In this document: positions 1-64,000 of the stretch, piece by piece | How positions within the stretch are numbered: the stretch's first letter is position 1 | Layout: each line of letters starts with the position of its first letter | From: an uncultured bacterium | GTDB lineage: Bacteria > Fidelibacterota > Marinisomatia > Marinisomatales > UBA1611 | Length of the DNA: 64,000 bases | Direction of reading: 5' to 3' | Assembly (NCBI GenBank): GCA_965660855.1 | Contig: CBFIBM010000001.1 | Coordinates: 192,001 to 256,000 of the forward strand | The notes under the pieces: model-generated | The model's input: only the letters and a program-made list of their open reading frames with translations | Database searches by the model: none | Told to the model about the DNA's origin: nothing | Position numbers and translations under genes: made by a program

Positions 1-1529
1 ATTGGTTTGGGAATATGATTACCACAAGAAATTGGGCCAATGCTTGGCTTAATGAGGGTTTTGCTACCTATTATTCAAGAAAATATTTTGAACATAAATT
101 TGGCTATGATGAGGGAGAATATATTCGTTATTCTGAAATGGGAAGTTATTTTTATTCAGATAAGAAATGGAATAGAGCAACTGTCCAACATCACTTTCAT
201 GAATCTATGGATCTTTTTGATGGTCATATTTACGCAAAAGGTAGTTTGATTCTCAACATGATTTATGATGTCCTTGGTGAAGAGGCTTTTAAAAGAGGTG
301 TACAACATTATGTTAAAGAAAATAAGCATAAAAATGTTGAAACCAGTGATTTGAAGAAAGCGTTTGAAGAGGTTACTGGTAAAAATTTAGATTGGTTTTT
401 TAAGCAGTGGGTATATAACCCAGGATACCCAGAATATGATGTAAGTTATTCCTATAATCAAAGAAATAGGACGATCAAATTCATAATAAATCAAACTCAA
501 GATTTAAAAAAGGTCGGTCTTTTTAAAATGCCAATTGACATACAAGTAGACGGTGAAATGCATACCATTTGGGTTGAAGATAAAAACCTTGTTTATGAAA
601 TACCTGTTTCTAAGAGACCTAAATTGGTTATTTTTAATTCTGGAATGAAAATACCTTGTAAAATAAAATTTGATAAGCCACTAGCAGAATGGATATTACA
701 GTTACAAACTGCACCTCATATTTTAGATAGAATAGAAGCAGTGAATGTATTAAAAAATAAAAAAGGACGTAGGAAAGTTGAAAAAGCTCTATTAGAGTGT
801 TTAGAAAAGGATAAGTTTTGGGGGGTAAGAAGAGAAGCAGTAAAAGGTTTCTCAAAGCTTAAATCAAAATTATATTCTCAAGAGCTAATGGGATTATCGA
901 ATGGACAAGACAATCGTGTGAAACGCGAAATTTGGAAAGCATTAAAAATATATAAAAATCATGATGAAGTAAGCTCTTTCTTACAAAATGTAATTATTAC
1001 TGATACAAAATATTATAGCATTAGCGATGCGTTTTTAGCCTTAGTTGAAGTAGATACTTCTGCTGCAAAAAACAGAGTTCTGACGATGCTGCAAACAAAT
1101 TCTCATAACGATATCATAAGAAAATCAGCAATGTCTTATTACGGTAAGGTAAAAAATGATCAAAATTATGATAAGTTAAAAAACTTAGCTTCCTATGGAG
1201 GAACTACATGGGATGCCAGACCCGAGGCGATAAATCAACTAACTAAATATTTAAAAACAAAACCTAAAACAATAGAATTATTTTTAGATTTTTTAAATGA
1301 TCCATCACGAAATGTACGTAAGAATTGTATTCGGGCATTAGGTAAATATGGTACAAAAGATCATATAGATCACTTAGATGAGGTTTTAATCAAAGACCCA
1401 ATATTAAGTAGAGATATTAGATTTGCAAAAAATATGATAAATAAAAATTCTCTAAAAGGTCAAAAAAATAATGAAGAGATGAACCTATTAAATCAGAAAA
1501 TAGAGGATATCAGAAAAATTATTAATTAA
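1..1529 (+). CDS. M1 family aminopeptidase with C-terminal HEAT-like repeats (5' end lies outside the window)
   Basis: The frame is open from the window edge (..W-F-G-N-M-I-T). It has WLNEGFATY (distal zinc-ligand Glu), YAKG, and helical repeats (FWGVRREAV, RNVRKNCIRALG). HEXXH lies upstream of the window. Confidence 0.9.
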   Translation, partial: WFGNMITTRNWANAWLNEGFATYYSRKYFEHKFGYDEGEYIRYSEMGSYFYSDKKWNRATVQHHFHESMDLFDGHIYAKGSLILNMIYDVLGEEAFKRGVQHYVKENKHKNVETSDLKKAFEEVTGKNLDWFFKQWVYNPGYPEYDVSYSYNQRNRTIKFIINQTQDLKKVGLFKMPIDIQVDGEMHTIWVEDKNLVYEIPVSKRPKLVIFNSGMKIPCKIKFDKPLAEWILQLQTAPHILDRIEAVNVLKNKKGRRKVEKALLECLEKDKFWGVRREAVKGFSKLKSKLYSQELMGLSNGQDNRVKREIWKALKIYKNHDEVSSFLQNVIITDTKYYSISDAFLALVEVDTSAAKNRVLTMLQTNSHNDIIRKSAMSYYGKVKNDQNYDKLKNLASYGGTTWDARPEAINQLTKYLKTKPKTIELFLDFLNDPSRNVRKNCIRALGKYGTKDHIDHLDEVLIKDPILSRDIRFAKNMINKNSLKGQKNNEEMNLLNQKIEDIRKIIN

Positions 1530-1628
1530 ATCTTTTTTATTTTAGCACATTTTATTTTTTTACTCAAAGTTCTAATGTTATAAAACTGATTAAAATTGTA
1601 AATTTAAATACAAATAAAGGATAGTATC

Positions 1629-1964
1629 ATGAGAGTCTTAAATGTAATCTTTTTGGGAATTTTTATTTTAGGTTGTAACGGAGAAATATCTGATGTCTCC
1701 ATAAACACGCCAACCATTCAATGTGGCATGTGTCAAAAAAATATCGAATTAGGTTTAACAAAAATTAAAGGTATAAGTTCATCTAAAGTTGACTTAGGAG
1801 CGAAAATAACAGAAGTTAAATATTATAAAGATGTAGTTAATGTATCTCAAATTGAGAAAGCAATCTCTAATATTGGTTACCAGGCAAATAATATTTTAGC
1901 TAACTCAGAGAAGTATGAATTATTACCTGCCTGTTGTAAAATTGGTGGTATGGATAAAATGTAA
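1629..1964 (+). CDS. Heavy-metal-associated (HMA) domain lipoprotein, CopZ/MerP-like
   Basis: Lipobox ILGC, TIQCGMC metal-binding CxxC, AISNIGY and C-terminal LPACCK. Confidence 0.85.
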   Translation: MRVLNVIFLGIFILGCNGEISDVSINTPTIQCGMCQKNIELGLTKIKGISSSKVDLGAKITEVKYYKDVVNVSQIEKAISNIGYQANNILANSEKYELLPACCKIGGMDKM

Positions 1965-2069
1965 TTGAGCATTTACTTCCATTTAATTCAACTTTAACTA
2001 TTTTAAATAAAATGCTTTCAAAATCTATTTATTTGCGTAATTTTGTTTATTATTCAATAGTGTGAGTAT

Positions 2070-3662
2070 ATGAGATTCTTAACCATTTTTATAATTATTT
2101 TGATGTTATCATCCTCTGTTCCATATGTAGGATCAAGTTTGCTTATTGCAGAATCCTCAGAGGAACAGACTTCCAGAAAAAAGAAAAAAAGAAAATCATC
2201 AAAAAAGAAATCATCAAAAAAGAAATCATCAAAAAAGAAATCATCAAAAAAGAAATCATCAAAAAAGAAAAAATCTAGTAAAAAAAGAAAAAAGAAGCCT
2301 ACTGAAAAAAAACAAGAAGAAGTTATCTCTGAACCTATTGAAAGTTCATCTGAGGAAAAAAAGAAGAATAAATTTAATTCAGCAGCTTATGCAGATGAAC
2401 TTTTTAATTTGACAGGTGAGTTAGAGGCGTCCAATAAAGAGCTTGCCAAAGCAACCCAATACTTTTACAATGAAGACCCCATTAAAAAACCAGTTTCTAT
2501 TGAATCCAAGCCTTATTTTTCAAGAAAAGATTTTGAAAATGAGGCAAGGCTAAATCCGGATAATCTCTATATCCAACGGCAGCTTGGTTTGTATTATGAA
2601 GCAAATGGTGATTTTAGTGGTGCAAAAGAAGTGTATCTTAGAGAAGTTAGTAAAAACCCTCAAAACCCTGATGCTCACTATTTTCTAGGTTCTTTATATG
2701 CTAATTCAGGTGAGTATTTAAAAGCTAAAAATTCATTTGAAGAAGCTCTATATTTAGAACCAAATCATAATGCTACTATTGAAGCAATGTCCATGTTTGT
2801 ACAAACAGATGAACAGAAAAAACTTAGCAGAGATATCTTGAGCTATTCATCAAAAAAAGTTCCAGATGGTCCAGCTCAAAAAGTATCATTAATTCGTGAA
2901 AAAATGTCTTCTGAAAATTTTGTTGAAGCCTTGAATCTTGCGGAAGAAGCTTATGAAAAGCATCCAAATCATACGGGCTTTATACAGCTTATTGGTGAAA
3001 ACCATCTAAAACTAGGACGCCCTGAAGAAGCAAAGAGGTCTTTTCAAAGAGCAATCAGACTTAACCCGAAAGATATTCAACCTCATCTATCTCTGGCAGA
3101 TCTTTATTTTGAACAAGGAAAATATGTTTATGCTGCACTTAGTTATAGCGATGCTGTCTATCTTGACCCTGACAATAGTGATTATCGATACATGCAAGGT
3201 TTAAGTTACTTCAATGGTCAAGAATGGGGTCGGACAGCCGCATCATGGGAAGATTTGCTACAATATAGGCCTAATGATGCTATCGTTAGAAACTTGCTTC
3301 CGCAGGTGTATTATGTTATGGCGGTAGAATATAATAGAATTGGAAATCCCACTATGGGAAGGCAAGCGTTTAAAAATGCACTATCTGTTAATAATAATAC
3401 CTCTTCTTGGCTTTCTGGAGCACTAAATGTTTTGGGTAAATTTTATCGTGAAAAAAATATGTTTAATGAATCTCTAGTTGCTTTTCAAGAAGTCCTAGAG
3501 CTCAGTCCTTCAGATGCTGGGGCATATATGGGTATTGGAATAACTTATTGGAAGATGGATGAAAAACAACTTGCAAGGGCTTCATGGGAGAAAAGTTTAG
3601 AGATTAAACCTGAGAATAATGAATCGAGAGGTTGGCTTATTTTATCATCTCAGGGATCCTAG
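2070..3662 (+). CDS. Secreted TPR protein with N-terminal Lys/Ser-rich repeat
   Basis: Signal peptide, (KKKSS)n tract and many TPR units (AHYFLGSLY..GEY..A...FEEAL..EP). Confidence 0.85.
   Translation: MRFLTIFIIILMLSSSVPYVGSSLLIAESSEEQTSRKKKKRKSSKKKSSKKKSSKKKSSKKKSSKKKKSSKKRKKKPTEKKQEEVISEPIESSSEEKKKNKFNSAAYADELFNLTGELEASNKELAKATQYFYNEDPIKKPVSIESKPYFSRKDFENEARLNPDNLYIQRQLGLYYEANGDFSGAKEVYLREVSKNPQNPDAHYFLGSLYANSGEYLKAKNSFEEALYLEPNHNATIEAMSMFVQTDEQKKLSRDILSYSSKKVPDGPAQKVSLIREKMSSENFVEALNLAEEAYEKHPNHTGFIQLIGENHLKLGRPEEAKRSFQRAIRLNPKDIQPHLSLADLYFEQGKYVYAALSYSDAVYLDPDNSDYRYMQGLSYFNGQEWGRTAASWEDLLQYRPNDAIVRNLLPQVYYVMAVEYNRIGNPTMGRQAFKNALSVNNNTSSWLSGALNVLGKFYREKNMFNESLVAFQEVLELSPSDAGAYMGIGITYWKMDEKQLARASWEKSLEIKPENNESRGWLILSSQGS
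2193..2267 (+). repeat. Five perfect 15-bp tandem repeats AAATCATCAAAAAAG, in frame, encoding KSSKK
   Basis: Copies start at 2193, 2208, 2223, 2238 and 2253. Confidence 0.95.
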
Positions 3663-3699
3663 ATCTCAATATTAAATATTATTTAAGATACTACGAATA

Positions 3700-4827
3700 G
3701 TGTTCCGTTTAATATGTGTTTCCGTTCTATTTTTTTCTTCATTACTATTTTCTAATGATTTTTATGAAGGAGACAGTTTAGTAAAAAAAGGTGTTTATTC
3801 TTTTTATAACTATGAATTTGATGAAGCTGTCTCAATATTATCTAAAGCGAGAAAAGATTTCCCAGATCATCCAGGAGTGCATCTAATTTGGGCTGCTTCC
3901 CGATGGGTAAAAGCTCAGTCTACTTTAACTGTACCTGAAACGTATAATCTTTTAGAATCAGATTTAAATGATATTGAATCAGTTTATCTTGATCTAACTA
4001 AGAAATATCCATATAATCCTACCTATAAACTCTACAAGGGTTCTGCAATAGGGTTAAAAGCCAGAGTTACCTTAGGGAGAAAGCAATGGCTAAGAACTCT
4101 CTCAAATGCATATAAAGGATTTGTAATAATTGATGATGTTGCAAAAAATGATCCTCAAATTATCGACGCTTTACTTCCGATTGGAATTATAGAATACTAT
4201 GCAGGAATTAGTAATTCCTTATTAAAATATGCGATTAAGATTTATGGACTTAACGCATCAAGAGAGTTAGGATTACAAAAAATGAATCTTGCTGCAGATG
4301 AAGGGAGCTGGTCATGGATTGAGGCGAAATCAATTCTTAGTAATATTTACTTATGGGTTGAAGATGAACCAATACTTGCTTTGGAGCATTCGAAAGACCT
4401 TGCTGAAAATTTTCCTAATAATTTTTATTTTAATCTTTTGTATCTAGAATCAAATATTCGTACCAATAATTTAGATCTATCTAATGCAATAATAAGAGAT
4501 ATGGATTTTAAAATAAGTAGCTTATCAAGTATGCAAAGAACATGGTATGAGCCATATTTAATGTATGAAAAAGCTTTGTATTCTTTTTATAAAAAAGACT
4601 ATAGAGCTTCATTGTCCTTAGTCAATGAAGCAATTAATGATTACGCAGCTGAGCTTGACATTGTTCTTGCAAATGCTTTTTTATTGCAGGGGAAATGTTA
4701 TGATAAATTGGGTAAGCGTAGAGAAGCAAAGGAAAGCTATCGTATGTGTATTGATTTAAAAAATTTATCAGATGCAGTTTCCAAATCTAAAAATTATTTA
4801 CAAATGCCTTATGAAGGTCGCCAATGA
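3700..4827 (+). CDS. Secreted TPR-like helical protein
   Basis: GTG start, signal peptide and TPR-like units (AFLLQGKCYDKLGKRREAKESY). Stop overlaps the ispG start (ATGA). Confidence 0.7.
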   Translation: MFRLICVSVLFFSSLLFSNDFYEGDSLVKKGVYSFYNYEFDEAVSILSKARKDFPDHPGVHLIWAASRWVKAQSTLTVPETYNLLESDLNDIESVYLDLTKKYPYNPTYKLYKGSAIGLKARVTLGRKQWLRTLSNAYKGFVIIDDVAKNDPQIIDALLPIGIIEYYAGISNSLLKYAIKIYGLNASRELGLQKMNLAADEGSWSWIEAKSILSNIYLWVEDEPILALEHSKDLAENFPNNFYFNLLYLESNIRTNNLDLSNAIIRDMDFKISSLSSMQRTWYEPYLMYEKALYSFYKKDYRASLSLVNEAINDYAAELDIVLANAFLLQGKCYDKLGKRREAKESYRMCIDLKNLSDAVSKSKNYLQMPYEGRQ

Positions 4828-6716
4828 AATTTTATTGCAATAGTTTAATAAATTATAAAAGATGGAATACAAGGATTGTACAAGTCGGAGAGATAGGTAT
4901 TGGAGGTAATAATCCAATACGCATACAATCTATGACCACAACAGATACTATGGATACTGAAGGTACTATTGAGCAATCCATTCGTATGATTAAAGCGGGT
5001 TGTGAAATTGTGAGAATCACAGCACCGAGTAAAAAAGATGCTGAAAACTTGAGAAATATCAAAGAAGGACTTTCAAAGAGAGGGTATAGTACTCCGATCG
5101 TGGCAGATATTCACTTTACTCCAATTGCTGCTGAAATTGCTGCTGGAATTGTAGAAAAAGTAAGAATAAACCCAGGAAATTATGCTGATAGGAAAAAATT
5201 TAAAAAATATGATTTTTCAGATGAATCTTATCGATTAGAAATAAAACGAATCAGAGATCGGTTTATTCCACTCTTGGAAATATGTAAATCCAATAATACT
5301 GCTTTAAGAATTGGAACAAATCATGGATCCTTATCAGATCGTATTATGAGCCATTATGGAGATACGCCATTGGGAATGGTTGAATCTGCTATGGAATTTT
5401 TACGAATCGCAGAAGAAGTCAATTTTCATGATATTATCTTATCCATGAAAGCTAGTAATACTCAAGTAATGGTTCAAGCATATAGACTACTAGTAAAAAC
5501 AATGGTTAAAGAAAATATGAATTATCCTTTGCATCTTGGTGTAACTGAAGCAGGAGAAGCGGAAGATGGTAGAATCAAATCTGCTGTTGGTATTGGGACC
5601 TTACTTGCAGATGGTTTAGGTGATACAATAAGAGTTTCATTAACAGAAGAGCCGGAGTTTGAGATTCCTGTTTGTAAAACTCTTTTAAAACCTTATACCA
5701 ACATGAATAAGTCTCAACATCTCCAATCAGAGATAAATAATATTGACTATGATCCATACTTTTATAAAAAAAGAGAAACAAAAAGTTTATTAAGAATTGG
5801 TGGAGAAAATGTTCCCGTGGTCATTGGTGATTTATCAAGCTTTAGAAATATTCGACCATCAGATTTAGGTCAGTTTGGTTATTTGTATTCAATAAAAAAT
5901 GATAAATGGCATATTTCGGATTTAGCGATCGACTATTTATATGTAGGGAAAAGTGAAATAAAATTTGAAATTCCAGGCACACTAGAAATTATTCGTGATT
6001 ATGATTTTTTAAGATCTGATTTTCATAAAAAACTATATCACTATGAAAACATTAAAAACATGAAATATAATGAAATTTCATTTTTACATTGTAACCTGAA
6101 TGATAATATTTTTGATGAAATAATAAAATATCCAAATTGTATCGTAATTTTAAACTCTTATGAAAATGAAACGATGCCAATGATAAGGAAATTTTTTATT
6201 GATTGTTTAAAATATAAAATTAAAAACCCAATAATAATTAAACGCAACTACGTGAAAATAAAGGAAGATGATTTTCTTCTTCAAGCTTCGGTTGATATAG
6301 GAGGTCTTCAAATTGACGGATTTGGAGATGGAATTATGTTAAATAGTCCAAATGGAAAAAGTTTTATGACTGAAACCTCATTTGGTATTTTACAAGCTAG
6401 TAGAACCCGTATTTCAAAAACAGAATATATTTCATGTCCTTCATGTGGTAGAACGTTGTTTGATTTGCAGGAAACAACTGCTAAAATTAGAAAAGAGACC
6501 TCCCACCTTAAAGGAATAAAAATTGGTGTAATGGGCTGTATTGTAAATGGTCCAGGTGAAATGGCAGATGCTGATTATGGTTATGTAGGGACTGCACCTG
6601 GTAAAATTTCATTATATAAAGGTCAAGATGTTGTAAAAAAACATGTCAAATCAGAAGAAGCGGTTGAGGCTTTAGTCACCCTAATAAAAAATAACAATGA
6701 TTGGATAGAACCTTGA
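4824..6716 (+). CDS. ispG: (E)-4-hydroxy-3-methylbut-2-enyl-diphosphate synthase, long form with central insertion
   Basis: IRIQSMT, VADIHF, RINPGN, RIGTNHGSL, HLGVTEAG, CPSCGRT and GCIVNGPGEMADAD motifs. Confidence 0.97.
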   Translation: MKFYCNSLINYKRWNTRIVQVGEIGIGGNNPIRIQSMTTTDTMDTEGTIEQSIRMIKAGCEIVRITAPSKKDAENLRNIKEGLSKRGYSTPIVADIHFTPIAAEIAAGIVEKVRINPGNYADRKKFKKYDFSDESYRLEIKRIRDRFIPLLEICKSNNTALRIGTNHGSLSDRIMSHYGDTPLGMVESAMEFLRIAEEVNFHDIILSMKASNTQVMVQAYRLLVKTMVKENMNYPLHLGVTEAGEAEDGRIKSAVGIGTLLADGLGDTIRVSLTEEPEFEIPVCKTLLKPYTNMNKSQHLQSEINNIDYDPYFYKKRETKSLLRIGGENVPVVIGDLSSFRNIRPSDLGQFGYLYSIKNDKWHISDLAIDYLYVGKSEIKFEIPGTLEIIRDYDFLRSDFHKKLYHYENIKNMKYNEISFLHCNLNDNIFDEIIKYPNCIVILNSYENETMPMIRKFFIDCLKYKIKNPIIIKRNYVKIKEDDFLLQASVDIGGLQIDGFGDGIMLNSPNGKSFMTETSFGILQASRTRISKTEYISCPSCGRTLFDLQETTAKIRKETSHLKGIKIGVMGCIVNGPGEMADADYGYVGTAPGKISLYKGQDVVKKHVKSEEAVEALVTLIKNNNDWIEP

Positions 6717-6799
6717 AATCTTTAATATTGATAGGTAGTAATATAATATTGTATCTTTAGGTAAGTTATTTTTGCCAAGAGTCCTCTAATGAGAAAACT

Positions 6800-7234
6800 A
6801 TGAGAAGAATTATTCCAGTATTGATATTTGCTTTTTTAGCTGCACAGACTGATTCTGGATCTCTTTCTCCAGTTGTCACATATTGGAAAACTCTAACTCA
6901 AGAGGAAAAAGAGACCTTCCTATTTTCATATATAACTCAAGTTTATGAAACCCATACAGAGTTAAAGAATACTGTAGGATATGGAGGTATTACAGAATGG
7001 TACTACAATAATAGAGCAGAGATGGTCTATGGTATATTTGATCAATTAGAGAAAATAAGAATATCAGAAATGGTAAAATGGGTTGATGAATTTTACTCTC
7101 ATGGGGAATATGCGAATAAACCATTTTATGAAGCTCTTGAATTTTCTTACCGGTTCGCTGAAGCCTCTGGATCCAATATGTGGGAAAAATATGAAAATTT
7201 AAGGTTTGACAAAATTAAACCTGGGAAAGATTGA
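6800..7234 (+). CDS. Secreted hypothetical protein
   Basis: 144-aa ORF with an N-terminal signal peptide; no family recognised. Confidence 0.6.
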   Translation: MRRIIPVLIFAFLAAQTDSGSLSPVVTYWKTLTQEEKETFLFSYITQVYETHTELKNTVGYGGITEWYYNNRAEMVYGIFDQLEKIRISEMVKWVDEFYSHGEYANKPFYEALEFSYRFAEASGSNMWEKYENLRFDKIKPGKD

Positions 7235-7335
7235 TTCATCTAAATTTTTCTACTTATCCTAAATTATTTTCTCCGTAGAACTCGAATGAGAATTCAATTT
7301 ATTTATATTAGTGAGATAGTTTGATCTTCTAACGC

Positions 7336-9279
7336 ATGCAGAAATTAATTATATCATTAATCGTTTCAATTTCTTTTATTCTTTCTCAAAATAGTGATAA
7401 AGTTGTAAATACATGTGGGAAAATATCTTCTCAATTTGAATGGCTTTCTTTTGAATCAACATTAACTGAGGAGCAAGAAAAAATTGATATAGTGTATTAT
7501 GATATCGATCTTAATATAGATCTTGATTCTGAACAAATTTTTGGGAATGTTTTAATTAGAGGAAAAACTGGGTTCAATCAACCTGATTCTATTGAACTAG
7601 ATTTTTCTAACTCAATGGTAATAGACTCAATATTACTTAATAATGATTTTTCGGTTTTTAATCACAGAAATAACAAAATTAAAATTCCTAAACCACAAGC
7701 AACATTACCTGAGGGCTTTATATTTGACCTTATTGTCTATTATCATGGACATCCTACTTCAACTGGTTTTGGTTCTTTTAATTTTGACACGCATAATGAG
7801 GTTCCTCATATCTGGACTCTCTCAGAACCATATGGTGCAAGAGATTGGTGGCCATGTAAAGATGACCCCTCAGATAAAGCTGATTCATTAAAGATATCTG
7901 TTACCACTCATGAAGATCAAATTGTAGTCTCGAATGGTTTGTTAATTGAGGAAATATATGTAAATGATAACCAGAAAAAATATACATGGTTTGAGAGTTA
8001 CCCTATTTGTACTTATTTAGTCTCTATAGCCTCATATCCTTACACAGTATGGTATGATCAATATATATCCTCAAGTGGAGATACTCTACCTTTAGAATTT
8101 TATGTTTATCCTGATAATTACGAAACTGTTCGAGAAAACTATTTATTGACTAAGGATATGATGTCAGTATTCTCAGAAAAATTTGGAGAATATCCATTTA
8201 TGAATGAGAAATATGGACACGCAGATTTTGGGCGAGGTGGAGGAATGGAACATCAAACAATTTCAAGTATGGGAGGATATTCAGAATGGCTAATCGCACA
8301 TGAGCTTGGACATCAGTGGTGGGGTGATTTGGTTACATGTGCTGACTTTCACCACATATGGCTGAATGAAGGTTTTGCACGATTTTCAGAATCAATTTGG
8401 GAAGAGGCAAAAGGAGGAGTAGATGCTTATAAAAATTATTGGAGTAACCATACCTTTTATGGTCCGGGTACCATTTATGTAGAAAATCCAACATCAACAG
8501 GTCAAATTTTTAATAGTAATCTTACTTATAATAAAGCGGGATGGGTTGTCCATATGCTGAGAGGTGTGTTAGGTGATTCTCTTTTCTTTGAAAGTTTACA
8601 ATCATATGCCTATAATGATTCTCTTAAGTATAACGCTGTAACAACAGAAAATTTTAAACTTGTATGCGAAGATGTTTCAGGAATCTCATTGGACTCTTTT
8701 TTTGAACAATGGATTTATGGAGAGTTTTACCCAAAGTACTCTTTGTCATGGAGCATGATCAATACTAACTTAATTTCCATTAGGGTAGAGCAAATTCAAA
8801 ATTGGCAAAATTTTGAAATGCCCATTGATTTGTTAATTTATACTGACCTTGACACATTCAAAGTAAGAGTGAATAATAATACTTCAGATCAAGAATATCA
8901 AATCAACATAAGTAGTGGAGTTGTTCAAAGAATTGAATTAGACCCAGATAATTGGATATTGAAAGAAGTGCAATATCTTGGTCTTAATAATAACTTTCCA
9001 GATAATTATAACATAATAATGTATCCAGCATTTCCCAATCCTTTTAATCCTAAAGTAAATGTTAATTTTTTTATCCCAGAGGAATTTGGAGAGTTCCAAT
9101 CTAGAATTTTTATTTATAATTTAAATGGTTCACTTGTGGAAGAATTAAATCCAATACAATCTTATCCAGGTCTTAATAGAATCTCTTGGAATGCAGATAA
9201 TAAAGCCTCTGGAACATACTTTTTAAGTATTAAGGCAGATAATAAATTCCACACACAAAAAATACAGTTAGTTAAATAA
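7336..9279 (+). CDS. Secreted M1 aminopeptidase with C-terminal secretion-sorting (T9SS-A/FlgD-Ig-like) domain
   Basis: Signal peptide, WWPCKDDPSDK, GGMEH, HELGHQWWG..WLNEGFA and C-terminal YPAFPNPFNP...SGTYF..QKIQLVK. Confidence 0.92.
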   Translation: MQKLIISLIVSISFILSQNSDKVVNTCGKISSQFEWLSFESTLTEEQEKIDIVYYDIDLNIDLDSEQIFGNVLIRGKTGFNQPDSIELDFSNSMVIDSILLNNDFSVFNHRNNKIKIPKPQATLPEGFIFDLIVYYHGHPTSTGFGSFNFDTHNEVPHIWTLSEPYGARDWWPCKDDPSDKADSLKISVTTHEDQIVVSNGLLIEEIYVNDNQKKYTWFESYPICTYLVSIASYPYTVWYDQYISSSGDTLPLEFYVYPDNYETVRENYLLTKDMMSVFSEKFGEYPFMNEKYGHADFGRGGGMEHQTISSMGGYSEWLIAHELGHQWWGDLVTCADFHHIWLNEGFARFSESIWEEAKGGVDAYKNYWSNHTFYGPGTIYVENPTSTGQIFNSNLTYNKAGWVVHMLRGVLGDSLFFESLQSYAYNDSLKYNAVTTENFKLVCEDVSGISLDSFFEQWIYGEFYPKYSLSWSMINTNLISIRVEQIQNWQNFEMPIDLLIYTDLDTFKVRVNNNTSDQEYQINISSGVVQRIELDPDNWILKEVQYLGLNNNFPDNYNIIMYPAFPNPFNPKVNVNFFIPEEFGEFQSRIFIYNLNGSLVEELNPIQSYPGLNRISWNADNKASGTYFLSIKADNKFHTQKIQLVK

Positions 9280-9639
9280 ATGGATATAATTAGAATTAAA
9301 AATCTAAAAATTCCTGCTACGCATGGAGCTTATGAATTTGAAAAAGATAAAGAAGGTCTTTTTGAATTGGATATTGAAATGTATATGGATCTAAAAACAC
9401 CTGCTCGGACTGATGATCTAAATGATACTGTTAATTACGATGAAGCTGTTTCTATAATTACATCTATTTTTACTCAAAAATCATATAACTTAATTGAATC
9501 AGTTGCTGAAAAAATTTGCGATAAACTGTTAGATCAATATCCTATTAAAAAAGTTCTGGCTAGAATACGTAAACCTCATGCTCCAATTTTAGCAAACCTG
9601 GATACTGTAGAAGTTGAACTTTTGAGAGAGAAAAAATAA
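9280..9639 (+). CDS. folB: Dihydroneopterin aldolase
   Basis: HGAYEFEK, DDLNDTVNY, LIESVAE and IRKPHAP; adjacent to folK. Confidence 0.95.
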   Translation: MDIIRIKNLKIPATHGAYEFEKDKEGLFELDIEMYMDLKTPARTDDLNDTVNYDEAVSIITSIFTQKSYNLIESVAEKICDKLLDQYPIKKVLARIRKPHAPILANLDTVEVELLREKK

Positions 9640-9640
9640 G

Positions 9641-10150
9641 ATGAACTTTGTTGATTTATTTCTTAGTTTAGGTTCAAATATTGGAGATCGCGAGTCGAAC
9701 TTAGCTCAAGCAACAATGGCTTTATCGATTAATCTTAAAATTTCAGATATTAAAAGCTCTTCTTATTATGATTCTGAACCATTATATAACACAAAACAGC
9801 CAAATTTTCTCAATTCTGTTGTTAAATGTAAAACATCATTAAAACCATTTGAGGTACTAGATGTTATCCAAAAAGTTGAAAAGATGTTAGGAAGGAAAAA
9901 TAAGAAAGAGAAAAATAGTCCAAGAATAATAGATATTGATATTCTTTTCCATGGGGATGCGGTAATTGAGACTGAAGATTTAAGTATCCCTCATCCAATG
10001 CTGAGTTTAAGGAAATTTGTTTTGGTTCCTTTCGAGGAATTAGATCCAAATTTTATAGTCCCACATTCGAAAATAACAATTAAAGATTTAATTAAACATT
10101 GCCCGGATAAAACAAATGTTTTTTTACATCAAATGGATATACAAGCTTGA
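9641..10150 (+). CDS. folK: 2-amino-4-hydroxy-6-hydroxymethyldihydropteridine diphosphokinase
   Basis: LSLGSNIGDR, FLNSV, PRIIDIDIL, IPHP and RKFVLVP. Confidence 0.96.
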   Translation: MNFVDLFLSLGSNIGDRESNLAQATMALSINLKISDIKSSSYYDSEPLYNTKQPNFLNSVVKCKTSLKPFEVLDVIQKVEKMLGRKNKKEKNSPRIIDIDILFHGDAVIETEDLSIPHPMLSLRKFVLVPFEELDPNFIVPHSKITIKDLIKHCPDKTNVFLHQMDIQA

Positions 10151-10791
10151 AAAATTTATACTATATAGCAATAGAAGGACCAATTGGCGTAGGTAAGACT
10201 AGTTTATCAAAGCTAATGTCTAAAAAATTAGGTGCAAGGTTAGTTTTGGAGGAATTTGAAGATAATCCATTTTTACCGGACTTTTATAAAGATCCAGAGC
10301 GATATTCTTTTCAAACTCAATTATTTTTTCTACTGCAGAGATATAGGCAACAACAAGAATTAAGGCAAGTAGATATGTTTCAAAAATTACTAGTAACAGA
10401 TTATATGTTTGTTAAAGATAGACTTTTTGCTTCTTTGAACTTAAATGAAAAAGAAATGCAATTATATGATACTGTTGCAAACCTATTAGAACGTAACATC
10501 ATAAAACCTGACCTAGTTATATACCTTCAAGCGGATACAGATACCCTTATGGGGAATATCTCGAAGCGTGGACGTGAAATGGAAAATGATATTACCTATG
10601 AGTATATTGACGCTTTAAGTCAAGTATACACTGAATATTTTTTCAGATACCAAGATACTCCTCTTGTAATAATCAATACTAATAATATTGATTTTGTAAA
10701 TAATGAAAACGATTTGAATGAGGTAATACAATATATTAGGCAGCCAGTTTCTGGAACAAAATTTTTCAACCCAGTTTCAGGTTTAAAATGA
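10147..10791 (+). CDS. Deoxynucleoside kinase
   Basis: IAIEGPIGVGKTS, NPFLPDFY, QLFFLLQR, PDLVIYL and RGREME. TTG start overlaps the folK stop. Confidence 0.93.
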   Translation: MKNLYYIAIEGPIGVGKTSLSKLMSKKLGARLVLEEFEDNPFLPDFYKDPERYSFQTQLFFLLQRYRQQQELRQVDMFQKLLVTDYMFVKDRLFASLNLNEKEMQLYDTVANLLERNIIKPDLVIYLQADTDTLMGNISKRGREMENDITYEYIDALSQVYTEYFFRYQDTPLVIINTNNIDFVNNENDLNEVIQYIRQPVSGTKFFNPVSGLK

Positions 10792-10964
10792 TAAAATGGT
10801 TATTTCTATTAATAATTTTATATTATTCAGGAAAATTGATAATGTTTTTTTTACCTGTTTTCAAGTTTAAAAAAAATATTGATGATTTAGACAAGAAAAA
10901 ACAATTTCGCTCTAAAATCGATAAAATGGATATTTTAGATGCTGAGTTTGAAGAGAACTCTTAA
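10788..10964 (+). CDS. Small single-pass membrane protein (58 aa), not in the ORF track
   Basis: MIKWLFLLIILYYSGKLIMFFLPVFKF...DILDAEFEENS. ATGA overlap with the upstream stop, and it fills the gap to 10974. Confidence 0.7.
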   Translation: MIKWLFLLIILYYSGKLIMFFLPVFKFKKNIDDLDKKKQFRSKIDKMDILDAEFEENS

Positions 10965-10973
10965 TTAAATCAT

Positions 10974-11570
10974 ATGAAAAATAAAGGTCTGATTCATTTA
11001 TTACTTTACGCACTACCTTTTTTTGTATATGGTCAGTTTACGAACTCTTACAAAGGATTTGGATTAGATATTGGAACCAGTGGAAGTGGTTTTTTCCTAA
11101 CAGTTTCTTCATTACATGATACCGAAAAAATTTCACTAAATGGAGAGGTTAGGTTTTACGACATAAAAGCTAAAGATGAAACAGTGGTGTATGATTACTA
11201 TTCCGGGAGATATCAAGATGTAGGCGGAATAAGTCTAGTAATGCTCCCAGTATACTTTGGAACAAATTATTATCCATTTGCAGGAAAAATTGAAAATAAC
11301 TTTTCACCATTTATTGGTATCAAACTAGGTTCAATTCTTACCATAGATGGTAATGAATTTGGACGTTTTATGGATAGGTGGAGAAGAGCAAAAACTCAAA
11401 TAATACCTGGATTTTTTCTAGGGTTTGGTATTGATTTTAAACTTGTTGGGCAAACTTTAGTATCTGCAATGGTTGGAAAAGAAATTATCAAATTAAAATA
11501 TAAAGCTGATGGAAATGATGATTACTCAGGATTTCTGATACATATCGCTTTTAAAAGACGATCAAAATGA
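10974..11570 (+). CDS. Secreted hypothetical protein, possible small outer-membrane beta-barrel
   Basis: Signal peptide and alternating Gly/aromatic strands (SPFIGIKLG, LGFGIDF). Confidence 0.55.
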   Translation: MKNKGLIHLLLYALPFFVYGQFTNSYKGFGLDIGTSGSGFFLTVSSLHDTEKISLNGEVRFYDIKAKDETVVYDYYSGRYQDVGGISLVMLPVYFGTNYYPFAGKIENNFSPFIGIKLGSILTIDGNEFGRFMDRWRRAKTQIIPGFFLGFGIDFKLVGQTLVSAMVGKEIIKLKYKADGNDDYSGFLIHIAFKRRSK

Positions 11571-12277
11571 TACCAGACAAGGCTTTCTATGTTCATCCAA
11601 ATCAAATAAAAAATAACATATTTATATTAGATGAATTTGAATCTAATCACTTAATTAATGTACTTCGATTAAAAATAAATGATCAAATACTTATTATTGA
11701 TGGGGTGGGTTGTGCATATGTTTCATTAATAAAAAATATATCAAAAAAAAATGTATCAGGAGAAATACAAAAAAAGTATAAACATTTAGGTGAGAATCAA
11801 TTAAATATAACCATTGCACCAGGTCTAATTAAACGTAACAGATTTGAAAATATGATGGAAAAAGCAGTCGAACTAGGAGTGAGAGAAATTCAACCATTAA
11901 TTTTAGATCACTGCCAAATAAAACACATGAATTTTGATAGAATAAAAAAAATTATAATTTCATCTTCAAAGCAGTGTAAACGGAGTTTCTTTCCAATTTT
12001 AAAAAGTCCTATTTCTCTAGAAGAATACCTGAATAAGCAATCCAACTTAATAATTGCAGGTAGTCAAAAATCAGAAGTTCATCTAAGAGAAGCATTATCA
12101 AAAATATCTAGAGATATTAATGTAATAATCGGTCCTGAGGGTGATTTTAGTGATGATGAGTATGCATTATTAGAAAACAAAGATATATTACTTTATAGTT
12201 TGGGTTCAAGACGCTTGAGATCTGAAACTGCATGTATAGCATCCATATCTATTCTAAATGAGTTTTTTAATGATTGA
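11567..12277 (+). CDS. rsmE: 16S rRNA m3U1498 methyltransferase
   Basis: HLINVLRL, EKAVELGV, KQCKR, IIGPEGDFS and LRSETA. Confidence 0.95.
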   Translation: MIPDKAFYVHPNQIKNNIFILDEFESNHLINVLRLKINDQILIIDGVGCAYVSLIKNISKKNVSGEIQKKYKHLGENQLNITIAPGLIKRNRFENMMEKAVELGVREIQPLILDHCQIKHMNFDRIKKIIISSSKQCKRSFFPILKSPISLEEYLNKQSNLIIAGSQKSEVHLREALSKISRDINVIIGPEGDFSDDEYALLENKDILLYSLGSRRLRSETACIASISILNEFFND

Positions 12278-12620
12278 TAAGAGCTGTTTGTTCTGTAAAA
12301 TAATTATCAAGGAACTTCCTACAAATTTTATTTACGAAAATGATTTAGTTGTGGCATTTAATGATATATCTCCTCAAGCTCCTAAACATATTCTTATCAT
12401 TCCTAAAGTACATATTGCTACATTAAATGACCTTAAAGATCATCAAACAATAATTCTGGGTGAAATGGTTAAAGCTTCAAAGGAAATAGCAAAAAATCAA
12501 AATTTTGACCAAACTGGATATAGAACAGTTTTTAATTGTAATAAAGATGCCGGTCAAACAGTTTTTCATATTCATCTTCATTTGCTAGCAGGAAGATCTT
12601 TTCAATGGCCACCCGGATAA
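12258..12620 (+). CDS. hinT: Histidine triad (HIT) nucleotide-binding protein
   Basis: CLFCKI, AFNDISPQAPKHILIIPK and AGQTVFHIHLHLL. True start may be ATG 12270. Confidence 0.93.
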   Translation: MSFLMIDKSCLFCKIIIKELPTNFIYENDLVVAFNDISPQAPKHILIIPKVHIATLNDLKDHQTIILGEMVKASKEIAKNQNFDQTGYRTVFNCNKDAGQTVFHIHLHLLAGRSFQWPPG

Positions 12621-12632
12621 TTTAGGATTAAA

Positions 12633-13622
12633 ATGGGGGGAAAATTTAACTGGGGTATTATTGGAACGGGTGGAATAGCAAATGCTTTTGCTAATGATCT
12701 AAAGGTGTTAGATGATCATGAAATAAAGGCAGTTGCATCACGAACTAGAAAAAAAGCCTTAGAATTTTCATTAAAATTTAAAAAATGTGTTCCCTATCAT
12801 AATTATAATGATTTTGTATCGGATTCTTCTCTGGATGCCGTTTATATTGCAACCCCGAATCATTTGCATATGGAGCATGCACTTCTTGCAATAAATGCAG
12901 GGCTTCCAGTTCTATGTGAAAAACCTTTTGCATTAAATTCAAAAGAAGTTCAAACGATGATGGATGCAGCTAAATTTAAAAATGTTTTATTAGTTGAAGC
13001 TATGTGGTCAAGATTTTTACCCCACATGATCGAGGTTAAAAAAATTATTAACAGTGGTATATTAGGAAAAATATTTACTCTACATGCCGATCATGGTCAA
13101 GATTTAACTGATATTAAAAATCCAAGGTTATGGAAAGCAGAATTTGGAGGAGGGGCACTTTTGGATTTAGGAATATACGTAGTCTCATTTGCGCATTTAA
13201 TTTTAGGAAAACCAAATGAAATTGTTGCAAATACAATGCTTAATGAGGATGGAATTGATTTACAAACATCTGTAATATTAAAATACAAAACTGGAGCTCA
13301 AGCTATTCTTAATTCTACAATGATTAATAGCACTCCTTGTAGAGCCGTTATCTCTGGAGAAAATGGAAGGATCGAGATAAAACCAGTATTCTATGCTCCA
13401 TCATCTTTTAAGGTTATTTTAAAAAATGGTGAAATTAAAGATTATCCAAATAAATACCAGGGGCATGGTTTAAGAGAGCAAGCTGTAGAATTCGTAAAAT
13501 GTATAAATATGAAATTATTAGAAACCCCAAGGATGAAACATTTAGATAGCCTTACTGTTATGAGAACAATAGATAAAATACGAGAAGAGATTGGTTTAAT
13601 TTTTCCAAATGATTCTCTATGA
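12633..13622 (+). CDS. Gfo/Idh/MocA family oxidoreductase
   Basis: WGIIGTGGIA, VYIATPNHLH, VLCEKP, EAMW and GGGALLDLGIY. Confidence 0.93.
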   Translation: MGGKFNWGIIGTGGIANAFANDLKVLDDHEIKAVASRTRKKALEFSLKFKKCVPYHNYNDFVSDSSLDAVYIATPNHLHMEHALLAINAGLPVLCEKPFALNSKEVQTMMDAAKFKNVLLVEAMWSRFLPHMIEVKKIINSGILGKIFTLHADHGQDLTDIKNPRLWKAEFGGGALLDLGIYVVSFAHLILGKPNEIVANTMLNEDGIDLQTSVILKYKTGAQAILNSTMINSTPCRAVISGENGRIEIKPVFYAPSSFKVILKNGEIKDYPNKYQGHGLREQAVEFVKCINMKLLETPRMKHLDSLTVMRTIDKIREEIGLIFPNDSL

Positions 13623-13672
13623 TAACTTGAATTCTATTGTAACTTTTATTATTAAAATAAAGGAAAAATTAA

Positions 13673-14263
13673 ATGAAAAATATACTATATCCATCTTTAA
13701 TTCTGTTTTTAATTTTTGGTTGTGAGGATACTGATGAGGCTATGAACACGTCACTTTTGGGTTCATGGAATTATAGTGTTTATTTACTAGAAAATAATTG
13801 TGATGGGACTGGAGAGGTTGAAGATATGGGAACATTAGAAATTACGGATACCGAATTTATAATAAACGAAACTGAAACCTTATCAGATTGGTGTGATGAA
13901 GATTTAGTAAATGATACGCTATGTGTTGAGTATGGTGATTCTACAAGTTTAAATGATTTTCAAGAAATTTGTGTAGATGAAGGCGGAACATTTGATTCTA
14001 TTACTGGAATTTGTGATAATCCTTTTGCTAGTACTTACACTTTGTCTGACTCACTTTATTTAACATTCCAGGATACAATACACATACCTGAATCCTATTC
14101 GTCTATTTGTGCTGAGGAAGGTGGTGTATATGCAGATGGAGTTTGCACAATTACATATAATTCAACTCATGCGTTGAACTTAGATGATGTTACTGCAACA
14201 TTGACGAGGACTTTTACAGAAAATGATACTTTATATTGTGAGAAATTTGTTTTAACAAAATAG
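13673..14263 (+). CDS. Acidic Cys-rich lipoprotein with lipocalin-like GxW motif
   Basis: Lipobox IFGC, LLGSWNY, two C-xx-EGG-x(6-7)-C repeats and an AAGGA SD upstream. Confidence 0.75.
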   Translation: MKNILYPSLILFLIFGCEDTDEAMNTSLLGSWNYSVYLLENNCDGTGEVEDMGTLEITDTEFIINETETLSDWCDEDLVNDTLCVEYGDSTSLNDFQEICVDEGGTFDSITGICDNPFASTYTLSDSLYLTFQDTIHIPESYSSICAEEGGVYADGVCTITYNSTHALNLDDVTATLTRTFTENDTLYCEKFVLTK

Positions 14264-14280
14264 ATTTATTACCCTAGAGT

Positions 14281-14330
14281 TTTTCAAAATAAAAAACCCC
14301 ACTTTTTTGTGGGGTTTTTTATTTTGAAAA
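14281..14330. terminator. Bidirectional intrinsic terminator with a perfect 22-bp stem
   Basis: TTTTCAAAATAAAAAACCCCAC-TTTTTT-GTGGGGTTTTTTATTTTGAAAA, just after the stop at 14263. Confidence 0.9.
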
Positions 14331-14403
14331 GTACCTTAAATTTTACAATAACTTGAAGTTTAATATTTTATAAGTTTAACATAGATCATTAAAAATGTAG
14401 CGT

Positions 14404-14715
14404 ATGTATCAAATAATAAATAATAAAAAATTTAAAATTTTAATAATCGTTTTTATTGGATATTCCTTATCCTACGCAGATATGCCTGGTACATTAAAAA
14501 ATCAGACTAATATACCTAAGTCGGAATTTTTTCGAGAATATAAAGATATTAAAAAATCTAAAGTTGAATACATCTATGATGTAAATGGAAAAACAGTTAT
14601 ATCAAAAAATTATTTAAAAAACGAGAAATTGGCATCTAAAACAACTTATAGAAACTCCAAAAAACAAGATGTTTTTATATATTATACAAATTGTTATAAT
14701 GAAGATTGTTATTAA
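14404..14715 (+). CDS. Small secreted hypothetical protein with weak MORN-like beta repeats
   Basis: Signal-peptide-like N-terminus and YIYDVNGK / TTYRNSKK segments. Confidence 0.45.
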   Translation: MYQIINNKKFKILIIVFIGYSLSYADMPGTLKNQTNIPKSEFFREYKDIKKSKVEYIYDVNGKTVISKNYLKNEKLASKTTYRNSKKQDVFIYYTNCYNEDCY

Positions 14716-14798
14716 ATAAATTATAATTCATATGCAATGAGGGGTGGATAACTGATTTAAGTCCTCGTAAATTTATCGATTATAACCAAAAGGCTTTT

Positions 14799-17700
14799 GT
14801 GTATATATCTGAAATAAAAATGCATGGTTTCAAATCTTTTGCTAACAAAGAAGTCATGAAACTTGGACAAGGAATTACAACTGTAGTTGGACCAAATGGT
14901 TGTGGAAAAACAAATATTGTGGATGCAATTAGGTGGGTTTTAGGCGAGCAAAAGTACAGCGTTTTAAGAAGTGGTAAAATGGAGGATGTAATTTTTAACG
15001 GTGCCGAGGGTTTTAAAGCTCTTGGAGTTTGTGAAGTTTCTATGACTGTCCATAATAACTCAGGGAAACTTCCTATTGAATATAATGATATTGAAATTGC
15101 AAGGAGAGTTTACCGTAATGGGGATTCTGAATATTATTTAAATAAAACACAATGCCGACTGAAAGATATAATGGATCTATTTTTAGATACAGGTATGGGT
15201 GCTGATGCATATTCAGTTATTGAGCTGAAAATGATAGAACAAATCCTATCAGAGACTGCAGATGATAGAAGAAATATGTTTGAGGAGGCAGCAGGAATAC
15301 ATAAATACAGATCGCAAAGAAAATCTACAATTAGAAAGTTTGATGCTACAAGATTGGACCTAGAAAGAATTAATGATATAATATTAGAGGTAGAACAAAA
15401 AGTTAATGGACTACTTCTTCAATTAAAGCGGTATAAAAGACATTCAAACTTAACAGAAGAACTAAAAACTAACGAAATAAGTTTAGCTTACTTAAAAACT
15501 TTTAGGCTGCAATCTGAAATGCTTCCAGTTAAAGAAAAAATAAAAGAATTTAAATATCTCAGAGAATCAAAATCCTCTGAAACATCTTCATATCAAAAAG
15601 AATTGAATGAATTGCAAGAAAATTATAAAAAACAAGAAAATGAATTAAATGAAATGCAAAATTTTATGTCTTCACTTCATAAAAAGAGAGAAGAAATAAG
15701 AAATAACATTATTGTTTTATCCGAAAAAGGTAAAGGTGCCCTTTTAACAATAGATAGACTCGAAAGAGAGAAAACTAATAATAAAGGAAAAATAGATAAT
15801 TTGAGGCAATTAAAGCTAGAATTTGATAAAGAAATTCTTACTTTAGAACCATCTATTGATGAATTACTAGGAAAATTTAAATTAGATAAAATTAAATTTG
15901 ATGATATTGATATTCTATATAAAGATAAAGAGAAATCTCTTGATAATCTTCAATCTGAAAGATGGGAGTTACAACGAAAATTAGTTAATGATAGATCTTT
16001 TTATGATAGAACAAATGCAAGTATGAATGAGAAGAATAACAGTTTAGAAGGATATAAAGAAATAATATCTAATTCAAAAAAAGAACAAGAGACTCAACTA
16101 AAAAATATAAAAATATTATCTACAAATCAGTCTGAAGTGAATGATAAACTAAAAAAGGTTAATTCTAAGATTGCCACCCTAGAGGAAAAACAAAAGGATC
16201 TCATAATTAAAAGACAGGATATTGTTAAAGAAAAATATTCTGTTACTGCAATGATGGACTCACTAAGGGGTCAACATCTCTTTTATAAAAATTTAGTTGA
16301 ATCAAAAGAAGGATTCCCGGAAGGTACCAGATATGTACTTGAAAACCCAAATTTATTTGAGGGTATTCTTGGTACCGTGGCTGATATGTTTGAAATCAAA
16401 GAAGAATTTCGTGATGCGCTTGAATCTGGCTTGGGTGATTTATCTCACTGTTTAATTGCAGATAATAAAGAAAATGCAATGAAAATATTAAAAATTGCCT
16501 CTGAAAAAAAAATTGGTGATCTCTCAATAATACCTTTAAAAGAATCTTCAAAGATTAAGGTTAATGTTATCCCAAACCCTAAAGTTGGATTAAGGATTGT
16601 TAGAGCTATTGAAGTAGTTAAAACCAGCAAAAATCTGATCCCTTTGGCTAATTACTTACTAGGGTCACTCATTATAGTAGATGATCTAAATATTGCATTA
16701 AAAAATGAAGATCTTCAAAATTGGAGCTTAGTAGATAGAAATGGTACTTTGTCTGGTAAGGATTTAGTCCTGAAAAGCAGACAAGTTTCAGAATTTGGAA
16801 ATTTAATGGGAAGAGAAGAAAAGCTTAAGGAAATATTATTGGAATTAGAGTATCTTAAGAAAAATGAGTCCCAACTAAATGATAAGTTTGAAAAATTAGA
16901 CAAATTCATAAATGAAAATAAATTAACTATTAAAAAATCAATTGAAGAAAAACAACATTTTAAAAGTAAACTTTTGCAAATTGACTCGGATCTATTAAGG
17001 GAAAAGCTTATTGATGAACAATCAATGAAAACACTTAAAATTTCTCAAATTGAAATTTTTCAATTGCAAAAGGATATTAAAAACCTAAAATTATCAATCG
17101 AAACTTTAAAACCAAAAATTAAAAAATTTGAAGAAAAAATAGACTCTTATCAAAAGAAAATAAATACTGCAGACCAAGAGATGCTAAAATATAGATCTAT
17201 GAGAGATGACGCTCAATCACTTCTACAAGAGAGCAGAATTCAGCTTATTGAATTGGAATCAAGACGAGATCAAGTTAGCTTTAAAAAAAAATCAGGCGAA
17301 GAATCAAGAGATGAATTAAAACAAAGAATAGAAAAACTGGTTAAAGAAATTTTTGAATTAAAAGAACAAAAAGAAAAGTTAGATAAAGATATAAACTTAA
17401 AAGAAAAAGAATTAAACCTCTCAAATGCTGAAATTCAAAAGCAAAGGTCAATCCTTGAACTAAAACAAGAAGTATTTAGAGAAACATTTTTAGAACTTGA
17501 ACAGATACAATCTAAAATAGCATCAGATCAAAAAAATAAAGAGCAAATTTTAGAGGATTTAAAAAATTTAGAACTAGATTTATCTAGAAATGAGCAAACA
17601 GTTATAGCTATCAAAGAAAAAATATCAGAAAAGTATTATACAATTTTACCCGATCATCTTGTCGTAGATGAAACTGAGGAACAATTGGAAATCATAATTA

Positions 17701-18320
17701 ATAAAATTCAAAGGAGTCTTGAAAATATTGGACCTGTTAATATGGCTGTGCAGGACGAGCATAGAGAGGAAGATGAAAGGCTACAGGAGCTATGTAATCA
17801 GAGAAATGATTTAATTAAAGCAGAGGAACATCTTCGAGAAACGATTCGGAAAATTGATAAAGTTGCAAGGAAACGTTTTCAGGAAACGTTTGTAATGATA
17901 AAATTAAATTTCGAAAAACTTTTTAATCTATTTTTTGAAGGAGGTAATGCCACATTGAAACTAATTGGAGATCCAGATCCTCTTGAGGCTGATATAGGAA
18001 TTGAAGCTCAGCCACCAGGTAAAAAGAATACTTCTTTAAGACTTCTTTCTAGTGGAGAAAAAGCACTCACTGCTATATCACTACTATTTGCTATATATCA
18101 GGTTAAGCCTAGTCCTTATTGTATCTTAGATGAAGTTGATGCTCCATTAGATGATATTAATGTTCGTAAGTTTACGAAAGTTCTAAGTAAATTTTGTGAT
18201 AAAACACAATTCATTATTGTTACTCATAATAAGTTAACAATGGAAACTGCTGATTTTATGTATGGAGTAACACAAGAAAAGAAAGGTGTTTCAAAATTAG
18301 TATCCGTAAAGTTTGATTAA
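14799..18320 (+). CDS. smc: Chromosome segregation protein SMC
   Basis: GFKSFA, Walker A GPNGCGKTN, coiled coils, hinge, GPVNM, LLSSGEK and LDEVDAPLD. Confidence 0.98.
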   Translation: MYISEIKMHGFKSFANKEVMKLGQGITTVVGPNGCGKTNIVDAIRWVLGEQKYSVLRSGKMEDVIFNGAEGFKALGVCEVSMTVHNNSGKLPIEYNDIEIARRVYRNGDSEYYLNKTQCRLKDIMDLFLDTGMGADAYSVIELKMIEQILSETADDRRNMFEEAAGIHKYRSQRKSTIRKFDATRLDLERINDIILEVEQKVNGLLLQLKRYKRHSNLTEELKTNEISLAYLKTFRLQSEMLPVKEKIKEFKYLRESKSSETSSYQKELNELQENYKKQENELNEMQNFMSSLHKKREEIRNNIIVLSEKGKGALLTIDRLEREKTNNKGKIDNLRQLKLEFDKEILTLEPSIDELLGKFKLDKIKFDDIDILYKDKEKSLDNLQSERWELQRKLVNDRSFYDRTNASMNEKNNSLEGYKEIISNSKKEQETQLKNIKILSTNQSEVNDKLKKVNSKIATLEEKQKDLIIKRQDIVKEKYSVTAMMDSLRGQHLFYKNLVESKEGFPEGTRYVLENPNLFEGILGTVADMFEIKEEFRDALESGLGDLSHCLIADNKENAMKILKIASEKKIGDLSIIPLKESSKIKVNVIPNPKVGLRIVRAIEVVKTSKNLIPLANYLLGSLIIVDDLNIALKNEDLQNWSLVDRNGTLSGKDLVLKSRQVSEFGNLMGREEKLKEILLELEYLKKNESQLNDKFEKLDKFINENKLTIKKSIEEKQHFKSKLLQIDSDLLREKLIDEQSMKTLKISQIEIFQLQKDIKNLKLSIETLKPKIKKFEEKIDSYQKKINTADQEMLKYRSMRDDAQSLLQESRIQLIELESRRDQVSFKKKSGEESRDELKQRIEKLVKEIFELKEQKEKLDKDINLKEKELNLSNAEIQKQRSILELKQEVFRETFLELEQIQSKIASDQKNKEQILEDLKNLELDLSRNEQTVIAIKEKISEKYYTILPDHLVVDETEEQLEIIINKIQRSLENIGPVNMAVQDEHREEDERLQELCNQRNDLIKAEEHLRETIRKIDKVARKRFQETFVMIKLNFEKLFNLFFEGGNATLKLIGDPDPLEADIGIEAQPPGKKNTSLRLLSSGEKALTAISLLFAIYQVKPSPYCILDEVDAPLDDINVRKFTKVLSKFCDKTQFIIVTHNKLTMETADFMYGVTQEKKGVSKLVSVKFD

Positions 18321-19368
18321 AACGAATGTCATGTATAAAATAATTAATTCAACAACTCTTCTTGAAATATGGTTATCTCCTTTACTGATAATATTTGCAG
18401 CAATACTTTTCGGTTTAATTTTTAAAAAATTCATTCATTCTAAATTAAAAAGATTTACGGAACTCTCTGATTGGGAAGGGGATGATATTCTACTTGAGTC
18501 AGTGGAATCTCAAATTGTACTTTGGTCTTTTTTATTTTCACTTTTTTTAGTTTTTAAGGACTTGTCCATAAATCCGGAATATTCAAAATATATTTTAATT
18601 ATTATTAAAATTATTCTCATCGCTTCTATAACCCACTCAATGGCAAAATTAATTTTAGGCTTATTTAATTTGTGGTCAAATAAACAGTCAGGAGGGTTTC
18701 CATCAACAACAATATTTACAAATATTGTAAAAATTACAATTTATGTAATAGGATTATTGATTATTTTAGATTCTGTAGATATATCAATTGCCCCAATGCT
18801 TACAGCTTTAGGTGTTGGTGGTTTGGCTGTTTCACTAGCTTTGAAAGATACTTTATCAGATGTTTTTGCTGGACTACATATTCTACTAAGTAAAAAAGTT
18901 CAACCTGGTGATTTTGTAAGCTTAGATTCAGGTGAAATGGGTTATATTCAAAACATCACTTGGCGTAACACAAAAATGTTAGAAAGAACCAATAATATAT
19001 TGCATATCCCCAATACGAAATTGTCCTCTGCTATTGTCAAAAACTATGATAGTGGTGATCCAAGTTTTTCTGTAAAAGTATTTATGGGCGTTGATTATAA
19101 CTCTGATTTAGAACATGTTGAAAAAATAACTATGGATGTAGCTAATGAGTTACATCAAACACTGGAAGAAACAAATAAACTATCTAAACCCAGTTTTAAA
19201 TTCAGAGGATTTGGTGAATCAAGTATTGATTTTGCGATATATTTTAGAGGAAATAAATATGGAGACCAGAACCCAATTATTCACCAATTTATAAAAAAAA
19301 TTCATAAACGTTTTAAAGAAGAGAGTATCCAAATACCATATCCTATAAGAACTATCATCAAAAAATAA
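18313..19368 (+). CDS. Small-conductance mechanosensitive channel (MscS family)
   Basis: ALGVGGLAVSLALKDTLSD, PGDFV, ITWRNT, IPN and IPYP. Start may be ATG 18331. Confidence 0.92.
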   Translation: MIKTNVMYKIINSTTLLEIWLSPLLIIFAAILFGLIFKKFIHSKLKRFTELSDWEGDDILLESVESQIVLWSFLFSLFLVFKDLSINPEYSKYILIIIKIILIASITHSMAKLILGLFNLWSNKQSGGFPSTTIFTNIVKITIYVIGLLIILDSVDISIAPMLTALGVGGLAVSLALKDTLSDVFAGLHILLSKKVQPGDFVSLDSGEMGYIQNITWRNTKMLERTNNILHIPNTKLSSAIVKNYDSGDPSFSVKVFMGVDYNSDLEHVEKITMDVANELHQTLEETNKLSKPSFKFRGFGESSIDFAIYFRGNKYGDQNPIIHQFIKKIHKRFKEESIQIPYPIRTIIKK

Positions 19369-19378
19369 TTTTAACTAA

Positions 19379-19744
19379 ATGAAAACTTGGATAATAATTG
19401 GCTCAATTTTTAATGGTTTAGGTATTGTTTTAGGTGCATTTGCTTCACATTCTTTAAAAGAACAATTACCTGCACAGGATTTAAATATTTTTGAAATAGG
19501 TGTTAGATACCAAATATATCATTCATTTGGGTTAATATTTTTAGGTATTTTGGGATTTCACTTCCCAAACATAGTAATTGATGCGTCAGCAAAGTTATTT
19601 ATTATTGGTATAATATTGTTTTCAGGGAGCCTTTATTTATTAGTTTTGACAAATCAGAGGTGGTTAGGAGCTATTACCCCTCTTGGAGGGTTTTGTTATA
19701 TTTTCGGCTGGTTTTTACTAGCTTTTAAAATATACAAAGTATAA
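19379..19744 (+). CDS. DUF423 (YgdD/TMEM256) membrane protein
   Basis: GAFASH, RYQIYH, FSGSLY and GAITPLGG. Confidence 0.92.
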   Translation: MKTWIIIGSIFNGLGIVLGAFASHSLKEQLPAQDLNIFEIGVRYQIYHSFGLIFLGILGFHFPNIVIDASAKLFIIGIILFSGSLYLLVLTNQRWLGAITPLGGFCYIFGWFLLAFKIYKV

Positions 19745-19757
19745 AAAGAAATTTTCC

Positions 19758-21065
19758 ATGCTAGATGACCAAAACAAGCATATAACATTCTGGACATCTT
19801 CCTCATTTATTATTGCATCTATGGTTGGAACAGGTGTTTTTACTAGCCTAGGTTATCAATTATTAAATATTGATTCAATTTTTCCTTTACTATTTCTATG
19901 GATAATTGGTGGATTTTTAGCTTTGTGTGGAGCTCTCACTTATGGAGAGTTAGCAACTCTTTATCCTAGGTCCGGTGGTGAGTATTCATTATTAAGTAAA
20001 ATTATTCATCCCTCAGTTGGATTCTGTGCGGGGCTAATTTCTGCAACTATTGGTTTTGCTGCACCATCAGTTTTGGCATCAATTGCATTTTCAAATTATA
20101 TATCAACAATTTTTGATTTTATTAATATAAAATTAATAGCAGTAATTATTATATTTTCCTTTCATGTCATCCATATTTCTAGCATAAAAGTAGGCACATC
20201 TTTTCAAAATATTTCTACACTTATAAAAATTTTATTTATAATAATTTTTATTGGAATTGGTTTTAAAGTTGACAACCCGCAAAAGTTGGCGCTCATTCCA
20301 ACAATTAAAGATTTTAATATTATTTTTAGTTCATTTTTTGCTGTTAATCTTATTTGGGTATCTTATGCATATACTGGATGGAATTCGGTAATATATATTG
20401 CTAGCGAAGTAAAAAAACCGTACGAGAATATTTCTAAATCAATGTTTTTTTCAACATTATCAGTAATGTTCCTCTATGTATTATTAAACTATATATTTCT
20501 TTACACTGCTCCAATAAGTAGTCTGATTGGTGAGGTTGAAGTTGCTCATATATCGGCAAGATATATTTTTGGAGAAAGTGGTGGGAAAATTATTTCTATC
20601 GGGATATCTCTTTTACTTTTATCTACGGTAAGTAGCTATGTATATATTGGACCTCGAGTTATGGAAGTAATGGGAAATGATTACGCTATATTAAGTATTT
20701 TTAAAAAAACGGATTCGAAAAAAATACCTAGGAATGCATTTTTATTACAATTTTTTATATCTATCCTTTTTATTCTAACCTCATCTTTTGAACAAGTCTT
20801 AATGTATACAGGGATTTCTTTAATCCTTACATCAAGTCTCACGGTTTTTGCACTTTTTATTTCAAGAGTCAAAGATAAAAATTTAAAAAGACCGTATAAA
20901 ACCTGGGGCTTTCCGATAACACCTATCTTTTATCTTTTATTAAATACCTGGATATTGTACCACTCATTTTTAGAATCAACTATTGAATCTCTAATAGGCT
21001 TTTTTATCTTCGTTTTCATTATTTTATTCCACTCTCATTATATTTCCCGAACTGATAATGCATAA
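19758..21065 (+). CDS. APC family amino-acid permease
   Basis: MVGTGVF, YGELATLYPRSGGEY, YAYTGWN and RPYKTWGFP; multiple TM segments. Confidence 0.92.
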   Translation: MLDDQNKHITFWTSSSFIIASMVGTGVFTSLGYQLLNIDSIFPLLFLWIIGGFLALCGALTYGELATLYPRSGGEYSLLSKIIHPSVGFCAGLISATIGFAAPSVLASIAFSNYISTIFDFINIKLIAVIIIFSFHVIHISSIKVGTSFQNISTLIKILFIIIFIGIGFKVDNPQKLALIPTIKDFNIIFSSFFAVNLIWVSYAYTGWNSVIYIASEVKKPYENISKSMFFSTLSVMFLYVLLNYIFLYTAPISSLIGEVEVAHISARYIFGESGGKIISIGISLLLLSTVSSYVYIGPRVMEVMGNDYAILSIFKKTDSKKIPRNAFLLQFFISILFILTSSFEQVLMYTGISLILTSSLTVFALFISRVKDKNLKRPYKTWGFPITPIFYLLLNTWILYHSFLESTIESLIGFFIFVFIILFHSHYISRTDNA

Positions 21066-21918
21066 AATATTGATTTTAGATGGTGCTGTTGGTACTCAAT
21101 TAGACTTATATAACATAAGTTTAAAATTACCTATTTGGTCTGCAAATGCAAATATAGATTATCCCAAAGTTGTTACTAAAATTCATAATGAGTATGTTTT
21201 AGCAGGAGCAGATATAATAACAACAAATACCTTTAGGTCAACTCCTTACACCTATAAAAAAGCAGGCCTATCTAGTGTTAAGGCCTTTGATTATGCTAAG
21301 CATAGTTTTTTTAAAGCTGTTGACTGTGCGTATGATGCTATTGGAGAAAATACAAAAATTGCAGGTTCGATTACATCGGTTGAAGATTGCTACAGGCCAG
21401 AAAAATTTCCAGGTAAGATGGCAACTCAAGATACATATGGACAATTATTAGAATGGTTTAATCAATGTGAGGTTGATATAATTATATTTGAAACCATGGG
21501 TAATATACATGAAATAAATATCGCATTAGATTTAGTAACAGATTTAGATAAGCCTGTTTGGATGAGTTTAATTATGAAAAATAAGGATACTTTACTAGAT
21601 GGTACTTCAATTCTAGAAACACTAAAATTAATAGATAATTATAATATTAAATTATTATTGATTAATTGTAATAATATAGATTTAACAATTAAAATTTCTA
21701 ATAATATTCAAAATATCCGTAAACTAGACTTTGGTTTATATCCTAATTTAGGAATTGAGGAATATAATAATAGCTTTAATAAAATTATTGATGAGTCAAA
21801 TCTGAAAAGATACATGGAGTCTCTTTTAAATTTAAAGCCATCTGTCATTGGATTATGTTGTGGATCAAATCCATCACATATAAAACTATTAAAATCTTTA
21901 ATAAGGGAGTGTAAATGA
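21058..21918 (+). CDS. Homocysteine S-methyltransferase family protein
   Basis: ILDGAVGTQL, AGADIITTNTF, FETM, INC, YPN and GLCCG (zinc-binding cysteines). Confidence 0.9.
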   Translation: MHKILILDGAVGTQLDLYNISLKLPIWSANANIDYPKVVTKIHNEYVLAGADIITTNTFRSTPYTYKKAGLSSVKAFDYAKHSFFKAVDCAYDAIGENTKIAGSITSVEDCYRPEKFPGKMATQDTYGQLLEWFNQCEVDIIIFETMGNIHEINIALDLVTDLDKPVWMSLIMKNKDTLLDGTSILETLKLIDNYNIKLLLINCNNIDLTIKISNNIQNIRKLDFGLYPNLGIEEYNNSFNKIIDESNLKRYMESLLNLKPSVIGLCCGSNPSHIKLLKSLIRECK

Positions 21919-22352
21919 AACTTTTAATTAAACCATTTAATGAAAAAATTAAACTTTTTTATTCCAATCATGGCCACTTCCATGAAGGTGATGCTGGACT
22001 TGACCTGTATGCAATCAAAGAACAAGTAATTAAGAAAAAAAGTACAAATAAGATTCATTTTGGCATAGCATGTGAAAATTTTGATTCTAGACCCTATCTT
22101 TTAATGCCCAGATCTAGTATTTCAAAAACACCCCTCAGAATGTCAAATTCAATAGGACTCATCGATGGAGGCTACAGGGGTGAAATAATGGCCTCAGTTG
22201 ATAATATAAGTGATGAAGATTATACAATCAAAAAAAAGCAAAGGTTGTTTCAAATTGTCTCAATGCAAGGAGAGCAAATCCAAATTTTGTTAGTAGACAA
22301 TTTGACTGATACTGGAAGAGGTTTTGGTGGATTTGGTTCAACAGGAAAATGA
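21915..22352 (+). CDS. dut: Trimeric dUTP diphosphatase
   Basis: DAGLDL, PRSSIS, GLIDGGYRGEI and RGFGGFGSTG. Confidence 0.96.
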   Translation: MKLLIKPFNEKIKLFYSNHGHFHEGDAGLDLYAIKEQVIKKKSTNKIHFGIACENFDSRPYLLMPRSSISKTPLRMSNSIGLIDGGYRGEIMASVDNISDEDYTIKKKQRLFQIVSMQGEQIQILLVDNLTDTGRGFGGFGSTGK

Positions 22353-22413
22353 GGTTTATTGCCAATTTGTCGTATTTATTTGTTTTATGATACAAAATGA
22401 AATAAAAAGTGTA

Positions 22414-22430
22414 TTGGTATAAACTTTGCA
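22414..22430 (+). promoter_or_regulatory. Candidate sigma-54 (-24/-12) promoter of groESL
   Basis: TTGGTATAAACTTTGCA has GG-N10-GC spacing and TTGCA, about 90 nt upstream of the groES ATG. Confidence 0.6.
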
Positions 22431-22521
22431 TTACGTATTAACGTGAGCATACTATGTAAAATGAGTATCTTGCATTATAATACTATTTAATAAACATACA
22501 ACGCATATAAGGAGTTAAAAT

Positions 22522-24463
<1,942 letters not shown>

Positions 24464-24488
24464 ACTCAAAACACCAGTTAGATGTTTT

Positions 24489-24520
24489 AAAAGCCTCTGC
24501 CAAGCAGAGGCTTTTTTTTT
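24489..24520 (+). terminator. Intrinsic terminator after groEL
   Basis: AAAAGCCTCTGC-CAA-GCAGAGGCTTTT followed by a T tract. Confidence 0.92.
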
Positions 24521-24567
24521 ACTTAAATGTATCTAGCTGACAAGTTTCTGTTTATGTAATTTTATGT

Positions 24568-27288
24568 ATGGAAAATGTTAATTCTAAAAGAGAACGAATA
24601 TTCATTATTGATGGATATGCCATATTATACAGAGCACATTATGCTTTAATCAGGAATCCTTTAATAACTTCTTATGGTTTACATACTAGTGCACTTTATG
24701 GTTTTATTAATCAAATTTTTAAACTGATTAAATCAGAATCTCCTGAATTCATGGTTTGTGCATTTGATTCAAAAGAGAAAACTTTTCGTCATGAAATATA
24801 TATAGATTATAAAGCTAATAGACCTCCAATGCCTGAAGAATTACAAAATCAATTACCTCATCTATGGAAAATTTTAGAGTTAATGAATATTCCTGTAATA
24901 AAAAAATCAGGGTTTGAGGCTGATGATATAATTGGTACAATTGCTCAAAATGCTGAAAAAAACGGTTTAGACTCTTTTATTGTAAGTGGAGATAAAGACT
25001 TCATGCAATTAATTAATAATCACATTTTTATGTATTCACCAGGAACAAGAAAAACTCCTTATCCTGTGATATTTACATCTGATAAAGTTGAAGAGAAATG
25101 GGGAATCCCACCAAGTAAAATTATTGATTTACTTGCCCTTATGGGTGATTCTGCTGATAATATACCTGGCGTTTCTGGTGTGGGTGAGAAAACTGCTGTC
25201 AAACTTATCAAACAGTTTGGTTCGTTAGAATCTGCATTAGAAAATGCTGAGAAAATACCAAATAAAAGAGTTAATAAAGGTTTAAAAGAAGATGTTGAAA
25301 AAGCAAAACTCAGTAAAAAACTGGCTACAATACACACCAATGTAGAACTAGATTTAGATATGGAAGATTTTAAAGTCAAAAGATTACAGTCTAAACAAAC
25401 GATAGAAAAATTCAAAGAATTAGAATTTCATGCATTTGTTAAACAATTACAAACAATTGAACAAAAAAATATAAAAAACCAAAAATCTAAATTTTCTTAT
25501 AAAATTATAAAAGATGATAAAACATTTGAGATTTTAATTCAAAAAATAATTAATTCGAATATTATTTCTTTTGATTTTTTAACCGATAATTTATCTCCAA
25601 TGGACACCAATATCATTGGAATCAGCTTCTGTATAAATGTTAATGAAAATTATTATATACCAATTACATATGAAGAAAAAATAAAAAATAATTTTTCGGA
25701 TAATGATCTAATTTTTATTTTGAACAAATTAAAAATTATTTTTGAAAATGAAAATATTTTAAAAGTAGCTCATAATTCAAAATATTATTCAGTTGTATTA
25801 AAAAAATATGAAATTCAGTTAAAAGGTTTAGTTTTTGATACTATGGTAGCCTCCCATTTATTGAACCCATCTACAAAATCAAACACACTAGACTCAGTTA
25901 GTTTAGAATATTTGAATTTTGAACTAATTTCAATTGATGAATTAATTGGTATTGGTAGGAAAAAGATTAGAATAGAAATGGTTAAATTAGAAAAACTTGC
26001 TATGTATTCTTGCCAAGATGTAAATCTTACTTTTCAATTGCATTCTATATTAGAAAAAAAACTAATTGAAAATGGCTTAAATGATTATTTAAAAAATATA
26101 GAAATTCCGTTAATTGAAGTTTTAGCAGATATGGAGTTTTATGGTGTCTTTGTCGAAAAAAATATATTAAAAAATATTTCAGATAGAATCAATATTATTT
26201 TGGAGGACCTTAAAGAGAAGATTCATGCTTTTTCAAATGAAAATTTTAACATTAACTCTACACAGCAATTAGCTAAAATATTATTTGACGACTTAGGGTT
26301 ACCTCAAATTAAAAAACGTAGTACTGCAGAGGAAGTTCTGAAACAATTAAGTTCCCAACACGAATTGCCAGATTATATATTGGGATACAGAAAATATAAC
26401 AAATTGAAAAATACTTACCTTGACTCATTACCCTTATTAATAAACTCAAAAACAAATCGTATTCATTCTACATTTAATCAAACTATTGCTGCAACTGGAC
26501 GCTTGTCCAGTACTAATCCAAATTTTCAAAATATACCTATCAGAACCGAAGAAGGACGCGAGTTAAGGAAAGCTTTTGTTGGACAAAGGGAGGGATGGAA
26601 AATATTATCAGCTGATTATTCACAGATTGAGTTAAGAGTAATGGCACATTTTAGTAAAGACAATGAGTTAATTAAATCATTTAATAGCGGTGAAGATATT
26701 CATACTAGGACAGCAAGTAAAGTTTTCAATGTCAAATTAGTGGATGTAATTCCAGAAATGCGAAGGACAGCAAAGATTGTTAATTTTGGAATTATGTATG
26801 GTGCAGGTCCTTTTAGAATGAGTCAAGAATTAGGAATACCAAGAAAGGAGTCAGTTTCAATAATTGAATCTTATTTCGATGAGTATCCTGGAATAAAAAG
26901 CTATATTAACTCCACTATAGAATATGCAAAAGAGCATAAATTTATAGAAACAATTAATGGTAGAAAAAGACCTGTATGGGATGCTGACTCTGATAATGGG
27001 TTAAGAAGGAAAGCAGCTGAAAGGATGGCAATAAATATGCCTATTCAAGGATCTGCAGCAGAGATGATAAAAATTGCTATGATAAATATTTATAAAGATA
27101 TTAAAATTAATAAAATGGAGTCAAAAATGTTTCTTCAAATCCATGATGAATTATTATTTGAATTCCCCGATGAAGAGAAATCAAAACTTATTGAAATTGT
27201 TGTTTCAAGGATGGAAAAGGCTATGAAACTACTTGTTCCATTAAAAGTTGATTATGGAATAGGAAATAATTGGTATGAAGCTCACTAG
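24568..27288 (+). CDS. polA: DNA polymerase I
   Basis: 5' nuclease motifs (IDGY, EADD, GDKD, GDSADNIPGV) and polymerase motifs (TGRLSSTNPN, DYSQIELR, QIHDEL). Confidence 0.98.
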   Translation: MENVNSKRERIFIIDGYAILYRAHYALIRNPLITSYGLHTSALYGFINQIFKLIKSESPEFMVCAFDSKEKTFRHEIYIDYKANRPPMPEELQNQLPHLWKILELMNIPVIKKSGFEADDIIGTIAQNAEKNGLDSFIVSGDKDFMQLINNHIFMYSPGTRKTPYPVIFTSDKVEEKWGIPPSKIIDLLALMGDSADNIPGVSGVGEKTAVKLIKQFGSLESALENAEKIPNKRVNKGLKEDVEKAKLSKKLATIHTNVELDLDMEDFKVKRLQSKQTIEKFKELEFHAFVKQLQTIEQKNIKNQKSKFSYKIIKDDKTFEILIQKIINSNIISFDFLTDNLSPMDTNIIGISFCINVNENYYIPITYEEKIKNNFSDNDLIFILNKLKIIFENENILKVAHNSKYYSVVLKKYEIQLKGLVFDTMVASHLLNPSTKSNTLDSVSLEYLNFELISIDELIGIGRKKIRIEMVKLEKLAMYSCQDVNLTFQLHSILEKKLIENGLNDYLKNIEIPLIEVLADMEFYGVFVEKNILKNISDRINIILEDLKEKIHAFSNENFNINSTQQLAKILFDDLGLPQIKKRSTAEEVLKQLSSQHELPDYILGYRKYNKLKNTYLDSLPLLINSKTNRIHSTFNQTIAATGRLSSTNPNFQNIPIRTEEGRELRKAFVGQREGWKILSADYSQIELRVMAHFSKDNELIKSFNSGEDIHTRTASKVFNVKLVDVIPEMRRTAKIVNFGIMYGAGPFRMSQELGIPRKESVSIIESYFDEYPGIKSYINSTIEYAKEHKFIETINGRKRPVWDADSDNGLRRKAAERMAINMPIQGSAAEMIKIAMINIYKDIKINKMESKMFLQIHDELLFEFPDEEKSKLIEIVVSRMEKAMKLLVPLKVDYGIGNNWYEAH

Positions 27289-27298
27289 AGAAAATTAA

Positions 27299-28225
27299 AT
27301 GGAAGCTAGTATAACTTTAAAAAAAGTTGGTAAGTTAATTAGAGATAAAACAATTCTTGCAGGACTTTCTTTTGGTGTTGAAAAAGGAAGTCTTGTTGCA
27401 ATTGTAGGTGAAAATGATTCGGGTAAATCAGTTCTATTAAAATTACTCTCAGGTTTTGAAAATCCAAATTATGGACAAGTATTCATTCATGGGTTGGATA
27501 TGGATAAGCGTAGACAAGAAACTCAAAAATTAATTGGTTATGTTCCTTATGAAACTAATTTGGATCCGTGGCTTACATTAAAACAAAATATTATTTTCAA
27601 TGCAGAATTATATAATATTAAATATTCTGATTATTCGAAGAAAATAGAGTATTTATCATCAAAATTAAATCTAAATCCAAATTTAAATGAATACGCATAT
27701 AGGGTCTCTGGTGGTGAACAAAAAAAAGCAATGCTTATTCGTGCGTTAATTCATGACCCAGATGTGTTAATTATGGATGAACCTACTGGATTTATGGATG
27801 CTGAATCAATTAGACTTACTTGGGATCTAATCAAAGATCTCAAGGGAGAAAAATCAATAATTTATGTGAGTAACTCATTAGCAGAAATTGAACAAGCACA
27901 CGATCGAATTCTTGTTTTTAATGAGGGAAGAATATTGATGGATGGACATTTAGATAAATTACTAGAAAGCACATTAGATTATCATCAGTTTCAAATTGAA
28001 TTCACTGAATTAACTGATGACTTATACAATAAACTAAAAAAAATACCTACAGTAGTTTCTCCAAATAGATTAGATAATACTTTCCATTTCTATGGTAGAA
28101 AAAGATCAGTTTTTTTTGATGTAATAAATGGAGCTTCAGGGCATATAATGATTAATTTGGATGTGAAAAATTTAGGTCTGCGAGATTTATTAGATTCAGA
28201 ATTTGCAGGTAAAGGTTTAGATTGA
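27299..28225 (+). CDS. ABC-2 type ATP-binding protein with degenerate motifs
   Basis: Walker A GENDSGKS, signature VSGGEQKK and Walker B IMDEPT. Confidence 0.88.
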   Translation: MEASITLKKVGKLIRDKTILAGLSFGVEKGSLVAIVGENDSGKSVLLKLLSGFENPNYGQVFIHGLDMDKRRQETQKLIGYVPYETNLDPWLTLKQNIIFNAELYNIKYSDYSKKIEYLSSKLNLNPNLNEYAYRVSGGEQKKAMLIRALIHDPDVLIMDEPTGFMDAESIRLTWDLIKDLKGEKSIIYVSNSLAEIEQAHDRILVFNEGRILMDGHLDKLLESTLDYHQFQIEFTELTDDLYNKLKKIPTVVSPNRLDNTFHFYGRKRSVFFDVINGASGHIMINLDVKNLGLRDLLDSEFAGKGLD

Positions 28226-28971
28226 TAAAAGCATTACTCATAAGGAGGCTATGGCTTTTTAGAAATAGGTTAATACCAAATCTCTTTATCTATTTTTTAT
28301 TATCCTTTACTATTTTTACGTTGATTGGTACACCATTAAAAAATGTAATAAGATTTAGCATAGCCGAAGTCCCTTATGATGTCTGGGTTTTTCCTGGTCT
28401 GATCTTCATTCTAAGCTCGATCTTAATTTCGCCCTCATTATATAGAGAATTTTTTGCTTTACGTATTCATGGTAACGTTCTCGCGAACATTACCTTAAGT
28501 CCTCATAATAAGATAAATATAATTTTTTCAAACCTAATTGTTTCTATTATAGAATCAGTTATCATTTCTGTTATTATAGGTTTTATATATTTATATGTTA
28601 CAAAGGTAGTATTTAATCTTTTAAATATATTTTTTTTATTGGTATGCTTAATAATTTTTCTTTTTTTGATTGGTAATCTATTTATTACTATTTTTCTTAT
28701 TTTAGATACTTTAAGTATAGTTTTATTATCATTGGGAATAATTTATTTGTATATAATCTTCGGAAATGGTTTTATCATTGAAACTTCTTTTTTCCCATAC
28801 GGAATAAGCGTATTTTTAGAAAAAATCCCATCAGCACTTGTATTTAAGCAATTTCAAATTTTCAATTCTATTGGAATTATAAATTTTCAAATATTTTTAA
28901 TTTTATTACCAATTATTTATTTTTGGATATTAGGAAATGCTTATCTTTTAAAAAGTAAAATGAGTCAATGA
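28222..28971 (+). CDS. ABC-2 type permease
   Basis: About 6 TM segments, VFPG motif, and coupling to the upstream ATPase by a TTGA overlap. Confidence 0.75.
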   Translation: MIKALLIRRLWLFRNRLIPNLFIYFLLSFTIFTLIGTPLKNVIRFSIAEVPYDVWVFPGLIFILSSILISPSLYREFFALRIHGNVLANITLSPHNKINIIFSNLIVSIIESVIISVIIGFIYLYVTKVVFNLLNIFFLLVCLIIFLFLIGNLFITIFLILDTLSIVLLSLGIIYLYIIFGNGFIIETSFFPYGISVFLEKIPSALVFKQFQIFNSIGIINFQIFLILLPIIYFWILGNAYLLKSKMSQ

Positions 28972-30086
28972 CAATTAAAAATATAATTGGTCCTAAAGCT
29001 TATATCCATGTTGATAGATTGAAAACTAATTTATCCTTAATTAAAGATGAAATTGGAGACAAGGCATTGATGCTTGTTGTTAAAGCTAATGGCTATGGAC
29101 ACGGAGCTTTAAATATTACTGATTCTCTTAAAGAAGAAAATAATATTATTTTTTGTGTATTCACCATAGAAGAGGCTTTAGAATTAAGAAATAATAATAT
29201 AAAAAATAATATTTTTATTTTCTCAAAAATGCAATCTTCTTGGCTTCAAATTGCTCATGAAAATAATTTTTGGATTAATCTAACCTGTTTTGAAGATTTA
29301 GATGATATTCTTGAATATTATAAAAAGTTTAATGGTGCTCCAAAAATACATATAAAGTTTGATACGGGAATGACTCGCTTAGGGTTTGACTTAAAGGATG
29401 CTGGGTCTCTTTTTAATATCTTAAACCAGAATAAATTTCTACCTATTGAAGGGATCTATTCTCACCTTTCAACAGCTGATGAAGGGGATTTAACATATGC
29501 TTTTCATCAACTAAATAAGTTTAATGAGATAGTAGAATTGGGTGTAAAAACTGGATTATATTTCAAATATATTCATTGTTCCAATAGTGGTGCTATTTTA
29601 AACCTACCCAATTCATATTTTAATACTGTAAGAGTTGGAATGTTACTTTATGGTGTTGCACCTTCAAATGAAGTTAAAATGAAGCAGAATTATCTGCCTG
29701 TTATGAGTTTTTGTGGACCAATTATTCATATCCGAAGAGTACCGTCAAATACTCCTGTTAGTTATGGTGGAAAATATATAACATCTGAAGAAACATATAT
29801 TGGGATTATACAAACTGGATTTGCTGATGGTTTTCCTAGACCATGGTATGAGGATGGATATGTAAGTTATAAAGGAAGTAATTACAAAATTGCTGGAAGA
29901 GTTTGTATGGATCAATTAATGGTTGATTTTGGAGATGTTAAACCGCGTGTAGGTGAAGAAGTCTTATTTTTTGGTGAAAAAGGTGATGACAAAATTCTCA
30001 TCGAAGATATTGCAGAGAAGATTTTCACAACTACCTACGTATTATTAGTGGGAATTCAAGGTAGAACGTTGAGAATTAATATTTAA
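28968..30086 (+). CDS. alr: Alanine racemase
   Basis: VVKANGYGHG (PLP lysine), HIKFDTGMTRLG, VSYG and GRVCMDQ. Confidence 0.96.
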   Translation: MTIKNIIGPKAYIHVDRLKTNLSLIKDEIGDKALMLVVKANGYGHGALNITDSLKEENNIIFCVFTIEEALELRNNNIKNNIFIFSKMQSSWLQIAHENNFWINLTCFEDLDDILEYYKKFNGAPKIHIKFDTGMTRLGFDLKDAGSLFNILNQNKFLPIEGIYSHLSTADEGDLTYAFHQLNKFNEIVELGVKTGLYFKYIHCSNSGAILNLPNSYFNTVRVGMLLYGVAPSNEVKMKQNYLPVMSFCGPIIHIRRVPSNTPVSYGGKYITSEETYIGIIQTGFADGFPRPWYEDGYVSYKGSNYKIAGRVCMDQLMVDFGDVKPRVGEEVLFFGEKGDDKILIEDIAEKIFTTTYVLLVGIQGRTLRINI

Positions 30087-30514
30087 TCTCTATGGTAATT
30101 GCTTCCATTATTAATTGATATTGCCCTAAATATTTGTTCCATAAGCACTAAGAAAGCGAGTTCATGGGGTAGGGTAAATTTCGATAAAGATAAATTATAA
30201 TCACACTTTTCAATAACTTCTTCATTTAATCCATCTGGAGCTCCAATAATAAATAAAAGTTCCTCATTTTTTTTTGTAATTAAATTTGAAAAATCAAAAG
30301 AACTTATTTGATTTCCACTTTCTGATAAGCAGATTGAAAAATTTCTTTTATTAATATGGAAGATTTGACTTTGAGATAGTTTTTTTGAATTATTATGTTT
30401 TAGATATATGATATCAAACTTTGAAAAATTAGATATCCAATTTTTATACTTATTTATTTTATTTAAATAAGCTTTTTCCTTAGTTCTGCCAGCTACTAAT
30501 ATTTTAATTTTCAC
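30083..30514 (-). CDS. rlmH: 23S rRNA m3Psi1915 methyltransferase
   Basis: FIIGAPDG, SLSKFTLPHE, EQIFRA and C-terminal YHR. Confidence 0.93.
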   Translation of the reverse strand: MKIKILVAGRTKEKAYLNKINKYKNWISNFSKFDIIYLKHNNSKKLSQSQIFHINKRNFSICLSESGNQISSFDFSNLITKKNEELLFIIGAPDGLNEEVIEKCDYNLSLSKFTLPHELAFLVLMEQIFRAISINNGSNYHRD

Positions 30515-30548
30515 ATTTTTGTAACTATAAAATATGAATCAAATAATA

Positions 30549-30878
30549 CTATTTTTTTTCAGGAGTAGCACGCACCCAAGAACGACGATTTTGAAAGGCT
30601 TCAATTTTTAGATTAGCCCAATCTTCAATGATCTCTTTAAGTTGGTCTGATTCTTCTGGATGTTGATTAAGGTTTTCTTCTATTACAGTAAATAATTGTT
30701 TTTTACGTTCTTGGACTTGCCCATATGTCGCGACCTCTTCATTAGAGATTTCATCTTTAACAGCTAGATTTTTTTTTCTGGCCTCTTCGGCGTCTGAGTT
30801 TTTCTCTTTCCAATGTTCAGATAATGCATATACCATTATAACTAAAATAATGATTAAGACTATTGTATTTAAATCCAT
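30549..30878 (-). CDS. Small membrane-anchored protein downstream of the DASS transporter
   Basis: Start refined to ATG 30878 (MDLNTIVLIIILVIM..), preceded by AAGGAG. One N-terminal TM followed by a charged helical region. Confidence 0.7.
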   Translation of the reverse strand: MDLNTIVLIIILVIMVYALSEHWKEKNSDAEEARKKNLAVKDEISNEEVATYGQVQERKKQLFTVIEENLNQHPEESDQLKEIIEDWANLKIEAFQNRRSWVRATPEKK

Positions 30879-30888
30879 AATTCTCTCC

Positions 30889-32418
30889 TTAAAAGCCCAT
30901 TCCTGAAGGTGCAATCCCCAGAACACCAACCCACCAGAAAATGATTATTGCTGAAAGAGCAACTAATGCTGCAGGCCAACCCAAAGTAGCCATTCTAATA
31001 AAATCTTTTGATTCTAATTGGCCACTGGCATATACAATTGAACTTGCAGGTGTACCAATGACAAGCCAATAAGCCATTGATGTTGCTATAGCTAACCCAA
31101 CACCAACCAGAACTGGATTAGTTCCAGAGCTAACAGCCATATCAAGCACTACAGGACCAATGACAGCAACAGTTGCTCCTGCACTCATTAAATTTGTTAA
31201 TACAGCACCTATTACACACATAAGTATAACCAAGCCTACACCTGAGTTTAAACCCAATGGTGAAACGATCATCATAATTTGATCAGCAAACCAACTAGAG
31301 GCTCCAGTAGCTTTAAATACTGAACCCAAACTGATGCAGCCAGCATACAACACAATAACTCCCCAACTTACTTTATCTTCATAATCTTTCCATGAGGTAA
31401 GACCAAATAACATGTATAAAACAGCTCCTGTAATAGCAATTCCACCAAGACCCAATGAGAATCCAAATAAATCTTTAACTAAAGATTTATCGGTTATCCA
31501 CAAAAAAACAACTAATGCCATAATACCTGCAACTAATTTTTGTTTATTTGTCATTGCTCCATGTTTCTGCAGATCTTTTTTTAGAAGATTTACAGCTTCG
31601 CTTAGATCATCAACTTCAGGTTTAAATAACATTGGTAATAAAAATGCCATGACCACAGACATAACAATTGTGTACATAACGCCCATTGAGATCCACTGCA
31701 TAAATGATACATCAACACCATAATCTGAGAGAAAACCAATCATTAAAGCATTTCTAGCACCACCGGTTGGACTCATTGGACCTCCAATCATACAACCAAC
31801 TGCAATTGTCACCATCAGTAAGGTTCCAAGTCTTGGGGAAGGAGTAGATTTATTAGTTAAAGTATAAAGTGCGAGTGCTATTGGAACATACATTGCAGCT
31901 ACTGCATGTTCCCCAACAAATGCAGTTGGAATGGCAGTACCAAGTAGAATTCCAATTATAATTGATCTTGTTTTTGTTCCTGCAAGGTTTACAACGAGCA
32001 TACCTACCCTCTTATCTAGTCCATATTTGACCAAGGTTGCACCAAGTGCAAGAGAACCGGCAATAAACCAAACTGCATCATGTGCATAAGTAAGAGCTAT
32101 AGTTTTTGGAGCTGTAATGCCAAAAAATAATTGGATCAACCCAATTAATAAAGCTACCGCAGGCATTGGGACTGCTTCAGTTGCGAAAAATACCACACAT
32201 GTTGCAAGAAGAGCGATTGTAAGCTGAATATGTTTTGCTTTCAATGCTACATCAATTGAACTATCCATTCCAAAAAGACTTGTTGCTTTTGCAAGCATTG
32301 AATCTGGAGTAGGAAGAATGATGCCTATTAGAATAAAAATTATCACACCAATTCCAAACCATTTGAAATCAGTCGTTTTGGCGAAACCGCCGCTGTTATT
32401 TTCGTTTGATTGACTCAT
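30889..32418 (-). CDS. DASS/SLC13 family sodium:anion (dicarboxylate/sulfate) symporter
   Basis: TEAVP, LDKR, SPTGGARN, SWGVIVLYAG and GTPASSIVY; many TM segments. Start refined to ATG 32418. Confidence 0.9.
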   Translation of the reverse strand: MSQSNENNSGGFAKTTDFKWFGIGVIIFILIGIILPTPDSMLAKATSLFGMDSSIDVALKAKHIQLTIALLATCVVFFATEAVPMPAVALLIGLIQLFFGITAPKTIALTYAHDAVWFIAGSLALGATLVKYGLDKRVGMLVVNLAGTKTRSIIIGILLGTAIPTAFVGEHAVAAMYVPIALALYTLTNKSTPSPRLGTLLMVTIAVGCMIGGPMSPTGGARNALMIGFLSDYGVDVSFMQWISMGVMYTIVMSVVMAFLLPMLFKPEVDDLSEAVNLLKKDLQKHGAMTNKQKLVAGIMALVVFLWITDKSLVKDLFGFSLGLGGIAITGAVLYMLFGLTSWKDYEDKVSWGVIVLYAGCISLGSVFKATGASSWFADQIMMIVSPLGLNSGVGLVILMCVIGAVLTNLMSAGATVAVIGPVVLDMAVSSGTNPVLVGVGLAIATSMAYWLVIGTPASSIVYASGQLESKDFIRMATLGWPAALVALSAIIIFWWVGVLGIAPSGMGF

Positions 32419-32529
32419 AAGTAATATAAAATTGGCACACATAAAATTTAAAATCAACCTTTTGAAAAAAAAATATATAATACCCTACATTTCATATTTT
32501 ATCTCTATTTATTAGATTCTATTGATAAT

Positions 32530-33828
32530 ATGAATCATCTAGTTAAGATTACATTATTTATATTCACATTGCTTTCTAGTAAAGATAGTTCTGATGTAAA
32601 ATATTTTCATTCATCTATAATGAAAATACCTAATCTATCTTTTTTAGAAAGGACCTATAGTGGCTTAGATATTTTAGAGCAGATGGACTTCTCTCCATTA
32701 AAAGATAAAAAAATTGCCATCTTAACAAATCACACTGCAGTAAACAGAAATGGTGATCACATACTTGACCTTATTCATCATGCAGCCAATTCTGAAATAT
32801 CATTCATATTAGAATTTGAAAATGGATTATGGGGGGTGGATGATAAAAGATCTAAATTGATTGGCAGAGCAAATATTGAACCTCTTCATAATGCACCCAT
32901 ACTAGATTTGTTTAATACATATGTTTATCCACCTCATTGGGTAATGGATAAAATAGATCTTGTATTGGTTGATTTTCAAGATACTGGAAGTCGTTATTCA
33001 ACATATATAGCAACATTGTCAAAGGTTTTTGAGAGTGCTTCCAATCATGAAAAACAAGTAATTCTCCTTGATAGGCCAAATCCAATTAGAGGCGATATAT
33101 TGGATGGTCCAATACCTAGAATAGAATATCAGTCTTTCGAATCTTACCATTTACTTCCAATAAGGCATGGATTAACATATGGAGAAATTTCCATTCTAAT
33201 AAATGAAATGGGTTGGATAAAAGATTCGAAAAGAGTAGATCTTACAGTTATTCCTATGGCAAATTGGAAAAGAGATTATTGGTTTTCTGAAACTAAATTA
33301 ATTTGGCGTAATCCAAAGCCATCAATAAAAAATGAAAATACATTATTAGCATATAATGGCTTTGATTTATTTCGAGGAACCAACATGAATATTGGTTTTG
33401 GAACTGAAGATCCTTATTTGATAGTTGGCTCACCATGGTTATCCACATCATTTTTATTAGATAAAATTAGATCAATTGGTCTCAAAGGTGTCAAGTTTGA
33501 AGAAATTTATTATAGGCCAAGTGGTTCTATAAACCAAGAGCGAATACCAAAATATGATGGTCAATCGTGCAGTGGAATACAAATAATTATTACCAATCGT
33601 GATACTTTTAAACCACTAAAAGTAGCAACAACAATATTATTTTTAATTAATCAGCTCCATCCAAGGGAGTTTCAATGGGAGAAGAATGACTATATAGATA
33701 AACTTTTTGGTTCGAATGAATTAAGAATTTTAACTGCACAAAAAAAACCGGCATCGCACTTAGCCGCAATATGGTCAAAAGATATTTACAAGTTTAGCGA
33801 ATTTAGAAAGAGGTTTTTGATCTATTGA
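32530..33828 (+). CDS. DUF1343 / NamZ-like exo-beta-N-acetylmuramidase family protein (divergent)
   Basis: LTNHT, DFQDTGSRYSTY, LDRPNP, PIRHGLTYGE and IDKLFG. Confidence 0.85.
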   Translation: MNHLVKITLFIFTLLSSKDSSDVKYFHSSIMKIPNLSFLERTYSGLDILEQMDFSPLKDKKIAILTNHTAVNRNGDHILDLIHHAANSEISFILEFENGLWGVDDKRSKLIGRANIEPLHNAPILDLFNTYVYPPHWVMDKIDLVLVDFQDTGSRYSTYIATLSKVFESASNHEKQVILLDRPNPIRGDILDGPIPRIEYQSFESYHLLPIRHGLTYGEISILINEMGWIKDSKRVDLTVIPMANWKRDYWFSETKLIWRNPKPSIKNENTLLAYNGFDLFRGTNMNIGFGTEDPYLIVGSPWLSTSFLLDKIRSIGLKGVKFEEIYYRPSGSINQERIPKYDGQSCSGIQIIITNRDTFKPLKVATTILFLINQLHPREFQWEKNDYIDKLFGSNELRILTAQKKPASHLAAIWSKDIYKFSEFRKRFLIY

Positions 33829-35420
33829 TAAAATTTATTTTAGTTTTATTTGTGATAATTTCGCCTGTTTTTACTCAAATATTACCAACAATTCCCAAAA
33901 ATGTATTTAGGTTCTCAACTGGATACTATCATAATACTGGTGAATGGATTTTAAATAATCAGCATTTTAACTTAAATGGAATTGGTAGAAGATATTTTAA
34001 TGATAAAATTTATGATGAGTACGGGGTTTTTAACTCTAATCATGATTTATTCTTTTTAGGATCCACTAAACTTGATAGTAATAATACATTTGATCTTAAT
34101 TATATGGGAGATGATATTTTAGATACAGCTTCAACTGTAGAAGACTGGCTTATAAAATTTAATAATTACTATGGATTCAATTTACCTACTTTAAGTGAGC
34201 AGAATATTGATACAAATAATAGAATTTTGATTGAGGGATCTTTTGATGAAAAAAGGAAAAGAGATTTTTATGGAAAAACCTTCAAATTAGAATATGGTAT
34301 GTCTGATGAAATTACATTATCTATTTCAACATCTATTTTTGATAAATTCATTATTAATCAAAGTTTTTCAAATTATAATGTCGGTAAAGCAAATAACGTA
34401 GAGGAGCTAATTGACTATCATTTTGAAACGAAATCAGTGTTTAAAAACTTTATTGAATCAAATACTTTTTCAAATTTGCAAGGAGATATAAGAAATACAT
34501 TGAACATGATTTATGATTATTATTTTAGAAATAACAGTCCATTCTCAGTTAATTGGATATTCCATTCTTTAGATGACCCCATAAATAATTTAATAATTGA
34601 TGATAAAATGAAACCTTTAGAATTAACAGATGATGATAGTATTTCTTTCCAAGAACTAATTCAGTATTATTACCCCAAAAGAAAAATATCATCCGGAATT
34701 GATGATATTAGTATTGGTGCCACGGTTTTACTTAGTGGAAATCCTGCATGGAGAACAGGTGTAAAAGGCAATGCCTTTTATGGTAATTTTAATTTATCAA
34801 TTCCTTATGGTTCGACAATTGCTTCATTTAAATCAAATGGTGTAAGAACAAAACAATTTAAGCAAATAAATATTGGAAATGGGGCATTAGGTTACGGGTT
34901 GGGTTTTCTTGCTGAAAGAAAAATTAAATCAAAAAATAATTCTAGAATATTTTTTTCAAGCCTGATTCAATTTTTTTCTGATGCAACATTAAATACTCCA
35001 GTTCAACTTTTTTCTGGTGGACATAGTAACCCTGATACAATACTGAGCCATATTGGAAACACTTATAAATTTAAAAAAGGATTAATTTTAGATACACAAT
35101 TAGGTGGAGAGACTGAAATAGTAAAAAACCGATTGATAATCAAATATAATTTTAATTTTAAAAGTAAAAATAAAGATGAATACATCTCAAATAGCGTTGA
35201 CTGGAATCAATGGATGGAATCTCATAATGGTTACTCATCAGCCTATAAAATTTTCAAAGTAGGATCAGAATTTTGGATTGTCAATTCTACCTCTAAAAAT
35301 AAAATTGGTCCATTTTTATTTGATATTTATGCTGGATTTAATAGCTCAATTTTTTCAGAACATCACTATATTGAAAACAGATTATATAGTGGAATTACAA
35401 CATATTTTCAAGGATGGTAG
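33825..35420 (+). CDS. Secreted hypothetical protein, possible outer-membrane protein
   Basis: Signal peptide, amphipathic strands and an aromatic C-terminus (YSGITTYFQGW). Confidence 0.55.
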   Translation: MIKFILVLFVIISPVFTQILPTIPKNVFRFSTGYYHNTGEWILNNQHFNLNGIGRRYFNDKIYDEYGVFNSNHDLFFLGSTKLDSNNTFDLNYMGDDILDTASTVEDWLIKFNNYYGFNLPTLSEQNIDTNNRILIEGSFDEKRKRDFYGKTFKLEYGMSDEITLSISTSIFDKFIINQSFSNYNVGKANNVEELIDYHFETKSVFKNFIESNTFSNLQGDIRNTLNMIYDYYFRNNSPFSVNWIFHSLDDPINNLIIDDKMKPLELTDDDSISFQELIQYYYPKRKISSGIDDISIGATVLLSGNPAWRTGVKGNAFYGNFNLSIPYGSTIASFKSNGVRTKQFKQINIGNGALGYGLGFLAERKIKSKNNSRIFFSSLIQFFSDATLNTPVQLFSGGHSNPDTILSHIGNTYKFKKGLILDTQLGGETEIVKNRLIIKYNFNFKSKNKDEYISNSVDWNQWMESHNGYSSAYKIFKVGSEFWIVNSTSKNKIGPFLFDIYAGFNSSIFSEHHYIENRLYSGITTYFQGW

Positions 35421-35426
35421 TAATTA

Positions 35427-36692
35427 ATGAATAAAAAGAGAGTATGGAGTTGGGCTTTTTATGATTGGGCTAACTCAACATTTTATACAACAGTTGTTGC
35501 CGGATTTTTTCCAATATTTTTTGAAAAATATTGGTCAAATCCTTCAGATGTAGTCCAAAGTACATATCAATTGGGTATGGCTAACTCACTCGCATCGATA
35601 ATTGTTGCATTTCTATCTCCATTCCTTGGAGCTATGGCAGATAGAGGTTCTGCAAAAAAGAAATTTTTAATTATTTTTGCATTTTTTGGAGCACTAATGA
35701 CAAGTGGTCTATTTATTGTTAAGCAGGGTGAATGGGAATTAGCAGTAATTATCTATGTACTTGCGACAATTGGGTTTATGTCAGGAAATATTTTTTATGA
35801 TTCACTCTTAACAGATGTGGCAGAAAAAAAAGATTGGAATTATGTTTCTTCTTTAGGGTACGCATTGGGGTATTTAGGAGGTGGTATTTTATTTGCCATC
35901 AATGTGGGGATGTATTTAAACCCACAAATTTTTGGAATATCTGATTCCGCTACTGCAATAAAAATTTCATTTATAACTGTTTCTGTTTGGGTTATAGTCT
36001 TTACTATTCCAATAATTTTATTTGTACCTGAACCAAATGTTTCAAATTCGGTTCCTCTTAGAATAGCTTTTTTTGAGGGATATAAAGAGTTAAAGATTAC
36101 TTTTACTAAAATAAGAAATATGAAAGTTCTAGGAACATTTCTTTTTTCATATTGGTTATATATTGACGGTGTAGATACTATTATTAAAATGACTGTAAAA
36201 ATGGCATCCTCTCTTGGTTTTGAAACTTCAGACTTAATTATAGCTCTTCTTATGGTTCAATTCATAGCATTTCCAGCAGCAATTTTATATAATATTTTTT
36301 CTGAAAAAATTGGTGCAAAAAATGCAATATTTGTTGCTATAGGGGGATATACTATAGTGACTTTTTTAGCATATTTTATGGTTTCAAAAACTCACTTATA
36401 TATTCTAGCTGCAATGATTGGACTTTTTCAAGGTGGTATTCAAGCATTAAGTAGGAGCTTATACGCTAAATTGATACCTAAGAATAAAGAGACTGAGTTT
36501 TTTGGCTTTTTTAATATGTTGGGAAAATTTGCTGCAATTCTAGGTCCGTTTTTGATGGGATGGGTGACCTTGCAAACAGGCAACGTTCGCATTGGTATTT
36601 TATCAATTTTAATTTTATTCATTTCAGGAGCTTTTTTTCTTTACAAAGTTGATTTTGAACAGGGTGAAATAGACGCAAACAAAATATATTAG
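35427..36692 (+). CDS. MFS transporter, UMF1/Atg22-like family
   Basis: WAFYDWANS, LGAMAD, NIFYDSLL, GYALGYLGG, QALSRS and EFFGF. Confidence 0.92.
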   Translation: MNKKRVWSWAFYDWANSTFYTTVVAGFFPIFFEKYWSNPSDVVQSTYQLGMANSLASIIVAFLSPFLGAMADRGSAKKKFLIIFAFFGALMTSGLFIVKQGEWELAVIIYVLATIGFMSGNIFYDSLLTDVAEKKDWNYVSSLGYALGYLGGGILFAINVGMYLNPQIFGISDSATAIKISFITVSVWVIVFTIPIILFVPEPNVSNSVPLRIAFFEGYKELKITFTKIRNMKVLGTFLFSYWLYIDGVDTIIKMTVKMASSLGFETSDLIIALLMVQFIAFPAAILYNIFSEKIGAKNAIFVAIGGYTIVTFLAYFMVSKTHLYILAAMIGLFQGGIQALSRSLYAKLIPKNKETEFFGFFNMLGKFAAILGPFLMGWVTLQTGNVRIGILSILILFISGAFFLYKVDFEQGEIDANKIY

Positions 36693-36774
36693 AAATAATA
36701 TGCTAATTGTTCTTCTTTTTATAAATCTATCTTAAACTTGATAGTGTTTACCTAACAAATGCGCAGGATTAAAA

Positions 36775-37167
36775 ATGATAATTACTAGATATTCTCAACT
36801 TGTAATGCCACAAGATGCAAATGTTGTTGGAACCCTATTTGGTGGCCAAATGGTTTCATGGATGGATATATCTGCCTCGAAAGCTGTTCATAGATTTTTA
36901 AAAGATACAAAAGCTGAACTTGCTTTGACTCGTGCAATTGATGCAATAGAATTCAAAGAACCTGTCTATGTTGGTAATTGGGTGAACTTCGAAGCAAAAA
37001 TTTTAGAGACTGGGAAGTCATCTATTGTAATTCAAATAAATGCTTTTAAAGAATCACATCATATTGAAAAAGTATTAGCTTGTAAAGCAACTTTTACGTT
37101 TGTTTCAGTAAAGAAAAATACTGACGGGACATTTATGAAGGTTAATCATAATAAAAAACCAGAATAA
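36775..37167 (+). CDS. Hotdog-fold acyl-CoA thioesterase
   Basis: VMPQDAN.GTLFGG..VSWMD, FKEPV and TGKSSI. Confidence 0.9.
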   Translation: MIITRYSQLVMPQDANVVGTLFGGQMVSWMDISASKAVHRFLKDTKAELALTRAIDAIEFKEPVYVGNWVNFEAKILETGKSSIVIQINAFKESHHIEKVLACKATFTFVSVKKNTDGTFMKVNHNKKPE

Positions 37168-37190
37168 AATTTGAATACAGGAATAAGGTA

Positions 37191-39113
37191 ATGAATGAAA
37201 ATATAATGAAAACAAACATTAATAATGTTAAAACCGAAAATGATTATAAAAATTTTTATACTAATTCTATTAAAGATCCAAAATCATTTTGGGATAAAAA
37301 AGCACATAGGCTTAATTGGTTCAAAAAATGGGAGGATGTCAGTAAAACGAATTTTAGAACTGGAGAAATTCAATGGTTTATTGGTGGTGAATTGAATGCT
37401 TCGTATAATTGTATCGATAGACATATTGAAAATGGATTTGGGGAAGATAATGCAATTATCTGGGAGGGAAATGATCCAGGACACTCAATAACAATAACTT
37501 ATAATCAATTACTAAAAAAAGTATCTCAATTCGCTAACGCATTGAAAGAATTAAATGTACGAAAAGGTGATAGAGTTTGTCTATACATGCAAATGATTCC
37601 TGAGCTGGCTATTGCTATCTTAGCCTGCGCCCGTATTGGTGCTGTTCATTCTGTAGTATTTGGTGCATTTTCGAGTGACTCTTTAAAAGATCGGATTAAT
37701 GATTCTAAATGTAAAATTCTTGTTACCCAAGATACAGGTGTAAGAGGAGAGAAAAATAATATTCCCATGAAAGTAAATGCTGATCAGGCAGTTATGGAGA
37801 CCCCATCAATAGAAAATGTAATTGTCGTTCGAAGAACAGGTGAACCTATTAATATGGATTCAAAAAAAGATATTTGGTGGCATGAAGCAATTTCTGGAGT
37901 TTCTTCAAAATGTAAGCCTGAAATAATGGGATCTGAAGACCCTTTGTTTATACTATATACTTCTGGGTCTACAGGAAAACCTAAAGGCGTATTACATACT
38001 ACTGGAGGCTATCTCACTTATGTCTCTTATACACATGAAATTATATTTAATTATAAACCAGGGGATATATATTGGTGTACAGCAGATTTAGGTTGGATAA
38101 CCGGACATTCATATATTATTTATGGACCACTTTCTAATAGAGCAACTTCAATAATGTTTGAAGGTGTTCCTAATTTCCCCGATTTTGGTAGATTTTGGGA
38201 CACAGTACAAAAACATAAAGTTAACCAATTTTATACCGCCCCAACCGCATTGAGAGCTCTTATGAAAGAAGGTAATTCATGGATTGAAAATAAAGACTTA
38301 TCATCGCTAAAAATACTTGGAACAGTAGGTGAGCCTATAAAAGAGCCAGAATGGAATTGGTATAACAGAGAAATAGGAAAAAATAATTGCCCAATTGTAG
38401 ATACATGGTGGCAAACTGAGACGGGAGGAATATTAATTTCGCCAATACCTGGAATTATTAAAACAAAACCAGGTTCTGCAACCTATCCACTTCCTGGAAT
38501 TGAACCGGTTTTACTTGATGATAATGGGAATGAAATATCAGGAAATAATGTGGCAGGTCTTTTAGCTATCAAATCTTCATGGCCTGGTCAGATGAGAACT
38601 ATTTATGGTGATCATAATCGGTTCTTAGATGTATATTTTTCAAAATTTCAAGGATATTATTTTACTGGAGATGGAGCTAAAAGAGATAAGGATGGCTATT
38701 ATTGGATAACTGGAAGAGTTGATGATGTATTAAATGTTTCAGGGCACAGAATAGGTACTGCTGAGGTAGAGGGAGCGATTGGTAAAACAAAAGGGGTTGC
38801 AGAAGCAGCAGTTGTTGGTTTTTCACATGATATTAAAGGTCAGGGTATTTATTCATTTGTAACACTAATGACTGGAGTTACTCAATCAAAAGAAATCCAT
38901 AGTAATATATTAGATACGGTTGCAAAAGAAATTGGACCACATGCAAAACCTGATAAAATACATTTTACACAATCACTTCCTAAAACTAGATCGGGTAAAA
39001 TAATGCGAAGAATATTAAGAAATATTGCAGAGGGGAATATCGATAATATGGGAGATATTTCAACTTTATCTGACCCTAGTGTTGTGAAGAATCTTATTTC
39101 AGATTTGCAGTAA
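37191..39113 (+). CDS. acs: Acetyl-CoA synthetase
   Basis: YTSGSTGKPKG, VDTWWQTETGG, SGHRIGTAE and PKTRSGKIMRR. Confidence 0.97.
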   Translation: MNENIMKTNINNVKTENDYKNFYTNSIKDPKSFWDKKAHRLNWFKKWEDVSKTNFRTGEIQWFIGGELNASYNCIDRHIENGFGEDNAIIWEGNDPGHSITITYNQLLKKVSQFANALKELNVRKGDRVCLYMQMIPELAIAILACARIGAVHSVVFGAFSSDSLKDRINDSKCKILVTQDTGVRGEKNNIPMKVNADQAVMETPSIENVIVVRRTGEPINMDSKKDIWWHEAISGVSSKCKPEIMGSEDPLFILYTSGSTGKPKGVLHTTGGYLTYVSYTHEIIFNYKPGDIYWCTADLGWITGHSYIIYGPLSNRATSIMFEGVPNFPDFGRFWDTVQKHKVNQFYTAPTALRALMKEGNSWIENKDLSSLKILGTVGEPIKEPEWNWYNREIGKNNCPIVDTWWQTETGGILISPIPGIIKTKPGSATYPLPGIEPVLLDDNGNEISGNNVAGLLAIKSSWPGQMRTIYGDHNRFLDVYFSKFQGYYFTGDGAKRDKDGYYWITGRVDDVLNVSGHRIGTAEVEGAIGKTKGVAEAAVVGFSHDIKGQGIYSFVTLMTGVTQSKEIHSNILDTVAKEIGPHAKPDKIHFTQSLPKTRSGKIMRRILRNIAEGNIDNMGDISTLSDPSVVKNLISDLQ

Positions 39114-42100
39114 GTTTATTATTCATTTTTCTTATTCTTTTTGAAAGAATTTTAACTATTTGTTTCATTATTTTATTGCTTGAAGCCATCAATTCATAAA
39201 ATACAAATTGGTTAATCTCTAACAATATACATTCGCTTATACAAATTGCATCTGCTGACCTTGGTTCTTGATCTAATAATGCCATTTCGCCAATACTCAT
39301 TCCAGTTTCTAAAGATGCAATCTCTTCTCCATCTTTGATAATATTAATTTTACCTTTTACAATTACGTACATTGACTCTCCGTGATCACCTTCAAGAAAT
39401 AATTGGAAACCCTCAGGCCTGTGAATCTCTTTAGTTATTTGACCAATTTTCGCAAGTAAATCACCTGGAATTTCTTTAAAAAGGTCAATTGATTTTAAAA
39501 TTAATGTTTTTTCTATTATTGAATACATGCTTGTGTCCTTTTTTAATGAATTTGCACTTCTTAAAAAGTTATTTTTTATGTATGATTTTTGATTATTTTG
39601 AAGGTATCCTTGACATAAAAATTTTGAATTAACTTTATCCCAATTAATTTTTTTTAATATTCTTGTACTCTCATTTTTTAGCAAATAATCTAGAGTTATT
39701 ACCTTTTTCCAATGAATATTATTTTCAACCCAACTTTTTAAAATAGATTCTTCACCAACCTTATCAATATCATAATTCTTTTTATTTTCTATGTCTAATT
39801 TCATATCTGGATCCATAAGTGTCAGTAAAATTGATTTTGCATTTTTGGAAAACGTTGTATCGATTAATTCTAGAATTACGGGTAAAAAAACTTTGTTTTT
39901 AGTTTTAACATATCTGATATACTTTTCTAATGGAATGCTAGAGTTTCTTATTGTTCCAAGTTTAATTAAACAAATAATAAAAATTTCAATTTCATTTTCT
40001 ATCTCATGAATTAATAAAGTGGTATTTTTCTGCTTTATTAAATCCAATTTCAAAAAATATAACATCAAAGCTTTTTTAGAAATTTTTATAATCTTACTCT
40101 CAATTTTTTCATGAACAGTATTTTCAAGATTATTACTTTTTGATATTAAAATCATAGCATTAGAAGCTTCAGATATAATTAAAGAATCATTATGGTCTAA
40201 AAAGAAAATTAATTGACTTATAAAAGTTTTATCAATTACCTTATTTCCGAATTTTAATATTTCAACTATAATTCGTCTATCAGTTTTTTGGTTTTTTAAA
40301 ATCGCTTTTATTTTTTCTTGGGAAAATTTTTTGGGTAACATATAAAGTGATCTTAATGCATTTTTCTTTAATTTTGGATTTAGTATAGATTCGAAAATCA
40401 TTTCAAAAAATATTTCATCTGGTTTTTCTTTAATAATCTCCAAAATGATATTTTTGATATTTATATTATTCTTATAATAGATATTTATAAGCTCATCTTT
40501 TGTCAAAAGATTGGGATAATTTTTAACATTCAATAACATTCCCTTCAAAACTGTAGAGTCACTACTATTTTTTATCTTTTTAAATACTTTTATAGCATTT
40601 TTATTTTCACTATCATTTTCTAAAAGGACTACAGCAGCACAAATAGAGGTTACTTTATTCTTATCTTTTAAAATTTTTGATAAGATATTACTCAGGCCAT
40701 TTATTTTTCTGTCATGTGCACAGTGAATTGCTTTTTCTGAAAGAATATTATCCTCTTTAATAAGATTCATTATTAAACTATTTTTTATTATATTTTTATT
40801 ATTCCACGTTAACTCTAATATTGCTCTTTTAACCGTTGTAGAACCATCTATAAATAATTTTCTAATTGTATTTTTCCAGTGTTCTAAAGGAATTTCCCAT
40901 AAAAGGTCAATAGCATATAATTGTTTTAATTCATCGTTACTATTAAGAGCACTATCAATTGTCTCAATAATTTTTTCATCATCAAGATCAATTTTTATTT
41001 TATCTAAACTTAATTGCCTACTTTCTATTGAATCTAAGAGAGACTCTATATAACCTTTCCTTAATTGAAAACAGTTATAAATCCACAAAATAATCAGAAT
41101 CAAAATTATATAGCTAAAAAAAGTAACGTCTTTTTCTGAAATGAAATCAAAAAAAATAAACACAAATATTATTAACCCTGAAATACCTTCAGAAAAAGAT
41201 TTTAAGGAACCATCAATTATTGGTTTGAACTTTTGTTTTTTAAACTTTGAGACTGGTAACCAAAGAATTTCCTTCATTGTACTGTTAGTAGAGAATTTTA
41301 TAACCTGATCAGAAAATTTTGTAAAAAAAATAGCTGATAAATTTTTAAATAATAGAAAACTAGATGAGCCTATTAAAATTGTCGAGGGTAATAATATTAA
41401 GACTGTCAGGACTCCAAAGTTTCTTAATAAATAACTGGATAAAAAAAATTGAAATATCAATGTTGTTAAACCTGTTAAAGCATAATAATTACCAAAAAAA
41501 GATACTAGCTCATAATCAGTACTATAAAAGTTGGTAGCTGTAATTTTAAATTGATAATCAATAATTTTTGTTATAAAAGAAGAAAGAACCACTAGAATTG
41601 CTATGTTCTTAATATAAGGCTCTATCGTTGAGATCGGTATTTCATCTTTTTGCGATAAATTATTTTCTATGTTTTGATTTTGTAACTGAAAAGGCCGGAT
41701 GAGCGTAGTTAAGTAAGATGAAATAATAATAAGAAATATTGATATATAAAGAAGACTTTCTACTCCATATAAATTTGAAAATGGCTGAATAAAATATCCT
41801 GCCAGAAGACTAGCAACAGATCCACCTGAAATAATTATTGTAAAAATACGTTTTGCTTGACGAGAATTAAAAACTTCTCCAGCAATCACCCAAAATTGCA
41901 TAACAGAAATTCCCATGAAAATTTCGAAAATAACATAAAATATGGGAATTTTATAAGTTGTCAGGTCAAACGTAAAAAAAATAAAAAAAATAAAAAAAAT
42001 TGAGTTAAAAATTAGCATGACACTAATTTGATCTTTTAAAATGGACAACTTTCTGTAAAATATTACAAAAAATGTCATAAATAATGCAGTAAATACATAC

Positions 42101-42252
42101 ATCAAAGGAAGAGCTGACTTATTATAATGAGTAAGAAAAATTGATTCTTTTAAGGTAGAACCTGCAATACTAGAAAAAATAATACTGAAAAAGCTAATGA
42201 ACAGAATTACAGCAGGAAAAATCTCTTCTTTTTTTATATTTATCAGTTTCAT
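39094..42252 (-). CDS. Npt/TLC-like nucleotide-transporter domain fused to HEAT repeats and a cyclic-nucleotide-binding domain
   Basis: N-terminal ~12 TM region (QFW..GEVFNSRQAKRIF, IIDYQFK, KPIIDG), a central helical repeat region, and a C-terminal cNMP domain (EGDHGESMY, IGEMALLDQEPRSADA). Confidence 0.85.
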   Translation of the reverse strand: MKLINIKKEEIFPAVILFISFFSIIFSSIAGSTLKESIFLTHYNKSALPLMYVFTALFMTFFVIFYRKLSILKDQISVMLIFNSIFFIFFIFFTFDLTTYKIPIFYVIFEIFMGISVMQFWVIAGEVFNSRQAKRIFTIIISGGSVASLLAGYFIQPFSNLYGVESLLYISIFLIIISSYLTTLIRPFQLQNQNIENNLSQKDEIPISTIEPYIKNIAILVVLSSFITKIIDYQFKITATNFYSTDYELVSFFGNYYALTGLTTLIFQFFLSSYLLRNFGVLTVLILLPSTILIGSSSFLLFKNLSAIFFTKFSDQVIKFSTNSTMKEILWLPVSKFKKQKFKPIIDGSLKSFSEGISGLIIFVFIFFDFISEKDVTFFSYIILILIILWIYNCFQLRKGYIESLLDSIESRQLSLDKIKIDLDDEKIIETIDSALNSNDELKQLYAIDLLWEIPLEHWKNTIRKLFIDGSTTVKRAILELTWNNKNIIKNSLIMNLIKEDNILSEKAIHCAHDRKINGLSNILSKILKDKNKVTSICAAVVLLENDSENKNAIKVFKKIKNSSDSTVLKGMLLNVKNYPNLLTKDELINIYYKNNINIKNIILEIIKEKPDEIFFEMIFESILNPKLKKNALRSLYMLPKKFSQEKIKAILKNQKTDRRIIVEILKFGNKVIDKTFISQLIFFLDHNDSLIISEASNAMILISKSNNLENTVHEKIESKIIKISKKALMLYFLKLDLIKQKNTTLLIHEIENEIEIFIICLIKLGTIRNSSIPLEKYIRYVKTKNKVFLPVILELIDTTFSKNAKSILLTLMDPDMKLDIENKKNYDIDKVGEESILKSWVENNIHWKKVITLDYLLKNESTRILKKINWDKVNSKFLCQGYLQNNQKSYIKNNFLRSANSLKKDTSMYSIIEKTLILKSIDLFKEIPGDLLAKIGQITKEIHRPEGFQLFLEGDHGESMYVIVKGKINIIKDGEEIASLETGMSIGEMALLDQEPRSADAICISECILLEINQFVFYELMASSNKIMKQIVKILSKRIRKMNNKLTANLK

Positions 42253-42360
42253 TTATATGAATTTAATAGTCTTTAACTTCGAAGTAATAGTGTATTCCTA
42301 TTAGGATTATGCACTAGATTCTAATGTTATTTTTTGATTTAATTAATAGAAGGAATCTAA

Positions 42361-43821
42361 ATGGGTTATTTATCAAAAATAAAATTTTCTAGTCAAAATT
42401 GGAATAATATAAAAGAAAAACTTATTTTTTCTGGTATATATGAAGATGGTTCTTTGACACCACTTAGCGAAAAAATAGATGTTGAATGTAAAAATATAAT
42501 TTCTATTCCATTAAAAAGTGGAAACATCAAAGGTTCTTTTGGAAAACATTATTCTTTTTACGTTGATGAAAAATTAGTTGTTTTAATTGGACTAGGTAAT
42601 AAAAAAGATTTTGATGTGAACAAAGTTAGAATTATCGCAGGAAAGGCTTCAAGATTATCTATAAAAGAAAAATTTGATTCCTTTGCGATAGAGTGCTTTA
42701 TTCCTGAAAATTTATCTTGTCAGTCCTTTGGAGAAGGGCTTGTACTTGGAAGTTATCAATATAAGGAACATAAATTAAATAAAGAGGATTATTTAAATAT
42801 AAAAACAGCTACAATTCTGGGCCCTGTTAAAACAAGTATTCAGAAAGGGTTCAATATTGCACAAGCTATTTGTTTATCCAGAGATTTAGGTAACCATCCT
42901 GCCAATGTAGCCACACCGTCAAGATTGGAAGCTGAAGCAAAAGAAATTTCTAAAAATGAAAATTTTAGCATAAAAGTATTTGAGAGAGAAGATTTTACAG
43001 AAATGGGTATGGGAGGACTTGCTGGAGTTGCACAAGGCACAGATGAACCACCTAAGTTTATCATTGTTGAATACTTTAATGGAAAGCCACATGAAAAGCC
43101 AAAAATAATTGTAGGGAAGGGATTAACATTTGATGCTGGTGGTATATCTATAAAACCGGCAAACAAAATGGATGAAATGAAGTATGATATGTGCGGTTCG
43201 GCTGTTGTTCTGGGAGTATTAAAAGCCATTTCTTTACTTAAACCTAATATCAATGTAGTTGGTATTATTCCATCTACGGAAAATTTGGTTGGAGCAAAAG
43301 CATATAAACCTGGAGACGTTTTAAAGGCTTATAATGGCAAGACAATAGAAGTCTTAAATACTGATGCAGAAGGAAGAATAATTCTTTCAGATGCATTATC
43401 TTACGCTTCAAAGCATTATGAACCTGAGTATATTATTGATTTTGCTACTCTTACAGGAGCTGTTCTTGTTGCCTTGGGACATATAGCTACAGGTATTCTT
43501 GGCACTGATAATATACTTATTGAAGCGGTTAAAAAATCATCAGTGGCCACAGGTGAAAAGGTCTGGGAACTTCCATTATGGCCTGAATTCTGTGAGCAAG
43601 TAAAAAGTGATATTGCTGACGTTAAAAATATGGGCTTACCAGGACAAGCCGGTACTATAGCTGGAGCTGCATTTTTAAAAGAATTTGTTGGAAAAGATAT
43701 TCCATGGGTGCATTTTGATATTGCTGGTACAGCGTGGGGAGTGAAACCGGATAGTCTAAACCCAAAAGGCAGTGCAACAGGTTGGGGGGTACGTCTAGTA
43801 TTGGATTTAATGAAAGTATAA
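42361..43821 (+). CDS. pepA: Leucyl aminopeptidase (M17)
   Basis: VGKGLTFDAGG, MKYDMCG, NTDAEGR, DFATLTGA and HFDIAG. Confidence 0.96.
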   Translation: MGYLSKIKFSSQNWNNIKEKLIFSGIYEDGSLTPLSEKIDVECKNIISIPLKSGNIKGSFGKHYSFYVDEKLVVLIGLGNKKDFDVNKVRIIAGKASRLSIKEKFDSFAIECFIPENLSCQSFGEGLVLGSYQYKEHKLNKEDYLNIKTATILGPVKTSIQKGFNIAQAICLSRDLGNHPANVATPSRLEAEAKEISKNENFSIKVFEREDFTEMGMGGLAGVAQGTDEPPKFIIVEYFNGKPHEKPKIIVGKGLTFDAGGISIKPANKMDEMKYDMCGSAVVLGVLKAISLLKPNINVVGIIPSTENLVGAKAYKPGDVLKAYNGKTIEVLNTDAEGRIILSDALSYASKHYEPEYIIDFATLTGAVLVALGHIATGILGTDNILIEAVKKSSVATGEKVWELPLWPEFCEQVKSDIADVKNMGLPGQAGTIAGAAFLKEFVGKDIPWVHFDIAGTAWGVKPDSLNPKGSATGWGVRLVLDLMKV

Positions 43822-43832
43822 ATAAATAATTC

Positions 43833-43994
43833 TTAAATTTTTTTCCCATTAACTTTAAACCATATAAACACACAGGTCGTAAATAGAAAAATATAGAATA
43901 AAAGAAAGTTTTTAGTAAGTGTTCCATTAAAAAATTTAAATAATACCAAAGTGATTAGACTGAGCTCTGCAAATAATAGTTGCTTTTTCAGCAA
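43833..43994 (-). CDS. Possible small two-TM protein (53 aa), not in the ORF track
   Basis: TTG start 1 nt after the upstream stop; reads MLKKQLLFAELSLITLVLFKFF...FYIFLFTTCVFIWFKVNGKKI. Confidence 0.4.
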   Translation of the reverse strand: MLKKQLLFAELSLITLVLFKFFNGTLTKNFLLFYIFLFTTCVFIWFKVNGKKI

Positions 43995-43995
43995 T

Positions 43996-44103
43996 TTAGT
44001 CCGTAAATAATTTAAGCAAGACCATACCCAGTAATATCATTATAGCTAAGTTTATGATCAATCCTACCCAATTAATGATTTTATCTTTATTTTTTTTGTT
44101 CAT
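43996..44103 (-). CDS. Small single-TM protein (35 aa), not in the ORF track
   Basis: MNKKNKDKIINWVGLIINLAIMILLGMVLLKLFTD; ATGA overlap with the glycosyltransferase stop. Confidence 0.55.
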   Translation of the reverse strand: MNKKNKDKIINWVGLIINLAIMILLGMVLLKLFTD

Positions 44104-45203
44104 TTAATAGATATATTTCTAAATACTTTATCATACGCAGACACTATTTTTGGCCATTTAAATTCTTTCGCAATATGGCGAAGATTCATTTTAACTAACA
44201 TTTTGTGATTTTTCATTGCAAAAATAATTTTATTATAAAGATCATCTTCATTTTCGTAGAGATTATTCTTGTGAAATTTTTTTGGTATCAGTTCAGGATA
44301 AGTAAGATTTTTTGGTAAAATAGGCCAGGTTTTACAGTAAATCGCTTCCATTACACTTATACCAAAAAATTCTTGTTTGGATGTAACTGGAATTATATCT
44401 GCTTTCCAGAGGTGTTTTGCATATTGATCTAGAGATTCTAAATATCCCCAATGAATAATTTCATTCTTAAAAATAATTTTAGCTTTTTTAAAAATTTCAG
44501 GCTCAATTGAAAACTTTTTCCCTAAAACTATTAAATTAAATTTAAATCCATCTTGTTTAACTTTTTTTAATATCTTAAAAAATCTTTCAGGGTTTTTATC
44601 ATATTCCCATCTATGATTCCATAATATTGTAGGGATTTGGTTGCTAGATTTTTTTTGGATGTCTAGGATTTCTAGGTCTAATCCAATATGTAAAACTCTT
44701 GATTTTTTCCGTAAAATTTGGATTGAATTAGTTTCATTATGATCTGGAAAGTTTTTTAGAAATGGTTTTAAATCTTTATAAAAACTTTCCATATGAAATT
44801 TTGAGTTAAAAAAAATATTGTCTGCAGCCATAGCAGAAGAAAAATTAATAAAACCATAGTGAGAATCTCTATTTTTCTTTACATCACGATCGTTAGGAGA
44901 CCAAGGGTATGAAATTTGATTTTCATGAAAATAAATAGAGGTAGGAGTATGACTGGTTTTCTTCCTCGTTAGTGCAAGGAATGTCGTTAAGTCAAGCATG
45001 TCTGAGACAATAATTATATCAATGCTCCAATTTAAGTTATTAAACCTTCTTGCAAGAGTTATCGCACCACCATGCATTCTCCATTTCCAAAATTGACCTT
45101 TAAGAGAAAGAATTTTTATTTTATGATTGCTATATTTTTTATAACCATTAATCCATTGTTTATGGGACCCAGTGTAGTATGGCTCAATTATTAAGATATT
45201 CAT
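44100..45203 (-). CDS. DUF3524 / GTDC1 (QTMAN, tRNA-queuosine alpha-mannosyltransferase)-like GT-B glycosyltransferase
   Basis: ILIIEPYYTGSHKQ, WKWR, YFHENQISYP, FNSKFHMESF, WNHRWEYDKNPE, HWGY, QEFFGISVMEA and YPE motifs. Confidence 0.88.
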   Translation of the reverse strand: MNILIIEPYYTGSHKQWINGYKKYSNHKIKILSLKGQFWKWRMHGGAITLARRFNNLNWSIDIIIVSDMLDLTTFLALTRKKTSHTPTSIYFHENQISYPWSPNDRDVKKNRDSHYGFINFSSAMAADNIFFNSKFHMESFYKDLKPFLKNFPDHNETNSIQILRKKSRVLHIGLDLEILDIQKKSSNQIPTILWNHRWEYDKNPERFFKILKKVKQDGFKFNLIVLGKKFSIEPEIFKKAKIIFKNEIIHWGYLESLDQYAKHLWKADIIPVTSKQEFFGISVMEAIYCKTWPILPKNLTYPELIPKKFHKNNLYENEDDLYNKIIFAMKNHKMLVKMNLRHIAKEFKWPKIVSAYDKVFRNISIK

Positions 45204-45328
45204 GATAATATTTTATAAATTTAAAAATAATCGTATGAATTTTTTAAAAACTTATTCGGGCATGATTAATTACGGAATAATCTTGGTATACGATCTAGCA
45301 TTCTTGTATTTTTAGGTTATATATTTAA

Positions 45329-45775
45329 ATGAAAAATACTGTCATTGCTAACAATAAGAAAGCATTCCATGAATATCATATCCTTGAAATTTTTGAGGCT
45401 GGAATTCAGCTCAAAGGAAGTGAGGTTAAAAGTATTCGAGAGGGGAAGGCAAGTCTAAAAGAATCATATGTCTTAATAAGAAAAGGTGAAGCGTGGTTAA
45501 GAGGTGCCCATATTTCAAGTTATAGTCATACCGGTTTTGAAGGGCATAAATCAGTTAGAAATAGGAAACTATTACTTCATAAAAAAGAAATTATAAAAAT
45601 CAATTCTAAATTAGCAGAGAAAGGTCTTACTGCAGTTCCAATAAAATTGTATTTAAAAAATGGACTTGTAAAGCTTGAATTTGGATTAGCAAAAGGGAAA
45701 AAACTTTTTGATAAACGTGAAACCAAAAAGAAAAGAGATATAGAAAGAGATATTCAAAGGGCATTGAAACAATAA
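45329..45775 (+). CDS. smpB: SsrA-binding protein
   Basis: NKKAFHEY, EAGIQLKGSEVKSIR, RKLLLHKKEI and GKKLFDKRE. Confidence 0.98.
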   Translation: MKNTVIANNKKAFHEYHILEIFEAGIQLKGSEVKSIREGKASLKESYVLIRKGEAWLRGAHISSYSHTGFEGHKSVRNRKLLLHKKEIIKINSKLAEKGLTAVPIKLYLKNGLVKLEFGLAKGKKLFDKRETKKKRDIERDIQRALKQ

Positions 45776-46983
45776 TGGAATTTTTACCAGTAAAGGAACA
45801 ACTAAAACTTATAAAAAGAGGGGTTGAAGAAATCCTACCCGAAGATAACCTAGTTAAAAAACTAGAAGAATCTTATAAAAATAAAAAACCTTTAATTATC
45901 AAACTAGGATGCGATCCCAGCAGGCCAGATTTACATATTGGTCATGGTGTTGTTTTGCGAAAACTAAGGCATTTTCAAGATCTAGGGCATCAAGCTGTAT
46001 TAGTGATAGGTGATTTTACGGCAATGATAGGCGATCCGTCTGGAAGAAATAAGACAAGACCTCAATTAACATTAGATGAAGCTAAAGAAAACGCTAAAAG
46101 TTATGTTGACCAATCTAAAGTAATTCTTGACATAGAAAAAGTTAAGATTGTATATAACTCTAATTGGTTAAATAAAATGAATTTTAATGATGTAGTTAAA
46201 CTTGCAAGTTCTTACACTGTTGCAAGAATGCTTGAAAGAGATGACTTTACAAAAAGGTTTAAAGAGGAAATTCCGATCTCAATACATGAATTTCTATATC
46301 CTCTTGCCCAAGGGACAGATTCTGTAGTATTAAAATCAGATGTTGAATTAGGTGGAACAGATCAAAAATTTAATTTATTAGTTGGAAGAGACCTGCAAAA
46401 GGTAAATGGTCAATCACCTCAATGTATAATTACAACACCACTTCTTGAAGGAACTGATGGAACTGAAAAGATGTCAAAATCATATGGAAATGATATAGGA
46501 CTACTTGATAAACCTGAGGATATGTTTGGAAAAACACTATCTATTTCAGATAATATGATACTAAAATGGTTTGTTTTAGCTGCTGATGCTAATTCAGAAA
46601 CTTTAAAAAATGCAAAAAAATACCTAGAAGATAAATCTAAAAACCCTATGGTGATTAAAAGAAAATTGGCTAGGAAACTTGTAACTCTATTTTATAATGA
46701 AAATAAAGCAAAAAAAGCTGAAGCACACTTTGATAATGTTGTTGTTGGAAAAGGTATTCCAAAGGATATTCAAGAACTTCAAATTGAGACTGAAGAAATG
46801 CTTGTTAATGTAATTTTTAAGGCAGGATTATTGAAAAGTAAAGGTGAAGTAAGGCGAATGATTAAACAAAACGCTGTTAAAATTAATAATGAGTTAATTA
46901 CAAATATCAATGAGACAGTAATGCCTAGAAAGGAATATATTATAAAAGTTGGCAAAAGAAGGTTTTTAAGGATTACCGGTTGA
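45775..46983 (+). CDS. tyrS: Tyrosine--tRNA ligase
   Basis: HIGH, GDPSGR, GGTDQKFN, KMSKS and a C-terminal S4 domain (VGKRRF). Confidence 0.98.
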   Translation: MEFLPVKEQLKLIKRGVEEILPEDNLVKKLEESYKNKKPLIIKLGCDPSRPDLHIGHGVVLRKLRHFQDLGHQAVLVIGDFTAMIGDPSGRNKTRPQLTLDEAKENAKSYVDQSKVILDIEKVKIVYNSNWLNKMNFNDVVKLASSYTVARMLERDDFTKRFKEEIPISIHEFLYPLAQGTDSVVLKSDVELGGTDQKFNLLVGRDLQKVNGQSPQCIITTPLLEGTDGTEKMSKSYGNDIGLLDKPEDMFGKTLSISDNMILKWFVLAADANSETLKNAKKYLEDKSKNPMVIKRKLARKLVTLFYNENKAKKAEAHFDNVVVGKGIPKDIQELQIETEEMLVNVIFKAGLLKSKGEVRRMIKQNAVKINNELITNINETVMPRKEYIIKVGKRRFLRITG

Positions 46984-48590
46984 TTAAATATTTTTCAATT
47001 TTACTTTTTTCTTTTCTTATATCTTATTGCTCTGATCGTAAAGAAAACTCTCCTAAACTTGTAATTACAATTGTTGTTGATCAAATGAGACCTGATCTTC
47101 TTTCAAGATTTGAAAATATATATGATGGTGGATTTAAATGGCTTATTAATCATGGTAAATGGTATACAAACACACATCATGAGCACAGTTATACTGCAAC
47201 TGGTCCAGGGCATAGTGCAATCGGTTTTGGCCAGTACCCAGGTAAAATAGGAGTTCTTGGTAATAGTTTTTACGATAGAAAATTAAAGAAAAAAGTTAAT
47301 TGTGTTGAGGATCCTGATGCTAGAATTATTGGAGCTGAACAAGGATTAGCTAGGTCTTTTTCAAGGTATAATACTTTCGGACTTGGTGATTGGGTTCAAG
47401 ATAAATTTCCAGGTTCTAAGGTCATATCAATAGGCGGAAAAGATAGAGCTGCGTGTATTCTAGGGGGGAAAAACCCGACATTACCATTATATTACAATAA
47501 GGCAGGTCGGTTCATAACATCTAGCTATTATATGGATTCTTTACCTAAATGGGTTAAAAATTTTAATGATAGTTTAAACTTACACAAATATAAAGATTCC
47601 ACTTGGTCAAAATCACTTGAGGAAAATTTATATATTAATTATTCAAGAAAAGATTTTTTTTATGGCGAAAGTGATAACTTTCAAAGTAAACTATATTCAC
47701 CTGTTTTCCCAATTGGTCTAGATACTAATGATGATGTAACGTCTTCTATAATGGGTTTTCCTTGGTTTGAAAGGGAATTAATAGGCTTGGCTGAAAAGGC
47801 GATTATACATGAAAAATTAGGTCAAAAAGGCAAACCCGATTTATTATTTGTCGGACTTTCTGCAATGGACTGGATTATACATGATTACGGACCTTTTTCT
47901 CAAGAGGTTATGGATGCTTTTATAAAAGTTGATCAATACTTAATGAATTTTATAGATAATGTTGATTCGTTAGTAGGACTTGAAAATGTTTTATTTGTAT
48001 TGACTGCTGATCATGGTGGACTACCACTACCAGAATATCTGATCGAAAATGGAGGTGATGGAGGTAGAATTAATGGAGATCACTTAAAAGAGGCTTTAGA
48101 ATGGATTGATCATGAATCTGAAGAACTATACGGAAAAAATTTATATAATCGGAGTGGTTCAGATTTTTATTTGAATTATAAAAATGTCAAAAATAATAAT
48201 GTAGATACCTCTGACCTATTTAAGATAATTGAAAAATATTTATTGAAAGTTGATGGAATAGGTAGAGTTATCAGTAAGTACAATATTTTGAAAAATCAAA
48301 ATAATGACGATAAAATTGATAATAGAATAAAAAATATGATTCACCCTGAAAATAGTCCTGATTTTTTTGTAATTTTAAAAAGAGGTTATCTTTATAGATC
48401 TCCATATGGAACATCCCATGGCACACCATACGATTATGATACACATGTACCATTAATTTTTTCACAAATACAATTTAAAAAAGAAATAAATGATTCTAAG
48501 AGAGAGACCGTAGATATAGCGCCATCAATCGCTAATTACCTTGGTGTAGATATTCCAAGTTACTGTGATGGGAAACCAATAAAATTATAA
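46980..48590 (+). CDS. Alkaline phosphatase superfamily protein (PafA-like), probable lipoprotein
   Basis: VVDQMR, TATGPGH (Thr nucleophile), KDRA, LTADHGG and HGTPYDYDTHVP. Confidence 0.92.
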   Translation: MIKYFSILLFSFLISYCSDRKENSPKLVITIVVDQMRPDLLSRFENIYDGGFKWLINHGKWYTNTHHEHSYTATGPGHSAIGFGQYPGKIGVLGNSFYDRKLKKKVNCVEDPDARIIGAEQGLARSFSRYNTFGLGDWVQDKFPGSKVISIGGKDRAACILGGKNPTLPLYYNKAGRFITSSYYMDSLPKWVKNFNDSLNLHKYKDSTWSKSLEENLYINYSRKDFFYGESDNFQSKLYSPVFPIGLDTNDDVTSSIMGFPWFERELIGLAEKAIIHEKLGQKGKPDLLFVGLSAMDWIIHDYGPFSQEVMDAFIKVDQYLMNFIDNVDSLVGLENVLFVLTADHGGLPLPEYLIENGGDGGRINGDHLKEALEWIDHESEELYGKNLYNRSGSDFYLNYKNVKNNNVDTSDLFKIIEKYLLKVDGIGRVISKYNILKNQNNDDKIDNRIKNMIHPENSPDFFVILKRGYLYRSPYGTSHGTPYDYDTHVPLIFSQIQFKKEINDSKRETVDIAPSIANYLGVDIPSYCDGKPIKL

Positions 48591-48593
48591 TTT

Positions 48594-49481
48594 ATGTTAT
48601 CACTGAAAAATTTAAATAAACAGTATGAAAATGTAAGCGCTGTAAAAAATATCTCTTTTGAAGTGAATAAAGGAGAAATATACGGCTTTTTAGGACCAAA
48701 TGGCGCTGGAAAGACTACAACCATAAGAATGATAATGGGAATCATTCATCCTGACTCAGGTTCCATTGAACTTGATGGGGAAAACATTAATTTAAATAGA
48801 AGAAAAAAATTAGGATACCTTCCAGAAGATAGAGGTCTGTATCAAAAACAAAAATTAGCAGAAACAATTAATTATTTTGGCCTATTAAAAGGTCTCGAAC
48901 TAAGTATTTCAAAAATGAATACTAATTTATGGTTGAAAAGGTTTAATCTTTTAGAGCAAAGTGAAAGAAAAATTGAAGAGCTTTCAAAAGGTAATCAACA
49001 GAAAATTCAATTTATTCTTGCTCTTTTACATAATCCAGATCTTCTAATCTTAGATGAACCTTTTACAGGCCTTGACCCTTTAAATCAATTGCTTCTTAAA
49101 GAGATTATTGAAGAGAAGGCTAATGAAGGGAAAACGATCGTTTTTTCTACACATCAAATGGAGCAAGTAGAACGCTTATGTTCTAATATTTGTTTAATTA
49201 ATAATGGAGAGATTCTTATTGAAGGAGATCTTAAAAAAATCAGAAATTCAAAAAAAACAAATTTAGTTGAAGTTGTTTTTTCTGGTAACTTAAAAGGCTT
49301 TAATTTGGGTAACTATTTAAATGACTATGAAATTAGAGAAAATAAAATTTCAGGGTTACTTAGAGTTGACTCAAAAGAGTTCATAAGCTCCATAAATGAT
49401 TATATTGAGATTACTTCCTTTAAATTAAAGCTACCTACTTTAGAACAAATTTTCATTCAGGAAGTCAGGCCTTCATTATGA
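48594..49481 (+). CDS. ABC-2 type ATP-binding protein
   Basis: GPNGAGKTT, LPEDRGLY, LSKGNQQK, LDEPF and STHQM. Confidence 0.95.
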   Translation: MLSLKNLNKQYENVSAVKNISFEVNKGEIYGFLGPNGAGKTTTIRMIMGIIHPDSGSIELDGENINLNRRKKLGYLPEDRGLYQKQKLAETINYFGLLKGLELSISKMNTNLWLKRFNLLEQSERKIEELSKGNQQKIQFILALLHNPDLLILDEPFTGLDPLNQLLLKEIIEEKANEGKTIVFSTHQMEQVERLCSNICLINNGEILIEGDLKKIRNSKKTNLVEVVFSGNLKGFNLGNYLNDYEIRENKISGLLRVDSKEFISSINDYIEITSFKLKLPTLEQIFIQEVRPSL

Positions 49482-50704
49482 ATCAAGTATGGAAAATTGT
49501 AAAATGGGAATTCACCAATAGGATAAAAACTAAATTATTTATTATTACTACTTTTGTTTTACCCATTTTCATGTATGGTATTATGTATTTACCATCAATA
49601 TTAATGGACTTAGAACCTGAAGAAGAGAGAACAATAGGTCTTATTTTTTCTGAAAACAATAAACCTCTTATTGAAAGGTTTAAGAATCAAGCACTATCAA
49701 CATTCAGGACACAAAATGGAGATTCACAATATAAATTTATTAGATTTTCCAGTAATGATGTTGCTTTAGAAAGTATTTTATCAAAAACTATTGAAGGTTT
49801 TATTTTTATACCAGAAAACATATTGGGCTCTGAAGAAATTCGATATTACAGTAAATCATTAAGTGATATAAAAATATATTCGAATCTAAGAAGTGTGCTA
49901 AACAAGGTTGTTATTGAGCAAAGAATGATCAACCAAGAGATTGATGTGTCGATAGTTAGTCAATTGAGTGAAAGAATACAATTTAATACATATGAAATTA
50001 ATGATTTTGGTGAAGCTGCAGAAAGTGATGGTTTTTCAAGCTTTGTTATTCCGTATTTGTTCCTAATGATATTGTTTATGACTGTTTTTATGAGTGGACA
50101 ACTTTTATTGCGATCAGTAATGGAAGAGAGAACCAGTAGGACTATTGAAATACTATTATCATCGGTTACTCCTAAGGAACTTATGAGTGGTAAAATATTA
50201 GGTCTTGGAGCATTAGGTTTAGCTCAAATAATTTTCTACCTTATTGCCGCTTTAAGTATTACTTATTATAAAAATTTAGCAGTTATAGAGCTAAGCCAGA
50301 TTCCATTTTTTTTAATCTATTTTATATCAGGTTATTTATTTTATGCATCAATATTTGCAGCAATGGGAACATTTTTTTCTTCAGAACAAGAGGCTCAGCA
50401 GTCAAGTGGTATAATAAGTTTGATTGCTATAATACCCATTGCTTTTGCATCCTATTTTATAACAAACCCAAGTTCCTCTTTTACAATTGGAACAACATAT
50501 TTTCCGCCGCTTACTCCTTTTATGATGATAATAAGATTAGGTACAGATACTGTGGGTATAGGTGAAATTTTTTATACAACCATTTTAATGATCATTTCAT
50601 GTTGGATAATGTTAATAGTTTCTGGAAGAGTTTTTCAAACAGCAATTTTGCTTTATGGTAAAAAAGTAACATTGAAAGAAGTAATAAAGTGGATTAGAAT
50701 TTGA
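49478..50704 (+). CDS. ABC-2 type permease (NatB/YhaP-like)
   Basis: EERTSRTIEILLSSV, GKILG and multiple TM segments. Confidence 0.9.
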   Translation: MNQVWKIVKWEFTNRIKTKLFIITTFVLPIFMYGIMYLPSILMDLEPEEERTIGLIFSENNKPLIERFKNQALSTFRTQNGDSQYKFIRFSSNDVALESILSKTIEGFIFIPENILGSEEIRYYSKSLSDIKIYSNLRSVLNKVVIEQRMINQEIDVSIVSQLSERIQFNTYEINDFGEAAESDGFSSFVIPYLFLMILFMTVFMSGQLLLRSVMEERTSRTIEILLSSVTPKELMSGKILGLGALGLAQIIFYLIAALSITYYKNLAVIELSQIPFFLIYFISGYLFYASIFAAMGTFFSSEQEAQQSSGIISLIAIIPIAFASYFITNPSSSFTIGTTYFPPLTPFMMIIRLGTDTVGIGEIFYTTILMIISCWIMLIVSGRVFQTAILLYGKKVTLKEVIKWIRI

Positions 50705-50744
50705 AACTTTTAATTATAATAAATAGCAAACTAAAATAAAATAA

Positions 50745-51779
50745 ATGACAGGATTAATTTTATATTTTCTCATTGCTTTAGTGGTTTCTTTTTTATGTTC
50801 TTTACTTGAAGCTGTTCTTCTAAGTATATCAATAGCTCAGGTATCTGTTATGGAGAAAGAAGGACATAAATCAGGGCTGTTTATGGTCGAATTAAAAAAT
50901 AACATTAATCGTCCATTAGCTGCAATCCTTACAATCAACACCATAGCCAATACTATTGGTGCAGTAGGTGTTGGAGCAAAGACTCAACTTATTTACGGAA
51001 ATGAATGGGTTACAATAGCTTCAGGTGCACTAACATTTTCAATATTAATTTTTTCTGAAATTATTCCTAAAACTGTTGGATCTGTTTATAATAAATCCCT
51101 TGCCGGCTTTGCTGCAGTTTCTATCAAAGTTTTAATGGTAATTGCTTGGCCTTTTGTAATTTTATCAGAAACTATTTCTAAATATATTCATAACGGTGAA
51201 AATAATACTACCTCCAAAGCCTCTAGAGAGGAACTTCTTGCATTGGCAGAGATTAGTGAAGATGAAGGGTCGATTGATGAACAAGAGGGAGATATAATTG
51301 AAAACCTTATGAAGCTCGATGATATGAAGGTAGAAGAAATTATGACTCCTCGCTCTGTAATGTTTTCTCTACAAGAAGAAGAAACAGTTGGAAGTGTTAT
51401 TGAAAAACACTCACCGATAGCATTTTCCAGAATACCAGTTTATCGTAAAGATTTTGATGATATTACAGGTATTGTAAATAGGTATACATTAGTTGATAAA
51501 CAAGCTCAAGATGAGTATCAAGTTAAAATGAATCATATGATGAAAAGTATTTTATCTATTGATGAGACAACTTCTGTTTCAGATGCGCTAGATATGTTTG
51601 TTAAAAGGAGGCAACAGATGTTTATCGTTAAAGATGAATTTGGTACAACGACTGGTCTCATTACTTTAGAGGATGCAATTGAAACTTTATTAGGAGTGGA
51701 AATTGTCGATGAACATGATAATGTAGTTGATATGAGAAAGTTCGCAAAAGCAAAACTAAAACAAAAAAATAAAACCTGA
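50745..51779 (+). CDS. CNNM/CorB-like membrane protein with CBS pair
   Basis: SFLCSLLEA, ILTINT, SEIIPKT, IMTPR, FSRIPVY and LEDAIE..LG.EIVDE. Confidence 0.92.
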   Translation: MTGLILYFLIALVVSFLCSLLEAVLLSISIAQVSVMEKEGHKSGLFMVELKNNINRPLAAILTINTIANTIGAVGVGAKTQLIYGNEWVTIASGALTFSILIFSEIIPKTVGSVYNKSLAGFAAVSIKVLMVIAWPFVILSETISKYIHNGENNTTSKASREELLALAEISEDEGSIDEQEGDIIENLMKLDDMKVEEIMTPRSVMFSLQEEETVGSVIEKHSPIAFSRIPVYRKDFDDITGIVNRYTLVDKQAQDEYQVKMNHMMKSILSIDETTSVSDALDMFVKRRQQMFIVKDEFGTTTGLITLEDAIETLLGVEIVDEHDNVVDMRKFAKAKLKQKNKT

Positions 51780-51850
51780 TAATATTGTATTGAGTTTACG
51801 TCGTTTGATCAATAAATTTGCCGGCTAATCTTTGGGAGAATTAAAATAAA

Positions 51851-52201
51851 ATGGCAAAAAAACAAAAAAGTTTTGCAGATAAAGCATCTGGAAATAAAAA
51901 TGCAGATTCGGTTTACGTAAAGTATGTTAAAAGTGTCAAGTCTGAAAAAAGTGGGCAATGGAGGTTCAATGAGCAAATAGTTCGGACCTCAAAAGGTGAA
52001 CAATTGGATGCAGCATTGAAAAGAATGGATGAGGTGGCTAATCTAATAGATATAGATTTAAGTCAATTCTCTGGAAATGAAGCACCGAAAGAAGAAACTC
52101 AGAAAGAAGAAACTCCGAAAGAAGAAACTCCGAAAGAAGTAGCACCGAAAGAAGAAGCACCAAAAGAAGAAACTCCGAAAGAAGAAGCACCGAAAGATTA
52201 A
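51851..52201 (+). CDS. DUF4295 / ribosomal protein bL38-like protein with acidic repeat tail
   Basis: MAKK start and VKYVKSVKSEKSGQWRFNEQIV, resembling the DUF4295 pattern; tail of (EE[T/A]PK)n. Confidence 0.6.
   Translation: MAKKQKSFADKASGNKNADSVYVKYVKSVKSEKSGQWRFNEQIVRTSKGEQLDAALKRMDEVANLIDIDLSQFSGNEAPKEETQKEETPKEETPKEVAPKEEAPKEETPKEEAPKD
52076..52198 (+). repeat. About eight imperfect 15-bp in-frame repeats (GAAGAA[ACT/GCA]CCGAAA) encoding EE[T/A]PK
   Basis: Read directly at the 3' end of 51851..52201. Confidence 0.9.
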
Positions 52202-52242
52202 ACGATTTTATTTTATAAAAATTGAAGTTTTAATTCTACTTT

Positions 52243-52330
52243 GGAGAGGTGGCCGAGTGGCTGAAGGCGCACGCTTGGAAAGCGTGTTTACGTTAATAGC
52301 GTAACGTGGGTTCGAATCCCACTCTCTCCG
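52243..52330 (+). tRNA. tRNA-Ser(GGA); CCA not encoded
   Basis: Acceptor GGAGAGG/TCTCTCC, anticodon arm CACGC-TTGGAAA-GCGTG, long variable arm, T arm GTGGG-TTCGAAT-CCCAC and discriminator G. Confidence 0.97.
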
Positions 52331-52395
52331 CAATCTCAATTTTATTTATTAAAAAACCCTGTTAATAAAATTAGATTTTAAATATTTTACTTCTG

Positions 52396-53265
52396 ATGGG
52401 TTATGTATATATCATTTTTAGTGCACTTTCATTCTGTTTCATGACAATATTTGTTAAAATTGCAGGGCATGAAGTAAATACTTTACAAATTGTTTTTTTT
52501 AGAGGTCTTTTCACTTTATGTGTTACTTATTATTTCATTTATAAAAATAAAATTTATATTTGGGGAAATAATAAAAAAAAACTAATTAGTAGAGGATTAA
52601 GTGGAACGTTTGCTCTTTTTTTTGTTTACGAATCAATTCAAAGGATAACCCTTTCAGAAGCCACAGTAATTCAATATTTGTATCCAATTTTTACGATTAT
52701 ATTAGCTGCGATATTTTTGGGAGAAGAGTCTACAAAAAAAAATTATCTTGCAATATTTATCGGATTATTTGGAGTATATATCGTATTAGATTTTCCTTTT
52801 TTAAATAGTAATATTTCATTTAATTATAATAATGTCTTGATAGCTTTAATTGGATCTGTTCTAACTGCCCTAGCGTATGTACTTGTAAGGTCATGTTCAA
52901 ATGATGATGAATCACCTTATGTTATAATGTTTTATTTTCCATTGTTTACTGTTCCGTTAAGTTTACCATTTACAATTATAAATTGGTCGAACCCAAGTTT
53001 AAATACCTGGTTTTATATTTTTATGGTAGGTTTATGTACTCAGCTTGGACAGACTTTTTTAACGTTTGGATATAAATTAATACCAGCGAGTAAAGCCGCA
53101 ACAGCTAGTTATGTTCAAGTGCCATTTGCTGCTTTGGGAGGTTTTATGTTCTTCAATGAAGAGATCTCGATAAATTTTTTAGCAGGATCATTAATAATTT
53201 TTGTTGCAGTTTCTCTTATCATTGACAAAAAAAAGAAAAAGAAAAATAAAGTTTTTACGCCTTAA
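52396..53265 (+). CDS. DMT/EamA family transporter
   Basis: About 10 TM segments with two EamA repeats (VFFRG, YLYPIF..AAIFLGE, SYVQV..F.E). Confidence 0.9.
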   Translation: MGYVYIIFSALSFCFMTIFVKIAGHEVNTLQIVFFRGLFTLCVTYYFIYKNKIYIWGNNKKKLISRGLSGTFALFFVYESIQRITLSEATVIQYLYPIFTIILAAIFLGEESTKKNYLAIFIGLFGVYIVLDFPFLNSNISFNYNNVLIALIGSVLTALAYVLVRSCSNDDESPYVIMFYFPLFTVPLSLPFTIINWSNPSLNTWFYIFMVGLCTQLGQTFLTFGYKLIPASKAATASYVQVPFAALGGFMFFNEEISINFLAGSLIIFVAVSLIIDKKKKKKNKVFTP

Positions 53266-53337
53266 GTCTGTTTATTCATGTCTTTATAAGTAATATTAGT
53301 TGTTGTATTTTTCAATAATTTTATCTGAAGGCTTAAA

Positions 53338-53685
53338 ATGTTTTTAAAAAAAATAACAATATTATTTTTATTAATTGTTATCTGTTGTACTCATAATTAT
53401 GAACCTGTAATAACCTCTATCATTGCTGAACCAAATCCGGTACAAATCAATGGCTTAGTTTTTTTAGTTTGTAATGCAAAAGATGATGATACATCAAGCT
53501 CTATGAAAGATGAAGAGTTAACCTATGAATGGATTGCTGCATCAGGAGATATTTTAGTTGGTGAGAGTTTTGAAAATGCGACATGGGTAGCACCATCTGA
53601 ACCCGGAATATATTCGATCACTTGTAAGGTATTAGATCAATATAACGGCACAGATATTAAAACAATTAGTGTTGAAGTACAGTGA
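53338..53685 (+). CDS. Lipoprotein with a single PKD/Ig-like domain
   Basis: Cys after the signal peptide; LTYEW...G...WVAP..PGIYSITCKVLD. Confidence 0.75.
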   Translation: MFLKKITILFLLIVICCTHNYEPVITSIIAEPNPVQINGLVFLVCNAKDDDTSSSMKDEELTYEWIAASGDILVGESFENATWVAPSEPGIYSITCKVLDQYNGTDIKTISVEVQ

Positions 53686-54581
53686 AGAAAATCTTAAAGT
53701 CAAAATGGATATATTTAACAGTCTTAATCAATATAAGCTGTGAAATAGACAACAATCCAATTCAAATAATCCTCATGGAATCTAGTAGCTCTGAAGTATC
53801 TTCTAATGAAGTAGTTAAATTTTATGTTCAGGCTGTAGATGGAGATGGCGACAAACTTTCTTATAGTTGGGGCTCGTCCGGAGGTCAGTTTATGGTCCAA
53901 AGGGATACAGCTTATTGGACTGCTCCAAATCGAGGTGGGTTTTATAATATCACCTGTAAAGTATCAGATGGTGTTGGTTCATCTGATGCAAGTTCATTAT
54001 CGATAAAAGTTTTAGCTCTAGTACCTGTTCCAGTAAATGGGTTAGAATGGTTATTAGAAGATAATGGTCTTACAAATGGACCTAACACATCAAATGATGA
54101 TAAAAACGGAATAAATAATTTTTGGAATGGTCTTGCAGGAGATGCAGATTATGGATGGAATATTACTGCTCCAATTGAGGCAGCTAATGAAATATCACAA
54201 TCACTTCAATTTAAAGTTGAAGATAGTGCAAATTGTGGAGGATCCAATCCAGATGAACAGCGGGGGAAAGCAACAGCCGATATTCAAATTAATGGTGAAA
54301 CACCTGTTGTCTTAGATATAGATTTTTCTGGTATTGGTGAAGCCCAATCTGCAGGTTACGATTTGATTGAATTTAAGCTGAATGGATCTATAATAGGTAG
54401 TGGTCAAGCACCTGGTGGTGGACTAGGCTGTACTTCAGATTCGGTTACTGTAATCCCAGCAAACCAACAAACACTTAATCCTGGACCGCATAGCCTTATT
54501 ATTGATTTTACAACCAATGATGGTTTATTTCATGTAGATGCTTATTATGAAATAAAATTGAAACTAAGACTTGAAAATTAG
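53682..54581 (+). CDS. Lipoprotein with PKD/Ig-like domain and Gly-rich C-terminal domain
   Basis: Lipobox NISC and DGDGDKLSYSW..SGG..WTAP..GFYNITCKVSDG; GTGA overlap with the upstream gene. Confidence 0.75.
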   Translation: MKKILKSKWIYLTVLINISCEIDNNPIQIILMESSSSEVSSNEVVKFYVQAVDGDGDKLSYSWGSSGGQFMVQRDTAYWTAPNRGGFYNITCKVSDGVGSSDASSLSIKVLALVPVPVNGLEWLLEDNGLTNGPNTSNDDKNGINNFWNGLAGDADYGWNITAPIEAANEISQSLQFKVEDSANCGGSNPDEQRGKATADIQINGETPVVLDIDFSGIGEAQSAGYDLIEFKLNGSIIGSGQAPGGGLGCTSDSVTVIPANQQTLNPGPHSLIIDFTTNDGLFHVDAYYEIKLKLRLEN

Positions 54582-54589
54582 GTATTTAG

Positions 54590-55618
54590 TTGAATTTTAT
54601 TTTAAAATACTTCAACATTGTTTTATTTTTCTTTTTTGTTTTAATAATTCAAACAAGCTGTGAGCTTGAAAATAAACCTATTGAGATATTATCTTTAGAA
54701 TCAAGTGACTCAATCACAATTTCTGGAGATACCATCAAGCTATATGTGGAAGCATTTGATTACGATGGCGATAAAATATCCTATAGTTGGGATGCATCTG
54801 AAGGCCAATTTTTAGTAAAAAAAGATACTGCATTTTGGATTGCTCCAAACCAAAATGGATACTACAATATAACATGTAAAGTCTCTGATGGTGTTGGATC
54901 TTCAGATGCTAAGGCTGTTGGAATAAGGGTAGTCGGTAAAATTATTAAAGGACAAGTTTTAAATGCTATAGATGGAACTCCAATTTTTGGCGCTACAGTC
55001 AGTATTGACGATAATGATGGAATATCAGATGTGGAAGGTAATTATATTTTATTTATGGATTATGATCCAGGTGACCAATTTAGTTCTTTAGCTTCCAAGG
55101 ATCTTTTCTGCCCTTATGTTGGTTCATTTCTAATACCTAATGATTACTATGAAAATAAGTATACCTATAACTTATCTATGAGCCCTATACCGTCAGAAGG
55201 TGAAATTAGATTGGTACTCAATTGGGGGGCTGAGCCTAGAGATTTAGATTCTCATTTAAAAACACCTTTAATTGATGATGTTGAGTATCATATTTTGTAT
55301 AGTAATAAAGGGAGCTCTGATAGCGTACCTTTTGTAAAACTTGACATTGATGATACATCTGGGTTTGGTCCAGAAACATTTACAATATCTCAATTATTTG
55401 AGGGCAAATATTCGTATTATATATATCAATTCTCTGCAGACGCAACTTTATCAACTTCAAATGCTACAATTAATATTTACAATTCACCTGATTGCGAAGG
55501 AGAAACAATTATAGTCCCTAATTCTGGTATAGGGAGATATTGGTATGTTTGTGATATTGATGGTGGTACTGGAGCGATTGATGTTATAAATATAATTCAA
55601 GCTTCAGAGCCCAACTGA
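54590..55618 (+). CDS. Lipoprotein with Ig-like, carboxypeptidase-regulatory-like and YfaP/DUF2135-like domains
   Basis: Lipobox QTSC, the same Ig domain, IKGQVLNAIDGTPIFGATV and LNWGAEPRDLDSHL..DIDDTSGFGPET. Confidence 0.75.
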   Translation: MNFILKYFNIVLFFFFVLIIQTSCELENKPIEILSLESSDSITISGDTIKLYVEAFDYDGDKISYSWDASEGQFLVKKDTAFWIAPNQNGYYNITCKVSDGVGSSDAKAVGIRVVGKIIKGQVLNAIDGTPIFGATVSIDDNDGISDVEGNYILFMDYDPGDQFSSLASKDLFCPYVGSFLIPNDYYENKYTYNLSMSPIPSEGEIRLVLNWGAEPRDLDSHLKTPLIDDVEYHILYSNKGSSDSVPFVKLDIDDTSGFGPETFTISQLFEGKYSYYIYQFSADATLSTSNATINIYNSPDCEGETIIVPNSGIGRYWYVCDIDGGTGAIDVINIIQASEPN

Positions 55619-55770
55619 AATAAAGAATTCAATCAAATTAATTTTATAAAATTATTGTTGCAAAAAAGTATATTTTTTGTACATTCTGACCTCTTTATGA
55701 TAGAAGATGATCTTTTTCATCTATTTTTTATAAAAGAGATTAATAATAACAACAATAGGAATATAGTTTA

Positions 55771-55983
55771 ATGAGTGATACTAGAAAAGGAACGGTTAAG
55801 TGGTTCAATGATTCTAAAGGATATGGATTTCTTACACCGTCTGAAGGTGGTAAAGACCTTTTTGTTCACATGAGTGAAATCAAAATGGAAGGTTTTAAAA
55901 CGTTAAAAGAAGGACAAGAAGTAGAATATGAAGAGGGTGAAAGTGATAAAGGCCCTTGTGCGACTAACGTTCATCCACAGTAG
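55771..55983 (+). CDS. Cold-shock protein
   Basis: [18 protein letters not shown] and GFKTLKEGQ. Confidence 0.97.
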
Positions 55984-56032
55984 AATATTAATCTTAGAAA
56001 ATTTTTTATTACATATTTTAAGGATATAATAA

Positions 56033-56347
56033 ATGTTTTACGAAGATATTAATATTACAAAAAGAAAGACAATCACCAATGGTGCGAAGTATGACTTTTT
56101 TATTTACGACATGATGTCTCTAGAAAAAGAAATTTCTAAAGGAAAGTTCGGAAAAGGAGATACCACTATTAGTAGATTTAAAAATTACAAAATGCTTGAT
56201 GATGAAACTGGTGAGATGCTTGACGTGAAGATAAGATGCTCAAAAAGGATAGATGATGCTCTTGATGGGCTTGACCCCACGGAAAGTAAAAAAGTATTAG
56301 ACAAATGTCTAAAAGAGTTAGAAAATAGAGGTCTTGTTAAACAATAA
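56033..56347 (+). CDS. Hypothetical cytoplasmic protein
   Basis: 104-aa ORF with an AAGGA SD, followed by a terminator; no family recognised. Confidence 0.65.
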   Translation: MFYEDINITKRKTITNGAKYDFFIYDMMSLEKEISKGKFGKGDTTISRFKNYKMLDDETGEMLDVKIRCSKRIDDALDGLDPTESKKVLDKCLKELENRGLVKQ

Positions 56348-56376
56348 TTAAGATTTTAAGTTCTACCAAGTACTTT

Positions 56377-56412
56377 AACAAAAACCCTTGTATTAACAAG
56401 GGTTTTTGTTTT
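56377..56412. terminator. Intrinsic terminator with a 15-bp stem
   Basis: AACAAAAACCCTTGT-ATTA-ACAAGGGTTTTTGTT. Confidence 0.9.
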
Positions 56413-56547
56413 CCAAAAATACCGAATTTTATTAATTTTTTTTTATATAATATTAGTCAGTTTGTGTAAGTTTTGACTTACAGATTGCGATAATATTTTA
56501 AAATCTTGCTCAAATATTAGTTTTTTTAAATACTAAAAGATTTTTTT

Positions 56548-56636
56548 GGAGGGGTGGCAGAGCCTGGCTGATTGCACTAGTCTTGAAAACTAGCAAGGGT
56601 TAATACCCTTCGGGGGTTCGAATCCCTCCCCCTCCG
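56548..56636 (+). tRNA. tRNA-Ser(TGA); CCA not encoded
   Basis: Acceptor GGAGGGG/CCCCTCC, anticodon arm CTAGT-CTTGAAA-ACTAG, variable arm AAGGGT..ACCCTT and TTCGAAT loop. Confidence 0.97.
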
Positions 56637-56722
56637 CACCTTATTTTAGATGTTTCTCCTTGACAAACTCTCTTTTACAGCATTTTTAATTTTTAAATAT
56701 TCTACGAGGATCTATGTTATTC

Positions 56723-56755
56723 GGGAACATTAAAGGAACATTAAGGGAACATTGT
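56723..56755 (+). repeat. Three tandem 11-bp repeats (GGGAACATTAA, AGGAACATTAA, GGGAACATTGT); candidate integrase arm sites
   Basis: Read directly, about 85 nt inside the left att repeat. Confidence 0.85.
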
Positions 56756-56858
56756 GACCCCCAACGCTTTTTAAAATTTGTTAAAGTTGGGAGTTTAAAT
56801 TTCAAGTAATGCTGTAAGACACATTGAATATTTATCTTAACTTGATTATTATTAATCT

Positions 56859-57098
56859 ATGTTTAATTATATTATTTTAATTGTATCTTTTTCATTATTT
56901 AGTTGCGTCGATATTACTTATAACCTGAATAGTAATGACAAAACGCTAGTTTTAACTTATTTGGAAGAAAGTAAGTGCGTTGAGGAAGCAATATTTAGTG
57001 AGGCTTAAGTTATTATGGATTCTGCAGATTGCATTTTTGAAGGAAACACTTGGTATCCTGAATGCATATCGAAACTAACATACTTAAAAGAACAATAA
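56859..57098 (+). pseudogene. Lipoprotein gene with in-frame TAA at 57006-57008
   Basis: MFNYIILIVSFSLFSC...FSEA*VIMDSADCIFEGNTWYPECISKLTYLKEQ*. The second stop overlaps the next ATG (TAATG). Confidence 0.65.
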
Positions 57099-57538
57099 TG
57101 TTTAAAAAATATATATCAATTGTTATATTGTGTTTTTTTTTCAGTAGCTGCGCTGACTCAATTTTAGATAGTAGTAGTGACATCATAATTGAAAACAACA
57201 TTTCTATAATTGGTACATGGACATCTTCAGATTGGTGCATATACGAAGATTTTACCTGTTCAGGAAATTGCGTTGGTGGAACCTTTGCAGATTTATGGAT
57301 TTCAGCTGAAAATATAGATCCTCTTTTTACAATTACATTCTCTGAAGATAGCACAGCTCAGTGGAAAGCATTATATGATGATGACATTTCCGATCTTGTT
57401 TTTTCAAAAAATTTGGATGACTCATATAGCCTAATTGCGGATGCGAATGATATTTTTCAAGTAAAACTGTCAAATTCTAATATGCTATTATACTGGCTCG
57501 AAGATGATAGGTGTATAGAATATACTTTAACTAAATAA
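57098..57538 (+). CDS. Acidic Cys-containing lipoprotein with lipocalin-like GxW motif
   Basis: Start refined to ATG 57098 (MFKKYISIVILCFFFSSC); IIGTW; ends RCIEYTLTK. Confidence 0.75.
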   Translation: MFKKYISIVILCFFFSSCADSILDSSSDIIIENNISIIGTWTSSDWCIYEDFTCSGNCVGGTFADLWISAENIDPLFTITFSEDSTAQWKALYDDDISDLVFSKNLDDSYSLIADANDIFQVKLSNSNMLLYWLEDDRCIEYTLTK

Positions 57539-57576
57539 TATCAAGTTTTTCTTTAAATTATATTTATTAGGTTATT

Positions 57577-58701
57577 ATGAAAAATTTATTATTAATCATA
57601 TTTTTATTGGTTTTTGCTTGTAATGGTACCAAACCTGTTGATGTATCAAATCTTGTTGAAAGAGGGGGATTGACCTATTACTATCAATATCATTCTTTTT
57701 TTAAAGGAGACGGTGTTAAAGTCCCCGATAATCCTTTTAGTGGAAAAGCTATTAAGTATTATCCAACTGGTGAAGTTCAGTTAAAAGGAATATTTAAAAA
57801 TGGGATACTTATTCAGAGTTCCTATTTGGATGTATATGGTAATATTTTGGAAAGCATGGAAATAAATGGAGATACTACAATATCTATCGAATGGTACAGC
57901 AATGGACTAAAAAGATGGGAGAATAGAACAATAGATGGTAACAGTGTTTTTATTAATAGATGGCATGAAGATGGAATGAAACGTAAAGAACCTTTTAAAT
58001 GGGAAAAGGAAGCACTTGAAAATGACGATTCTAACTTTGAAGGGGAAAGGACTCTCCATTATATCATAAAGAAACCATTATATAATGCAGAAAAACAAGA
58101 TGTTTTATTTTTCATGCATGGACACACTGAAAATTTATGGAACTATCAAGATCCTATAATAAATCAGTTTGGTGATAATTATTTTACCGTAATTCTCCAA
58201 GCTCCTTACGAATTATGGATAACCTCTAATAAGTTTACATGGTTTGACTTTAGATCTTCTAATTTTTTTGATGACTTTACAGCTAATGAAGAGCAATTAA
58301 ATGTTACTTTAGAAAAAGTATTGTTTAGTATTGATAAAATTATTGAAAAAGAAAACATTAATCCTAAAAGGGTATTTGTTGGTGGCCATAGCCAAGGTGG
58401 AATCATGGCATGTAAATTAGCGTTAGAATATCCTGATGTAATAGATGGTTTTATTGCTCACAATACTTTTTTACCCAATGTTTATCAAACAAAAAAAGAT
58501 AAAACTAAATATTCTTCGTTGAGAGGGTTAGTAATCAATGGTGAATACGATAAAAGAATAGATCCAATTAATTCAAAAAAAATAGCAAATACATTTATTG
58601 AGTTAGGGGTAAATATAAAATCAAAAGAATTGAAAATGGGTCATGAGTTTCCAAAATCATCAAGAGGTGTGATTAACGATTGGATGTCTCAAAATAATTA
58701 A
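57577..58701 (+). CDS. Lipoprotein with MORN-variant repeats fused to an alpha/beta hydrolase (carboxylesterase-like)
   Basis: Lipobox VFAC, PFSG...YYPTG / WYSNG / WHEDG repeats, FMHG, GHSQGG, GEYD and MGHE. Confidence 0.85.
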   Translation: MKNLLLIIFLLVFACNGTKPVDVSNLVERGGLTYYYQYHSFFKGDGVKVPDNPFSGKAIKYYPTGEVQLKGIFKNGILIQSSYLDVYGNILESMEINGDTTISIEWYSNGLKRWENRTIDGNSVFINRWHEDGMKRKEPFKWEKEALENDDSNFEGERTLHYIIKKPLYNAEKQDVLFFMHGHTENLWNYQDPIINQFGDNYFTVILQAPYELWITSNKFTWFDFRSSNFFDDFTANEEQLNVTLEKVLFSIDKIIEKENINPKRVFVGGHSQGGIMACKLALEYPDVIDGFIAHNTFLPNVYQTKKDKTKYSSLRGLVINGEYDKRIDPINSKKIANTFIELGVNIKSKELKMGHEFPKSSRGVINDWMSQNN

Positions 58702-58728
58702 TGTTTAGGTATTTTTTGTTTAAAAAAT

Positions 58729-58750
58729 GGGAACACTAAGGGAATACCAA
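58729..58750 (+). repeat. Two tandem 11-bp repeats (GGGAACACTAA, GGGAATACCAA); candidate integrase arm sites
   Basis: Same motif, period and orientation as 56723-56755; 27 nt before the right att repeat. Confidence 0.8.
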
Positions 58751-58777
58751 AACATGATTTTTAGATAGGGAGAACAA

Positions 58778-58801
58778 GGGTTCGAATCCCTCCACCTCCG
58801 C
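58778..58801 (+). repeat. attR-like copy of the tRNA-Ser(TGA) 3' end
   Basis: GGGTTCGAATCCCTCCACCTCCGC versus tRNA GGGTTCGAATCCCTCCCCCTCCGC (one mismatch). Confidence 0.9.
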
Positions 58802-58948
58802 GAATTCTTACATATTTCCAATGAAAAAATAAAAGCTATAAGGTTTGAGATTCAGTTAATTATTTAACTTTTCAAGTTAAATAATAATCCTTATCCATTA
58901 TTTTTTTTATTTATGATATGATAGTTAAATTTTAATAATAAGGTTGTT

Positions 58949-59353
58949 ATGAAAATTTTAGAACAATTCATTCATTTTTGTATTGTATGTTGGACTCTTG
59001 CAGGTATAGGAGCTATAAATTCAGCTTTAAACTTTCCTCCACAAAGTTATGAAGGAATTTTTTATTTTATTTTTTTTTTATTGTTAGGAATTATAGGAAA
59101 ATATATTACCGCAGTCATTTATTATGATATTAGATCCTATTTATCAATTTTATTAGCAATATTTTTTTATTTACCTAACTTCCTAGGATTACTATATATA
59201 AAAAATTTTTTTTTTAGTGTATTTATTCTTACTTTATCAGTCTTAGTCATAAATAAGCTGTTATCAAAAAATTTACTTAAATGGAAAAATATTTTTACAT
59301 TTCGATTTTTTTATAGATCTTATTTCGAATTAAAAAAAGTATTAAAAAAATAA
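58949..59353 (+). CDS. Very AT-rich hypothetical membrane protein
   Basis: 134-aa ORF with about 4 hydrophobic segments and an AAGGT SD-like motif. Confidence 0.5.
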   Translation: MKILEQFIHFCIVCWTLAGIGAINSALNFPPQSYEGIFYFIFFLLLGIIGKYITAVIYYDIRSYLSILLAIFFYLPNFLGLLYIKNFFFSVFILTLSVLVINKLLSKNLLKWKNIFTFRFFYRSYFELKKVLKK

Positions 59354-59524
59354 TTTTAAACTTTATCAAGAAAATTAAAAACTATAATTATTCCTCAATG
59401 TTCTTGTTTTAAAACTTCTTAAATATTAGGAGCAAATGTAATATTAATTTAAGTTTTATATTGAGTTTCGCAGTAAAATTCACCTTTTTAAGTTTAACTT
59501 TATTTAATCAAAACACTACATAAT

Positions 59525-61552
59525 ATGAAAAATCCCAACTCATTTCTTTCAGAAAATAACCAACCTTTTGGTACTGTCCCTTTCAATAAAATAGAAACAA
59601 AATATTTTATCCCAGCTATCAAAGCTGGTATAAATGAAGCTGTCGAAAATATTAAAATAATTGTCCAAAACTCAGAGTTAGCAACTTTTGAAAATACAAT
59701 TTTGCCTCTTGAATTATCTTCAGAAAAACTTGATAATGTAAGCAGAGTTTATTTTCATCTTTTTGGCTCAGAATCAGATGAAGAATTTCAGAAATTAGCA
59801 TCTGAAATCAGTCCAATGTTGGCAAACCACACCAATGATATTATGCTTGATGAAAAATTATTTGAAAAAGTCAAATTTGTTTTCCAAAACCTAGTGACTA
59901 TAAAAGATGAGCAGGATAAGAAATTAACTGAGGTATGGTATAGTGAGTTTATAAGAAATGGAGCAAACCTTGATAAAAATCAAAAAATACAGCTTCGAAA
60001 ACTTGATGAGCAACTTTCTACTTTATCACCAAAATTTCAAAATAATAATCTAAAGGCTACAAACTCATTTGAGTTGTGGTTAAGAGATTCAGACTTATCA
60101 GGCTTGCCTAAAAGTGTTCTTGATAATGCGAAAAATGAAGCTATCTCAAAAGGTCAACCAGAAAAATGGCTGATAACATTGCAAGCGCCAAGTTTTTTAC
60201 CTTTTTTGACATTCTCAGACAACCGAGAATTAAGGAAAAAAATTATGTTAGCTAATGCTCAAAAATGTAATGGTGGTGAGTATGATAATACATCAATTTT
60301 AAAAAAAATTGTTAAGCTTAAACATCAAAGAGCAAACCTATTAGGTTATGAAAATTTTGCAGACTATATACTCGAAAAAAGAATGGCTAACAGTCAAAAA
60401 ATGATTTATCAATTACTAGATGACCTTTATGATTCATGTATTGAGTTAGCTAAAAAAGATTTAGAAAAAGTTGGAAATCTCGCTTTCGAGTTAGACGGAA
60501 TAGATGATTTACAACGATGGGATTTTGACTATTACAGTGAAAAATTGAAAAAAAGAATATATGATTTTAATGATGATGAACTTCGACCATATTTCAATTC
60601 TGATAATGTTATAAATGGAGTATTTGAAATAGCTAAACGGCTTTATGGGTTGGATTTTAAACTACTTGAAAATATTGATGTTTATCATGAAGATGTAAAA
60701 GTCTATGAAGTGACTTCAAATGAAGGTGATCATATAGGGATTCTCTATGAGGACTTATTCCCAAGGTCAACTAAAAGATCAGGTGCGTGGATGAATGAAC
60801 TTCGTTCTCAAGGAATGTATAGTGATGGTCTCAGAAGACCTCACGTCACTTTTACTTGTAATCTTACAAAGCCGACACCTGATAAACCTTCTTTATTAAC
60901 TCTCAGGGAAGTTGAGACAATTTTTCATGAATTTGGACACTGTCTACATGGATTACTTTCTGATTCAAAATATACATCAATAGGTGGAACATCTGTTTAT
61001 TGGGACTTTGTTGAACTTCCATCACAAATAATGGAAAATTGGGTAGTTGAAAAAGAGGCACTTCAATTATTCGCAAAACATTATAAAACAAACCAAACGA
61101 TTCCTGACCAATTAATAGATAAAATTAAAAATTCTAAAAAATTTCTTTCAGCTACTGCATGCCTAAGACAACTTTCCCTAGGCTATCTTGATATGGCTTG
61201 GTACGGCAAAGATAATGAAGTCGATGATGTTGAAAAATTTGAAAAAACCTCTGTAAGTAAGGCAGTCTTACTTCCAACTATTCCTGGAGCTTCAATCTCA
61301 TGTAGTTTTGGACATATTTTTGCAGGTGGATACTCTGCTGGTTATTATTCTTACAAATGGGCTGAAGTATTGGAAGCAGATGCATTCGAAAAGTTCAAAG
61401 AGGAAGGCATTTTTAACCAAGAAACTTCAAAAGCATTTCGTGATAATATTTTATCTAAAGGAAATCAAAAACACCCTATGGAACTATTTAAAGCTTTCAG
61501 AGGAAGAGAGCCAAAAATAGAAGCTTTATTGAAAAGAGAGGGCTTAAAATAA
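59525..61552 (+). CDS. M3A metallopeptidase (peptidyl-dipeptidase Dcp / oligopeptidase A family)
   Basis: KRSGAWM, FHEFGHCLH, DFVELPSQIME, HIFAGGYSAGYYSYKWAE and FRGREP. Confidence 0.95.
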   Translation: MKNPNSFLSENNQPFGTVPFNKIETKYFIPAIKAGINEAVENIKIIVQNSELATFENTILPLELSSEKLDNVSRVYFHLFGSESDEEFQKLASEISPMLANHTNDIMLDEKLFEKVKFVFQNLVTIKDEQDKKLTEVWYSEFIRNGANLDKNQKIQLRKLDEQLSTLSPKFQNNNLKATNSFELWLRDSDLSGLPKSVLDNAKNEAISKGQPEKWLITLQAPSFLPFLTFSDNRELRKKIMLANAQKCNGGEYDNTSILKKIVKLKHQRANLLGYENFADYILEKRMANSQKMIYQLLDDLYDSCIELAKKDLEKVGNLAFELDGIDDLQRWDFDYYSEKLKKRIYDFNDDELRPYFNSDNVINGVFEIAKRLYGLDFKLLENIDVYHEDVKVYEVTSNEGDHIGILYEDLFPRSTKRSGAWMNELRSQGMYSDGLRRPHVTFTCNLTKPTPDKPSLLTLREVETIFHEFGHCLHGLLSDSKYTSIGGTSVYWDFVELPSQIMENWVVEKEALQLFAKHYKTNQTIPDQLIDKIKNSKKFLSATACLRQLSLGYLDMAWYGKDNEVDDVEKFEKTSVSKAVLLPTIPGASISCSFGHIFAGGYSAGYYSYKWAEVLEADAFEKFKEEGIFNQETSKAFRDNILSKGNQKHPMELFKAFRGREPKIEALLKREGLK

Positions 61553-61566
61553 AAAATAAATCATCC

Positions 61567-62985
61567 ATGGGTTGCCGTGTTAGGTTTGCTCCAAGTCCAA
61601 CTGGACAGCTTCATATTGGTGGTGCAAGAACAGCACTTTCGAATTATTTGTTCGCAAAGCAAAATAATGGAAAATTTCTATTAAGAATTGAAGATACTGA
61701 TCTAGAAAGATCAAAAAAACAATACGTAGATCAAATTTGTGATTCCCTAAAATGGCTAGGGCTAAAATGGGATGAGAAAATGGTGTTTCAATCGTCAAAT
61801 ACTAGTTCTTACAGGAAAGCTGTCGACTACTTAATAAGAACTGAGAAGGCTTACTATTGCTTTGAAACAAAAGAAGAATCCGTTATTCACAGACAAAAAA
61901 CAGGTTCTTTTAGGTATTCGGGAAAATGGAGGAGTGCCGATAAAAATCTCATAAATGAAAGTTTAGAAAAAAAAATTCCCTTCACTGTCAGGTTTTACAA
62001 CAAAAATAAAGATTATACAATTTTCAATGATCTTATATATGGACAAATAAGAAATAAAAATTCAGAATTAGATGATTTTATAATTGTACGATCTGATGGT
62101 ACTCCAGTCTATAATTTGACCAATGTAATAGATGATAATAATATGAATATTTCACATGTTATTAGAGGAGAGGACCATATAGCAAATACCTCTAAGCAAA
62201 TTCTTTTATATGATGCTTTAAAATATCAATTACCAGTTTTTGCCCATTTACCGATGATATTGGGACCTGACAAAAAAAGATTGAGTAAAAGACATGGTGC
62301 TATGGGGGTCAAGAGTTATAGCGAGAGAGGTTATCAACCAGAGTCTCTAATAAACTATCTTGCATTGCTGGGATGGAATCCTGGGACAGAAGAAGAAATT
62401 ATGAATAAAGATCGACTTATTAAAATATTCGATCTATCAAAAGTTCAAAGAAAGAGTGCAATCTTTGATTTAAAAAAATTAAATTGGATGAGTGGTCAGT
62501 ATTTAAAAAATCAAAAAAATTCTGAAATTCTATTGAGAATCAGAAAAATAAATGAACTCTGGGGAATAGAAAAAAATAATAAATATTGCGAAAAAATCAT
62601 TGAATTGAATAAAGTGCGATCTGATTCATTAATAGATTTAATTGCAAATTCAGAATACTTTTTTAATGACCCTAAAATTGAGCGCGAAAATGATTTTCAA
62701 AAACTAATAAACAAAGATTCCATTGATCTAATCAGAAAATATTTAATAGCTTTAGAAAAGATTCAACATTGGAATATTGAAAGCATTGAAAACAAATCAA
62801 AAGACTTTATGCAAGATAATCAAATTGGTTTTGGTAAATTAATGAAACCTATTCGTTTTATTTTATGTGGAGCATTGAAAGGTGCTTCTATTTTCCACAT
62901 AATAATGTGCTTAGGTAAAGAAAAAACAATTTTTAGATTGAAGAAGGTTTTATTAATTAATTTTGATAAAGAAAGTAATGAATAA
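61567..62985 (+). CDS. gltX: Glutamate--tRNA ligase
   Basis: [32 protein letters not shown] and a C-terminal anticodon-binding domain. Confidence 0.96.
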
Positions 62986-64000
62986 AAAAAATCATTTTAT
63001 TCAAAAAATAATTGATAATGATAATATAACCGGTAAATGGAATAAAAGAGTACATACCCGTTTCCCCCCTGAACCAAACGGATATCTTCATATTGGTCAT
63101 GCAAAATCTATTTTTCTTAATTTTGGGCTCGCAGAAGAAAATAATGGTAAATGTAATCTTCGCTTTGATGACACAAATCCAATTAAGGAGAATCTTGAGT
63201 ACGTTGAATCAATCAAAAATGATGTAAAATGGTTAGGCTTTGATTGGGAGGATAGGCTGTTTTATGCATCTGATTATTTTGAAAAAATGTATGATTACGC
63301 TATCCAACTCATTAATGATGGTAAAGCATATGTTTGCGACCTCTCTTTTGAAGAAATACAACATTTTAGAGGGACTTTAAATAAACCTGGAATAAATAGT
63401 CCTAGCAGGACAAGACCTATATCTGAAAATATAGAACTATTTAAAAAGATGCGTAATGGTGTATTTAATGATGGGGAAAAAACACTTAGAGCAAAAATTG
63501 ATATGCAACACTCGAATTTGAATATGCGTGATCCTGTTCTTTATCGTATTCTTCATGCTAAACATCATAGAACGGGGTCTAAGTGGTGCATTTATCCCAT
63601 GTATGATTGGGCTCATGGACTTGAGGATTCTATAGAAAAAATTACTCATTCAATTTGTACACTAGAGTTTGAAGATCACAGACCTTTATATAACTGGTAC
63701 CTCGAATCATTATCCTTGTATCATCCTCAACAAATTGAATTTGCAAGGTTGAATCTAAATTATACTATTATGAGTAAAAGGAAACTTAAAGAATTAGTTG
63801 ATAAAGAATATGTTGATGGTTGGGATGATCCCAGAATGCCGACAATTTCTGGTCTAAGACGTAGAGGTTACACACCGAATTCAATTAAGAATTTTGTAGA
63901 TGATGTCGGAGTAACTAAACGAGACTCTGTAATCGATGTAGTGCGTTTAGAAAATTCCTTAAGGGAAGAGCTAAATAAAACCTCTTCAAGGGTAATGGGT
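62978..64000 (+). CDS. glnS: Glutamine--tRNA ligase (runs off the window end); not in the ORF track
   Basis: ATG 62978: [52 protein letters not shown] and GWDDPRMPT. Confidence 0.96.

Follow-up and report, generated by a model that had tools for sequence, protein, structure and literature searches.

In bacteriophage lambda, the P'1-3 sites adjoin the int gene, while P1 and P2 are located in the other arm. The calling of Islander-type islands depends on an integrase gene within the island. CIMEs, the decayed ICEs and IMEs of Firmicutes, keep attL and attR after the loss of integration and transfer genes. In the tycheposon islands of Prochlorococcus, elements are separated by partial tRNA copies only, and fragmented integrases and scattered partial tRNAs are described (bioRxiv 10.1101/2020.12.28.424599). 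In that text, tRNA-Ser(TGA) is among the labelled tRNAs and the term "arm-type" does not occur.

The window analysed here is a 64,000-nt stretch of DNA from a marine SAR406 (Marinimicrobia) bacterium (contig CBFIBM010000001.1, positions 192,001 to 256,000), in which a 2.2-kb islet (56638-58801) lies directly behind a tRNA-Ser gene. The islet is probably an integrase-less derivative of temperate-phage-type integrative elements at tRNA-Ser(TGA) and is read here as a CIME-like remnant of phage origin, with reassorting arms and cargo. The locus contains the following features:

56548-56637, + strand: tRNA-Ser(TGA) gene (ARAGORN; Rfam RF00005 (tRNA), 51.5 bits)
56614-56637, + strand: core copy 1 (putative attL core), tRNA T-arm to 3' end, 24-nt direct repeat
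56638-56698, + strand: proximal spacer of the P' (left) arm, "84-nt type", aligning with L034, L035, L042-L044, L047, L051, L053, L061 and L062
56699-56722, + strand: conserved 23/24-mer ATTCTACGAGGATCTATGTTATTC, nearly invariant in the alignment of arms
56723-56755, + strand: three tandem 11-mers, candidate P' arm-type integrase-binding sites (sequence repeats, arm alignment)
56755-56766, + strand: conserved TGACCCCCAACG, end of the repeat block (arm alignment)
56859-57008, + strand: 49-aa frame with a lipoprotein-like signal, truncated remnant (ORF list; comparison with G034)
57098-57538, + strand: 146-aa predicted lipoprotein, no Pfam family (ORF list; Pfam)
57577-58701, + strand: 374-aa predicted lipoprotein with an Abhydrolase_2 alpha/beta-hydrolase domain (PF02230, E = 7.3e-16)
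58721-58777, + strand: P (right) arm, made of AAAAAATG, two 11-mers and a 27-nt spacer ending in GAACAAG
58778-58801, + strand: core copy 2 (putative attR core), displaced tRNA 3'-end copy carrying one mismatch, 24-nt direct repeat

Similar to lambda-type att sites, the islet combines a core shared with its target and short direct repeats in both arms, three and two in number, which are distinct from the core. The left end would correspond to attL, with the regenerated tRNA end as core followed by a P' arm bearing three arm-type 11-mers, and the right end to attR, in which a P arm with a pair of 11-mers precedes the displaced core copy. Like CIMEs, the islet keeps both ends and has lost integration and transfer genes, and its relatives occur in tandem arrays. 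Unlike CIMEs, it has autonomous relatives that resemble tailed phages: these carry tail-fibre and endolysin genes, and none of the loci contained genes for conjugation or mobilisation. With tycheposon remnants, it shares a streamlined marine host and partial tRNA copies as element borders. In contrast to tycheposons, the host belongs to a different phylum, the tyrosine recombinase and the replication module (primase, helicase) are absent from the islet, and the relatives carry phage genes. The islet also differs from Islander-type islands, because it contains no integrase gene.

The 3' end of tRNA-Ser(TGA) is read as the putative integration target, the regenerated gene forming part of attL. 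The two core copies match at 23 of 24 bases (the mismatch being C to A), in agreement with the 24-bp duplication reported in a preliminary description of this DNA. As in an integrated lambda-type element, the target is duplicated at both ends and the tRNA gene is intact. When up to three mismatches are allowed, the core occurs at four sites in the 2.09-Mb genome, of which three are real tRNA-Ser 3' ends and the fourth is the extra copy of the islet; shuffled sequence gave no match at this threshold to the variant of the 24-mer found in the GGA gene, which differs at three positions. Chance, or the leftover of a local tRNA duplication, is therefore a scarcely credible origin for the 24-nt and short repeats. 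It could draw on the 11-mers not being enriched in the window alone (4 matches at one mismatch or fewer against 3.0 expected, which is not significant), but the same architecture recurs at 26 other loci, and the tRNA end is not the same in occupied as in empty sites, which already contradicts it. The G+C content of the islet (0.297) equals that of the window (0.302), hence composition gives no sign of foreign origin. A search of the islet against Rfam returned nothing above threshold except the tRNA, and a scan for promoters and terminators gave counts at shuffle level.

The three left 11-mers start at 56723 (GGGAACATTAA), 56734 (AGGAACATTAA) and 56745 (GGGAACATTGT), and the two right ones at 58729 (GGGAACACTAA) and 58740 (GGGAATACCAA), all on the + strand. 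The preliminary description was correct on the tandem 3+2 layout and common orientation, but not in treating the five repeats as one type: the left units belong to the GGGAACAT (ATT) type and those on the right to the GGGAACAC (AC(T/C)) type. In addition, position 58745 is a C in the contigs of both other sequencing runs covering that base, one 11-mer unit having drifted. Together with the core mismatch, these differences do not fit the earlier statement that the cis sites appear intact. In one contig of run X19, the left block contains a fourth copy. Genome-wide, the exact GGGAACAYTAA word occurs four times, twice in the islet, and among the 79 matches at one mismatch or fewer the only cluster (at least two within 60 bp) is that of the islet. 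The 23/24-mer that precedes the left units contains ATTCTA-like words with a phasing of about 10 nt, and is a candidate site of action for some accessory factor.

The conserved 23-mer was found, at three mismatches or fewer, in 4 of 54 family genomes (that of the window and three other Marinimicrobia) and in 23 metagenome contigs. All 27 aligned arms show the order core, spacer, 23-mer, 11-mers, TGACCCC, with a left-arm spacer of 84 or about 107 nt and three units in 12 arms, two in 11 and one in 4. The tRNA-Ser(TGA) gene is directly followed by gltX in at least 12 of the 28 family loci, and tandem arrays are present in G034, L045, L051, L056, L060 and L062. The comparison of this locus across relatives, proposed in the preliminary description, revealed both empty sites and different cargo between conserved ends. 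For example, G064 and G032, both of genus g12, have empty sites that agree with the sequence beyond the attR core of the G067 islet, from one base after the core.

An undivided, attP-like form, with P arm, core and P' arm in succession beside an integrase gene, is present in two phage-like contigs. In L052, the order is tail fibre (phrog_6320, 1.2e-37), endolysin (phrog_315, 1.3e-42; GH108 and PG_binding_3), two copies of GAGGACACC, core, three copies of GAGGACACC, a small ORF and the integrase. The layout of L048 is the same, and both integrase genes run off the contig ends. In these autonomous relatives, the minus strand immediately inward of the P' arm holds the small ORF and the integrase, and the tail and lysis genes reach the P arm. 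The small ORF matches no Pfam or PHROG family, so it is not labelled as an excisionase. The core of the window equals that of L048 and L052 except for the discriminator base, and its P arm aligns just upstream of the core in L048 (82.6%) and L052 (79%). These elements represent a candidate family of the temperate-phage type, with the tRNA-Ser(TGA) 3' end as its predicted insertion site in Marinimicrobia.

Similar to lambda, three units lie in the arm on the integrase side and two in the other arm. However, the islet family differs in its target at the 3' end of a tRNA, in 11-mer units that are placed strictly in tandem, in a very short P arm of about 57 nt and in a unit sequence that is hypervariable between close relatives sharing one core. 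Another difference from lambda is that no Xis or IHF sites were identified in the SAR406 family, whose arms are candidates from their sequence.

The integrase of the relatives matches PF00589 and has full-length homologues of 332-338 aa. Its AlphaFold2 model (P0002, pLDDT 88.4) contains an N-terminal unit (residues 3-51) built of three strands and one helix, a block with pLDDT of 84-97; an initial model built from five sequences was discarded (pLDDT 44.6). In a whole-length structural search, the best match was full-length lambda Int (1z1b_B, Z 17.8, 304 residues aligned, model residues 1-332 against chain residues 13-356). The model has a predicted lambda-Int-like three-domain fold, and its alignment extends over the N-terminal domain of lambda Int, of which the unit at residues 3-51 is a candidate counterpart. 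Pfam detected no arm-binding family in residues 1-96, and a PDB sequence search gave nothing significant, with an unrelated protein as best overall match (E = 0.074) and 4a8e as best tyrosine recombinase (E = 0.23). One integrase-repeat pair is available, P0002, which matches L048, and its 11-mers. The N-terminal domain of the integrase would bind the 11-mers, and the sequence of the 11-mer would serve as an element-specific address.

The 11-mer sequence differs between elements, with a tendency for the two arms of a given element to agree. For the ten islets closed on the right, the left 8-mer was compared with the right arm of the same element and with those of other elements. It was found without mismatch in its own right arm in six of the ten and with one mismatch in the window; the mean number of mismatches was 0.8 for the own arm against 1.86 for the arms of other elements (permutation p = 0.00035). 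Because the arm words differ between elements, the arms of one element tend to match and the attP-like form lies beside an integrase, the reading of the 11-mers as arm-type sites is well supported. The preliminary description had predicted that they are arm-type sites of a tRNA-targeting tyrosine integrase. This prediction is strengthened by these observations and by the lambda-Int-like model.

As an alternative to this predicted role, the 11-mers could be operators or iterons recognised by a different DNA-binding protein, for example one that regulates the cargo or initiates replication, or they could be functionless structural repeats. Tandem GGGAACAYY arrays were found in 12 viral contigs of IMG/VR, all unrelated and none with the islet core or the 23-mer; such words are hence not unique to the tRNA-Ser att site. 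In the same database, the 23-mer and the pattern of P-arm end plus core had no matches, and the integrase protein had no relative. A pattern search of genome contigs returned six loci, three of which, in Prevotella, Arenibacter and Lachnospiraceae, are assumed to be chance matches. The operator or iteron explanation is very unlikely, as the units stand at fixed distances from the core in both attP-like arms beside the integrase, the arms tend to match whatever the cargo, the cargo is entirely different under the same arm layout and no replication gene was seen.

The preliminary description had reported no recombinase ORF between the repeats, and this was borne out: Pfam detected no recombinase in the three frames, and tblastn with the integrases, small ORF and endolysin of the relatives against 56638-58950 returned only arm DNA read as protein. 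Nine of the ten closed islets are likewise devoid of integrase sequence. Of the 26 loci other than that of the window, 6 contain integrase sequence, and in several of them it is damaged, being frameshifted with a stop in L040 and L049 and reduced to fragments of 73 aa in L045 and 63 aa in L055. The 550-bp islet of G034 keeps its 3+2 ATACACAAA units together with a 74-aa endolysin fragment.

The islet could alternatively be an active non-autonomous cassette with working attL and attR, excised, transferred and inserted anew by the integrase (with a directionality factor) of an infecting or neighbouring phage of the same 11-mer specificity, and swapping exported-protein cargo at tRNA-Ser. Both arms and both cores are present, and six of the ten closed islets have exactly matching, uniform 11-mers despite the general lack of an integrase. 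In most integrase-less siblings the 11-mers are perfectly uniform, and this uniformity, together with the exactly matching arms, would also fit sites kept by selection. The same cargo also recurs between differing arms and flanks. Over 825 nt, the window shares 95.3% identity with L059, yet L059 has another spacer type, GGGGACAAT units and a different right flank. Identity between L047 and L062 reaches 97-100% across some 500 nt (alignment columns 300-700), and 8 of the 11 differences in their first 110 nt fall inside the 33-nt repeat block. Near-identical cargo with different arms shows recent exchange. In addition, five hosts with a common Csp/104-aa flank carry five different 11-mer types at tRNA-Ser, homologous cargo occurs in G034, a member of another genus (73-85% nucleotide identity), and tandem arrays permit accretion.

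Against such mobility, which we consider unlikely, searches of the host genome (84% complete) and of 400 other genomes of the phylum yielded no cognate integrase (one of the 401 has an integrase match, at 28% identity), a result that also speaks against the earlier proposal of movement in trans. Among the family loci recovered, none combines an integrase with GGGAACAT/C units. The left and right units of the window differ and its core copy is mismatched. Islet loss in relatives takes the form of ordinary deletion with a left-arm scar rather than precise excision, as in L042 and G005, where only the scar is left and runs straight into a 134-aa flank gene. Right arms and cores are eroded in G034, L044 and G030, and the cargo itself is decaying. 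Furthermore, patch recombination between the conserved flanks of the repeat blocks can explain the reassortment without an integrase. The islet is present in 19 sequencing runs from 9 studies. Contigs assembled by Logan from four runs (X1, X13, X14 and X19) and placed on 55000-60500 contained no precise 56637/58802 joint and no circular joint, a result uninformative on excision because contigs drop rare forms. The joints that they contained (56665-58947, 56729-57552 and 56703-59401) were replacements by other islets or poorly supported.

A related and doubtful proposal extends the role of the 11-mers to that of an address code. The word, read by a co-varying N-terminal domain of the integrase, would decide which attL pairs with which attR among tandem phages and islets that compete for one core. 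Matched 3+2 islets without integrase would then be hitch-hikers moved by a phage with the same word, exchange of the 33-nt block would re-address cargo to a different helper, and the islet of the window would be a passenger with a slightly worn address.

The preferred reading remains that of an integrase-less, phage-derived remnant, and it is close to the alternative mentioned in the preliminary description, an element that lost its integrase, which fits better in view of the integrase and endolysin fragments and eroded arms of the siblings. Integrase fragments inside the islet itself, named beforehand as a sign of simple decay, were not found by tblastn across 56638-58950. Because the islet holds no integrase, small ORF or trace of phage genes and its cargo is not phage-like, deletion of a prophage in one step is insufficient. 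The phage interior would have been lost, leaving three exported-protein genes, one of them truncated, between the arms, through internal deletion and through recombination between tandem elements with common conserved arm flanks; the latter would also reshuffle arms and cargo. The islet would now be a fixed, slowly eroding part of the chromosome of the population. Its wear includes the truncated first lipoprotein, the core mismatch, the ATT-type left and AC(T/C)-type right units and a variant with a 149-bp deletion (57044-57192) in contigs of runs X13 and X1.

The cargo had been described as three lipoprotein frames; three exported-protein frames are indeed present, but the first is the truncated remnant of a 212-aa lipoprotein. 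The full gene is found in G034, and the window lacks about 370 bp of it. The 146-aa lipoprotein gene is 85-87% identical at the nucleotide level to L034 and L044 and 95% to L059. The 374-aa hydrolase contains a GHSQGG nucleophile motif and has paralogues in other islets, and its N-terminal part is weakly MORN-like (MORN_2, E = 0.0029, below the cut-off). Elements of equal arm layout carry wholly different cargo, including MBOAT proteins, a beta-lactamase-like protein, a hydrolase and lipoproteins. An integron gene cassette was ruled out, as the borders are tRNA 3'-end copies with direct repeats and no IntI was found. A PICI-like phage satellite was also ruled out, as the islet has only three exported-protein frames and no integrase, replication or packaging-hijack genes of its own.

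The islet is a known kind of genomic leftover and not a new class of mobile element, and it can be annotated as an integrase-less att-flanked remnant. A literature search on prophage or island integration in SAR406 gave broad surveys only. An attachment-site architecture and a candidate temperate-phage family are now identified for this abundant, uncultured group. The presence of one core with different arm words, the two arms of each element tending to match, offers a testable case of how tandem elements could keep their identity and of how cargo could be reshuffled. The family also explains the hypervariable spot between tRNA-Ser and gltX, with its turnover of surface-related genes, among them those for exported lipoproteins, MBOAT acyltransferases and an esterase-like hydrolase. 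The islet shows how SAR406 bacteria shuffle surface-protein genes.

On sequence evidence, the islet behind tRNA-Ser(TGA) (56638-58801) probably derives from a phage-type element; it is flanked by att sites and lacks an integrase gene. It lies between two copies of the core, defined as the last 24 bases of the tRNA gene, and carries tandem 11-mers at both ends:

56548-56637, + strand, tRNA-Ser(TGA), found by ARAGORN with Rfam concordant
56723-56755, + strand, three left 11-mers, GGGAACATTAA, AGGAACATTAA and GGGAACATTGT
58729-58750, + strand, two right 11-mers, GGGAACACTAA and GGGAATACCAA
58778-58801, + strand, second core copy, 24 bases, with a single C-to-A change relative to the tRNA 3′ end

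The duplicated tRNA 3′ end with one mismatch, reported in the preliminary description, is thus present. The 3+2 11-mers also share one orientation as described, but they are not of one repeat type, the left units belonging to the ATT type and those on the right to the AC(T/C) type. Across the whole 2.09-Mb assembly (81 contigs, 84% complete), the core is found with up to three mismatches at four sites, which are three tRNA-Ser 3′ ends and the extra copy of the islet. The 11-mer motif is not enriched inside the window. Its exact word occurs four times genome-wide, twice within the islet, and the islet holds the sole cluster among 79 near-matches.

The left arm recurs in relatives. In G001, a genome of the same genus, the same tRNA is followed by the same 27-nt block and three tandem 11-mers of the GGGGTACTCAG type, with an MBOAT acyltransferase as cargo. 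The 23-mer that is conserved in this arm (56699-56722) is present in 4 of 54 family genomes, at six loci of the species-representative collection (three of them Marinimicrobia or uncultured) and in 23 marine metagenome contigs, with no match in IMG/VR. The order tRNA core, spacer (84 or ~107 nt), 23-mer, 11-mers and TGACCCC is common to all 27 aligned arms, with the restriction that upstream sequence is not the tRNA core in two of the 23 contigs (L046 and L055) and that three more contigs start within the arm. Three 11-mers are found in 12 of these arms, two in 11 and one in 4. By eye, the 107-nt spacer type opens with a hairpin and T run immediately after the tRNA end (left arms of L037, L040, L041, L045, L049, L052, L054 and L056-L058), as though the terminator of the tRNA came with the element; the 84-nt type of the window is without this hairpin and T run. 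Three AT-rich viral contigs of IMG/VR (L134, L135 and L137) contain tandem GGGAACATT arrays of 3-4 units without the tRNA-Ser core or the 23-mer, possibly serving other phages as arm sites.

An undivided, attP-like layout was found beside phage genes on L052, a 9.1-kb contig, in the following order:

first gene, tail-fibre protein (phrog_6320, 1.2e-37)
next, GH108/PG_binding_3 endolysin (phrog_315, 1.3e-42)
P arm, two GAGGACACC units, then the core
P′ arm, 107-nt spacer, 23-mer and three GAGGACACC units
beyond the P′ arm, minus strand, a 67-aa ORF and a tyrosine integrase running off the contig

The layout of the L048 contig is the same. The right arm of the window aligns just upstream of the L048 and L052 cores and its left arm just downstream, so the window would hold the two halves of an attP split by integration. 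In lambda, it is likewise the three-unit arm that adjoins int.

The L048 integrase fragment matches PF00589, and its full-length homologues are 332-338 aa long. They form a small family, with six clusters at E ≤ 1e-20 among 5.8 billion proteins and 138 matching proteins at E ≤ 1e-3 in the representative library. No Pfam family was found for the N-terminal domain. In the AF2 model (46-sequence alignment, pLDDT 88.4), residues 3-51 fold into three strands plus one helix ahead of the core-binding and catalytic domains. Full-length lambda Int is the best structural match class, the top match being 1z1b_B (Z 17.8, rmsd 6.8, 304 aligned residues, model 1-332 versus chain 13-356), while residues 75-356 of lambda Int alone give Z 16.7 over 250 aligned residues. 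The predicted integrase fits a heterobivalent type.

Comparison of the tRNA-Ser(TGA) locus among relatives, as had been proposed, revealed both other cargo, as in G001, and empty sites, with gltX directly following the tRNA at 12 or more of the 28 family loci. In genus g12, the 1.1-kb islet of G067 is followed, beginning one base after its attR core, by sequence matching the empty sites of G064 and G032. Five hosts sharing the Csp/104-aa flank of the window carry five different 11-mer types, and tandem arrays were found in G034, L045, L051, L056, L060 and L062. Of 26 loci outside the window, six contain integrase sequence: open as far as the contig reaches in L048 and L052, frameshifted with a stop in L040 and L049, and reduced to 63-73-aa fragments in L045 and L055. 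The 550-bp islet of G034 retains 3+2 units and an endolysin fragment, right arms and cores are eroded in G034, L044 and G030, and L042 and G005 keep a solo left-arm scar that continues into the 134-aa gene bordering the islet of the window.

The surroundings of the locus also vary. In the window, tRNA-Ser(GGA) and tRNA-Ser(TGA) are 4.2 kb apart (52243-56547), separated by genes for a membrane protein, PKD-domain lipoproteins and a cold-shock protein as well as a 104-aa ORF, and a search of the window for another copy of the GGA-gene core gave none. The two genes are near-adjacent at 10 of 28 family loci, where a GGA-type tRNA-Ser 3′ end precedes the tRNA-Ser(TGA) end by 124-146 nt; ARAGORN confirmed this for G067, with the GGA gene 18 nt upstream. 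The stretch that separates the islet from gltX (58949-61552) encodes the 134-aa membrane protein and an M3 oligopeptidase, possibly as older island material. The 134-aa gene is missing in L058, where the M3 gene comes after the attR core.

The 11-mer word varies by element (GGGAACATT, GGGAACACC, GGGGACATT, GGGGACAAT, GGGGATACC, GAGGACACC, GGGGTACTC, GGGAGAACC and ATACACAAA). When the left 8-mer was compared with the right arm in the 10 islets closed on the right, it was exact in its own arm in six, with one mismatch in the window islet and 2-3 in L035, L051 and L056. Mean mismatches were 0.8 for the own arm versus 1.86 for the arms of other elements (permutation p = 0.00035, a test that overstates independence because the elements are related). 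Over ~500 nt of cargo (alignment columns 300-700), L047 and L062 share 97-100% identity, and 8 of the 11 differences in their first 110 nt fall inside the 33-nt repeat block, where every unit carries the same two substitutions. The proposal that the 11-mers are arm-type sites is supported by their layout beside the integrase in L052 and L048, the tendency of arms to match and the lambda-Int-like model, which make them well-supported candidates.

Nineteen runs from 9 studies contain the islet, whole or in most part; eight of the runs may represent the source sample. The right junction is bridged by contigs from runs other than these eight. Four variants occur in these contigs, namely a fourth 11-mer copy (X19 contigs), GGGAACACC-type left units and C instead of T at 58745 (both in X13 and X14 contigs), and a 149-bp deletion (57044-57192) removing the start of the 146-aa gene (depth 17.4 in X13, 2.5 in X1).

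The suggested genome search for 11-mer arrays and their integrase returned the islet as the only array, but no cognate integrase in the 84% complete assembly. PF00589 matches are limited to two Xer-like genes, a frameshifted integrase by tRNA-Phe on another contig and an 87-aa fragment; among 401 phylum genomes, one has an integrase match, at 28% identity. The frameshifted gene (C7:90090-91500) is split into three frames of 85, 195 and 90 aa beside tRNA-Phe(GAA), near the contig end, and looks like a second decayed integrative element. The 87-aa open frame (C1:272161-272325, 16 kb past the window end) resembles the C-terminal part of PF00589 below cut-off (24.6 bits), with weak similarity to the integrase of the phage family described above (E = 0.01).

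It had been suggested that the islet could be a minimal cassette moved in trans, swapping surface-protein cargo at one tRNA. Cargo and arms do reassort at 95-100% identity, and most integrase-less siblings keep uniform, matched units. However, homologous exchange of patches, by way of the conserved sequences that flank the repeat block, accounts for the same data without an integrase and, with no cognate enzyme found in the 84% complete assembly, we regard mobilisation in trans as unlikely.

As an integrase-less, probably phage-derived remnant, the islet fits the published description of CIMEs (PMC5704250), with the difference that phages, rather than ICEs, are its relatives. A further resemblance is to the degenerate remnants described near tycheposons (bioRxiv 10.1101/2020.12.28.424599). 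For Marinimicrobia (SAR406) prophages or genomic islands with tRNA and integrase, the matches listed in the library searched were, by their listing, broad surveys only.

The interior was described as three lipoprotein frames and no recombinase. All three frames have lipoprotein-like signals, and neither Pfam on the frames nor a protein-versus-DNA search with family proteins found a recombinase, but the 49-aa frame is the remainder of a 212-aa lipoprotein. The 146-aa frame is without a Pfam family, while the 374-aa frame contains Abhydrolase_2 (PF02230, 7.3e-16) and a GHSQGG motif. Paralogues of this hydrolase are located in other tRNA-linked islets. One, 60% identical, lies on contig C67 of the same genome in an islet with ATACACTGGT-type repeats that, by eye, appears to end in a 3′ fragment resembling tRNA-Pro(TGG); similar repeats adjoin longer tRNA-Ser-like fragments on contig C12 of G030. 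In L125 (G069:C42), just past tRNA-Lys(TTT), a hydrolase homologue lies between the copies of a ~130-nt direct repeat. The cargo of the window islet recurs as island cargo, and it includes putative exported lipoproteins and a predicted esterase-like hydrolase.
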